Assembly: GCF_046119375.1 (NCBI RefSeq) | Contig: NW_027362767.1 | Coordinates: 403,868,001-403,932,000 of the forward strand | DNA: 64,000 bases | From: Phyllobates terribilis | Lineage: Eukaryota | Direction: 5' to 3' | Shown: piece after piece, positions 1 to 64,000 of the stretch | Numbering within the stretch: position 1 is the stretch's first letter | Layout of the letters: each line of letters begins with the position of its first letter | Position numbers and translations under genes: made by a program | Notes under the pieces: generated by a model | Databases searched by the model: none | What the model was told of the DNA's origin: nothing | What the model saw: only the letters and a program-made list of their open reading frames with translations

Positions 1-21
1 GATTGTCAGGTACCCGGGGAT
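1..21 (-). CDS. SARS2: SARS2 exon 4, 5' part (continues beyond window start)
   Basis: Polypyrimidine tract plus AG (plus-strand CT at 22-23), then IPGYLTI, which aligns with recalled human DPKYQGL; phase 0 matches exon 3. Confidence 0.75.
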
Positions 22-55
22 CTAAAGCACAAAGGTAAAATAAGGAGGAGAAATA

Positions 56-1637
56 CACTGCTCAAAAAAATAAAGGGAACACTTAAACAACAGAATATAA
101 CTCCAAGTAAATCAAACTTCTGCGAAATCAAACTGTCCACTTAGGAAGCAACACTGATTGACAATCAATTTCACATGCTGTTGTGCAAATGGAATAGACA
201 ATAGATGGAAATTATTGGCAATTCTCAAGACACCCTCAATAAAGGAGTGGTTCTGCAGGTGGGGACCACAGACCACATCTCAGTACCAATGCTTTCTGGC
301 TGATGTTTTGGTCACTTTTGAATGTTGGTTGTGCTTTCACACTCGTGGTAGCATGAGACGGACTCTACAACCCACAGAAGTTGCTCAGGTAGTGCAGCTC
401 ATCCAGGATGGCACATCAATGTGAGCTGTGGCAAGAAGGTTTGCTGTGTCTGTCAGCGTAGTGTCCAGAGGCTGGAGGCGCTACCAGGAGACAGGCCAGT
501 ATACCAGGAAACGTGGAGGGGGCTGTAGGAGGGCAACAACCCGGCAGCAGGACCGCTACCTCCGCCTTTGTGCAAGGAGGAACAGGAGGAGCACTGCCAG
601 AGCCCTGCAAAATGACCTCCAGCAGGCCACAAATGTGCATGTGTCTGCACAAAAGGTTAGAAACCGACTCCATGAGGGTGGTATGAGGGCCCGATGTCCA
701 CAGATGGGGGTTGTGCTCGCAGCCCAACGCCGTGCAGGACGCTTGGCATTTGCCACAGAACACCAGGATTGGCAAAGTTGCCACTGGCGCCCTGTGCTCT
801 TCACAGATGAAAGCAGGTTCACACTGAGCACATGTGACAGACGTGACAGAGTCTGGAGACGCAGTGGAGAGCGATCTGCTGCCTGCAACATCCTTCAGCA
901 TGACCGGTTTGGCAGTGGGTCAGTAATGGGGTGGGGTGGCATTTCTTTGGAGGGCCGCACAGCCCTCCATGTGCTCGCCAGAGGTAGCCTGACTGCCATT
1001 AGGTACCGAGATGAGATCCTCAGACCCCTTGTGAGACCATATGCTGGTGCGGTTGGCCCTGGGTTCCTCCTAATGCACGACAATGCCAGACCTCATGTGG
1101 CTGGAGTGTGTCAGCAGTTCCTGCAAGATGAAGGCATTGAAGCTATGGACTGGCCCGCCCGTTCCCCTGACCTGAATCCGATTGAGCACATCTGGGACAT
1201 CATGTCTCGCTCCATCCACCAACGTCACGTTGCACCACAGACTGTCCAGGAGTTGGCGGATGCTTTAGTCCAGGTCTGGGAGGAGATCCCACAGGAGACC
1301 ATCCGCAACCTCATCAGGAGCATGCCCAGGCGTTGTAGGGAGGTCATACAGGCACGTGGAGGCCACACACAATTCTGAGCCTCATTTTCACTTGTTTTAA
1401 GGACATTACATCAAAGTTGGATCAGCCTGTAGTGTGTTTTTCCACTTTAATTTTGGGGGTGACTCCAAATCCAGGCCTCCATTGGTTAATAAATGTGATT
1501 TCCATTGATGATTTTTGTGTGATTTTGTTGTCAGCACATTCAACTTTGTATAGAACAAAAGTATCGAATGAGAATATTTCATTCATTCAGATCTAGGATG
1601 TGTTATTTCAGTGTTCCCTTTATTTTTTTGAGCAGTG
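56..1637 (+). mobile_element. Tc1-family DNA transposon, full length
   Basis: Perfect 28-bp TIRs (CACTGCTCAAAAAAATAAAGGGAACACT), TA target duplication at 54-55 and 1638-1639, internal transposase. Confidence 0.97.
353..1378 (+). pseudogene. Tc1 transposase (DD34E) with one in-frame stop
   Basis: [15 protein letters not shown] start at 353 is in frame with the 428-1378 ORF; TGA at 422-424 (likely CGA>TGA). FTDESRF, HDNARPH and SPDLNPIE motifs; 34 residues between second D and E. Confidence 0.93.
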
Positions 1638-1892
1638 TATGATTACAGCCATGCTGGGACTGGTGGTCCCCCATGTCTCATATGTAATTCCTTACTCCCG
1701 CCATGTACTCCTTCTATTTGTGACCCCAGAGATCAGCCGTTCTGCCCTCCAACCCCATCACTCTTATGTCTGGCTGTCAGGCTACCGGCTGCAGCAGGAG
1801 CTCTCCCCCATCGCAGAGCCTGCTATGGACAAGATGCTAAACTCCGCCTCCTCTGATGCCCCGCCCCTTCATAGGAGACTGCAGATACTTAC

Positions 1893-1922
1893 CGACGGCA
1901 GATTCTGACGATCGTGTGTGAG
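1893..1922 (-). CDS. SARS2: SARS2 exon 3 (30 nt, LTHDRQNLPS)
   Basis: Flanked by a polypyrimidine-CAG acceptor and GTAAGT donor; phase 0/0; fits the ~10-residue gap between exon 2 and exon 4 matches to the human protein. Confidence 0.8.
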
Positions 1923-2094
1923 CTGAGGGGAAAAGAGGGAGAATTAGGAAATGTACTACATGTGTGCTGCACAGGCCGCTCCATATTACTACACAGACTC
2001 CTCTGCCAAAGAAATACAGACATTTTCTACCCACACAGCAGATTTCACCCTCAAATACCCCTCATCCTACCAGTGTAATAATCAGCCCGTACAA

Positions 2095-3135
2095 TATATA
2101 ACCATATACGGCGAGCTCCCCCTTGTGGTGGCCGCATAAATCCGTATACAGCGAGTTCCCCCTAGTGGTGGCCGTATAAATCCGTAAACAGCGAGCACCC
2201 CCTAGTGGTGGCTGTATAAATCCATATGCAGTGATCTCCCCCTAGTGGTGGCTGTATAAATCCATATGCAGTAATCTCCCTCTAGTGGTGGCCGTATAAA
2301 TCCGTATACAGCGAGTACCCCCTAGTGGTGGCTGTATACATCCATATGCAGTGATCTCCCCCTAGTGGTGGCGGTACAAATCCGTATACAGCGAGCACCC
2401 CCTAGTGGTGGCCGTATAAATCCGTATACAGCGAGCACCCCCTAGTGGTGGCCGCATAAATCCGTATACAGCGAGCACCCCCTAGTGGTGGCCGTATAAA
2501 TCCATATACAGCGAGCACCCTCTAGTGGTGGCCGTATAAATCCATATACAGCGAGCACCCCCTAGTGGTGGCCGTATAAATCCATATACAGTGAGCACCC
2601 CCTAGTGGTGGCCGTATAAATCCATATGCAGCAAACTCCCCCTAGTGGTGGCCGTACAAATCCGTATACAGCGAGCACCCCCTAGTGGTGGCCGTATAAA
2701 TCCATATACAGCGAGCACCCTCTAGTGGTGGCCGTATAAATCCATATACAGCGAGCACCCCCTAGTGGTGGCCGTATAAATCCATATACAGTGAGCACCC
2801 CCTAGTGGTGGCCGTATAAATCCATATGCAGCAAACTCCCCCTAGTGGTGGCCGTACAAATCCGTATACAGCGAGCACCCCCTAGTGGTGGCTGTATAAA
2901 TCCGTATACAGCGAGCTCTCCCTAGTGGTGGCTGTATAAATCCATATGCAGTGATCTCCCCCTAGTGGTGGCTGTATAAATCCATATACAGTGATCTCCC
3001 CCTAGTGGTGGCTGTATAAATCCATATACAGTGCGCTCCCCCTAGTGGAAGCTGTATAAATCCATATACAGTGAGCTCCCCCTAGTGGTAGCTGTATAAA
3101 TCCATATACAGTGAGCTCCCCCTAGTGGTGGCTGC
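2095..3135. repeat. 40-bp minisatellite, about 26 units
   Basis: Unit ATAAATCCGTATACAGCGAGCACCCCCTAGTGGTGGCCGT repeats every 40 nt from about 2121 to 3121. Confidence 0.97.
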
Positions 3136-3249
3136 ATGTAGTCAGCATTCCAACTCAATGGTACTGTGAATGGAAGCAGAGGATTACATATGAATAAGTC
3201 GATACACTGTGTATACAAATCACTGACATCTGGTGCCCAAAACACTCAC

Positions 3250-3345
3250 CGTCATTTCCTTGACTTCATTGGCCACTTGTGATTTCTCCTCCTCCAGGCT
3301 GTGAATGTCTCGTCTTAATGTCTGCAGCTCTTCCCAGATCTCCAC
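3250..3345 (-). CDS. SARS2: SARS2 exon 2 (96 nt)
   Basis: VEIWEELQTLRRDIHSLEEEKSQVANEVKEMT resembles human [32 protein letters not shown]; AG and GTGAGT boundaries, phase 0/0. Confidence 0.92.
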
Positions 3346-3772
3346 CTGCGAGGACAGAAAGAGCGGAGGACGTCACCGACAGCCCCTAGCACGTCTATTA
3401 CAGCTATGCACAGGGTCGGCCATACATGTACGATCGCCATGAGCCCCACCGCGGGTCTATCCATTTCTATAGGGCCGGCAGAAGCAGCTCAGCCCTGCAC
3501 TGGGCTCCTCAGGTCAGTCCCATAGACGGTGAATGGAGCTGAACCCATTCCTCCACCATGGATGGCGGCTGTGCGATACAGACAGCACCTGCCTCCACCA
3601 CAGCTTAAATGCCGCTCAATCACGGGCACTTGTGTGCTGCAATCCTGGAGCAGAGATGACTGGACTGCAATACTGTACGATACAGGTAAAAAGTGATCAA
3701 ATGATCGCAGGTTCAAGGCCCCTATGGAGACTAGAAAGAGAAAACGTCAGCACTCCCAAATCTGGACTAACT

Positions 3773-6422
3773 ATCCACATCGTATTACCCTGGCTGCTGC
3801 ATCATTCCCCTTATCATTACTGACTGTATAAATCTGTATGTAGAGAGCTCCCCCTAGTGGTGGGTGTATTACCCTGGCTGCTGCATCACTCCCCTTATCA
3901 TTACTGACTGTATAAATCTGTATGTAGAGAGCTCCCCCTAGTGGTGGGTGTATTACCCTGGCTGCTGCATCATTCCCCTTATCATTACTGACTGTATAAA
4001 TCTGTATGTAGAGAGCTCCCCCTAGTGGATGGTGCATTACCCTGGCTGCTGCATCATTTCCCTTATCATTACTGATTGTATAAATCTGTATGTAGAGATC
4101 TCCCCCTAGTGGTGGGTGTATTACCCTGGCTGCTGCGTCACTCCCCTTATCATTACTGACTGTATAAATCTGTATGTAGAGAGCTCCCCCTAGTGGTGGG
4201 TGTATTACCCTGGCTGCTGCATCATTCCCCTTATCATTACTGACTGTATAAATCTGTATGTAGAGAGCTCCCCCTAGTGGTGGGTGTATTATCCTGGCTG
4301 CTGCATCATTCCCCTTATCATTACTGACTGTATAAATCTGTATGTAGAGAGCTCCCCCTAGTGGTGGGTGTATTACCCTGGCTGCTGAATCATTCCCTTT
4401 ATCATTACTGACTGTATAAATCTGTATGTAGAGAGCTCCCCCTAGTGGATGGTGTATTACCCTTGCTGCTGCATCATTCCCCTTATCATTACTGACTGTA
4501 TAAATCTGTATGTAGAGAGCTCCCCCTAGTGGTGGGTGTATTATCCTGGCTGCTGCATCACTCTCCTTATCATTACTGACTGTATAAATCTGTATGTAGA
4601 GAGCTCCCCCTAGTGGTGGGTGTATTACCCTGGCTGCTGCGTCACTCCCCTTATCATTACTGACTGTATAAATCTGTATGTAGAGAGCTCCCCCTAGTGG
4701 TGGGTGTATTATCCTGGCTGCTGCATCACTCCCCTTATCATTACTGACTGTATAAATCTGTATGTAGAGAGCTCCCCCTAGTGGTGGGTGTATTACCCTG
4801 GCTGCTGCATCATTCCCCTTATCATTACTGACTGTATAAATCTGTATGTAGAGAGCTCCCCCTAGTGGTGGGTGTATTATCCTGGCTGCTGCATCACTCC
4901 CCTTATCATTACTGACTGTATAAATCTGTATGTAGAGAGCTCCCCCTAGTGGTGGGTGTATTACCCTGGCTGCTGCATCACTCCCCTTATCATTACTGAC
5001 TGTATAAATATATATGTAGAGAGCTCCCCCTAGTGGTGGGTGTATTATCCTGGCTGCTGCATCATTCCCCTTATCATTACTGACTGTATAAATCTGTATG
5101 TAGAGAGCTCCCCCTAGTGGTGGGTGTATTACCCTGGCTGCTGCATCATTCCCCTTATCATTACTGACTGTATAAATCTGTATGTAGAGAGCTCCCCCTA
5201 GTGGATGGTGTATTACCCTGGCTGCTGCATCATTTCCCTTATCATTACTGATTGTATAAATCTGTATGTAGAGATCTCCCCCTAGTGGTGGGTGTATTAC
5301 CCTGGCTGCTGCGTCACTCCCCTTATCATTACTGACTGTATAAATCTGTATGTAGAGAGCTCCCCCTAGTGGTGGGTGTATTACCCTGGCTGCTGCATCA
5401 TTCCCCTTATCATTACTGACTGTATAAATCTGTATGTAGATAGCTCCCCCTAGTGGTGGGTGTATTATCCTGGCTGCTGCATCATTCCCCTTATCATTAC
5501 TGACTGTATAAATCTGTATGTAGAGAGCTCCCCCTAGTGGTGGGTGTATTACCCTGGCTGCTGAATCATTCCCTTTATCATTACTGACTGTATAAATCTG
5601 TATGTAGAGAGCTCCCCCTAGTGGTGGGTGTATTACCCTTGCTGCTGCATCATTCCCCTTATCATTACTGACTGTATAAATCTGTATGTAGAGAGCTCCC
5701 CCTAGTGGATGGTGTATTATCCTGGCTGCTGCATCACTCTCCTTATCATTACTGACTGTATAAATCTGTATGTAGAGAGCTCCCCCTAGTGGTGGGTGTA
5801 TTACCCTGGCTGCTGCGTCACTCCCCTTATCATTACTGACTGTATAAATCTGTATGTAGAGAGCTCCCCCTAGTGGTGGGTGTATTATCCTGGCTGCTGC
5901 ATCACTCCCCTTATCATTACTGACTGTATAAATCTGTATGTAGAGAGCTCCCCCTAGTGGTGGGTGTATTACCCTGGCTGCTGCATCATTCCCCTTATCA
6001 TTACTGACTGTATAAATCTGTATGTAGAGAGCTCCCCCTAGTGGTGGGTGTATTATCCTGGCTGCTGCATCACTCCCCTTATCATTACTGACTGTATAAA
6101 TCTGTATGTAGAGAGCTCCCCCTAGTGGTGGGTGTATTACCCTGGCTGCTGCATCATTCCCCTTATCATTACTGACTGTATAAATCTGTATGTAGAGAGC
6201 TCCCCCTAGTGGTGGGTGTATTACCCTGGCTGCTGCATCACTCCCCTTATCATTACTGACTGTATAAATCTGTATGTAGAGAGCTCCCCCTAGTGGTGGG
6301 TGTATTACCCTGGCTGCAGAATCATTCCCCTTATCATTACTGACTGTATAAATCTGTATGTAGAGAGCTCCCCCTAGTGGATGGTATATTACCCTGGCTG
6401 CTGCATCATTCCCCTTATCATT
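3773..6422. repeat. 84-bp minisatellite, about 31 units
   Basis: Unit GTATTACCCTGGCTGCTGCATCATTCCCCTTATCATTACTGACTGTATAAATCTGTATGTAGAGAGCTCCCCCTAGTGGTGGGT; same phase at 3841 and 6361 (30 x 84). Confidence 0.97.
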
Positions 6423-7018
6423 AGGTGATTACTGACGTCTTATGACCTCCGCCTCTCCCTTTGGTTTTTTGTTACTGTTTACATATTGTTACTTTTTAAA
6501 AATTCAAATATTTAAATTTTGAAAAAATAAATAAATTGAATTTAAAATGAAGACAGCTGGAATCAGTGCGTCCGAAAGAGTCCGATCCATCCAGACAGAA
6601 AGTGATCGAACCTGCCCGGGAAACACCAGAAAGAAGAAGAAATCAAAACAAGAGAATGGCAGGTTATTCCTTCACCGCATCTCCCTAATAAAAACATCAA
6701 CATGTTCTATAAACCTCAAAGTGCATCAATAAAAATGTCAGATCGCCACCAAAAAACGAGCAGGAAAAGAAATTATATCTATCACAGAACTCAAGCAGTA
6801 GCCCAGGAAAAAAAATCATAAAAAGTTAAGGTTTTTTTTTTTGTTTCATTAAAAACAAAATATATATATTGTGTCTGACAGTAATTGTCTGGAGAATCCC
6901 ATTTCCAGGTCATTGCGGCCCCTGCTGGTCACATTGCGGTACTACACGTAGTTCCATGTTCCACTAGTAGCGGAGCAGAGCGCCCTCTGGTGTCCGGATC
7001 AGGCAGCTATTCTCTCAC

Positions 7019-7261
7019 CAGCGCCCGCAGTTCTCCCTCCGGGGGTCTCCCCGGTCTCCTCTCAGACAGTTCACGCTCCGCAGCATCTATGTCCCGGCTC
7101 AGGGTGTCCATATCCAGCTGAGGGCGGCTGCAGTAACCTTCCCGCACATAGTCGTACAGCCGGCTGGGAGGCGCCGACTCTCCGGTGCTCAGAGCCCGCA
7201 CCCCTGAGAGTCCCCGGCATACCGAACGGACACATAACCGGAGCAGCATGCGGGCCGCCAT
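7019..7261 (-). CDS. SARS2: Mitochondrial seryl-tRNA synthetase, coding exon 1
   Basis: Arg-rich presequence MAARMLLRLCVRSVCRG, then LYDYVREGYCSRPQLDMD similar to human LLYEYAREGYSALPQLDIE; GTGAGA donor at 7018; head-to-head with MRPS12 as in human. Confidence 0.93.
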
Positions 7262-7500
7262 CTTTCAGTGTTGGAAAGTGAGCCGTCCAATCAGGAAGTA
7301 GCATGGGGTCAAACTGACCAATCAGGAGACCGGAGGCGATTCAGTTAATTACGACGAACCAATCAAACGATTTGATTTCCGCCGACTTAATAACTGACCA
7401 ATCCGGAGCCCCTGTTATTGGACAAAGCCAATGATAATGTCGCTGTCACTGGGATTGTCCAATCAGACATCAGGGCGGAGTTAGTGACCCGGAAGTGCCC
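7262..7500. promoter_or_regulatory. SARS2/MRPS12 bidirectional promoter
   Basis: CCAAT at 7287, 7318, 7359, 7398, 7428, 7459 and reverse ATTGG at 7417; GC box 7473-7480; ETS CCGGAAGTG 7489-7497; YY1-like GCCGCCATCTT overlapping the SARS2 ATG. Confidence 0.88.
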
Positions 7501-7541
7501 GCACATGCTGCACTCTGTGTGCTCTGGCTCTGCTGCTCAAG
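7495..7541 (+). other. MRPS12: MRPS12 non-coding exon 1 (5' end approximate)
   Basis: Strong donor AAG|GTGAGT at 7541/7542 just downstream of the promoter motifs; TSS not determinable. Confidence 0.65.
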
Positions 7542-8652
7542 GTGAGTGCGGTGCACGGGCAGGGTGTGCTGGGACTTGTGGTTCTATCAGTCAGCAAATG
7601 TCCCCTCCACCGGGCGCGCTGTCACTTTAACCCCTTTACAACCCAAGGCTGTTTGCACGTTAATGACCGGGCCAATTTTTACAATTCTGACCACTGTCAC
7701 TTTATGAGGTAATTACTCTGGAACGCTTCAAGGGATCCCCCTGATTCTGAGACTGTTTTTTCGTGACATATTGTACTTCATGATTGTGGTAAAATTTCTT
7801 CGATATCACTTGCGTTTATTTGTGAAAAAAATCGGTAATTTGGTGAAAAATTTGAACATTTTGCAATTTTATGCCCTTAAATCAGAGCGATATGTCACAC
7901 AAAATAGTTAATAAATAACATTTCCCACATGTCTACTTTACATCAGCACAATTTTGGAACCAATTTTTTTTTTTGTTAGGGAGCTATAAGGGTTCAAAGT
8001 TGACCAGCGATTTCTCATTTTTCCAACAAAATTTACAAAACCATTTTTTTTTAGGGACCACATCATATTTGAAGTCACTTTGAGGGGTCTATATGACAGA
8101 AAATACCCAAAAGTGACACCATTCTAACAACTGCACCCCTCAAGGTGCTCAAAACCACATTCAAGAACTTTATTAACCCTTCAGGTGCTTCACAGGAATT
8201 TTTGGAATGTGGAAGAAAAAAATTAACTTAACTTTTTTCACAAAAATGTTACTTTAGACCCAATTTTTTTTATTTTCCCAGGGGTAACAATGGGCCCCAA
8301 AATTTGTTGTGCATTTTCCCCTGAGCACGCAGATACCCCATATGTGGGGAAAAAACACTGTTTGGGCGCACGGCAGGGTTCGGAAGGGAAGGAGAGCCAT
8401 TTGACTTTTTGAATGTAAAATTTGCTTGAATAATTAGCGAACGCCATGTTGCGTTTGGGGAGCCCCTGATGTGCCTAAGCCTAAACAGTGGAAACCCCCC
8501 CACAAGTGACACCATTTTGGAAACTAGACCCCTCAGGGAACTTATCTAGATGTGTGTTGAGCACCTTGAACCCCCAGGTGCTTCACAGAAGTTTATAACA
8601 TGGAGCCGTGAAAATAAAAAAATCAAACTTTTTCCACAAAAATGATGTTTAA

Positions 8653-9498
8653 GGCTATGTGCCCACGATGCAGAAATGAAGCAGAAAATTTCTGCAGCAT
8701 TTCTGCATCTCCCTGGCAGAAAAAACGCATGCAGATTGTGCATGCGGATTGTACATGTGGATTGTGCATGCGTTTTTCCTGCAGAATACATGCGGATTCA
8801 CATGCGTTTCCGCATGCAGATTGACAAGCGCTTTCCAGGCGATAGCATCACTTGGAAAGTGCTTGACAACTAGGTTACACTGTATAAATCCATGCAAACA
8901 GCATGGATTTATACAGTGTGAACCGTAAAAATTAAAACAAATAAAGCTATACTCACCCCCGAGGCCCCGGCGTGGCTGCAGCGCTGCTTCCTGGCTGGTT
9001 CCCGGCATATCGCGAGACAGAGTGGTGAAGGGCCTGCGGTCACATGACTGTGACGTCACCGAAGATCCTTCAGCGCTGCTGGCATTCAAAGAGAAGCCTC
9101 CGGAAAGGTGAGTATAAACTTTATTTGTTATTTTATTCTTTTTTTACAGGTACAATGGTACCCAGGTCTGGATGAGAGTCTTCTCTCCTCCAGAACTGGG
9201 TACCATCCGCACATAGAGATGCATAGAAGCCACTTGTAAAAATGTACAGTCGCGGTTTCTGTGCGTCTCAATGCAAGTCAGTGGCAGGAGTTCCGCTGCG
9301 CTTCCACAAAATTAAATGACATGCTGCGGATTTTTGTACGCAGCATAAACGCTGCGGAAAAATCTGCAGCATGTGCATAGAACATGCGGAATCCCCTTGG
9401 GGACCATGGGGTGCGGATTACCTAGCGTTTAACAAGCGTTTCCACTGCGGAAAATCCGCAGCAAAAACGCTTGTAATCCGCAACGTGGGCACGCAGCC
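8653..9498. mobile_element. Harbinger/Tourist-like MITE
   Basis: TIR GGCTATGTGCCCACG / CGTGGGCACGCAGCC with TAA and TTA flanks; internal TGCGGATT/CATGC repeats. Confidence 0.7.
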
Positions 9499-9873
9499 TT
9501 AGCCCCAATTTTTTTATTTTCACAAGGGTAAGAGGAGAAAATGGACCCCAAAAACTTTTGTGCAATGTCTCCTGAGTGCGCCAATACCCCATATGTGGGG
9601 AAAATACAGTGTTTGGGCGCACGGCAGGGTTTAGAAGGGAAGGAGCACTGTGTGACTTTTTGAACGCAAAATTGTCTGGAATCGAGAGCGGATGCCATGT
9701 CGGGTTTGGAGAGCCCCTGATGTGCCTAAATATTGGAAACCCCCCACAAGTGACCCCATTTTGGAAACTACACCCTTCAAGGATTTTATCATGGTGTATA
9801 GTGAACATTTTGAACGCAGAGGTACGACACAAAATTTGATAATATTAGGTCATCATATTGAATAAGTTGTCAT

Positions 9874-10124
9874 TAGTCTTGAGCTCAAGTGCTCGCTACT
9901 TGAGTTTTCATCGGGTACTCAGGCATGCACCATGTATCACGGGTGCTTGAGTCCCCACCCACATGTTTTTATCCCAAAAAAAACATGCGTGGGATCGCTC
10001 GTGCATGGCAGGCAATCCCCGCGAGGTATTTTTGGCCACGAAGCATATGGAACTCGAGCACCCGCGATACTCAATGCATACCCGAGCACCCGATGCCAAC
10101 TCAGGTGGTGAGAGCTCAACACTA
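9874..10124. mobile_element. hAT-type MITE
   Basis: TAGTCTTGAGC / GCTCAACACTA termini with near-identical 8-bp TSD (GTTGTCAT / GTTGCCAT). Confidence 0.75.
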
Positions 10125-11917
10125 GTTGCCATATCGTCCTCTTTTTTTTTTTTTTTTTTTTTTTACTTTTGAAAAAAATCCTAACCCTAACCCAAGAGTT
10201 CATTTTTTACGCCGTTCCTCGTGCGGTATAAGTGATTAGACGACCTCATTCTTCGGGTCGGTGTGATTACAGAGATACCAGAATATCGTTTTTTTATGAT
10301 TGACAGCTGTCACACACTAAAAGACGCATTTTTTGTAAAATCTAGTTTTTGCATCGCCATATTTTGAGAGCTATAATTTTTCCATATTTTGGCCGACAGT
10401 CATGTGATGGCTTGTTTTTTGCGGGATGAGTTGACGTTGTTATTGGTGCCATTTTCAGGCACGTGACATTTTTTGATTCCGATTTTTGGGAGGCAGAATA
10501 AACAAAAACCAACAATTCAGGAATTGATTTTTTTTTTTAATTTTTTTATTCTGTTCCGCGTGTGGTAAAATTGATAAGGAAGCTTTATTCTTCGGGTCAG
10601 TACGTTTACAGCGGTACCACATTTATATAGTTTTTCTATGTTTTGGCGCTTTTACACAATAAAAGCTATTTTATTGAAAAAAATATTTTTTTGCATCGCT
10701 TTATTCTGAGAGCTGGAACTTTTTTATTTTTCGGCTGATGGAGCTGTATGGCGGCTTGTTTTTTGCGGGACAAGATGACATTTTCAACGATACCATTTTT
10801 ATTTATATTCGTCTTTTTGATCGCGTGTTATTCCATTTTTTGTTTGGCGGTATGGTGATAAAGCATTGTTTTTTGCTTCGTTTTTTATTTATATTTTTTA
10901 CCGTATTCACTGAAGGGGATAACTAGTGGGAAAATTTTATAGGTCAGGTCGTTCTGGATGCGGCAATACCAAATATGTGTACTTTTATTGTTTTTTTTTT
11001 TTTCATAATATTTATTGATGGGTACATTATATTTTTATTTTTGATGGATTTTTTAAAAATATTTTTACGACTTTTTTTATTTTTTTTTCACTTTCTGGAA
11101 GTTTTTTTACTTTTATACTTTGTCCCACTATGGGACTTTCACTTTTTTTTATTCTGATCGCCTGCATAGCACAGTAATGGAGCACCATACCTGTGCTATG
11201 CAGGCTGTCAGCGCTGCACAGGGAGAAGATAGTTTGGAGATGCACTGCGCATGACCAAAATATCTTCCTGATGTCTGGTGACCCGGATGTTGTCATGACG
11301 ACATCGGGTCGTCATGGCAACATCCGGGAAGCCGCGGCAGACATCGCTTGAGGCCGGAAGAGGAGGTGAGTATTGCGATCACCTCCCCTTGCCACTGCAA
11401 TGCTGCGATCGACTTCGATCGCAGCATTGCGGGGGTTAATGTGCCGGACCGCTCCCTGCACATTGTCACAGCTGACACCTGGTGGCGATCGTGCCCGCAC
11501 AGCCTGTGTGCGGGCGCGATCGCCATGACCTACTATTCCGTACCTGGCTCTTAAGTCCCAGGGCGCAGATACGGAATAGTACGTCATGGGCTTTAAAGGG
11601 GTTAATTAACCCCTTTATGACCAGGCAATTTTCAATGTTTTTGTTCTTTTGTTGTTTTTTTTTTTCCCGTCCCCAGAGCAGTATGAGGACTTGTGTTTTT
11701 TTTTTTTTGCAGGATGAGTTGTAGTTTTCAGTGAGACGATTCAATTTACCAAATAATGTAGTAAATAAATCTGGAGAAAGAAAGTGCAGGGAAATGGAGA
11801 AAAAACTGTAACTCCGCCATTGATTTTTGGGTTTAGTTCTTATGGCGAGCATTGTGCGGTAAATTGTGCCTGGAAATACCATTCTCCAGGACGGCAGAGG
11901 CGATAACATTGTTATAA

Positions 11918-13253
11918 GGCTATGTTCACACACATTGTTTTTTTCTGCTGTAAATCTTTTCTCTGGCAGGAAAACAGCTGCGTCAATAATGCTGGTTTTC
12001 CTGTGTGTTTTGATGCGTTTTTGAGGCATTTTTTTCACTGTCCTTCTGTCTCTATTTATGAATGTACATAAAGTTCTGTGAAAAAAAATCCCATTTTGCC
12101 ATCAAAAACGCTGAAAAAAAACGCAGGTGAGTTTTTTGCTGCGTTTTTTTTCACCACTCATTACTTCCTATGGGTGAAAAAACGCTGAAGGAAGTGACAT
12201 GTTCTATTTTCCAAAAACCCAACAAAGGCACAAAACTCTGAACAAAAACAAAACAAAACAACAAGATGTGTGAACAGAGAATTCTGGTTTCTCATAGACT
12301 TTGAGGGTACTGCAAAACACAGCTGCAAACTTACATAAAAATCTGCTGAAAAACACAACGTGTGAACACCTAAGGCTATGTGCCCACGATGCAGAAATGC
12401 TCCAGATTTTTCCTGAGCGTTTCTGCATCTCCCTGGCAGAAAAAAAACGCATGCGGATTGTACATGCGGATTGTACATGTGTTTTTCCCGCCAGGTAGAA
12501 GCGTTTGTCAAGCGTTTTTGCATGCATTTCTGCATGCAGGTTATCAAGCGCTTTCCAAGCGATTTTAGCATCACTTGGAAAGTGCTTGACAACTTGGTCA
12601 CACTATATAAATCCATGCAACCGGCATGGATTTATATAGTGTGACCGAAAGAATGGTAAGAAATAAATTTTATACTTACCTTCTGATGGCCCCCGGTGTC
12701 TAGCAGTGGTCTAAAAGGACCTGCCATGATGTCATTTAGTCATGTGACGGGTCACGCGACCGCCGACATCAGTGGACTATATGACGTCATGGAAGGTCTT
12801 TTTAGACCATCGCAAACTGCCGGTAAGCCAGGATGGGTCGCTATGGAGACCAGGGGCCATCAGAAGGTAAGTATAATGTATATTTTTTATTTTATTCTTT
12901 TTTTTTTTTTACAGGTACTATGGTACCCGGGTCCGGAGGAACGTCTCCTCTTCTCCAAACCCGGGTACCATCCGCACATTGAACCGCATGATATCCGTAT
13001 GTGCACATGTAGTGATGCAGATATTATGCGATTTAATGCAAGTCAATGGTGGTGAAAACGCCAAAATAATTGGTAGTGCTGTGGATTTTTCCGCAATGAT
13101 AATCCGCAGCGGAAATTTCTGCAGCATGTGCACAGCACATGCGGATTATCATTGGGGAACATGGCAGGCCTTCTACCATGCGTTTTTTAAGCGTTTCTGC
13201 AGTGGAATTGCCGCTGCGGAAATGCTTAAAAAACGTATAGTGGGCACACAGCC
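11918..13253. mobile_element. Two adjacent Harbinger-like MITEs (about 11918-12370 and 12374-13253)
   Basis: GGCTATGTTCACAC and GGCTATGTGCCCACG left ends; GTGGGCACACAGCC right end; the second resembles the 8653-9498 element. Confidence 0.65.
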
Positions 13254-14289
13254 TTAGGGTTGTGTGTGAATATATATTGTATTGTGTATAAATTGATGTT
13301 TCTAAAAAAAAAGTTATTAAACAGTTAGAAAAATAAAAATTTGAGGTTTTTTTTACTAAAAATAGTGCATAAAAGCGTAAAAAAAATTGTAAACAAAAAA
13401 GGTGAAGAGTAAAAATAACTAGTAAAAAAAAAAAAATTAGAAATAGTAAAAACTGTAAAAAAAAAAGTTAAATGGTAAAATAAAACTAAAAAAATAAAGG
13501 TGAAAAAGTAAAACAAATAGTAAAGAAATAGTAAACATTGTAAAAAAAATAAAAAGGAGAAAAAGTAAAAAAAAAGTAAAAGTTGTATAAGAAAAAAATG
13601 TTTTTTGTTTCTGATTCTATCCCTGCCCTTTTTTATATGCATGGAGCCGCTTGTATTCTGCGCAGCGAATTGACGTTATTAATGTTATTTTGCAATACGT
13701 ATGACGTTTTCATTACTTTTTGTTGCATATTTTTTGGGGGAAGTTTAGCAACTGGAATTCTGGAGTTTTGGTTATTTTTAACCACTCAGCGTACGGTTAG
13801 TTTAAATAATTTTTTTTATTTGGATAAATTGTACTTTTACAGACACAATGATACCAAATATGTGTTTGTTACTCTAAGACTAGGCGGTGATTAAGACTTG
13901 CTTTTTAATGTCGCTTTAATTTTGTAATTTAGAGGACTTGATCCTGCGCTCGTTTGCTTGTTCTGCACTTCTCAACATTGAGGCTGTGTGCCCACGATGC
14001 CGAATTGAAGTTGAAATTCCGCATGCGGAATTTCACCCACAGTTTTTACGCGATTTTTCATGCAAATTTGCCATGCGCTTTTCCAATGCATTGGAAATAG
14101 TCAATTCCGCATTCATAAATGCACTATTAATGGTCTTGCTGCGGATTTCACGGCAATGCGAATCCGGAGCGGAAATTTCTGCATCATGTGCACAGCACAT
14201 GCGGATTTGCAGTGACGTCGCCATCCTCCATAAATCCATCACTTTCTTCCTTCTCTGTGTTACAATTTCATTGTTGATGAATGTATATA

Positions 14290-15574
14290 CGAGGGGCGAT
14301 CCAAAAGTAATGATAATCAATACTAAACACAATGAATATAGTAAAAAAAAATAATTATTTTTCTACATAGTCTCCTAACAAGTCTATACATTTAGTCCAT
14401 CTCTTTTCTAAACTTAGAATTCCCTTTGAAAAAAATTCTTGATCTTGACCCTCAAAAAAATCCCCAACAGCGGTTATCACGTCGCTATTGTCGTCAAATT
14501 TCTTGCCCCGGAGGTGTTCCTTGAGCCGAGGAAAGAGATAGAAGTCACTGGGGGCTAGATCTGGTGAATGGGGGGGTGTTCCATCACTTCAAAGCCCGCT
14601 TCTTGAATGGTAGCCATGGCAACTGCAGCTTTGTCAGCCGGCGCGTTATCTTTGTGAAACAGCACTCCAGCCCGCAGTTTGCCGCGCCTTTTCTCCTTGA
14701 TAGCCTCCCGCAATCTTCTTATTTGTTCTGCGTAGTAGGAGCCCGTAATAGTGGCTCCCTTCTCTAATTAGTCCACCATAATAATTCCTTCAGCGTCCCA
14801 AAAAACGGACGCCATAACCTTCCCTGCTGAGCTTGACACTTTGAATTTCTTCGGCGTCGGTTCGTTGGCTCGTTTCCATGTCATCGATTGTTGTTTCGGG
14901 ATCAAAGTGGTGGATCCGGGTCTTGTCCATGGTCAAAAAACGTGACAAAAAATTCTCCTTGTCTGCTTGGAACTTTTCGAGATCTGCTATTGAAATGTCA
15001 ACTCGTTTCTTCTTTTGCTCGTCGGTTAACATTTTTGGCACCCAACGCGCCGAGACCTTTCTCATATGCAATTCTTTTGCAAGGATTCTTTGAATACTGC
15101 CATATGAGATCCCTGTGACCTCAGCTACATGCCTGATAGTCACTCTTCGATCTGCCAATACAACTTCAACTTTTTTCACGTTTTCTTCATTGAGGGACGT
15201 GGATGGGCGTCCTTCACGATGTTCATCTTCCGTCGATGTTCTTCCCAGCTTAAATTCCTTGGCCCAGCGTGCAACTGTGGAATATGGAGGAGAAGAGTCC
15301 CCCAATGTTTCCACCAAGTCGCTGTGTATGTCTTTGGTAGTCATTTTTTTCAAGCAGAGGTATTTGATGACAGCTCTGAGCTCATTTTTTTCCATTTTGA
15401 TGTTCACTCCTCGGCAGTTCTTATTCAAATGAATGTAGCTCCCGGGAATCGTGGCCTATTTAAGTGATTTTTTTTCCTGGACTAGTGGGTACCTAAGAGA
15501 GAGGAAAACATTTTATTTTAATTTCTGTGTGCAATAGAAATAACCGATTATCATTACTTTTGGATCGCCCCTCG
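14290..15574 (-). mobile_element. mariner transposon (irritans/Himar1-like), full length
   Basis: 29-bp perfect TIRs CGAGGGGCGATCCAAAAGTAATGATAATC, TA TSDs, transposase remnant on minus strand. Confidence 0.95.
14355..15428 (-). pseudogene. mariner transposase (DD34D) with frameshifts and a stop
   Basis: MEKNELRAVIKY..., WVPKML, TMD, KVMASVFWDAEG, HKDNAP, SPDLAPSDFYLF, ending GDYVEK*; frame breaks near 14890 and 14570. Confidence 0.9.
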
Positions 15575-15988
15575 TAGTGTCGTATATTGGAAAAATGACT
15601 AATCTCCTCTGAAGCCCAGTCACAGGAGTAACAAGATGACGGTGAAGGTGGTCTTCAGCAGGTTCCCCTCTATCATGGACACCCGCCGATCTTGTGAACA
15701 TCGGAATGATTGTCCTAAGGCAAATTTTTTTCTTTTTTTTAACACTTCTAATCAGAATCCCTCCGTACTGTTGCCTGCGTCACTGCTGGATTCCGGTCTT
15801 CTACTTCCAGCAGACGGCATCGGATGACTGCTGCAGCCAATCACTGGCCACTGATTGGCTGCAGCGGTTACCTGATGTCACCTGCTAGAAGACTAAGCAG
15901 GGACTTCCAGATTTTGCCGTGTGCTGGTGTGTGATTATTTGCACTGACGTGAGTTTCTCTCTTGCAGGTGATGTCTCTTTGACCCAAC

Positions 15989-16037
15989 ATGTCCCTTGCA
16001 GGAATTCGGAGCCTGGTCTCCTTACCTTGGAGATGGG
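15989..16037 (+). CDS. MRPS12: MRPS12 first coding exon (presequence MSLAGIRSLVSLPWRW)
   Basis: Acceptor TTGCAG at 15967, ATG 15989, 49 coding nt, donor GTAGGT at 16038; phase 1 joins in frame to the next exon. Confidence 0.85.
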
Positions 16038-16489
16038 GTAGGTTGATTTTTACGTGCTGGTCTTGCTCAGTTTAGTAGCAACTCTAGTTTCTAGGACAGG
16101 ACCCATCAGCTTGTCGGCCATATTGGCCTATAGGGGGCTAATTTAGGTGGCACCCATAGGACCTCCCTGTATCAGCACTAGATCCGGTCATTCCTCCTTT
16201 GTCCCACCGGACCATTGAGTGTAAATGATGGGGGTCAGATAAAGTAACAGGATGCTGGGAAGTCATCAGTGAGGAGGAAGTAGCTTGCTTCTCCTCTTGA
16301 GCTTCAGTATATCTGCCTGCAGAAAGCTGTGTGGAGTCTGCAGAAAGGACACGACTTGCCTGCTGCTTCATTGTAGGAATCGGTGGTGGACACATCAGTC
16401 AGACCTCTGACGATCAATTTCTGGAAGCCGATCCTAGCCTTAATGGGTGAATTATAGTCTAAGTGAATCTCCTGTCTTATTTTATTTAG

Positions 16490-16866
16490 GTTCTTCACTT
16501 TTCCGTCCCGCCATCCCTTCTTTGGTGCACTCGCGTAGCATGGCCACATTGAATCAGATGCACAGAGCCGGCCGTCCCAAGAAACCTCCTCCCAAACTGG
16601 GACCTTTGGGTGGAAATCCGCAGCTTAAGGGCGTTGTTTTGAAGACCATGATCCGCAAGCCTAAAAAACCCAACTCTGCCAACCGCAAGTGCGCCCGCGT
16701 TCGGCTCAGCAACGGCAAGGAGGTGATATGCTTTATACCAGGAGAGGGACACAATCTGCAGGAACATAACATCGTCCTGGTGGAGGGCGGCCGCACACAG
16801 GATCTCCCTGGGGTCAAGCTGAAAATTGTCCGAGGAAAATATGACTGTGCCCATGTGAAGAAGTAA
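16490..16866 (+). CDS. MRPS12: Mitochondrial ribosomal protein uS12m, last exon
   Basis: [32 protein letters not shown] and RGKYDC S12 signatures; TTTAG acceptor at 16489; TAA stop. Confidence 0.97.
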
Positions 16867-17049
16867 TGGTGGCTGCCCCTGAGGCTATCATGGCTCCTGT
16901 GTGTCCTGAGCCCCAGCAGAAAACTGTGCACTGTAGGGGCTGGTCACAGCCACACGAGTCAAGAGTTACTGGGTCCATCTAGAGGAAGCGTGCAAGCCTC
17001 GGTGACATTACCTGCTGATGTATTTTTGTGTCTGATATTTTCCATGTAA

Positions 17050-17055
17050 AATAAA
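17050..17055 (+). terminator. Polyadenylation signal of MRPS12
   Basis: AATAAA about 185 nt after the stop, followed by GT-rich sequence. Confidence 0.7.
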
Positions 17056-18232
17056 CTTTGTATATGGGAAACCAGAATGTATTATCCTATGTGTATAATC
17101 TGGCTACAGAGAGTACCTCCTAGTGGTGACTCCATGCGGTTCCTTGTATGTGGATTCACATCTACCCCATGTAGGGGGATTTGGTGCTGTGTACCATAAA
17201 AAAAAATGCTGTGACAACAAATATGAACATCTTGTATTATACTCCAGAGCTGCACTCACTATTCTGCTGGTGGAGTGTCAGTGTACTTACAGTTCAGGTA
17301 AAGTCTACACACCCCTATTAAAATGCCAGCTTTTTGTATTGTAAAACAAATCACTTTTTTTGATCTTTAATGTCCTCCATCATCTGTACAAATCCATTGA
17401 AAGACAAATCTTTTCGGAAGGAAAAAATAAAGGACTAAAATAATGTGGTTGCATAAATCTGCAAACCCTTAGTTTAATACTTTGTGGAACTACCCTTTGA
17501 ATGTTTGACAGCATTCAGTATTGTGGAGTCTGAGTCCATCAGCACGGCACGTCTAGAACTGGCAATCTTTGTATTTCCTGTGTACAGCGCCCTCTTCAGG
17601 TCATCCACAGATTGGCTTAAAATCTGGGCCATTCCAAAACTTAAATCTTCTGGTGCAGCCATTTTTTTTTTTTTTTTTTTATTGGGAGGTCGCTTTGGGT
17701 CATTGTTGTGCTGAAAGGTTCATCTTCAGCTTTTTAGCAGAGGCCTGAAGGTTTTGTTGCAATATTGACTGACTGATATTTAGAACTGTTTCCTGCACTT
17801 TGACCAAAACCCAAGGTCCAGCTACCAAAAAAACAGCCCCAAAGCACAACACTGCCTCCACCATGCTTCACTGTGTGTATGCTGTTCTTTTGGTGAAGTA
17901 CAGTGTTTGCTTTGCTCCTTTTTGAATTCTGACTAATGTTCAGCCTTGCTCTCATCAGACCATAATACGTTTTCCCCACATGCTTTTGGCAGATTTGATG
18001 TATGTTTTGTCACCGCTGTGCAAAATTTTAGCCACTTCTTGATGTCTTCACACTGTGCATGGTTATATCGGATGCCTTGGAAATTTTGGACCCTGCTCCT
18101 GACTGATAACTGTCAGCAATGCAATGGCCTTTGCTGTGTTGTCAGCTGTTTATGAACCATGGCTTTCACTGTAAAATGCAACTAAGAAAATGTCAGGAAC
18201 ATCTTCCTAGTATAGCAAAACTTTCACTGTTA

Positions 18233-18434
18233 GGCCACGGCCCCACTATCAGTATTCGGTCAGTATTTTTTCTCAGGAGTGGGAGCCAAAACCAGGAGTG
18301 GGTGATAAATGCAGAGTTGGTGACTTGTTTCTATTCTACCTTTTCTGATTGTTCCTCACCTGGTTTTGGCTCCCACTCCTGAGAAAAAATACTGATCAGA
18401 TACTGACCAAATACTGATAGTGGGGCCCGTAGCC
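18233..18434. mobile_element. Palindromic Harbinger MITE
   Basis: GGCCACGGCCCCACTA / TAGTGGGGCCCGTAGCC termini, TTA duplicated on both sides. Confidence 0.75.
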
Positions 18435-18654
18435 TTACAGAGGTAATCAGAATGGCTGTAAATGATGGTGACCGTGTACCGACTACTTTGTAACATGAGT
18501 GTACATGTGATTGGCCACCTCGGAACACAACCACATCCCCACAAATAAAAGGGTTTTCACACTTAAGCAAATGCAATCACATTATTTTACATTTTTTCCC
18601 CTAAAAACACTGTTTTTCAATAGATATGTACAGATTATCGGTGGCATTAAAGGT

Positions 18655-18999
18655 CTGCAAGCTATGTCCTATGAGGAACGGTTAGCTTAGAAAAAAGGCT
18701 AAGAGGAGACTTAATAGCTGAAGGTCACAGTGTAGAGGGATCGTCCTTATTCTCATTTACACATGGAAACACCAGAAGCAATGAGATGAAACTGAAAGGG
18801 AGAAGATACAGATTAGATATTAGAAAAAACTTTTTGACAGGGTGATCAATGAGTAGAACAGGCGGCCACGAGAGGTGGTGAGTTCTCCTTCACACAGAGG
18901 CTGGACAGACATCTGTCTGAGATGGTTTAGTGAATCCTGCATTGAGCAGGGGGTTGGACCAGATGACCCAGGAGGTCCCTTCCAACGAGAACATTCTAT
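18655..18999 (+). mobile_element. CR1 LINE 3' fragment
   Basis: Typical CR1 end: AGGCTAAGAGGAGACTTAATAG, TTAGATATTAGAAAAAACTTTTT, GGTTGGACCAGATGACC..GAGGTCCCTTCCAAC, terminal ATTCTATG. Confidence 0.85.
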
Positions 19000-19403
19000 G
19001 GTGGAAAAAACTAAAATTGGTAAGATTTTTTTGCATGACAAAATCCTAACATTTTAACAGGGGTTTGTAGACTTTAAATCCACTGTATATTACATTACTG
19101 ATCCCGAGTTACCTCCTGTATTATCCTCCAGAGCAGCATTTATAGTTCCTCTGGTTGCAGCAGTTTTGCAGTCACTCTGTACAGTAGTATTTAGAGCTCG
19201 TAGTTTTGTTTCCTCGTACACTTTAAGTTTTGGGTTTTATAACTAAAATTTGCTTTATTTAAAAGAGTTCTGTGCAGAAATGTAAAATTCTATCATTTAA
19301 AAACCGCTTGTATCCGTACATGTACAGTATATATGTGATAGTGTAAAATATTCGCAGTGTTATAAAATACACATGGTCCAGGGCTCCAGGTGACACGTTG
19401 GGC

Positions 19404-19559
19404 TTATCTACAGGGCTCGAGGTGGAGACACTTCACGGTGACGGATGAGTTTGTGATCCGAGCTCCGTACCATCCATTCCAGAATTTTGTGTCTTTACCT
19501 TTGTGACAAAACTTCACGTATCGGACACCGGGCCCATATTTATGGAATTCATAGGAAAC
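19404..19559 (-). CDS. FBA-family F-box lectin paralogue A (FBXO17/FBXO27-like), last exon
   Basis: VSYEFHKYGPGVRYVKFCHKGKDTKFWNGWYGARITNSSV matches the FBA domain C-terminus; CAG acceptor. Confidence 0.92.
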   Translation of the reverse strand, partial: VSYEFHKYGPGVRYVKFCHKGKDTKFWNGWYGARITNSSVTVKCLHLEPCR

Positions 19560-19802
19560 CTGAAGAGACAAAATCACAAGTGACCGGATATTACTAAACA
19601 TACAAGAAAGAAGAAGTCGCCCGTAGAGGGTGACCCAGCATTCTCACAGGAACCGCAAATGTAGGGGGCGGCTGATGGGCTCATTAGAATAGCTAAACCA
19701 GCCCCCTTCTGTGTGTCCAATATCAGTGAAATGGGTCCGGCTTAGCAATTCCCATGAGCAGTCAGTATCCGCTTCACTATATATGATCTGACTATATCCT
19801 AC

Positions 19803-19941
19803 CTGGCGATATCGCGTGTCGTTCCACTGGGGGATGGGTTCGGGGGCCGAAGAAAACTCCTTTAGCACAGTTTGTTTATTTGCCGCCAAGAGTTGCACTT
19901 TTATTTTGTAGACACATCCACAATTATGTCGTCCGGCGTAC
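19803..19941 (-). CDS. F-box lectin paralogue A, coding exon 4
   Basis: WYAGRHNCGCVYKIKVQLL...PEPIPQWND; 139 nt, TAG/GTAGGA boundaries, phase 2/0. Confidence 0.92.
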
Positions 19942-20309
19942 CTACAGGAAAGGACCCGGGCGTCAGCACTTATGTTTTCTAGGGCGGATTTACACTTGTA
20001 CACACTTCAGTATATATGTACCATATATATGTCCATCAGAGCCGAGGGGTGACCACATAATTATTCAATGAGAACAGTGTCATAAGTCACTTCCCCACCT
20101 CTGCGGCAATAAACTTGTAAAGTTTATTTTTTTCTTTCAATAAATTATAAAAAAAAAAAAATAAAGTGGTAAAAAGAAATGAAATATAAATAAATGAAAT
20201 ATAAAATATAAGTTAAATATATTCTACTTAACTTATATTTTAGATTTATAATTAACTTACAAAATATAAGTTACATAAAAAATAAATTAAATATAAATAT
20301 AAAAATGTA

Positions 20310-21342
20310 CCGTATTTTTCGGACTATAAGACGCACTTTTCTCAAATTTTGGAGGAAAATGGGGGGTGCGTTTTATAGTCCAAATGTTGGGGGGGGGGGG
20401 GTGTGGGGGGAGCGGTTGTGGCAGAAGAGCGGGGCACAGGAGGCTGCAGCCTACACTGTCCCCGCTGCTAAAGAAAATGAATATTCACTGCTCCCCAAGC
20501 CCATGGACGTGGTGAGGGGGTGAATATTCATGCCCTTTAACAGCGGGTACACGAGATAGCCCGGCAGCAGCAGGAGCCGCGGCTACGCTGTGTGCTAGCT
20601 ATTAAGGAGCATGAAGTCACTGCTCCCCGCGCACACAATCCCGGCGTGGGGAGCAGTGACTTCCGCCAGCTGATCTCTCCTTGTGAGCCGCGCATGGCAG
20701 TGACGCCATGCGCGGCTCACATGGCGAGATCAGTGCGGGCAGACAGGACGCAGCGCTGGAGGAGAGGTGAGTAGTAGTGGTTTTTTTTTTATGTGATGCG
20801 TGATGGGGATTAGGGGTGCCATGCATACCAGGGTAAGGATGGGGGGCCATACATAACAGGATAAAGATGAGGGGCCACACATACCAGGATAAGGATGAGG
20901 GGTTGCCATGCATACCAGGATAAGGATGAGAGGGCCATACATACCAGGATAGGGATTAGGGTTGCCATGCATACCAGAATAGGGATGAGGGGTGCCATGC
21001 ATACCAGGATAAGGAAGAGGGGTGCCATGCATACCAGGATAAGGAAGAGGGGTGCTATGCATAACAGGATAAGGATGAGGGGTTCCATGCATACCAGGAT
21101 GGAGGGATGCCAGCAGGATGGGGATGGGGACCACGTATAAAAGGAAGGGGGGCATATATACCAGGATGGGGGATATTGTCAGAATTGGGGGACATTACCC
21201 CTATACCAGTGTCAGCAGCTGACCCCCTCCCCCTTAAAAGCATCGTGACCACATTTTTTGCTCAATTTTTTTTTTATTTTCCTCCTCTAAAACCTAGGTG
21301 CGTCTTATGGTCCGGTGCGTCTTATAGTCCGAAAAAATACAG
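20310..21342. mobile_element. Tc1/pogo-type MITE with internal ~30-bp tandem repeats
   Basis: TIR CCGTATTTTTCGGACTATAAGACGCAC / GTGCGTCTTATAGTCCGAAAAAATACAG, TA TSD; GCCATGCATACCAGGATAAGG repeats at about 20810-21110. Confidence 0.85.
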
Positions 21343-22065
21343 TAATTTATTTTTATATTTAATTTATATTTATTTCTATTTAAAAATAAATTAAATATGT
21401 ATTTTTATTTATTTTTTTCGGGAGGGGTTAGTTTACAATTTTTTATTCTTTGGGGGGAAAAAAGGCAATTCTGGTGATTGATTTTTTTTTAGCGTTTACT
21501 TTATGGGATAAATACTTGGATATTTTATTACCTCAGGCAATTCTATTTTTTTTTTCTTTTACATTTTGCCATCTCCATAGTGGATTTAATTATTATTTTT
21601 TTATTACATTTTTAATGATTCCCCTTGGACTCCATTGCTTGGAGGATTTGAACCTGCGATTTGTAGTATTGAAATGCATTGGTTAAAACGACCCACACGC
21701 CACCCTTCCTAGGAGTTCTACTATGGCAGAACTAGGGGGCTTCAGCAGGCCCCGCGCTGACGTGACAATCCATCGGCATCCCGCCATCTTGTTGTGCAGG
21801 GGGGCTGATGGCTGTCAAAATTGAAGATTCCGATGTTGAAGCCTTTTTGCAAGAGCAGCATTTAAGAGGTTAAACTTCTGCAGTCAGAGCCGGCTCCTAT
21901 CACATCAGATAGTTTTTGGTGCCAACTGTACAACACTGCTGCCACCTGTGCTGTATGGAGCCGGTCCATGCAAGCAATGCGTAAACCCGGAGAACATGTA
22001 CGGCGGATGCCGCCAAATAATTCATAACTTTTTAAACTTTGTGCAAAGTGAAGATCATAACCCAC

Positions 22066-22161
22066 CAGTCAGATATGCAGATGCAGGGCTGGTGCACGTC
22101 CAGGAAATGCTCAGACAGTCCTTCCTGTAACAGGTCTATGATCTGAAACTTCTTGCACCAG
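22066..22161 (-). CDS. F-box lectin paralogue A, coding exon 3
   Basis: WCKKFQIIDLLQEGLSEHFLDVHQPCICISDW; 96 nt, canonical sites, phase 2/2. Confidence 0.92.
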
Positions 22162-22452
22162 CTGTAGAGAGAGGTATACGGTTAACATGCACCAGGACGC
22201 TCAGACTTCTGCAAATAAACAAGCAGCGATTGTTTGCTTTTATGACCCATTCACAAGGGGCCGATACAAAAGGACTTTTAGCCGCCATATTGGTCTGCAG
22301 CACGTCCCCTGTTTACAATGTGCTGCCGACGATTTAATGGCCGGCATGAACAGAGGCATGTGTACACGGGCCGGCGATCGGGATCAGGCATGGTTATGAA
22401 CTCGCCCTTCTATGGTCCTTTAGTTACAGCAGAAGGCCGAGAGATTACTCAC

Positions 22453-22564
22453 ATGAATGAGGTGACGAAGCAGATTTGTTGTTCTGCACCTTCTAAAACC
22501 GAAAGGTTGCTCTCCACCCCCCATCCAAGCGCTCCGTGTATAACGTTCCAGTGAGACATTATTT
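22453..22564 (-). CDS. F-box lectin paralogue A, coding exon 2
   Basis: EIMSHWNVIHGALGWGVESN...ICFVTSF; 112 nt, phase 1/2. Confidence 0.9.
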
Positions 22565-22677
22565 CTGCAGTAAACGGAAATATAAAATTATTATCTTATG
22601 GAAGACGACCACCTGCTCCAATGGGAAGGGGTTAATACAGTTCGGTACAAGAAAGTGGCCGAGTCTCACAGCCTCAC

Positions 22678-23032
22678 CTGCACCAAAGGGATTTCGCAAC
22701 AGGTTCCTTGAAAATGGCGTCTTCACATAAACCTTCTGCCAGGAGAAGGAACGACACTTTTCAGCCATAAGGAGAATCTCTTTTTTATGTTCTCGCTCAC
22801 ACTTTATCCTCCATAGGGAGGGCAAGTCCACCAGACGCCTCCAGCGCCGGCTCACCAGTCTACAGCGGAGGACCAGCTCCCGCGCCGGTACGAAGCTGAG
22901 GATCAAGAGGAGGATCTCCTCCGGGAAAGGCTCCAGGTCCATGAAAAATGCCACATGTTGTAGCGAGGGTATTGGCATGTAAGGTACCAGAAGCCAAGCT
23001 GGCGGTAGTGCCGGGAAGAAGCCGTGCCTCAT
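22678..23032 (-). CDS. F-box lectin paralogue A, coding exon 1 (F-box)
   Basis: LEPFPEEILLLILSFVPARELVLRCRLVSRRWRRLVD F-box and RNLLRNP; acceptor at 23050, donor at 22677. Five exons give an open 285-aa ORF; start codon choice uncertain. Confidence 0.9.
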
Positions 23033-23599
23033 AGGAAAGTGAGCGTAGCCTGCAAGACGGAGGAAATAGAAATCAACTGCATAAAAGCTACCGCAATATT
23101 TGGCCATTACATGGCACACTGCTCAGAGTTGGGTCTCCGCCAAAGCTGATCTTGCAAAGACCTTAGTTCTCGTGATCACATGATGGGCGCTATATGGTCA
23201 GTCCGCAGTTACCGGATGGGTGATAGAGCCTCGCTCAGACACACACTGGCCTTATCAGGCTTTTATCTCAGGAGGACTGTGAGCTAGACTGGCAAAGGTG
23301 GCGATATACACAGGACTGAATCACATGCACAGTTCCATAGATGAAAAGGTAGAGGAGAAACCCTACTCCTCCTTTAATATAGAGTCCCATCGAAAAACAT
23401 CATTCCACACCTTTCAGCCCCCTTCAGTATACAGTCCCTTATAAATAAAATCAAAATACAGTCCTATGTAAACATCATTCCCTTCCGACCCCTCCAACAT
23501 AGAGTCCTATGTGAACAACATTACTTCTCACCATTCAACTCTCTGCAACATACAATTGCATGTTACAAAAAAAGGAAAAGAAATTACAAACCAACCGTG

Positions 23600-24790
23600 G
23601 CCTCACCCTCCTGCAGTACATCACTCTTTTCAGCCCCTCTATTTACAGTCTCATCCTGCAGTGCCTCACAGCTCTTAGCCTCTCCATTTATCATGCTGCA
23701 GTACATCACCCCAGCCCCCTCTATGCAGCCCCATCCTACAGTATATTACTCTTCTCTGCCTCCTTTATTTACAGCACAATCCTGCAATACATAAATTCCG
23801 TCATCTATATACAGCCCAATCCTGTAGGACACCGCTCCTCTCAGTCCCATCCTGTAGTCTATAACTCCTGTCAGACCTTCTATAAACAGCCCTGTCCTCT
23901 AGTACAGGGTTCCCCAACTCCAGTCCTCAAGGCCCACCAACAGGTCATGGTTTCAGGATTTCCTTAGTATTGCACAGGTGATAATTACATCACCTGTGCA
24001 ATACTAAGGAAATCCTGAAAACATGACCTGTTGGTGGGCCTTGAGGACTGGAGTTGGGGAACCCTGCTCTAGTACATCATTGCATTCAGCCAAATTTTGC
24101 AGTCTATTACTCCTCATCTACAAACAGTCCCTCTATACACAGCCCCATCTGGCAGCATATCACTCATTTAATCCCCTCTATATACACCCTGCAGTATATT
24201 ACTCATCTATAAACAGTCCCTCTATACACAGACCCATCTGGCAGCATATCACTCATTTAATCCCCTCTATATACACCCTGCAGTACATTACTCCTCATCT
24301 ATATACAGTCCCTCTATATACAGCCCCACCCTGCAGTATATCACTCATTTAATCCACTCTATATACATCCAGTTGTATATTACTCCCCATCTATATACAG
24401 CCCCTCCCTGTAGTATATCACTCATTTAATCCCCTTCTATATACTTCCTGTGATATATTACTACTCATCTATATACAGTCCCACTATACACAGCCCCATC
24501 CGGAAGTACATCACTCACTTGATATCTTCTATATATATCCTGCTGTATATTACTCCTCATCTATATGCAATCCCTCTATATACATCCCCATTCTGCAGCA
24601 TATCACTCATTTAATATCCTCTATATTCATCCTGCAGTATATTACTCCATCTAGATACAGCCCCACCCTGCAGTATATCACTCATTTAATCCCCTCTATA
24701 TACTTCCTGCAATATATTACTCCTCATCTATATACAGTCCCTCTATACACAGCCCCATCCGGCAGTACATCACTCATTTGATATTCTCTA
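23600..24790. repeat. Degenerate G-poor tandem repeats
   Basis: Recurring CAGTATATCACTCATTTAATCCCCTCTATATAC and CCCTCTATACACAGCCCCATC blocks; strong strand bias. Confidence 0.75.
23905..24066. mobile_element. 162-bp palindromic hAT MITE
   Basis: Near-perfect fold-back CAGGGTTCCCCAACTCC...GGAGTTGGGGAACCCTG with exact 8-bp TSD CTCTAGTA. Confidence 0.92.
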
Positions 24791-27034
24791 TATATATGTT
24801 TTTGTTTAGACCATTAAACTTCTGATCAGTTTCCCACAGACATTGCAGGACAAGGAATGTCCTCTCGTAGCCTGAAGGATTCCCCACCTTTGAGCTCCCT
24901 CTAAGAAAACTAGAGCTAATAGAATCTGTCAGCATCTGCGATCACTTTTTGGGACACTAAGATGCTTACTGATCATGGTTTCTGCTCCACATTTCAACAG
25001 CAATTTGCTCCTTTTTTTTGCTGTACATTTTGTGCCTTATTCTCTGGATTTTGCACATTTTTTCAAGTTGCTTTTTGGATTTTTCCCTCAACTTCGCTTG
25101 TTAGACAGATTCATGAAATGCAACTTTTACCTTTTTTTTTGGCACAATCATTGCCTGGAGTGAAATTTCCAGTGGAGATTTTAATTTGGCGCAATTTTAG
25201 ACAAAGTTATAACTTAGTAAAGTATTTGCGACTTTTGGCACTTAAAAGTGGCAAAAACTGGTTTGCACCATTTTGATGAATTTGGCTCAAAAGACAACAT
25301 CGAATTCCACAAGTCTAAAAAAAGAAAACAAAAAGACTTCAATAAGTCAGAAATGATGGATTGGAGCCTAAGGGTGTGTTCACACTGAAGTGTTTGGAGC
25401 AGAAACCCATCAAAACTTGGAAGTTTCCGCTCCCTGGCTATGTGCACATGGAGACTTTTTGCTGAGTTTTCGGATCAGAAACAAAGGCCTTGATTCGCCA
25501 TTGACTTTCAGCTTTTTTTTGTCTGTGTGTTTTGCACCTTTTTTGTCACGCCTGTTCTTTTTGTCTTTCTTTGGTTTCCACTTTGTTGGTGGAGTTTATT
25601 TATTTCAGATGATTTTGCCTGATTCATCAAATGCAACTTTTTAAAAAGTCGCAAAGTTTGGCACAATTTCACTCTAGTCCTCCTTTGGTGTATTTCCAAG
25701 TACGACTAACTTTTGGTGCAATTTTTGTAACTTTAGGCACCAAACTGCGACTTTTGGTGTTAAAAATCCCAAAAGCAATTCAAGACAAGGAAAAAGACCA
25801 TTTTTGACTTTGCGCCAAATTCATGAATCACGGGCGCCATTTTTATGCATTTGGTACCAAAGCCAGCAACAAATGTCACAAGACAAGAAAACGTGACTTA
25901 AAAAACAAATGCAATTGATGAATTGGAGCCAAAGTTTAAGAAATTTTTAGGAGGAGTTTTTGATGAGTTTGGGCTTAAAAAAAAAAAAAAAAAAAAAAAA
26001 AAATTCTAATATTTTTGCAAATTTTTTTTTTTTTAAAGTGCAGAAAGGTTTTTTTTTTTATACAGCGATTTCAGAAAAAAGCAGCAAAAAAAAATGCAGC
26101 ACAATCACACACACTAAATATTAATGGAGCGGTGGGTTAAACCTCCAGTCCAGCCTGCACAATACAGGCTAGATTCCGGACTGCGGAGGGAGGACTGCCT
26201 TTTGGTAGCGCCATTCCAGTCTCCGCCTTACCAGTACACCAGCACCACGGCCTCCGGATATGAGCTCCGTAGTAGAATGGCGGCTCTCCCCCTTGCTGTG
26301 ACATCCTCCTCTGCTAGGACTGAGAGCTGAGAATCTGGGCAGCTATGAAGCTTCCCATCATTAGTGATTGCAGCTGCAAAATCTACCAACATTGATTAAA
26401 ACCAATGCAGAGGACAAGGACTCCGGGTACTGGCATGGCACTGGCAGGTGGACCCTAGATTGTGCTGTCTTTCGGTAATATAAAAATGCTGGAAAATAAA
26501 AAACTTACTGAATTGATTTCCAAACAAAAGGTCAGCAAACGTCTCGGTGTTGGGGACCCTCACTGATCCCTCAAATAGCCTGCCCAGCGTAAAGCTGGGT
26601 GCACCTGTTAAGTCCTTCATGACTAGACAATACGCTTGAAGTTTGAATTATTTTTTTTGTCCTACCCCCTCCAGGAGACATAACGTGTTTTTTTTTTTTT
26701 TTAAGTCGACCATTGTACAAGGGCATTTTTTTTTTTTTTTGCAGGATGAGTTGTAGCTTTCAATGACGCCGTTCATTTTACCAAGTAATGTACTTGGAAA
26801 AACAGGGAAAAAATCCACGTGACCGGGTGACCCGATCCTTCAGGTCAATGCGATTCCTGCAAGACCAAACTTTAAAAAGAATAAAATAAAAATAAATAAA
26901 CAAACAAAATAAACCCCCATTATATTCCAGAAAATGCAGCCGGTGTCGATCTTTACTTTTTCACTATTTTGGATGTGCTGCCTCCCTTTTTTTTGTTTTT
27001 ATACTAATTTTATATACCAATTAGTGTGTGTGTG

Positions 27035-27074
<40 letters not shown>

Positions 27075-30000
27075 TATAATGTGTGTGTATATATATATAC
27101 AATGTGTTAGTGGTTAAAAAAAATTATATATATTAGTGTATATATACTAACCTTAAATGTATATTTATTTATGGTCAGATGTTACAAAAAAAAATGCTGA
27201 CGTTTGTAAAATAAAAAAATAAATAAATTGGTGGCAGCTGATGCTTCTACCCACAATGGAAGAGGAGACCGTTAGAGGACACCAGCAGCAGTACGGAGGA
27301 ACACGAGTGGGTATATAGTACCACCATGGACCTGTTTTTTTATACATTTTGTTAGTAGTGAACAATCGCTATTTTAGCACTCAGTAGGGATCATTATGAA
27401 GGAAATAAGTGCCATAACGAGTCTCCAACCAAGCAGTCAGGAACAAAAACTGAGACTCATTATAAGGAGGTTCTGTCCTCTGTGATGTATGAGACGGAAG
27501 CAGTGGTCGCTCGTCTCGGCTTTATACTCCAGAGCCGCACTCACTATTCTGCCGGTGCAGTCACTGTGTACATACATTACATTACTGATCCTGAGTTACA
27601 TCCTGTGTTATACTCCAGAGCCGCACTCACTATTCTGCCGGTGCAGTCACTGTGCTCATACATTACATTACTGATCCTGAGTTACATCCAGTATTATACT
27701 CCAGAGCTGCACTCACTATTCTGCTGGTGCAATCACTGTGTACATACATTACATTACTGATCCTGAGTTACATCCTGTATTATACTCCAGACCTGCACTC
27801 ACTATTCTGCTGGTGCAGTCACTGTGCTCATACATTACATTACTGATCCTGTGTTACATCCTGTATTATACTCCAGAGCCGCACTCACTATTCTGCCGGT
27901 GCAGTCACTGTGTACATACATTACATTACTGATCATGCACTGATCCTGAGATACATCCTGTATTATCCTCCAGAGCTGCACTCACTATTCTGCTGGTGCA
28001 GTCACTGTGTACATACATTACATTACTCATCCTGAGTTACATCTTGTATTATACTCCAGAGCTGCACTCACTATTCTGCTGGTGCAGTCACTGTGCTCAT
28101 ACATTACATTACTGATCCTGAGTTACATCCTGTATTATACTCCAGAGCCGCACTCACTATTCTGCCGGTGCAGTCACTGTGCTCATACATTACATTACTG
28201 ATCCTGAGTTACATCCTGTATTATACTCCAGAGCTGCACTCACTATTCTGCTGGTGCAGTCACTGTGTACATACATTACATTACTGATCCTGAGTTACAT
28301 CCAGTATTATATTCCAGAGCTGCACTCATTATTCTGCTGGTGGAGTCACTGTGTACATACATTACATTACTGATCCGGAGTTATATCCTGTATTATACTC
28401 CAGAGCTGCACTCACTATTCTGCTGGTGCAGTCACTGTGTACATACATTACATTACTGATCCTGTGTTACATCCTGTATTATACTCCAGAGCTGCACTCA
28501 CTATTCTGCTGGTGCAGTCACTGTGCTCATACATTACATTACTGATCCTGAGTTACATCCTGTATTATACTCCAGAGCCGCACTCACTATTCTGCCGGTG
28601 CAGTCACTGTGCTCATACATTACATTACTGATCCTGAGTTACATCCTGTATTATACTCCAGAGCTGCACTCACTATTCTGCTGGTGCAGTCACTGTGTAT
28701 ATACATTACATTACTGATCCTGAGTTACATCCAGTATTATATTCCAGAGCTGCACTCATTATTCTGCTGGTGGAGTCACTGTGTACATACATTACATTAC
28801 TGATCCGGCGTTATATCCTGTATTATACTCCAGAGCTGCACTCACTATTCTGCTGGTGCAGTCACTGTGTACATACATTACATTACTGATCCTGTGTTAC
28901 ATCCTGTATTATACTCCAGAGCAGCACTCACTATTCTGCTGGTGCAGTCACTGTGTACATACATTACATTACTGATCATGCACTGATCCTGAGATACATC
29001 CTGTATTATCCTCCAGAGCTGCACTCACTATTCTGCTGGTGCAGTCACTGTGTACATACATTACATTACTGATCCTGAGTTACATCTTGTATTATACTCC
29101 AGAGCTGCACTCACTATTCTGCTGGTGCAGTCACTGTGCTCATACATTACATTACTTATCCTGTACTGATCCTGAATTACATCCTGTATTATACCCCAGA
29201 GCTGCACTCACTATTCTGCTGGTGCAGTCACTGTGTACATACATTACATTACTGATCCTGAGTTACATTCTGTATTATACTCCAGAGCTGCAATCACTAT
29301 TCTGCTGGTGCAGTCACTGTGTTCATACATTACATTACTGATCCTGAGTTATATCCTGTATTATACTCCAGAGCTGCAGTCACTATTCTGCTGGTGCAGT
29401 CACTGTGTACATACATTACATTACTGATCCTGTACTGATCCTGAGTTACATCCTGTATTATACTCCAGAGCTGCACTCACTATTCTGCTGGTGGAGTCAC
29501 TGAGTACATACATTACATTACTGATCCTGAGTTACATCCTGTATTATACTCCAGAGCTGCACTCACTATTCTGCTGGTGCAGTCACTGTGTACATACATT
29601 ACTGATCCTGAGTTACATCTTGTATTATACTCCAGAGCTGCACTCACTATTCTGCTGGTGCAGTCACTGTGTACATACATTACTGATCCTGAGTTACATC
29701 TTGTATTATACTCCAGAGCTGCACTCACTATTCTGCTGGTGCAGTCACTGTGTACATACATTACTGATCCTGAGTTACATCTTGTATTATACTCCAGAGC
29801 TGCACTCACTATTCTGCTGGTGCAGTCACTGTGTACATACATTACTGATCCTGAGTTACATCTTGTATTATACTCCAGAGCTGCACTCACTATTCTGCTG
29901 GTGCAGTCACTGTGTACATACATTACATTACTGATCCTGTGTTACATCTTGTATTATACTCCAGAGCTGCACTCACTATTCTGCTGGTGCAGTCACTGTG

Positions 30001-31102
30001 TACATACATTACATTACTGATCCTGTACTGATCCTGAGTTACATCCTGTATTATACCCCTGAGCTGCACTCACTATTCTGCTGGTGCAGTCACTGTGTAC
30101 ATACATTACATTACTGATTCTGAGTTACATCTTGTTGTAGCGTCGGCGTCCCTGCCCTCTGCTAGGCAGGGACGCTGTTCCCCTCACCTCTCCGCTCTGT
30201 GCCCGGCGTCCTCCTCCCGCTCTACTGGCAGCGCGCGCTGCTTACCGGCCACCGTGCTTAAGGCGCGCGCGCTCCCCCTCTCTTAAAGGGGCCGCGCGCG
30301 TCGTCCTAAGGAGTCCCCGGCCAATGGCCGGAGGACCTCACCATATATAAGGCACCTCCTCCAAAATGGAGGTGCCCGAGCAATGTTGTTGCATAGTCTA
30401 TCACTCTGCTTCAGCCCTCAGGTCCTGTTACCAGTTACCTGCCAGATTCCTGCTTGATACCTGCCTGATACTTGTCTATCTACTTGCATTCCTGCGGTCC
30501 GACAGTCTGCCTACCAGCCCTGCCAATCTGTCTATGGATCTGATTGCCCGCTCACCTGGGAGCGCTCATCTGCTACCTGCCTGCTAGCCTACCTGGAGTC
30601 TCTGCCGTCACGTGCTGTGACCACCTGCCTGTCCAGAGACTCTTACCCGCTCACCTGGGAGCGTCCGCCTGCTACCTGCCTGCTAGCCTACCTGGAGGCT
30701 CTGCCGTCACGTGCTGTGACCACCTGCCTGTCCAGAGACTCTTGCCCACTCACCTGGGAGCGTCCACCTGCTACCTGCCTGCTAGTCTATCTGGAGGCTT
30801 CGCCGTCACTTGCTGTGACCACCCGCCTGTCAAGAGACTGTTCCCGTCACTTGCCGTGACCTCCTGCCCTTCTACCCAGAGACTGTCCCCGTCACTTGCC
30901 GTGACCTCCTGCCCTTCTACCCAGAGACTGTCCCCGTCACTTGCCGTGACCTCCTGCCCTTCTACCCAGAGACTGTCCCCGTCACTTGCCGTGACTACCT
31001 GCCCGCCTACCCTGGGAGCCACCCGCTTCCTTACAAGGACTGCCCCTTTGTATCGTAGCTCAGAGGTTCCATCTCCCTGACCCGTTACAGTTTGCTCGGG
31101 CC

Positions 31103-32050
31103 GTGGAACCCGGTGGCACCCAAGCTCCCTCGCTCTCGGACCTATGTCATGAACTGTCCCGTCAAAGGTCCCAACAGGAGTCCATCCTGAGTCATCTGCG
31201 GAATGTCAACTCTCGCCTGGACACTCTGACTGCTCCACCAGCAACCACCGCTAGTGTCATGACTCGTAGCCCGGCAGCGCCGCTGCCCACCAATACCATG
31301 GCATCCTGCCCCGGACCCCGGCTTTCTGCACCTCCTCGCTTCGGAGGCGACCCCGCTCAAGCTCAGGGCTTCATAAACCAGTGCACCCTGCACTTTGAAC
31401 TCCTGTCCCACCAGTTTATCTCCGACCGGGCCAAAGTAGCCTTCATCATGTCCCATCTCACGGGGGAGGCACTGGCTTGGCTAAATCCTCTATGGGAGAG
31501 AGGAGACCCCCTGGTGTCCAACCTGCCAGCCTTTCTCATGGCTTTCCGGAAAGTCTTCGACGAACCCGGACGGAAGACCTCATCCGCATCATCTCTGCTA
31601 CGCCTCAATCAAGGAAATCTCACCGTGGGCCAATATGCCATACGGTTCCGTACCCTTGCTTCGGAGTTGGCCTGGGATAACGACGCCCTGGTGTCTGTCT
31701 TTTGGGAGGGTCTGTCCGGCCGTATTAAAGATGAACTCGCCGGTCGGGACATTCCTACCACTCTCGACGACTTAATAACTCTTGCCACCCGGATTGACAT
31801 CCGGTTCCAGGAACGCGCCAAAGAGGTCACCCGTGAGAGGAGGTTTCCACGTCTAGCCCCTACCTTTCAGAAATCCGTCACTTCTCCTACTCCCCAGGCG
31901 CACTCACCCGAGCCTATGCAGGTCGACCAGACCAAGATGGTCAAGACCCGTCAAGAGTTACGCCGAGCCGAGGGGAGCTGCTTCTACTGTGGCAGTAAGG
32001 AGCACCGGATCCGTTCCTGCCCAGAGAGGTCGGGAAACGCCTGTGTCTAG
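31103..32050 (+). CDS. Retrotransposon Gag
   Basis: Sushi/PEG10-like capsid ([25 protein letters not shown]) and CCHC knuckle [14 protein letters not shown]; begins with GTG rather than ATG. Confidence 0.9.
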
Positions 32051-35000
32051 GATCGCTCAGAGAGGTCGTCCTAGACAAGAGTAAACCCTCTCCATCTCTG
32101 TTGTTGTCGGTCTCTATCATCTGCGGGGAGAACCGTTATTTTGAACTAGCCCAACTTGACTCTGGAGCTGCCGGAAATCTCATTTCTCAGTCCCTGGTAG
32201 AGAAATACCGCATTCCCACCAAACCTCTGGCTGTACCCTTATCTGTCGCTGCCGTGGATGGGGGCCTCTTACCACATCCCATCCAACTCATCACCGAATC
32301 CATAACCCTGCAGGTGGGAATGCTGCACTCTGAGAGCATCTTCTTTCATGTTCTGCCTGGACTCTCTCACGCCCTCTTGCTAGGCCTACCTTGGCTTCAG
32401 AAACATGCACCCGTGCTTGATTGGCAGACCGGAGAAGTCCTTCGCTGGGGACAGGACTGCCATAAGACTTGTTTAGTTCCCGTCCATCCTATCCATCCTT
32501 CTCCTACCCCAACCAATCTACCTGGTCTTCCGGTTCCCTATTGGTCTTATGCGAACGTCTTTAATAAAAAGGAGGCAGAGACATTACCCCCTCATAGACC
32601 ATACGACTGCCCAATCGACCTGATGCCCGGCGCTACTCCTCCCCGTGGGCGTATTTACCCTTTGTCCGCTGCCGAGACCCGGTCCATGTCTGAATATATT
32701 GAGGAGAATCTGGCCCAGGGATTTATCCGGAAATCGACCTCCCCGGCGGGAGCAGGCTTCTTCTTCGTCAAAAAGAAGGACGGCTCACTCCGTCCCTGTA
32801 TAGACTATAGAGGCCTTAACCAGATCACGGTGAAGAATAAATACCCCCTTCCGCTCATTCCGGAATTATTTGACCGTCTGAGGGGGGCTAGAATCTTCAC
32901 CAAGCTGGACCTCCGTGGGGCGTATAACCTGATCCGTATCCGTCAGGGGGATGAATGGGAGACGGCATTCAACACCCGGGACGGCCACTATGAATATCTG
33001 GTAATGCCCTTCGGTCTCTGTAACGCTCCCGCCGTCTTTCAAGAGTTGGTCAATGACATCTTCCGGGACCTTCTCTACTCCTGCGTAGTGGTGTACCTGG
33101 ACGACATCTTGGTCTTCTCTCCGGATCTTCTCACTCACCGGAGGGATGTTCGTCAGGTCCTGCTCAGGCTCAGGCAGAACCACCTCTACGCTAAATATGA
33201 GAAGTGCCTCTTTGAGCAGACCTCGCTTCCGTTCTTGGGCTACATTATTTCTCAGACCGGCCTCTGAATGGATCCTGAGAAACTGTCTGCCATCCAGAAG
33301 TGGCCCCGACCAGAGGGGTTGAAGGCTATTCAGCGGTTCCTGGGCTTCGCCAACTACTACCGCCTCTTCATACCGCACTTCTCTTCCCGGACTGCTCCAA
33401 TCTCTGCGCTCACCCGTAAGGGTACTAATCCCAGAGAATGGCCGCCCGAAGCAGAGGAAGCCTTTCTTTCCTTAAAACAGGCTTTCTCTTCCGCCCCGGT
33501 GCTGCATCGTCCGGACGGCAACAAACAATTCTTCCTGGAAGTGGACGCCTCCTCCTCTGGAGCCGGAGCGGTACTTACCCAAAAGTCGTCTTCCGGAAGA
33601 ATGGTAACTTGCGGCTTCTTCTCCAAACTCTTCTCCCCTTCTGAGCGTAATTATTCTATAGGAGACCGAGAGTTATTGGCCATTAAGCTGGCACTGGAGG
33701 AGTGGCGTTACCTGCTCGAGGGGGCTCTTCACCCGGTAATTATTTACACGGACCACAAGAACTTGGCTTACCTCCAGAGCGCCCAGAGACTTAACCCGCG
33801 CCAAGCCCGGTGGTCCTTGTTTTTTGCCCGCTTTGATTTCACTCTTCATTTTCGCCCGGCAGACAAAAACATCAAAGCTGACGCCTTGTCCCGATCCTTC
33901 CTGGTGTCTGATCTAGAGGAGGAGCCTAAGGACATCATTGATCCCGCCAGAGTAATGCAGGTGGCCCCCGTGAATCTAAATCGTCTCCCTCCCGGTAAGA
34001 CGTCCGTAACAGTACCTGATCGGAAGAAGATCCTACACTGGGGTCACTCGTCTAAGCTAGCTGGCCACGCCGGTCAGAAAAAGACCCTCCAGCTTATTAC
34101 CCGGCATTACTGGTGACCTACCCTGCACAAGGACGTAATAGACTTTGTTTCAGCCTGTGTGTCCTGCGCCCGCAACAAGGTTCCGAGACATCTGCCAGCC
34201 GGTCGCCTCCTTCCTCTTCCAGTACCTGCTGCCCCGTGGCAGCATATAGCTATGGACTTTATAACGGATCTCCCTGTCTCTGCCGGTTGTAGGGTCATTT
34301 GGGTGGTCGCTGACCGCTTTTCCAAGATGGCTCACTTCACTCCCCTGCCGGGCCTCCCGTCTGCACCCGAGCTGGCTAAAGACTTTATCCGCCACATCTT
34401 CCGTCTCCATGGCCTGCCCCTCCACATCGTGTCGGATCGTGGGGTTCAGTTCACCTCACGCTTCTGGAGAGCCACATGTAAGCTGCTGGACGTCACCCTG
34501 GACTTCTCCTCCGCTTACCACCCACAGTCCAATGGTCAAGTGGAGCGGATCAATCAGATCCTGACCAGTTACCTCCGGCACTTCGTTAATGCCCACCATT
34601 CGGACTGGGTGGATCTCCTACCATGGGCCGAGTTCTCTTACAATAATCACGAGAGCGAATCTTCCTCCAAATCCCCGTTTTTTGTAGTCTTCGGTCAGCA
34701 TCCTCGGATCCCATTTCCCGTCTCCACCTCGGTGGACAATCCGGCTGCGGAATCTCTCGTTAGCGAATTCTCCTCCATTTGGGAGAGTACCCGATCCGCA
34801 CTCCTTCAGTCGTCCGAGCGGATGAAAAGACACGCTGGCAAAAAACGCCTGGATCCTCCACAATTCCGTCCTGGAGATAAAGTCTGGCTCTCGTCCAAGT
34901 ATGTCCGGATCAAGATTCCTTCCTACAAGTTAGGGCCTCGGTTCATCGGCCCACTGGAAGTTATCAAACAAATCAACCCAGTGGCCTATAAATTGAAACT

Positions 35001-35300
35001 CCCGGCCAACTTGCGGATCCCTAACTCCTTCCATGTATCTCTCCTCAAACCCGTGGTACTTAACTCTTTTTCCAAGTCTACAGGTACGCCTCCTGCTCCG
35101 GTTTCCGCTGAAAACGAGTTTGAGGTAGAGAACATTCTGGCCACCAAAAGGGTAAGAGGAAAGACCTTTTTTCTAGTGGATTGGAAGGGGTTTGGTCCTG
35201 AGGAGAGAACGTGGGAGCCCCGGGAGAACATCCATGCCCCTCTCATCCTTGATAAATTTCTGTCTGGCCTAAAAAATGGGGGGCCTAAAGGGGGGGGTAC
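32032..35300 (+). pseudogene. Retrotransposon Pol with two in-frame stops
   Basis: Protease LDSGAAG, RT YLDD, RNase H DAS, integrase zinc finger and DDE, chromodomain FEVENIL...FLVDWKGFGPEERTWEP; TGA at 33265-67 and 34114-16 in the same frame. Confidence 0.95.
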
Positions 35301-37776
35301 TGTAGCGTCGGAGTCCCTGCCTCCTGCTAGGCAGGGACGCTGTTCCCCTCACCTCTCCGCTCCGTGCCCGGCGTCCTCCTCCCGCTCTGCTGGCAGCGCG
35401 CGCTGCTTCCCGGCCACCGTGCTTAAGGCGCGCGCGCTCCCCCTCTCTTAAAGGGGCCGCGCGCGTCGTCCTAAGGAGTCCCCGGCCAATGGCCGGAGGA
35501 CCTCACCATATATAAGGCACCTCCTCCAAAATGGAGGTGCCCGAGCAATGTTGTTGCAAAGCCTTCACTCTGCTTCAGCCCTCAGGTCCCGTTACCAGTT
35601 ACCTGCCAGATTCCTGCTTGATACCTGCCTGATACTTGTCTATCTACTTGCATTCCTGCGGTCCGACAGTCTGCCTACCAGTCTGTCTATGGATCTGATT
35701 GCCCGCTCACCTGGGAGCGCTCATCTGCTACCTGCCTGCTAGCCTACCTGGAGGCTCTGCCGTCACGTGCTGTGACCACCTGCCTGCCCAGAGACTCTTA
35801 CCCGCTCACCTGGGAGCGTCCGCCTGCTACCTGCCTGCTAGCCTACCTGGAGGCTCTGCGGTCACCTGCTGTGACCACCTGCCTGTCCAGAGACTCTTGC
35901 CCGCTCACCTGGGAGCGTCCACCTGCTACCTGCCTGCTAGTCTATCTGGAGGCTTCGCCGTCACTTGCCGTGACCATCCGCCTGTCAAGAGACTGTTCCC
36001 GTCACTTGCCGTGACCTCCTGCCCTTCTACCCAGAGACTGTCCCCGTCACTTGCCGTGACCTCCTGCCCTTCTACCCAGAGACGGTCCCCGTCACTTGCC
36101 GTGACCTCCTGCCCTTCTACCCAGAGACTGTCCCCGTCACTTGCCGTGACTACCTGCCCGCCTACCCTGGGAGCCACCGCTTCCTTACAAGGACTGCCCC
36201 TTTGTATCGTAGCTCAGAGGTTCCACCTCCCTGACCCGTTACACTTGTATTATACTCCAGAGCTGCACTCACTATTCTGCTGGTGCAGTCACTGTGTACA
36301 TACATTACATTACTGATCCTGAATTAGACCCTGTATTATACTCCAGAGCTGCACTCACTATTCTGCTGTTGCAGTCACTGTGTACATACATTACATTACT
36401 GATCCTGAGTTACATCCTGTATTATACTCCAGAGCTGCACTCACTATTCAGCTGGTGGAGTCACTGTGTACATACATTACATTACTGATCCTGAGTTACA
36501 TCCTGTATTATACCCCAGAGCTGCACTCACTATTCTGCTGGTGCAGTCACTGTGTACATACATTACTGATCCTGAGTTACATCCTGTATTATACTCCAGA
36601 GCTGCACTCACTATTCTGCTGGTGCAGTCACTGTGTGCATACATAATATTACTGATCCTGTGTTACATCCTGTATTATACTCCAGAGCTGCACTCACTAT
36701 TCTGCTGGTGCAGTCACTGTGTATATACATTACATTACTGATCCTGAATTACATCCCGTATTATACTCCAGAGCTGCACTCACTATTCTGCTGGTGCAGT
36801 CACTGTGTACATACATTACATTACTGATCATGAGTTACATCTTGTATTATACCCCAGAGCTGCACTCACTATTCTGCTGGTGCAGTCACTGTGTACATAC
36901 ATTACTGATCCTGAGTTACATCCTGTATTATACTCCAGAGCTGCACTCACTATTCTGCTGGTGCAGTCACTGTGTACATACATTATATTACTGATCCTGT
37001 GTTACATCCTGTATTATACTCCAGAGCTGCACTCACTATTCTGCTGGTGCAGTCACTGTGTATATACATTACATTACTGATCCTGAATTACATCCTGTAT
37101 TATACTCCAGAGCTGCACTCACTATTCTGCTGGTGCAGTCACTGTGTACATACATTACATTACTGATCCTGAGTTACATCCTGCATTATACCCCAGAGCT
37201 GCACTCACTATTCTGCTGGTGCAGTCACTGTGTACATACATTACAGATCCTGAGTGACCTCCTGTATTATACTCCAGAGCTGCACTCACTATTCTGCTGG
37301 TGCAGTCACTGTGTACATACATTACTGATCCTGAGTTACATCCTGTATTATACTCCAGAGCTGCACTCACTGTGTACATACATTACATTACTGATCCTGA
37401 GTTACATCCAGTATTATACTCCAGAGCTGCACTCACTATTCTGCTGGTGCAGTCACTGTGTACATACATTACATTACTGATCCTATGTTACATCCTGTAT
37501 TATACTCCAGAGCTGCACTCACTATTTTGCTGTTGTCACCAACCTGTTACACTGTAGTGAGGTTACTCTCTGTCCGTATAGTGGTAAATGGGAGACTTAC
37601 ACAACAGTTTATTAACCTGGTGAACATGAGCTTAGAGTTTTATAAGTGAAATTTGCTTTATTTTCACAAATTTTGTGCAGAAAAGTAGAATTATAAAATA
37701 CTGTAAGTAAATAACTTTAGGTGGTTATACACAGGCCTATACATATATTATGTAAATCGTATATATAGTTCATGTA

Positions 37777-38502
37777 CAGTATTGTGCACAGGGTTTAGGC
37801 AGGTGTGGAAAATGCTGCACAGTGAGAAGCTTTAAAAAAAAAAAAAAAAAATAGAAGAAGTGTTAATATTTATTCGTATTGATCTGAAAAGTGAATGAAC
37901 AAAAGAAAAATGTAAATCACATCAATATATTTGGTGACCGCTCTTTGCCTTCATCAATTCTTCTCGGTACTTGTCAATTGTACACGGATTTTGAAAGAAC
38001 TCGGCAGGAGGTTGTTCCCAACATCTTGGAGAGCTGACCACAGATCTTCTAGTGCAAATCCTTCTGTCTCTTCATTCGATCACAGACTGGATGATGAGAT
38101 CAGGGCTCTGTGGGGGCCGAATCATCACTTGCAGGACTCCTTGTTCTTCTTTACACTGAAGATCGTTCTTTATGACATTGGTCGGATGTTTGGGGACGTT
38201 ATCCGGCTGCAAAATAAATTTGGAGCCAATCTGACGCCTCCCTGATGGATAAGTATCTGCTCAGCATTGAGGACGCCATTAATTCTGACCAAGTTCCCTC
38301 TTCCATTTTCTGTCTGGGATCACATGAAGAGATAGAAGAATTTGCACAAGTGACATCCACACAAGATCTGTGGTTAGTTCTCGAAGATGTTTGGAACAAC
38401 CTCCTGCTGAGTTCTTTTTTAGCTCATTCACTTTGCATTTTGGTAATAATAAACTATTAGCACTTATTTATGAATGCAGTCTCACTCTCTGTATTTCATT
38501 GT

Positions 38503-38506
<4 letters not shown>
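37777..38506. mobile_element. Truncated Tc1-like remnant followed by (TA)n
   Basis: TA-CAGTATTGTGCACAGGGTTTAGGCAGGTG Tc1-type end; absent from the homologous flank of paralogue A; no right TIR seen. Confidence 0.55.
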
Positions 38507-38550
<44 letters not shown>

Positions 38551-38598
38551 CAGAGTTACAAAAATAGACATGGTTCGGCTCCAGGTGACACGTTGGGC

Positions 38599-38754
38599 TT
38601 ATCTACAGGGCTCGAGGTTGTGACACTTCACGGTGACGGATGAGTTTGTGATCCGAGCTCCGTACCATCCTTTCCAGAATTTTGTGTCTTTACCTCTGTG
38701 ATCAAATTTCACGTATCGGACACCGGGTCCATAGTGGCGGAATTCATAGGAAAC
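38599..38754 (-). CDS. FBA-family F-box lectin paralogue B (FBXO27-like), last exon
   Basis: VSYEFRHYGPGVRYVKFDHRGKDTKFWKGWYGARITNSSV; 156 nt as in paralogue A. Confidence 0.92.
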   Translation of the reverse strand, partial: VSYEFRHYGPGVRYVKFDHRGKDTKFWKGWYGARITNSSVTVKCHNLEPCR

Positions 38755-38900
38755 CTGAAGAGACAAAATCATAAGTGACCGGATATTACTAAACATACAA
38801 GAAAGAAAAAGTTGCCTGTAGAGGGTGACCCAGCATTGGGGTCTGCAGTGAAGGGGGCAGGCCGCTAGCCTCATTTGAATCGCAAGGCCAGCCCCCTTTA

Positions 38901-39440
38901 AAAGGGGTTGTTCAATACTTTCTATGATCCCCCCCAATGTATTCTCCCGGGGCCTATAACACTTTTTACAAATACCTTGCGATGCAGCTATTGCTGGCCG
39001 CTCACAGGCATCACGCGACCCCCGGCTGCAGCCGGCTCTGACATCCACTGACGTCATATCATGGTTCCGGATGCAGCCGGGGTTCTCTCTCTTCTGCGTT
39101 CCACAGGTGGATGCTGGGCTGTTGGCGGGGTTACCCCCCACGTCATACCCGGCATCCACCGCACGCTCTCCCTCTCCCCATTCATTGGGAAAGCATGTGG
39201 TGGATGCTGGGTGTGACGTGCTGGGTAACCCCGCCACAGCCCAACATCCACCACGGGGACCGTGTCACTGATGTCACGCCTCCCTTGACGTGACGTCAGC
39301 GGGGGGTCACGTGATGCCTGTGAGTGGCCAAGGAGAGCGCCGCTCACAGGCAGAAACTGCATCACAAGGTATTTGCAAAAAAGTCTTATATGTCCTGGGG
39401 GGATACATTGGGGCATAATATAAAGTAGTGAACATCTTCT
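38901..39440. mobile_element. Palindromic TTAA-target (T2/Kolobok-like) MITE
   Basis: TTAA flanks, AAGGGGTTGTTCAATACTTT / AAAGTAGTGAACATCTTCT ends; related copy at 48848-49387. Confidence 0.7.
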
Positions 39441-39535
39441 TTAATTTATGCATCAGCCATAAAAGGGATCTGGCTTAGCGATTCCCATGAGCAGTCCGTG
39501 TCCGTTTCACTATATATGATCTGACTATATCCTAC

Positions 39536-39674
39536 CTCTTGATAATGTGCGTCGTTCCACTGGGGGATGGGTTCGGGGTCCAAAGAAAACTCCTTTAGCA
39601 CAGTTTGTTTATTTTCCGCCAAGAGTTGCACTTTTATTTTGTAGACACATCCGCAGTCACACCGTCCGGCGTAC
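39536..39674 (-). CDS. F-box lectin paralogue B, coding exon 4
   Basis: WYAGRCDCGCVYKIKVQLLAENKQTVLKEF...PEPIPQWND; 139 nt. Confidence 0.92.
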
Positions 39675-40497
39675 CTACAGGAAACGACCCGGGCGTCAGA
39701 TGTCGTGCCGTCTAGGGTGGATTTACACGTCTACACATTTTAGCATCTTTACTATATGGATCTGAAATGTCCCATCAGTGGTGGCGATGAATGTGGATAG
39801 GCGATAAAATTTAACTTATTCAATGAGACCTGTGTAATACTTCACTGTTCCCTATGGTGGCGCTGCAGGGGGGCTGAACATTTGCTTGTTCTCCCATCGA
39901 ATGAAGCCAGTTGCTTGGGATTGTTTAACATGGCAGTAACCCATTAATGTTCAATTTACCATATAATGTATTAAAAAAAAATGGGACAAATGATGAAGAA
40001 AAAATACAAAGCACAATTCCACTACTTTTTTTAATTTATTTGTTTTGACTGTATTCAGGGTGTGGTAAAAAATTACCTGGCAGCATGGTTCTTCGGGTCA
40101 GCACGATTACATCCATACCAAACTTTTACATTTTTATGTCCATCACTTTGTTGCATTTTTCTTTTTGAAAAATGCAAAAAAAATTAGTTTTACATTCATT
40201 TTATGGGATAAATATATAAATATTTTGACTTTTTTTTTTTTTTTTTAGATTTTTAATTATTTTTCTTAGGTGAAGAGTCTATTGGTAAATTATTGATCTC
40301 ATAAAATTTAGCCACACAAGACAGAACTAGGGGGCTTCAGAAAACCCCCACTGCCATAGCATACCCATCAGCACAACACTGATTTTTTTTGGTGCCAGCT
40401 GTACAACACAGCTGACACTCACACTGGATGGAGCAGGATCCTCTGCATGGAAAGAACTGTTTAAATTTAGGTATGTAACGTGAATCTAATAACCCAC

Positions 40498-40593
40498 CAG
40501 TCAGATATGCAGATGCAGGGCTGGTGCACGTCCAGGAAATGCTCCGCCAGTCCTTCCTGTAACAGGTCTATGATCTGACTCTTCCTGCACCAC
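40498..40593 (-). CDS. F-box lectin paralogue B, coding exon 3
   Basis: WCRKSQIIDLLQEGLAEHFLDVHQPCICISDW; 96 nt. Confidence 0.92.
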
Positions 40594-40910
40594 CTACAGG
40601 GGGAGGTATATGGTTATTGTGCATTAAGACGCTCTGATTTCTGTCTATATACGAGTAGATCAGCGCTTGTTTATGACAGGTTCAGACTGTATGGGAGTAG
40701 GTAGATCTTTCGGCCCCCATACGGCGTGCACACTGTCTGTAGCACATCCACTGTCTACATAAGGCAATGTGAGATTTAATGGCTCCGCGGATTACACAGG
40801 CCAATGATGGGGAACGTTCATGGTTATGATATCTCCATTCTGAATTATTGGGCAGTGTAAATGAGCCTTTAGTTACTGAACAGTCTGCAGGAGGTCACCT
40901 GATCACTCAC

Positions 40911-41022
40911 CCGAATGAGGTGACAAAGCAGGTTGTTCTCTCCGCACCGTCTAAAACCGAGCAGTTCTCCTCCACCTTCCACCCATCGCCTCCATGTTTA
41001 GCTTCCCAGTGCTTCAGTTGTT
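40911..41022 (-). CDS. F-box lectin paralogue B, coding exon 2
   Basis: EQLKHWEAKHGGDGWKVEEN...TCFVTSFG; 112 nt. Confidence 0.92.
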
Positions 41023-41565
41023 CTGCAGGAAATCAGATTTATACAACATAAGGAGTCTGGCGACCATGAACCCATCCTCCAGTCCGTCACAGTTTTAGCT
41101 GCATGGAGGCATAAATCTGTAACGCTGCGTCCTCTCCCATGTCGGTCTAGGGTGGCACCGTTTCTTCTGATGGACACCATTCTCTGGCGTCGACCCGGTC
41201 AGTGCCCACCAAGACGGACTTCTAATCTTCACTGCACATACAGCGATGGCCTCGTCCTGCGAAGATTAGAAGAAAGTCGTGATGGGTGCTGACAGCTCAG
41301 ACACCAGCCATCTACATTAGGATGGGAAGGGGATGAGTGGACGGAGCGCACCTCAGAAAAGCAGAACAGCGCCTACGTGCTCAGACACCGACCGGCTGCT
41401 AATCAGACGGAAGTGATGACGTTCTGTTTGAGCCTGTGCCAACCGTGATGAGGGTTTCAACTGTATGTATTATTTGGACTACAGTTTTGGTATCGACAAC
41501 CCCTTTAAGGGCCTTTTACTCTAGATCACATATATCAAACTCTGGCCCACAGAATGAGTCTACTT

Positions 41566-41985
41566 AACGCCGGGACGGGTCCCCCGAGTCCATTTGGCCC
41601 GCGACGCCGGGACGGGTCCCCCGAGTCCATTTGGCCCGCGACGGGTCCCCCGAGTCCATTTGGCCCGCGACGCCGGGACGGGTCCCCCGAGTCCATTTGG
41701 CCCGCGACGGGTCCCCCGAGTCCATTTGGCCCGCGACGCCGGGACGGGTCCCCCGAGTCCATTTGGCCCGCGACGGGTCCCCCGAGTCCATTTGGCCCGC
41801 GACGCCGGGACGGGTCCCCCGAGTCCATTTGGCCCGCGACGGGTCCCCCGAGTCCATTTGGCCCGCGACGCCGGGACGGGTCCCCCGAGTCCATTTGGCC
41901 CGCGACGGGTCCCCCGAGTCCATTTGGCCCGCGACGCCGGGACAGGTCCCCCGAGTCCATTTGGCCCGCGACGCCGGGCGGGTCC
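41566..41985. repeat. CpG-rich minisatellite (29-bp core, 66-bp dimer period)
   Basis: 12 copies of GACGGGTCCCCCGAGTCCATTTGGCCCGC with GACGCCGG inserted after alternate copies. Confidence 0.95.
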
Positions 41986-42954
41986 CGTTCTGTGTATTTG
42001 AGTTTAACATCCCTGCACTAGACAATTGTTCTGACTGGTGACTGTGTGAACAGGCCCAACAATCAAACCACTATCCATTTCATTATTACCGTTTGTTGGT
42101 GGTACAGCCCCTTGTTTAAAAAAAAAAAAAAAAAAAAATTAAAGCAAGTTTTTATGATAAAAAAATAACTTCAAAGGTTAAATCATTTTCAGATTTCAAG
42201 AAGAAAAAAAAATCTAAGTATATTTGTTATCCCTGCATCCGTGAAAGTCTAGTCAAGACACAAAAATACTTAACCAATGTGGTAAATGAAATATGGGGTA
42301 AAAAAAAAAAAAAATAAATAAAAATAAAAAATCGAAATGCCAGACCGAATTGCTGTTTTTTGGTCACCGCTCCTTCCCACAAAATGTAATAAAAAATAAA
42401 TAAAAAAAAAAAGTGATCAAAAAGCCTCTAATTGGTATCACTAAAAACGAGCTCCACGACGGCATAGATCAGTGTGGGGCCGGGGGAAAGAGAGCAGCTC
42501 TCTCTGTGATCGAAAGGACTGTGTGTCAGCGCTGAATCCGGACTATAAGAAGCACTCCCTTTTCAGCAAGATTTTTTTCTGGCTAAAAAATGCCTCTTCT
42601 AGTCGGAAAAGATCCTAGTTACTTACCGGTAACGGGATTTTACAGAGCCCATGACAGCACCACCTGAGAGAGGGTATCCGCCCACCAAGGACAGGAACCT
42701 ACTGAATAAAAAGGTGGTACCTCTCCTCCGCGTCAGTTTTGTTTCAGAGCATGAGAGGGCCTCCGAAGACAGGTTAATACATAACCACCACCTCAATATT
42801 TGTACTAAACACCTTAAAAAGTGCACACCACAGTGATAAAGGGGAGGGAATTAATAGGGTGCTGTCATGGGCTCTGTAAAATCCCGTTACCGGTAAGTAA
42901 TTAGGATCTTTTCCCCTTCTCCCATGACAGCACCACCTGAGAGATTTATAGAGA

Positions 42955-45797
42955 TCAAATACCAGAGGGAGGGATCACCGCTTGCAACACCCTTCTACCA
43001 AAGGACAGATCAGTAGAAGAGGAAAGGTCAAGACGGTAATGTTTGTAAAATGTAGCGGGGGATGACCAAGTTGCCGCCTTACATAAGATATCGATGGGCA
43101 CATCCACCTTCTCAGCCCAGGAAGCAGCTACCGCTCTGGTGGAATGGGCCTTCAGGTTCTCAGGAACCGGCAGATTGCTAGAAGAGTAGGCTAAGGTAAT
43201 AGTATCCCTGACCCATCTAGCTATGGTCCCTCTTGTAACCTTAAGTCCTTTCTTAGCCCCCTGAAAGGATATAAATAAGGCGTCACTCTTTCTCCAGGCT
43301 TTTGTCACTTCCAAATACTGGACTAACACCCTCTTAACATCTAAGGTGTGAAGCTTATGTTCCTCAGAATCCCTAGGATTAGGATAGAAGGAAGGGAGAG
43401 TGATTACTTGCGTCCTATAGAATTTGGAGGCTACCTTTGGAAGATAGGCCGGGTCTGGTCTTAAGATTACTCTATCCGTACATACTTGAGTGAATGGATG
43501 GTTAACGGATAGTGCATGTAAGTCACTGACTCTACGAGCTGATGTCAGGGCTACCAGTAGAGCAGTCTTTAAAGTTAAGATTTTTTTCTGAAACCTTCTC
43601 TAAGGGCTCGAAGGGAGGTTTGGTTAATGCTTCCAGAACTAAATTAAGGTCCCAAGGAGGCATTCTTGGAATAGGAATAGGTCTGGATCTATGACGAGCT
43701 TTAATAAATCTAATGATCCATCTATTTGCTGCCAAGTCATAATTTTACAGTGCCCCCAGAGCTGATACCTGCACCTTAAGAGTACTGGTGGCTAGTCCCA
43801 TATTTAACCCCTTCTGGAGGAATTCTAGTATGGCCTCAATAGGAATCCTCCCTTTGGCGGACTGACCCAAGGTAGACAAGAACTTAGCCCAGGTTCTACC
43901 ATAGATTCTAGTTGTTATCGGCTTTCTACTTGCCAGAAGGGTAGTAACAAGATCCGGAGAAAACCCCCTTTGCGTCAATAGCGACCGCTCAGAATCCAGG
44001 CCGTCAAATGCAGGCCCGCTCTTTGGGGATGACAGACTGGGCCCTGCCTGAGGAGATCCGGGATGTCCGGAAGAACCCATGGATCTGCTTGGGACATTCT
44101 CTTCATCCAAGTGAACCATGGTCTCTTGGGCCAGAACGGGGCGATCAATATAACCCTCGCCCGTTCCTCTCGGATCTTCCTCAGGATAGTAGGGATCAGT
44201 ACTAAAGGGGGAAAGGCATAAGCTAGAGTGAAATCCCACTGAATCTGCAGCGCGTCCACCGCAAACGCCCCCTTTTGGATTCAGGGAGCAAAAGGTCTCG
44301 GTCTTCCGATTGTGTCTGTTTGCAAATAGATCTATCTGGGGCTGTCCTCATAGACCCACAATCTGCTGAAAAACGTCTGGATTCAACTCCCACTCTCCTT
44401 GTTTCAAGATGTGACGACTCAAGAAATCGGCCTTTATGTTCTCTTCCCCTTTTATATGCAGCGCCGAGAGCGTAACCAGCAGACTCTCGGCAAACCTGAA
44501 GATCTGATCCGCTACTAACATCAGAGGGAGAGACCTGGTACCCCCCTGATGATTGATGTAGGCGACTGTTGATCTGTTGTCTGACATTATCCTGACGTGA
44601 GGACCCTGAAGAACAGAACTGAATTCTTTTAGAGCGTTTCTCGCTGCCAACAGCTCTTTCATGTTGGAAGAGAGACTTGTCTCGCTGTCCGACCAGAGGC
44701 CTTGTACAGAACGATCCCTTAGGTGAGCTCCCCAACCTTCTGCACTTGCGTCTGTTGTAATTGTATCCGACACCTGGAAGGTCCAAGGAACCCCCAAAGA
44801 TAGGTTGACCGGAGATGTCCACCAGTCCAGGGAGTTGATCACGACATCTGGAAGAGATATTTTCCCATTCAGACGACCTTTGAGCCGCCTGTCCGCTGCC
44901 AGAATCTCCTGTTGAAGACATCTGGAATGGTACTGGGCCCACTGAACCGCCGGGATGCAAGATGTCATTGTACCCAACAGAGACATTGCACTCCTCAGGG
45001 TCATGGTCGGATTGCTGATAACCTGAGATATTAGGGATCTGATCTTCAGCTTTTTTTCCTCTGGCAGAAGACAGGTTTGGTTTTCTGAGTCCAGAATGAG
45101 ACCCAGGAAAGACTGAACCCTCTTTGGTTCCAGCCTTGACTTCTCCAGATTTAACAGCCAACCTAGGCGTCTTAGACTGGCCATGACGTCCGCCAGGGCT
45201 AGAGCACAGAGTTGACTTGATCTGCCCACTACTAAGAAGTCGTCCAGATAAGGGATGACCAGAATATCTCTTTCCCTCAAGTGCGCTGTGACCTCCAGAA
45301 TAATTTTTGTGAAGACCCTCAGCGCCATGGAAATGCCAAAGGGAAGAGCTGCGAACTGAAAATGCCTTACGTGCCTGCCGAATTGTACAGCTACTCTTAG
45401 AAACTGTTGATGATCTGGCCAAATCGGGACGTGGTAGTAGGCGTCCTTCAGATCGAGGACGCACATAAAACAGTCCGGAAATAACATCTTTATGGCCGAT
45501 TTTATGGTTTCCATCTTGAACGGCCTGTAGATTAAATGGTCGCTCAGCCTCTTTAAGTTCGCAATGGTCCTGAAGGAGCCGTCCGGCTTCTTTATTAGGA
45601 AGAGAGTCGAATAGAATCCTCTTCCTTGCTCGGGTGCAGGTGTTTCCACCAGAACTCCTTTCATGAGCAGAGAGAGAACTTCCTGCTGTAAGGCTATCTG
45701 TTCCGCTAAACTCCTGGGGGCTGATATTTTGACAGTGTTCTTGGGCCTGCTTTTGAACTCTAATGTGAGCCCCCTCCTGACTATCCCTAGGATCCAA
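42955..45797 (-). pseudogene. DIRS tyrosine recombinase ORF, frameshifted
   Basis: KAHSTRAVAASWA...ATWSSPATFYKHY catalytic motifs; PPWDLNLVLEAL; overlaps the RT ORF in another frame; several frame breaks. Confidence 0.88.
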
Positions 45798-45871
45798 GAA
45801 TTGGATGAAATTTCCTTCCAGGCAGGCAGGAAGTGGGACAATCTTCCTCCCACCTGGGGGGGAACTGTCAC
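43975..45871 (-). pseudogene. DIRS RT / RNase H / methyltransferase-like ORF
   Basis: LDLKDAYYHVPI, LPFG, YLDD, TTDAS, DLFA and YAFPP motifs; stop at 44348 and a frameshift near 44270. Confidence 0.92.
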
Positions 45872-46032
45872 TTAGGGGCTTTCTTATTCTCGGAGGAGGG
45901 ACCCCCGAACATGAAGCCTCTGTTATACGGCTTTCTGTCTTTCCAGCTACCTTGGACTCTGGGAGCTTTACTGCGGCTGTATTTTCTCTTCCGAAAGGAG
46001 CTGTTAAACCGGGAACCAGTCACCGTGGGAAA

Positions 46033-47366
46033 TCAATGTTTTTTGTCTGCGGCTTTATCTAGGATGTCATCTAGACCTTTGCCGAACAAGAAGTCCCCCT
46101 CACAAGGGATTGAGCACAGTTTAGACTTTGACTGCACATCCCCTGACCAGCTCTTGAGCCATAGCGCCCTACGGGCTGCATTAGAGAGGTTTGCAGACCG
46201 GGCAGCCAGCCTAACTGAATCTGCCGATGCATCTGCCAGGAATGCAGCCGCTCCCTGCACAAGAGGAAGGTCCGATAGAATTTTCTCCCTGGACACATTC
46301 CCCCTAATCTGGTCTTCCAATTGTTGAAGCCAGATCATCATAGATCTAGCGGTGCAGGTGGCTGCTACTGCCGGTTTAAGGGCCCCTGCTGACGACTCCC
46401 AGGCTTGTTTAAGGAAGGACTCCGCTTTTTTATCCAGCGGGTCTTTTAAGGCTCCTAAATCGTCAAAGGGCAGAGTGGATTTTTTTGAAGATTTTGAAAT
46501 GGCCACGTCAATCTTAGGGGTTTTGTCCCATTTAGCCGCATCCTCATCCTCAAAGGGGTACCTCCGCTTGGAGGATGACGGCAGCTGACCCTTCCTCTCC
46601 GGTTTCTTCCATTCCCTTTCTATCAGAGATTTAATCCTGTCATTGACCGGGAATGAGCGTCTCCTCCTTTGGTCTAAGCCCCCGAACATAACATCCTGGA
46701 CTGTTCTGGGCACCTTGGTATCGGTAATACCCATAGTCCCTCTGACGGCTTTAACTAGTCTCTCAGTATTATCAACCGAAAAACAAGGTCTGCCCCCCCC
46801 CCATCATCATCCGAAGACTCCGATGATGATGAGGAGAGATTAGAGGAGGAAGGCAGTTCTCTTGCAAAACGGGACTCCACTGATTCCTCTGATTTTGAAG
46901 AAACTAGTTTTCGCTTCTTCTTTTTGCGTGAGGTTAAGCCTCTTAAAGACTCTCTGACCTCTGTTTGGATTAGATCCTTTAATTCTAAAGAAAACCTATG
47001 GGACTCCTCTGCAATGGTTTTCTGAATACAGTCCGAGCAAAGGTTTTTGGCATAGGAGGTGGGAAGACCGATTTTGCATAAAGCACACTCCCTGTTTTTA
47101 CTTTTAGCACTACACTTCGCCTCCGGAGGCGGTGGTTGCCGTTCACATGAGGGCTCCCATCTGGCGGAGGTGGACTGACGAAGTCTTTTCTGACCAGTCT
47201 TGCCGGAACTCGCACGCCCTCCACTGCTGTGACTTTGTCGATGGGAAGATTCTCGATGCTCCACTTGCTTAAGCTGCTTGCGCTGCTTTGATGGCTGTGG
47301 CTGCTGCTGTACCTCCTGTGGCGGTGACAGATGCTGCCCAGGTGACTGCGGCTCCTCATTCATCAT
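46033..47366 (-). pseudogene. DIRS gag (Cys-finger plus LAP2alpha-like domain), frameshifted
   Basis: ATG 47366 in good Kozak context; CALC...CSDC; RRYPF...WDKTPKID...LKDPLDKKAE; frame change near 46750. Confidence 0.8.
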
Positions 47367-47451
47367 GGCGGGGATGCAGACACCGCCATCTTGATTGCTT
47401 CCCATCCTTAAAAGCAGTAGGGCTCCACCCCTTCCGGCAGCGTGCTCATTT

Positions 47452-47482
<31 letters not shown>

Positions 47483-48321
47483 TATTTTTTTTAAATTTAG
47501 CCAGCTGGCGCGCTACACCGCAGATCCGCTCCCTTCTGCGCGTGCGCAGCCCAGCGGCACCCGGCGCGCTTGCAGCGGGATGACGGCTTCCCGGACTTCC
47601 GGCGCGCTCCGTCACAGGGTGCGACGCGACCCCCACGTGCGCAGACCCAGAAGACCTGCCGGCCGGCCCGCTCAGCTAGTCTTGCGAGGCGCAGACCCGG
47701 CCGCAGGCCCCGGTGCACGCGGGGAGGAATCAAAAAAACAGTACCTCCTCCCCACACGCAGACCCGGGCAGCAGCCAGATGGGCTGGGAACAGGGACCAT
47801 CTGCTGCTTCCACGGCCTCCAGGCCGCACCGTCCATAATCCAGGTACGTAAGGTACCACCTGGTGAGGCTCCCATCAGGGACAGGAACCAAAACTGATGC
47901 GGAGGAGAGGTACCGCCTTTTTATTCAGTAGGTTCCTGTCCTTGGTGGGCGGATACCCTCTCTCAGGTGGTGCTGTCATGGGAGAAGGGGAAAAATACGG
48001 TATTTGGTCTCGCTGTAATCACACTGACCTGAAGAATCAAGATACCAGGTAAAGTTTATCGCAAAATGAAAACGAAACAAACACGAAAGAAAAAAATGGC
48101 AGAACTATTTTTTTTCTAACTTGGAATTTTTGTTTCCAATATATTAATGGGTAAAGTGAATCGAGTCATTCAACTAGTCACAAAATACCAGCCTCTGTAT
48201 GGCTACGTAGATGGAAGTAGGGGAGGAAAAAAAAACAAAAAAACGAAAGTGCAAAAATAACAACTGGCTCCAAAGGGAAGGGGTTAATAGAGCCCGGTAC
48301 AAGGAAGTGGCCGAGTCTCAC

Positions 48322-48706
48322 CTGCGCCAAAGGGATTTCGCAGCAGGTTCCTTGAAAATGGCGTCTTCAGATAAAGTCTCTGCCAGGAGACGTCAGGACA
48401 CATTTCAGCGGCGAGGAGAATCTCTCTCCTCTGATCTCGCTCACACTTTATCCTCCATAGGGAGGGCGAGTCCACCAGATGTCTCCAGCGCCGGCTCACT
48501 AGTCTACAGCGGAGGACCAGGTCCTGAGCCGCTACGAAGCTGAGGATCAAGAGAAGGATCTCCTCCGGGAAAGGCTCCAGGTCCATGAAAAATGCCACCT
48601 GCTTCAGTCTTTGTGAGGCTCCCTGGTAGGATGCAAGCTTAGCCGGCAGTTCCTCCCGGGCCGATGGGGGCTGATCTGATTCCTTAGAGCCGCTCTGACC
48701 CATCAT
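48322..48706 (-). CDS. F-box lectin paralogue B, coding exon 1 (F-box, MGQSGSK N-terminus)
   Basis: Acceptor at 48721, ATGATG at 48706/48703, F-box LEPFPEEILLLILSF, donor at 48321; phase 1 joins the 41022 exon across a 7.3-kb intron; 294-aa ORF from the second ATG. Confidence 0.9.
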
Positions 48707-48847
48707 AAGGTGATCAAAGCCTGCAGGAAAGAGGAAAAAAAACAGATACAACATGTGTATGAAACACAAGTCTGAAAGAGGCCTTAATGAATCGGGGCCT
48801 TGGTGTAGTCCTGGCCAGACTGATAATTAGGTGTAATCTCTTGTTAA

Positions 48848-49387
48848 AGAAGTTGTGCAGTACTTTATATAACCCCCTTCAATGTATCCCCCCAGGCCCC
48901 TAAGACTTTTTCTAATTACTTTACGTTGCTGATAATGCCTGTGAGCGGCGCTATCGGTGTCCACTCACAGGCATCACGTGACCCCGCACTGATGTCACGA
49001 CAAGTGAGGCATCAGTGCTGGGGTCCCCGTGGTGGCTGATGGGCTGTTGGCGGGGTTACCCCCCCCCCCACATCACACCCGGCATCCACCGCACGCTTTC
49101 CCAATGAATGGGGAGAGGCAGAGCGCGCGGTGGATGCCGGGTGTGACGCGGGGGATAACCCGCCCACAGCCTGGAATCCACCGTGGAACGCAGAAGACAG
49201 AGATCCCCGGCTGCTGCCAGCACTTGTAGTGACATCAGCGGATTTCAGGGCCGGCTGCAACCGGGGGTCACGTGATGCCTGTGAGCGGCCAGTGATAGCG
49301 CCACTCACAGGCAGTATCTGCAATGTAAGGTAATTCCAAAAATCCTTAGGGGCACCGGGGGGTAATATAAAGTACTGGACAACCCCT
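48848..49387. mobile_element. Palindromic TTAA-target MITE
   Basis: TTAA flanks; homologous to 38901-39440. Confidence 0.7.
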
Positions 49388-50593
49388 TTAATAGGACGAG
49401 TGCCTGCAGGCAAAAGACCAGTGTACGGCTATGGTCACACGTTCAGTTTTTGCAGTTTTTTTTTTAATGCAACCTAAAAGCTGCACACACTTATATTTTT
49501 TTCCTGACTGAATTGGAAAACTGCCGTGTGTCAGTGCTTTCAGTGTTTTTGCAGCATATTTTCTACCAGTAGAAAGCAATGAGAAAGTGCAAAAACACAG
49601 CTAAAAACCTGCAGCCATGCATTATTGATGAATAAAACTAACTTTATTAAACATGTACTGTAGACAAATGACACATATAATCCTCACTCAAAAAAAGCAG
49701 TAAAACCTGACGCTATTTGTAAACAGCTTCTTTACTGCCGAGAGCAGTTTTTGCCTACAGGAAAAAGACACTGTAAAAGCGCAACGTGTGAACATAGCCT
49801 AACTGTCAACTGTGGGGTGCCAGAATTAGAACTTCTCACCGAAACCCACCAGTGACAAGACGCCAGCCATAGACGTCCCCCCATGACAAGACACTGGTCA
49901 CACACTCTTCCACCCCCCCCCCCCCCCATGACAAAATGCAGGCCACATACGTCCCCGCACCCATGACAAGACGTTGGCCAATGATGCCCCCAACCACCCC
50001 TCCCCCCCCGTAACAAGAAGCCAGCCACAGAAGCGCACCCATCCCATGACAAGACACTGGTCACACACGCTCCCCCCCTCCCATGATAAGATGCCAGCCA
50101 CAGAAGCGCACCCCTCCCCCAGTGACAAGACGCCGGCCACAGACGACCCCATGACAGCACCATTTGGAAATACTGCGATTGCTGCCCTAGTGTGAAGGGG
50201 GATCTCGGTATACCGATGTTCAGCAGACGCGTGTGATTGGCTGCAGCGGTCAAGTGCTGTTGTGGACGTGTTACATGTGAATAGATGGCACACGCGTGCA
50301 ACATAGATCTGCGAAATCCATCATTATCTACTGTCTGCACTATAGGATGGGGCGGGGGGGGGCGCCACTGTGCAAAACAGGCAAAAACTTTAAGCTCCAT
50401 GTGTAAAAGCATCACATCCTGGTAACCATAGCAACTTGTCAGCGTGGAAACCTCCGGTTGCCATGGTAACAGCTGTACCTGCCCGTCAGCGCTAGACACA
50501 TGTGTTATATGACATCAGACGCAGCAGGTCCCTGATAAGAAGCGGGGACGCCCCAGTGTCCCAGGCTCCGGGCCGCCCACGGGTGAACGTTAC

Positions 50594-50780
50594 CTGCAGG
50601 GATAAGACACGCTGTGTGCACGGTGAACACGCATAACGACCTCTAACCGGAAAGTAAGGTGCGCCGCAGCGCTGAGAGCAGCGCTAATGACATCCGTAAT
50701 CCCGCCCATCCATGGGCGGGGCACAATGAGTAGTGTGAGCGGAAGTCAGGGAATTGTGGGAGTTGTAGTTTCTAAAGTTC
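50594..50780 (-). promoter_or_regulatory. CpG-rich promoter and probable non-coding exon 1 of paralogue B
   Basis: ZNF143-type ACTACAACTCCC (50758-50769, minus), ETS GCGGAAGT, two GC boxes, donor CAG|GTAACG at 50594/50593. Confidence 0.7.
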
Positions 50781-52319
50781 TTCGAACTGTTTCGCGCGAT
50801 GGGCCTGCACTCACAGTAGGGGACTGCCATAACTGGGGGACTGCCCTCTCTGGGGGGGGTCTGCACTCACTGTAGGGGACTACCCTCTCTCGCTGGATTG
50901 CTCTGAGCCTTCTCTGGGGGTCTGCCATAACTGGGGGACTACCCTCTCTCGCTGGATTGCCCTGAGCCCTCTCTGGGGTTCTGCATTCTGGTCTCTAAGG
51001 GTCCAAATCATAATTTCAGCACTTTGAGGTCACTTCTTGTCTTGGCATATTTGTATTTGTGCTAAATTTATATTTAAAAAAAATTGCTCAGAAAGTTGGT
51101 GAATTTTGTGCAAAAGCAAGAATGTTTTTTTTTAATCCTTGTGTTTAACCTTCTTTTCCAACTTTTTAGTGCAAAAAAAGTTACACAAACTTTTCTGGGG
51201 TACACGACATCCCTAGGACCGGATCACATTTTGCTGCAACTTTTGTAAAAGTAGCAAATGATGAATCAGGTTGAAGCATCTGTTACCCCCAAACCCTGCC
51301 CCCAGGTCGCTGCGCCCCCAGAGTCGCTGACATAGAGGCAGAGTTCGGTATGTGCAGACGGTCGGTATTGGCTGCGCTTTGAATGCAGTATACTTTCTGC
51401 TGTGTCAATAGCGCTGCATGCAGGTGAATCCGTGTGTGTTCAGTGAACCGTGCGGATTCACCTGCCGTCACTGCATCCTAGACATTGCACTGATAGAATT
51501 TCTCTTGCGGAAACCAGTGTCTCCACAAGAGAAATTGACATCCTGTGGTCTGTGAATACGCGCCGCATGTCCGTCTCCGCGGGTGAGCCGCAGGATCACA
51601 CAGGCACATAGTGGACATGGGATTTGTACAAGTCCCATCCACTATGCTGTGACATCTGGCCACTGCGCAATTGCATACAGCGCAAGTGCGCGGCATACAA
51701 TCTGCAGCGTTTACTGACCGTGTGCACGCACCCTAATGTGTGTGTTAGCTGTGAGTGTCAGAAACATCGCCAGGAGGAGCTGAGGGGGCACAAACTTTTG
51801 TTGCTGGTGTTCTGATATGAACACTTGGTGCTTGTACTGATTGTATCTACTGGTCCTTTTGTCGTATATTAAAGCGATATGAGTCAGTGCAGAAGAGGAT
51901 ATAATAAAGGTGTAATGTGCATTGTATGACTTTTATTTTATTGTTGGTGACATTTATTACTGCATGTCTGTACAGTGCTCTACATCCTACCTTCTGCCAT
52001 AGGAACATTACATGGAGAAAGTATCTGTCCCCACGTCTTAATCACTCAATTCTGTTTTTTACTTTAGTCCCATTGCCCCCCAATGTATAACATACGGCAC
52101 CTAGCCCCCCACTGGTGTATAACATTTGACCTCTCACCCCCATTGTATAACATATAGCCTCTCACCGTATGACATCCAGCCCCCCGCCATGCCGTCTGCC
52201 TTTACTATCATGTGACAGAACGGCCGGTGGTGCAGAGCTCACTGATACCAGTGCGGTCCTGTAATAGGAGCCACCGAGGTAACAAGTCCGCTCATGACAT
52301 TTCCTAAATCTTCCCCCAT

Positions 52320-52670
52320 CACCTCTGAGTGATATTATTGAGAAGTGGAAGAAACAGCAGCAACTCTGCCATGAAGTGGAGACCCCATAACGTTACAGAA
52401 TGGGGGGCCGAGTGCTGGGGAGCAGAGGGCAGAAAAGTCACCAATGCTCTGCTGACCCCATAACTGCAGAGTCCAGACCACCTCTGTGGTAATAACATCA
52501 GCACAAACACTGCGCCCCCAATGGGAGCTTCATGGCCGAGCAGCTACATGCAGCCGTACATCAGAAAGCACAAGGTTGAGCATCGGATGGAGTGGTGTAA
52601 GGCTGCCACCTCTGGACTCTGGAGGGGACATGTTCTGTGCAGTGATGGATCACACTTCTCTATGAAGCAA
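52320..52670 (+). mobile_element. Degenerate Tc1 transposase fragment
   Basis: Decayed WCK..W..VLCSDGSHFS reading similar to Tc1 W...VLWSDESRFS; multiple deletions. Confidence 0.55.
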
Positions 52671-54871
52671 TCCATTTATTTTTCACAGACCCATAGACTT
52701 GCATTGGTGAGCGAGATTCACGACCCAGATCAATCCAGACGTCTCCATTTTTTATTCCTGCAGACACTCAGTTCATCAAAAATCAAGAACTTGTGACCAG
52801 CCCCATTAGCCTACAATGGGTATGTGTTTTGGGGTTAATGAATTTTGTGCAAAATGAAAAATTATTTTCATTTTGGTCTTTTGCCTTTTTTTTTTGCAAC
52901 TTTTTAAGCTTAAAAAAGTTGAATGTTCTGCTAAAATGTTTAAAAAGTTGTGCAAAGTTTTGGCGTCCATAAAAATCGCACTGGAGGAGATTGGGGTAAA
53001 TTTGTACACTTTTTTTTTTTAAGTCGTAATTGATGAATCAGCCATAAACATTTGGAAACCCCAAACTCCGGCCACAATGGCGAACATTTACAAAAAAACA
53101 ATACATATAAATCTTATAAAATAGCCGTTACATTTTTTTGTTTTTCAGCCAGAAAAATCTACATTCCACATCTCAGTGTGAACGTACCCTTAGCATGTTT
53201 TCCTAGATGCAGTGCTGGTTTTGTGCAGGAGAGGGCAGTTGTGCGCCGCACAGGACGCTCCTTATAGGACGGCCCTTTTGTTTTTTTTGTTTCCGGCTTT
53301 TCCAAGACTGTCTCCAGCAGAATATCACTGGCTGCTAACCCCCCTACTAAGAGGGAGGCACTTGATTTTACCACGAGGACTTCCCAGGTACGTACCTCAT
53401 TCACCTAATATCGTGACTACATAGGATTCAGTACTAACCTCTTATATACAACTGTATACTATATTCCACCATAATCTTTGGTGTTTTGTTTTTTCCGAAC
53501 TTCACTTTACTGCAACAATGACCCGTTAACTTTGTCCTACAGGTCACTATGGTTATGGTGATAACAAATTTATGTAGTTTTACTACTTATATTTTATTAG
53601 TTTGGATGGTTTACGTACGCAGCGAGGATTCTCCCCAAGTGTATTGACATGTCTAGTTGGACTGTGGCCATGAGTATGTGATTTGCATACTTATGGGCAC
53701 ATTCCGACTAGACGTGTCAGTACACTTGCATTGAGCATTCTGTGCACGTCTAGTCGGCATGTGACCGCCTGAATCGGAGAATTCTCTCAGTGCACACACT
53801 GTACACTGTGAAGATTCACAAGTCTAAAGTCACACTTTGTGATTGCAGACTTGTAGCTAGACAGCCCCTGTAAGGAGGATTCCAGCTTACATGGCAATGC
53901 CAATAGGGTCAATAGTTGCCTGACAGGACACCTCCTCCCCATTTCAATCTCTTAAATGCTGCTGTCAGGATTAATAAAGGCATCTAAGGGGGTTAAAGCA
54001 CTGAAATAGAAGCTACTTTAACTCCGAGCCAGTTACTCAGGTGCTGGCTGTATAACACAGCCGGCACTGCTCTCTCCATACATGCAGGGTGCACATCTGC
54101 TGTACATGTACAATGGAAGTCACTAATGAAAATCTGGGACCCGGTGCATCCTCGAAAGTTGACTGTCGCTGATGTCAATCCTTTCTGGACCAGCGTACAG
54201 CTCCGTGCACTTGTACACGTCGTGGAATTGCGCCATAGCTGCATGTACCGCACGAGAGAATGATAAATGAGCACTTACACATTGACGACCGCTGGTCCAT
54301 GTACGGTCTGTTTTGCATATGGACCGAAAATGAGCTTGTGTGACCCTGCTTTACACCGAGATGTACATGGGGGCGCGGACAGGACTCATTATATTGCAGA
54401 ATATTACATTTCTAGGAAATAACCTCCTTCCTTTAGTCACTGTTCCGCTAAACCCCAAACCACTAACCCCTGTGCAGAGTCATGACTCCTCCGTGTGACC
54501 CAGATAGGAAGAATACTGCACGTGACAGATGGAAGCGGAAGGTGCAGGGATGGTGGAATCGGCTTAGATACAGCATTAACTCTTATTACGTCTGGAGATA
54601 AGCGGCGCCAGGAGTGTCCTGCATCCGTATCTCCACCATACGATCTATTGATCCATATTTAGGAAGTTACATGTTTATAAGGGAGTCCGCTTTTGGATTA
54701 CACTGACCAAATCATTTGCAGGGTTTTTTTATTGTCACTGACGCTTTTTGTTCCAAAATTCTTCAAAACGACACACACATTTTAAAAATTCTATGCAGAT
54801 TAAATAATGTTCTTTAGATTTGACTTTAACTTTTTTTTTTGTGACTGTTTAGCGAAAATACTTTTAGCAGG

Positions 54872-54971
54872 ATGTGGACGTCTATTCTACCCTTGTGCGC
54901 GATCGTGATGTCCTCAAGCGGTGCCAACATTGGCTGGTACCAGCCCGAGCAGGTGCACCTCTCATATACAG
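54872..54971 (+). CDS. ACP7: Purple acid phosphatase ACP7, first coding exon
   Basis: Short signal peptide then QPEQVHLSYTG (human APEQVHLSYPG); donor GTAAGC; phase 1. Confidence 0.92.
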
Positions 54972-55345
54972 GTAAGCATTGATCATAAAATGGACTGTGA
55001 TTTCGGACAGCCCCACTCCCCAAATTTAATAAGGGTAGCTGCTTTGATATTGGCACTGACGGAAAGCAAATCAAAAAACGCCCCCTGCTGGCACTCTTGT
55101 TTTGTTACCAATACATTTTCTTATTGAACCTGTTTCAGTTTCTCTGCAGCGCCTCCCCAGGGAAAATTAAGTAATACACACTGTTTATTCAAATCAATAG
55201 GATTTTTGTGTAATACAGGACAGGCTGTGTCCTCCAGAGCCAGAGACGCTGTTTGTAACCTACTCTACACTTTGGCAATAGATGAGGATCCTAAAAAAAG
55301 CCACCTACCCACCACACACTTTTAACTCTGTATTCTGTAATATAG

Positions 55346-56023
55346 TGTCACAACACTGTTTGATATCCCGGAGCTAGGCACTCCTTCCCTATCCCTAAAG
55401 CTAGGGGCGCCCTATCCCTGCTCCCCGGATTACTTCTGATGGTGAAGACTCTGGGGCCACGTACCTTGCTGAACTCCAGAATCAGCCCTTATCTGTCCCC
55501 TTCCTCACCCAGGGAAGTGGGGAGTAGTAGTGTATAAGAATATACAAACCAGACTAACAAGGAAAGATGTACAGGAATAAATTAAAATACCAATCATACA
55601 AATATGCACTCACAAACAACAACGTGGAACACTGAGAAGTAAAGGGAAGGAAAAACACAATAGGAGAGGATGAGGATATGCACACAGACAAATCACCAAG
55701 CAACATTCTTCAGAACAACACTCAAAACGCCTCCTCAAACAACCAACGCCTCCAACTCCAGAACCAGGCAGTATGAAACTAACACTGGCAATCCTGATTG
55801 CCAGAGGCAGCATATATATCAGAGGGGAGTGGCCAACACTGGACAGCTGAGACTATTAAAGCAGGAAAGCTCCAGGAGCTATCAACAGAACAGATTAACT
55901 CCTGCACTGCTAGCAGAAACATGCACTGTTTAATATGAAGGTGAAGTGCATCTATTCAGTGCAGAAGTACGTGAAATCAGGCATCACAGTATTCTGGCCT
56001 CTCTCTCGCGGTAAACCGTGACA
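55346..56023. mobile_element. Solo LTR
   Basis: TGTCAC...GTGACA termini with exact 5-bp TSD TATAG; no internal coding sequence. Confidence 0.85.
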
Positions 56024-56520
56024 TATAGGCGTGTCTTTAGCTGTTCTCTATAATTACCCTGTAAGCCACCCCCTCTTGTAAAGACCATAAAAATAGCACC
56101 AAATAAAAAGGCCATATTCCTGGAACCGTATGGTGGATTTAAACAAAACAAAAACGGAATAGGGGAAGAACAAGAAAAAGATGAGAAAAAACTTGCGACC
56201 TGGTGACAAGTGCAGTCCCACTGATCCGTTGATTGAAGGTGCCATGGCTCGCTGCTGGACGTGGCACAGCAGTGGTCATGAAAGCTACGGCAAGCTTGCA
56301 GTTCCCTCTGCTACAACCACAACACAGTGTATGGCGCTGTGCCAGTTCTGGAGCACAACGGCACCTTCAATCAGCTGCTTTGTTTTGGACCTCCACCATC
56401 TGACATTGATGGTATCACCTATAGATAGTTCCTTCCTCTGGTGGGTGCATCCATCATTGCGTGTACACACTACTCAGTATAATTTATAGAACAGTTTAAT
56501 TGATCTTATTTACCATTCAG

Positions 56521-56724
56521 GTCATCCGGCAACCATGACTGTGACCTGGACCACCTTCAGCTGGACCCCATCGGTAGTAGAATACAATCCTCTGCCCGGA
56601 CGTGCTTCCTTCAATCTCACTGCTTATGGCAGTGTCAGCATCTTTGTAGATGGAGGACCAAAACATAGAAAGATGTTTATCCATCGGGTTACTCTGGAGA
56701 ATATGGATCCTGGTCAGAAATATG
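56521..56724 (+). CDS. ACP7: ACP7 coding exon 2 (N-terminal FN3-like domain)
   Basis: MTVTWTT...FVDGG...RKMFIHRVTL...PGQKY matches human; 204 nt, phase 1/1. Confidence 0.95.
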
Positions 56725-56872
56725 GTAAGACAAGATCAGGAATCATGGAAGGGGGAAAATGGTCAGGTTGGTCTCCTCTCGTTGTATCTCATGTGGGCTT
56801 TGTTTGGATACTGTGCTGTCATACAAAACTAGTCACATTGTTGAATGCTCTAAGTATTCATATGCAGCTTAT

Positions 56873-57240
56873 TTAAAGGGAAGCTGTCATTTTCCATAAA
56901 TATGTAATTTTTTAATCTGGTGTAAATGCCGCTGTTCTCCTGAATCCGGCGATGTTTTTTTTCGTTCCTGCTCCTCTCCGTTCCTGAGATATGGCCTCCT
57001 CTTTCCTGTATTTAAATATAGTCTTGTTGTGAAGTAGGTGTGGCCCTGAACTCTCCTCTGTGGGCGTTTCCTTTCATGACCACACCCACTCGGTAACTAG
57101 ATTAGATTTATATACAGGAAACAGAGGGAAATATCTCAGGAATGGAGAGGAGCAGGAAGAAAAGAAAAACATCGCCGGATTCAGGAGAACAGCGGTATTT
57201 ACACCAGGTAAAAAAAAAATACATATTTACAGCAATTAAA
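56873..57240. mobile_element. Palindromic T2-like MITE
   Basis: Long inverted arms (GTAAATGCCGCTGTTCTCCTGAATCCGGCGATG / CATCGCCGGATTCAGGAGAACAGCGGTATTTAC); TTAAAGGGAA left end. Confidence 0.7.
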
Positions 57241-59735
57241 TATTATACAGTTGTAGCAGAGTTGGCGCTATTGTTTGGCCACAATCTAGTGCATAAGCTG
57301 AACTCTATGGGTTTCCAACCACTAAAGAAAGTTCTGTAACATCTGTACTTGGGATTATATACTTTACTGTCGTAGGCTTAAATTGAGCAAGACAAGCTGT
57401 TCTCCTCTTCTAATCTGTAAGCTTTTATACCATTTACTTTTGCTTTAAGCCCCGCTCTGGTGCCATATTTTTTATTGTGTAAAATCTCATCAGCCAGATG
57501 TTAAAGGGGGATATTAAGTTCTTAAAAACTCTCCTTAGGGCAGGCCATCAGTATTAGATCGGGTAGGGGTCCGACTCTCCTCACTTTTGTCGATCAGCTG
57601 TTTAAAAGGGCCACAGTCCTATAATGTATAGATTTACCGTAGGGCGGAAAAATACAAGTTGGGTGAAATAATGAAAAAAAATAAATAATGCAATTTTGCC
57701 TTTTTTTTTTTTTTTTTTTTTTATACAAAGTTCATTGTGCGGTAAAAATAAATTTGGCAACATAAATCTCCAGGTCAAAACGATTACAGCGATAGAATTA
57801 AATAGGTTTTGTTTTAATTATTTTTATAGTTTAAAAAAATTCAGAACTTTGAAAAAAAAATTTGTTTTCCTGAGATCCATAACTTTTTTATTTTTCTGTA
57901 GATGATGCTGTGTGAGGGCTTGTTTTTTTGCGGGCTGAATTGTTATTTTTATTGATACAATTTTGGAGCATCTATGATGTTTTGATTGCTTTTTGGGAGG
58001 AGGGGAAGCAATTCTGGCATTTTGATTTTTTTTTTCTTTACCATATTTTGGGGTGAATTTTTTCATGGAACAGAGTTTTAAAGATATCAAATATATACGG
58101 TATATATAATTTTTTTTGGGGGGTGTTAAAACTGGTAAGGGGAATTAAAACTTATTTTTTATTTTAAAATTTTTATTAAATATTACTAATTTAATTTTCA
58201 CTTAATATTTTTAACCTGATAATTTGTTCTGTATGCGGCAATTTTAATATTGCGATCTTCCATGAAGCCTGGCCACACGCTGGGTGTTAGATGGCGGCCT
58301 ACATTAGCCGCTAGCTGCCATGGCAACTCCTAGCAGCCATGACACAGCCGGAAGCTTCGTAGCCCGCTACATGCGCACCCTGATGGTGACCGACTATTAC
58401 ATCAGGATTGAAAAAATATAAGCTGGGCTGTCATTGGTTGCTATGGGCAACAAAAAAAAACCATTTTTCTTTTTAGGCCCACAATGATAGTTCATAATAG
58501 GCCTCATTTGCCAAAACTCTCTTTGTTGTCCATAGCAACCAATCAGAGCAAAGCTTATATTTTTTAAACTGCTCTGGTAAAATGAAAGCTGCGCTGTGAT
58601 TGGTTGCTATAGGTAACAGAGCCAATTTTTCTACTGAAGTTATATCACCAATGTATGATTTTTGGGGCGGATTCCCACCAGTCTGGAGAATAGGGGGTCT
58701 TGTGTCTCTCGCTTGTGGTAGCACACATGGGCGACCACCGCACTGTTTACGGAAGTGGTGGTCACACGTGCACTACCAATCCAATGGAGATTAATTAGCG
58801 GCGGTTGGGCATGTGTACCACCAATCTATTTACACATGAGACACGGGACCCCCGTTCTCAGCAGTCTTGCCCCCACCAGTCGTAAAGTTATAGGTGGCAG
58901 ATCTGCATCGGTGACCAATATTTTATGTAAGGGGACAATCCCTTTTAAATGTCCGCCTTGTAATACAACATCTGACCTGTAGTGGGCGCTAGCTGCAACT
59001 TATCCTGGTGATCACAGCTGATCACTGGTGATCACGGTCTGCTGCATGGTGGCAAAACCGCTTGACCGTTTTTTTTTTTGCTGTCTGGGAAGTATTTTGG
59101 GTCTACACCACTATCATCCAGCATCCCCCATGTGTGAAAACCCTGACCAGTAATAATAATACAGTCATTTCTGACTTCTTGTATAAAGCAGCCATATTTC
59201 ACGGCGATCAGTAATCTATGGGTGTATTTTATAGCCCTGAAATATGCAGACAAATCCCATACACCTTGGACAGTGCCATATATCCATCATCTGTCATCTG
59301 TCTACTCGTCGCCTAACAGTCTCATTGGTCTGAGAGTGAATTACGGCCAATCTCACGGGCACCTGCCATATTGCGGCTCGTTTGTCTCAGTATATCAGTG
59401 ATAACCTTCTTTTTCACCGTGATGATTTATTTGTTTGCAGGTCATAATCATTGTGTCCTTGTTGTAATGAGAATTATGGCTGCATGCACTGACTTCCCCT
59501 TCAGGTGGGCTTGTGCTTATACACAGCAGCCTATCTGAAAAAGCAGAGCTGCAGTGCAAAGGATAGAGGAGGAGAGGAGCAGCAGCGTGAGAATCCAATG
59601 AGGCAAGGGATGGATTTCTGACTACCCCAGACCCCACTAGATAATAGAGCTGAGCTTTATACACTTACAGATGATTGGTCAATGTTTTATTTTTACTTAT
59701 TTTTGTAAATTGTCTGATTTGGCTGGGTGAGATGC

Positions 59736-60152
59736 TAAGACTGGGATCTAAGGGGGAAGTTTTCTCTTTATGGAGAGTGACATGCCAGGTCTGGCACCCC
59801 ATTATGAGGAGGCTTAATCGCCTTGCAATGCTATTCTGGGAAAATAAATATGCAAATTGTCTCTTCAGAGAGGAAGAGGACTTATGCTCTAATACCACCT
59901 ATTGGAAGTAGCAACCCTGCAAGTCAATATCGATATTAAAGGGTCGATTATAGAGTTGATATTGACTTGTAGGATTGCTACTTCCTATCGGTGACGCTAG
60001 AGTTCAAGTCCTCTTGCTCTCTGAAGAGACAATTTGCATATTTAATTTCCCAGAGGAGCATGCAAGGCATTTAAGCCTCCTCATACTGGCGTGCCAGACC
60101 TGGCATGTCACTATCCATAAGGAGAAAACTTACCTCTTAGATCTCATACTTA
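59736..60152. mobile_element. ~417-bp fold-back MITE
   Basis: About 190-bp imperfect inverted arms around a short loop. Confidence 0.8.
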
Positions 60153-60175
60153 TTTTTGCAATTCTTGTCCTTTAG

Positions 60176-60358
60176 TTTATCACTGCGGCAGTTCCCTTGG
60201 TTGGAGCCCTGAGTTTTCCTTCCGGGCACTCCAGGTTGGTTCTTCGTGGGGACCCCGCCTGGCCGTATATGGGGACATGGGAAACGACAACGCTCAGTCC
60301 TTATCAAGGCTCCAGAAGGAAACGCAAATGGAAATGTATGATGCCATACTTCATGTTG
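60176..60358 (+). CDS. ACP7: ACP7 coding exon 3
   Basis: YHCGSSLGWS...PRLAVYGDMG...MYDAILHVG includes the GDxG metal motif; 183 nt, phase 1/1. Confidence 0.95.
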
Positions 60359-60449
60359 GTAAGTGTGATAGTTTTAGGGTTATGATCCAGGGTTATTCTG
60401 TTCTTTTTTAGAAATTGGAAATTGCATAAATAGTAATTTCCCACAATAG

Positions 60450-62060
60450 TGTTACTGAGGTCATGTACAGCGCCTCATGCAAACTACCCTGAAAAATTAT
60501 GGTGGTTCCCATTTCCCGAACCCTCCCGCCTTGATTGACGCCCCTTTGGCTCTGATATATTATCACACGCCAATTTTGGTGGTATCCAGCGCATGCGCAG
60601 CGCGAAGAAGAAGCGGCGGCCGGTACAGCTCACTTCACTGCGCTTGCAGCAAAATGGGATATTGTGACTATTGCTAATTACTCTGAAGAGTCATGGAGGT
60701 GGTTCCGGTCTCCCAAGCACTTTGACCAGACCCTCTCTGGGTTGATTGACATCCCTTTTGCTCTGATAAATCATCACAAGACACCTCCACTGGCAGACAC
60801 AGTGCGGAGACGGAGCGGAGGTCATTACAGGTCACTTCACTGAGTTTGCAGCAAGAGGGACAATGCACCTATTGCTAATTACCCTTAAAGGTCATGGAGG
60901 TCGTTCCTGCTTCCTGAACACTTGGCCAGGACCCTTCCTGCCTTCATTGATGTCCCTCTGACCAGCTATGGTGGCATCCAGTGCATGCGGAGGCCAGAAC
61001 TGATCACTTCACTGCGCTTGCATTGCATGATTATTGAGCAGCAAGAGGAACATTGCACCTATTGCTATTTACCCAGAAAAGTCAGGGAGGTCGTCCCTGC
61101 TTCCTGAACATATGGTCAGGACCCTTCTTGCCTTTATGATGTCCCTCTAAGCAGCTATGGTGGCATCCAATGCATGCATGCGCAGTGCGGATAAGAAGCG
61201 GAGGGCAATGCTGGGCACTTCACTGCACTTGCATTTGATGATTATTGCGCAGCAAGAGGAACATTGCTCCTATTGCTAATTACCCTGAAGAGTCACAGAG
61301 GTGGATCCTGTCCACCATGCAATCACACCGTCCAGTTCCTTCCTGGCTTTATTGACGACCCTGTTGTCGGTAGCATCGAATGTAAGCACAATATTGAGAA
61401 TAAGCTGAGGCCAGTTCATCTCGCTTCACTGCACATACACTGGATCCGGATGGGACATTGCACCTCTTGCTTATCCAAAAGAGTCAAGGAGGTGGTTCCT
61501 CTCTCCCTAACAGGCTTGGATAGTCTCCCCTTGTCCGGTATACATCATGATAAGCCAGCTATGGTGGCTTCCAGTGTACAGAAGAAAGCTAAGGCCAATA
61601 CACCATGCTTAGGTATGCATGTGCCAGATGCCGATAGAGCCGCATTTTGCTAATTACCATGAAGAGTCATGGAGGTCGTTCTTGACCTCCCACAATAAAA
61701 TCCAACTGGCCAGCCCCTCCATGACTTACCAGTGTATGTGCAGTGCGGTGATGAAGCTGAGGCCAGTACGACGCGCTTCGCTAAACATGTGCCAGATGCC
61801 GGTGGAGCGACTACATGGACATTGCATCTCTTGCTTAATATTCTGAAGAGTCTTGGAGATGGTTCCGCTCTTACACACAATCCCATTTCCTGGCTGGTAC
61901 TTATTTTAATTGATGTCCCCATATCTGGGATACGTCATCACAAGCCCGCTCCGGTGGCATCTAAGACATGTGCAACGTGGAGATGAAGCGGAGGCCCGTA
62001 CACTGCTCTCCACTGCGCATACTCCAAATACTGATGGAGCGGCCCAGGAGATGTCAATCA
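60450..62060. repeat. Old diverged ~195-bp tandem repeat, about 8 copies
   Basis: ATTGCTAATTACCCTGAAGAGTCATGGAGGTGGTTCC-like anchor near 60670, 60872, 61064, 61271, 61465, 61645 and 61830. Confidence 0.8.
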
Positions 62061-62144
62061 AGCCAGGAAGGGGCAACAATGGGGACAGTATAGGTGCAGG
62101 TCTCTTGCACAAAGTAAAGTCCTTTCTGTTTCTATTTCTTGCAG

Positions 62145-62170
62145 GTGATTTTGCCTATGATATGGACGAG
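62145..62170 (+). CDS. ACP7: ACP7 26-nt micro-exon (GDFAYDMDE)
   Basis: GDxxY metal-ligand motif; TTGCAG acceptor and GTAAAA donor; phase 1/0. Confidence 0.9.
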
Positions 62171-62326
62171 GTAAAATATCTTTATATCCTGCTAACGCGC
62201 TAAAACATAGCTGCTTTCTTTTGAGGAACAGCGCCCCTTTTGTCAATAGACAGCGTGTGGTATTGCAACCATGGAAATCGGGTTGATGCCTGTCCTAGCA
62301 CGGTCACGTCCTCCCCTCTCTTCTAG

Positions 62327-62424
62327 GATGACGCTCAAGTAGGTGATGAGTTCATGCGACAGATCGAGTCGGTGGCAGCTTACGTTCCCTACATGACATC
62401 TCCTGGAAACCACGAAGAGAAATA
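62327..62424 (+). CDS. ACP7: ACP7 exon with GNHE motif (gene continues beyond window)
   Basis: DDAQVGDEFMRQIESVAAYVPYMTSPGNHEEK; 98 nt, phase 0/2. Confidence 0.95.
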
Positions 62425-64000
62425 GTGAGTTGTGACTTATCATTCCCATTATAAGCCAGTTATTGATTTTCAGCTCTTGGACCGCAAAGACCCTCTCATA
62501 CCCTAAATTAGATCAGCAATAATACTGGTGTCTTCATTGGATTCCCCCCGGGTCCAACATTATGTGTTGATTTCTCTCTTAAAATATTTTTTTCCATATT
62601 TTATAATTCAGAGTTCCAAATCCCCTGCATAGATGAAGAGTTACATGAACAAAAAATCTTTTCTACCTGCATCCACCACTTGGGGGAGCTCAAGAGCTTA
62701 CCGCATACTGTATTTTTATTAACCCCTTCCCGACTTTGTGATTTTTTTTTTTTTTTTTTTAATTGTTTTCGATCTTTTTTTTTATTCCGTCCCTCCTTCC
62801 CAGAAGTGTAACTTTATTATTTTTCCATCGACATAGCCGGTTTGTTGCGGGATGGGTTGTAGTTTTGAATGACACCATTCACTGTACTGGAAAATGTGGA
62901 AAAAATTACAAGTGCGGAGAAATTGCAAAAAATATATGCAGTTCCGCAATTGTTGTTTGCATTTTGTTTTTACACCATTCATTCATGTTGTAGAAATAAC
63001 TTGGCATATATACGATTCTCAAGGTCAGCGTGATTACAGCAATACCAAACTTGTATCTATATTTTTTTATTTCAATTAGAAATTCATAGGAAAAAAATGT
63101 GCTTGTGTCGCTATTTTTCGAGACCTGTAATGTTTTCTTTTTTTTTTTTTTTTTTGATTGATAGAGCAGTTTTAGGGCTTGTGTTTTGCCATGTATTGTA
63201 GGGTTATTTTTTTTTAATCGTTACCGTTTTGGGGTAGTTATCACATTTTGATTGTTTCTTATTGCATTTTTTTGCGGAGTTGCGCCGACCAAAAATATCG
63301 CAATTTTGGTGTTCTTTGTGATTTTTGTCTTATTTGTACCAATCAGGTTAATTAATTTTATATTTTGACAGATACTTTTACGGATGCGGCAATACCAAAT
63401 ATGTTTTTTTTTTTAATTGAGGAAAAGGAAGGTGATTTTAATCTTTATTTTTGTTATATGTTTTACTTTTTAAAAAAAAATAAAAAAAATTCTACTATAA
63501 TTTTTTGTCCCCTTAGGAGACTTGAGCCAGCGACCATCTGATTGCTTATACTGTACTATCTACTGCAATACCAAAGTCTCCTATGAAGCTCAGCCACAGG
63601 CTAGTCTTCACGGGAACAACATCATGGCAGGCATGGACTGCCATGCCATTGCAACCTGATCACCATAATTATTGTTTTGATTGAACTTCATATCCTGCAG
63701 AATGGAGGCAGCGATTAGAACACTAAAAGTGCGTTTTTTTTTATTTTTTTTTATAAGGGCTATATTCCCTACAAGGCTATGTGCTTAGGTTATATTGTCA
63801 GTTTGGGCAGACACACTCCCTTTAAAGTGGACCTTTAAAAAAATTTAGTTAAATACCTTGCAAAAATCACTGAGCTCCCCCAATTTTGACGCTCTTTTCC
63901 GTTTTGTGTTGCGTCGCTCCTTTGCAGAGATATTCACATTTGTTTCTTCTGGAGCGTAGCATGTGAAATCTCTGCAAATGGGTGTTTCTTCAGAGTCTTC

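Follow-up and report, generated by a model that had tools for sequence, protein, structure and literature searches.

The locus raises the question of how an LTR retrotransposon of the frog Phyllobates terribilis primes its reverse transcription. The original prediction held that no TGG-type tRNA primer site follows the 5' LTR, that the 10-mer found there is the complement of a 10-mer near the expected start of the transcript, and that the element primes itself in the manner of Tf1. The window is the whole 64-kb stretch of DNA that was analysed, and unprefixed positions refer to it. The element is a Ty3/gypsy chromovirus, as seen from its LTRs, its target-site duplication (TSD), gag followed by protease, reverse transcriptase (RT), RNase H and integrase, and its chromodomain. 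Its features are the following.

30136-36243, plus strand: Ty3/gypsy chromovirus LTR retrotransposon, 6.1 kb, with TG..CA LTRs and a 5-bp TSD
30131-30135, plus strand: left TSD, CTTGT, with an identical 5-mer at 36244-36248
30136-31089, plus strand: 5' LTR, 954 bp, TG..CA, with 99-bp and 45-bp tandem repeats past the predicted start
30321-30325, plus strand: CCAAT box, predicted promoter element (sequence motif)
30344-30350, plus strand: predicted TATA box, TATATAA (sequence motif)
30351-30376, plus strand: 9-bp inverted repeat from the TATA box to +3, arms 30351-30359 and 30368-30376
30374-30383, plus strand: predicted self-primer GCCCGAGCAA, the first 10 nt of the predicted RNA, beginning at the predicted start
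31065-31071, plus strand: U5 7-mer complementary to 31104-31110, a candidate U5-leader stem beside the primer duplex
31090-31091, plus strand: 2-nt spacer GT separating the LTR from the primer site, with AC at 35299-35300 as its mirror
31092-31101, plus strand: primer binding site TTGCTCGGGC, exact complement of 30374-30383
31103-32050, plus strand: gag (capsid, DUF4939, CCHC knuckle), with the start codon altered in the window copy
32032-32038, plus strand: heptamer GGGAAAC, where gag and pol overlap, with pol in the -1 frame and a predicted frameshift
31999-35451, plus strand: pol (protease, RT, RNase H, integrase, SH3, chromodomain), with in-frame stops at 33265 and 34114
35271-35298, plus strand: polypurine tract region (sequence motif)
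35301-36243, plus strand: 3' LTR, 943 bp, with a duplicate of the hairpin at 35516-35541 and of the 10-mer at 35539-35548
36244-36248, plus strand: right TSD, CTTGT

The TATA box and both 10-mers lie exactly where they had been predicted, the second 10-mer being the exact complement of the one that stands 30 nt after the box, and TTGCTCGGGC occurs once in the 64-kb window. The altered Gag start codon and the two in-frame stops in pol make the window copy defective. Its two LTRs differ by 18 mismatches and 4 indels (~98% identity). A Pfam search found retrotransposon Gag, protease, RT, RNase H, integrase, SH3 and chromodomain in the element, the chromodomain (PF00385, E 6e-12) at the integrase C-terminus. 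The closest relative of its RT with a solved structure is the Ty3 RT, and the named homologues of its Gag include anuran and medaka proteins. The heptamer in the gag/pol overlap presumably resembles the PEG10 site. The insertion splits an 86-bp satellite with 81-bp variants (27522-30135 and 36238-37532), with about 30 units on the left and 13-15 on the right; the tandem repeats of U5 are found at 30547-31012.

The junction pattern gave 17,378 matches in the 10.6-Gb genome and none with the reversed control, and among the 100 matches listed nearly all belong to the family of the window element. With such patterns and Gag queries, the latter returning mostly the dominant family, 200 loci were gathered; a loose pattern also gave many matches that had no Gag downstream and were discarded. 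An LTR-site-Gag junction was present in 166 of the loci (34 dropped), and removal of 30 duplicates left 136 unique copies. Further removal of 27 unanchored copies, and of 66 thinned by flank similarity, gave the 43 thinned copies, and 3 register-slipped copies (L086, L138, L181) were removed before the tree and the folding, leaving 40. The gag tree of these 40 copies separates clade I (23 copies, the window family among them) from clade II (17 copies) with moderate support (88/74). Gag matches recur every 5.2-5.6 kb at G000:C1:959197800-959209536, C2:866923057-866934370 and C9:384840280-384851509, a spacing that suggests elements in tandem with LTRs in common, an arrangement described for Tf1/Tf2 in the available text of PMC11042837.

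The primer site begins 2 nt past the end of the 5' LTR rather than flush with it. The GT spacer is found in 113/136 junctions and is mirrored by the AC that follows the polypurine tract, just before the 3' LTR. The duplex comprises 10 bp and is not extended at either side: among the 43 thinned copies, position -1 is paired in none, and positions 11 and 12 are Watson-Crick in 5 and 4, respectively. At the predicted start, a pyrimidine-purine step occupies -1/+1 in 107 of the 109 anchored copies, and an A/T-rich box stands at the matching distance in the anchored relatives. The stretch of LTR between motif and site ranges from 250 to 1190 nt among relatives, with both motifs kept.

The matrices for anchoring the LTR motif drew on nothing but the 34 nt that precede it, the 10-mer itself being excluded, and they placed it in 109/136 junction copies with scores above the maximum of the reverse-strand null. 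Nine or ten Watson-Crick pairs form in 79 of these 109 copies (10 pairs in 58, 9 in 21), and at most 5 form in the unanchored copies. The 43 thinned copies have a mean of 7.53 pairs with their own site. When sites are swapped the mean falls to 6.20, or to 6.98 if the swaps stay within clades, and 0/10,000 swaps reached the own-site mean. The pairing exists in a single register; sliding it by 1-4 nt leaves 1.5-3.0 pairs in the same copies. Perfect pairs with other letters are GCCCGTGCAA (L071), GCCTGAGCAA (L160), GCCTGTACAA (L093) and GCCTGAGCTT (L168, L190), each facing its own complement. Across the 40 copies, positions 4, 5, 6 and 10 each show two types of Watson-Crick pair and positions 7 and 9 each show three, and the gag tree requires 2-6 changes at each of these six positions.

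Copies selected by the site alone give the same picture. A search for the position-6 variant of the site returned 2,315 matches and none in the control; of the first 30, which were analysed, 2 unanchored and 2 slipped copies were left out. In the 26 in register, the motif has T at position 6 in every copy, compared with A in 30/30 window-type copies. Position 4 of the motif also tracks its partner (14/15 and 6/9 copies with T or C, 2 copies with A left out; Fisher p 0.004), with the reservation that Fisher values overstate the number of events because related copies share ancestry. The two 10-mers accordingly vary in step, as the original prediction would have it. The signal is uneven: in clade II alone, own pairs (6.20) and swaps (6.06) are close and 3148/10,000 swaps reach the own mean; independent-pair tests on the gag tree of 40 copies gave significance at no position; and the partner changed in the opposite way about as often or more at positions 4, 8 and 9. 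We read the weak signal on the tree and in clade II as putative CpG decay in old copies, and the one-sided mismatches of many young copies as putative decay after insertion. Compensatory changes in subfamilies that number thousands of copies give comparative weight to what had been a resemblance within one sequence.

It is therefore very likely that the element primes reverse transcription in the Tf1 style, using as primer the 10 nt with which its RNA is predicted to begin; covariation, the pyrimidine-purine start and the lack of TGG all support the self-priming that had been proposed. In this scheme, transcription would start at the predicted G at 30374, and nucleotides 1-10 would fold onto 31092-31101, probably aided by the U5-leader stem, which together with the primer duplex would make a pseudoknot. 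If the analogy with Tf1 holds, the RNase H of the element would cut after nucleotide 10 to yield a 3'-OH. Synthesis would then copy GT and U5, so that the cDNA would end in AC-TG..CA-GT, and integrase would trim these ends by 2 nt.

Folding predictions bear on the stems around the primer. The primer duplex is present in the minimum free energy (MFE) structure of 30374-31140. In the window copy its ensemble probability is 0.14, and it is partly missing from the centroid, in a model that is free of pseudoknots. Among 16 hand-picked relatives, the probability is 0.41-1.00 in 13, 0.20 in 1 and 0.00 in 2. When the RNA begins at 30365 or further upstream, the predicted duplex is lost. The 7-mer stem between U5 and leader has a predicted probability of 0.44 in the window copy when the site is held unpaired. 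With the site unpaired, pairing of the Gag-start region and leader with U5 reaches 0.59 compared with 0.37 for shuffled U5 and is higher in 34/40 copies, a result partly biased because one sampling search selected on these motifs. The variable pair of the 7-mer in 34 copies is T-A in 6, G-C in 22 (a class partly selected by the sampling search), G-T in 3 and mismatched in 3. The LTR-end stem with U5, which corresponds to the third duplex of Tf1, appears in single MFE structures and reaches 0.38 compared with 0.39 after shuffling. The U5-leader pairing beats the shuffles and the LTR-end stem does not; therefore two of the three Tf1 duplexes are supported.

A real and selected pairing might have another role, such as packaging, dimerisation, control of Gag translation, or priming that does without the RNase H cut of the Tf1 type. 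What the sequences demonstrate is the pairing alone; moreover, the Gag start lies 1 nt downstream of the site, the U5 stem covers the site, primer length and spacer are unlike those of Tf1, and the third duplex lacks support. However, the site is placed where a primer must end, the GT spacer has its mirror in the AC behind the polypurine tract, and the element is without any other primer site, which together render such a role improbable.

Still less probable is a host RNA primer, for example a tRNA fragment without CCA, with the match to the LTR being incidental. In none of the 136 junction copies, some of which came from patterns that fix part of the site, does a TGG begin at most 5 nt from the LTR end; the original prediction was right on this point, and priming by a full tRNA is excluded because TGG is absent. 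Half-tRNA priming is known from copia lineages (PMC6317226, in its available text), so that a fragment has to be considered. A genome-wide search for the 10-mer followed by a T-loop motif within 2-32 nt, by exact match and in this one geometry, gave 0 matches. An Rfam search for tRNA gave 63 matches, and all 30 loci fetched were tRNA-Lys(TTT); tRNA-fragment priming can be called unlikely at most because this sample is a single isotype. Against a host primer stands further the site itself, six of whose positions change together with the LTR motif, as a fixed host primer would not require. The tRNA-Lys(TTT) genes (L201-L230) form large tandem arrays at G000:C1 ~817.2-817.9 Mb and C11 ~574-575.8 Mb, many of them ~1.05 kb apart.

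Chance complementarity in a G+C-rich LTR has a negligible probability: the 10-mer arose anywhere in the LTR in 17/20,000 mononucleotide shuffles (about 1 in 1,200 for 950 bp, with many elements scanned) before its position at TATA+30 was required, and the fixed place after the TATA box, the single register and the compensatory changes refute it.

The inverted repeat between TATA box and start had been noted alongside the self-primer. Its arms (GGCACCTCC at 30351-30359 and GGAGGTGCC at 30368-30376) are exact, but it does not lie within the priming duplex. The predicted hairpin (-19.7 kcal/mol) covers the first 3 primer bases. It was considered as part of the priming structure and rejected, because it is upstream of the predicted start, is lacking in clade II and competes with the duplex in folding: when the RNA is extended to 30350, the hairpin has a probability of 0.97 and the primer duplex 0.00. 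A hairpin of -5 kcal/mol or below is found in 22/23 copies of clade I and 2/17 of clade II, a conservation that is partly due to selection because the anchor matrix was trained on the hairpin stretch; clade II keeps the primer layout. Covariation of the hairpin in fixed register is almost nil, with one double change in the outer pair. This sole double change belongs to a subfamily (L038, L040, L076-L079, L081) in which a change just after the TATA box adds one hairpin pair.

The hairpin would exist only in RNA that contains U3, namely the 3' LTR copy and read-through transcripts, and would not be required for priming. It may mask the primer duplicate of the 3' LTR or serve polyadenylation through the TATA box, or it may be merely promoter sequence. 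That it acts as a lock in U3-containing RNA, restricting priming to correctly initiated 5' ends, is possible and rather doubtful. Under this reading, the hairpin may bury the first bases of the primer duplicate, both in the 3' LTR and in read-through RNA. A second possible effect is that the fold brings the TATA box near enough to a poly(A) site to act as the missing signal, because none of the five poly(A) hexamers tested was found after +1. If the lock is true, then together with the 10-nt primer and the trimmed 2-nt spacer it would amount to a vertebrate form of self-priming that has a built-in quality control.

Self-priming as a mechanism is already known. Tf1 primes with its first 11 bases, RNase H cutting between 11 and 12 (PMC7175516), and its primer-site and tract motifs occur at cDNA ends (PMC11042837); Tf2 requires an upstream start, as determined by CAGE and RACE (PMC5341516). 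Self-priming is regarded as a common feature of the Tf1/sushi group, vertebrates included (PMC10085805, PMC6317226, PMC4600332). For the vertebrate members it was inferred by Butler 2001 (cited in the same three papers), who also named the three-duplex 'pretzel' (as cited in PMC10085805). Self-primers are described for yeast and vertebrate Tf1/sushi elements (PMC6317226), self-priming is implicated 'from fungi to vertebrates' (PMC4600332), and the end motifs of sushi LTRs are given in PMC3601003. Tf1/sushi members outside the fission yeasts mostly use -1 frameshifting (PMC10085805). As far as the available text of these sources goes, self-priming is proven only for Tf1, is inferred for Tj1 and Tosmo1-3, and is inferred or implicated for vertebrate elements.

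Of the traits of the Tf1/sushi group, the frog element shows the lack of a tRNA-type site, a covarying LTR motif, a CCHC Gag, a -1 gag-pol arrangement and, as a prediction, the duplex of U5 with the leader. With the V-clade of GyDB (sushi-ichi, Amn-ichi/ni/san), it shares a vertebrate host, a chromodomain integrase, a CCHC Gag, pol in -1, the lack of a tRNA site and a site that can pair with the predicted 5' end of the RNA. Common to it and Tf1/Tf2 of Schizosaccharomyces pombe are the pairing of 5' end and site, the U5-leader duplex and the order RT-RNase H-integrase-chromodomain. In contrast, the Tf1 primer has 11 nt (PMC7175516, available text) and that of the frog element 10 nt; the Tf1 site is apparently flush with the LTR (in our interpretation of the available text of PMC11042837), whereas the frog element has the 2-nt spacer; and Tf1 has one ORF without CCHC (PMC10085805, available text), whereas the frog element has CCHC and gag/pol. 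The third Tf1 duplex is also without support in the frog element, whose U5 contains tandem repeats and is several hundred nt long. The predicted priming layout is shared by plant Tcn1 chromoviruses and TAR copia elements, which belong to other hosts and lineages and for which self-priming is predicted (12% of the elements surveyed in PMC6317226, as far as its available text goes).

A literature search returned no report of an amphibian family or of covariation; this blank is a weak one, one 'pretzel' paper having been missed by the text search. Beyond what is cited from Butler 2001 in the available sources, the present analysis adds the covariation data, the 10-nt primer with its 2-nt spacer, and the clade-limited hairpin, which is predicted to mask the primer in any RNA containing U3. 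It also gives exact predictions: a start at one G, a primer of 10 nt and cDNA extensions of 2 nt. Self-priming would imply that a very successful vertebrate LTR lineage lies beyond the reach of tRNA-fragment silencing through the primer site.

Other features of the window include minus-strand ORFs at 42955-47675 with LAP2alpha and tyrosine-recombinase-like matches, likely a DIRS-type element. Minisatellites at 3782-6423, 2095-3132 and 41567-41986 (84, 40 and 37/66 bp, respectively) give rise to long spurious ORFs. Long inverted repeats at 42605-42914, 37994-38417, 23899-24072 and 38995-39330 are likely MITE-like elements.
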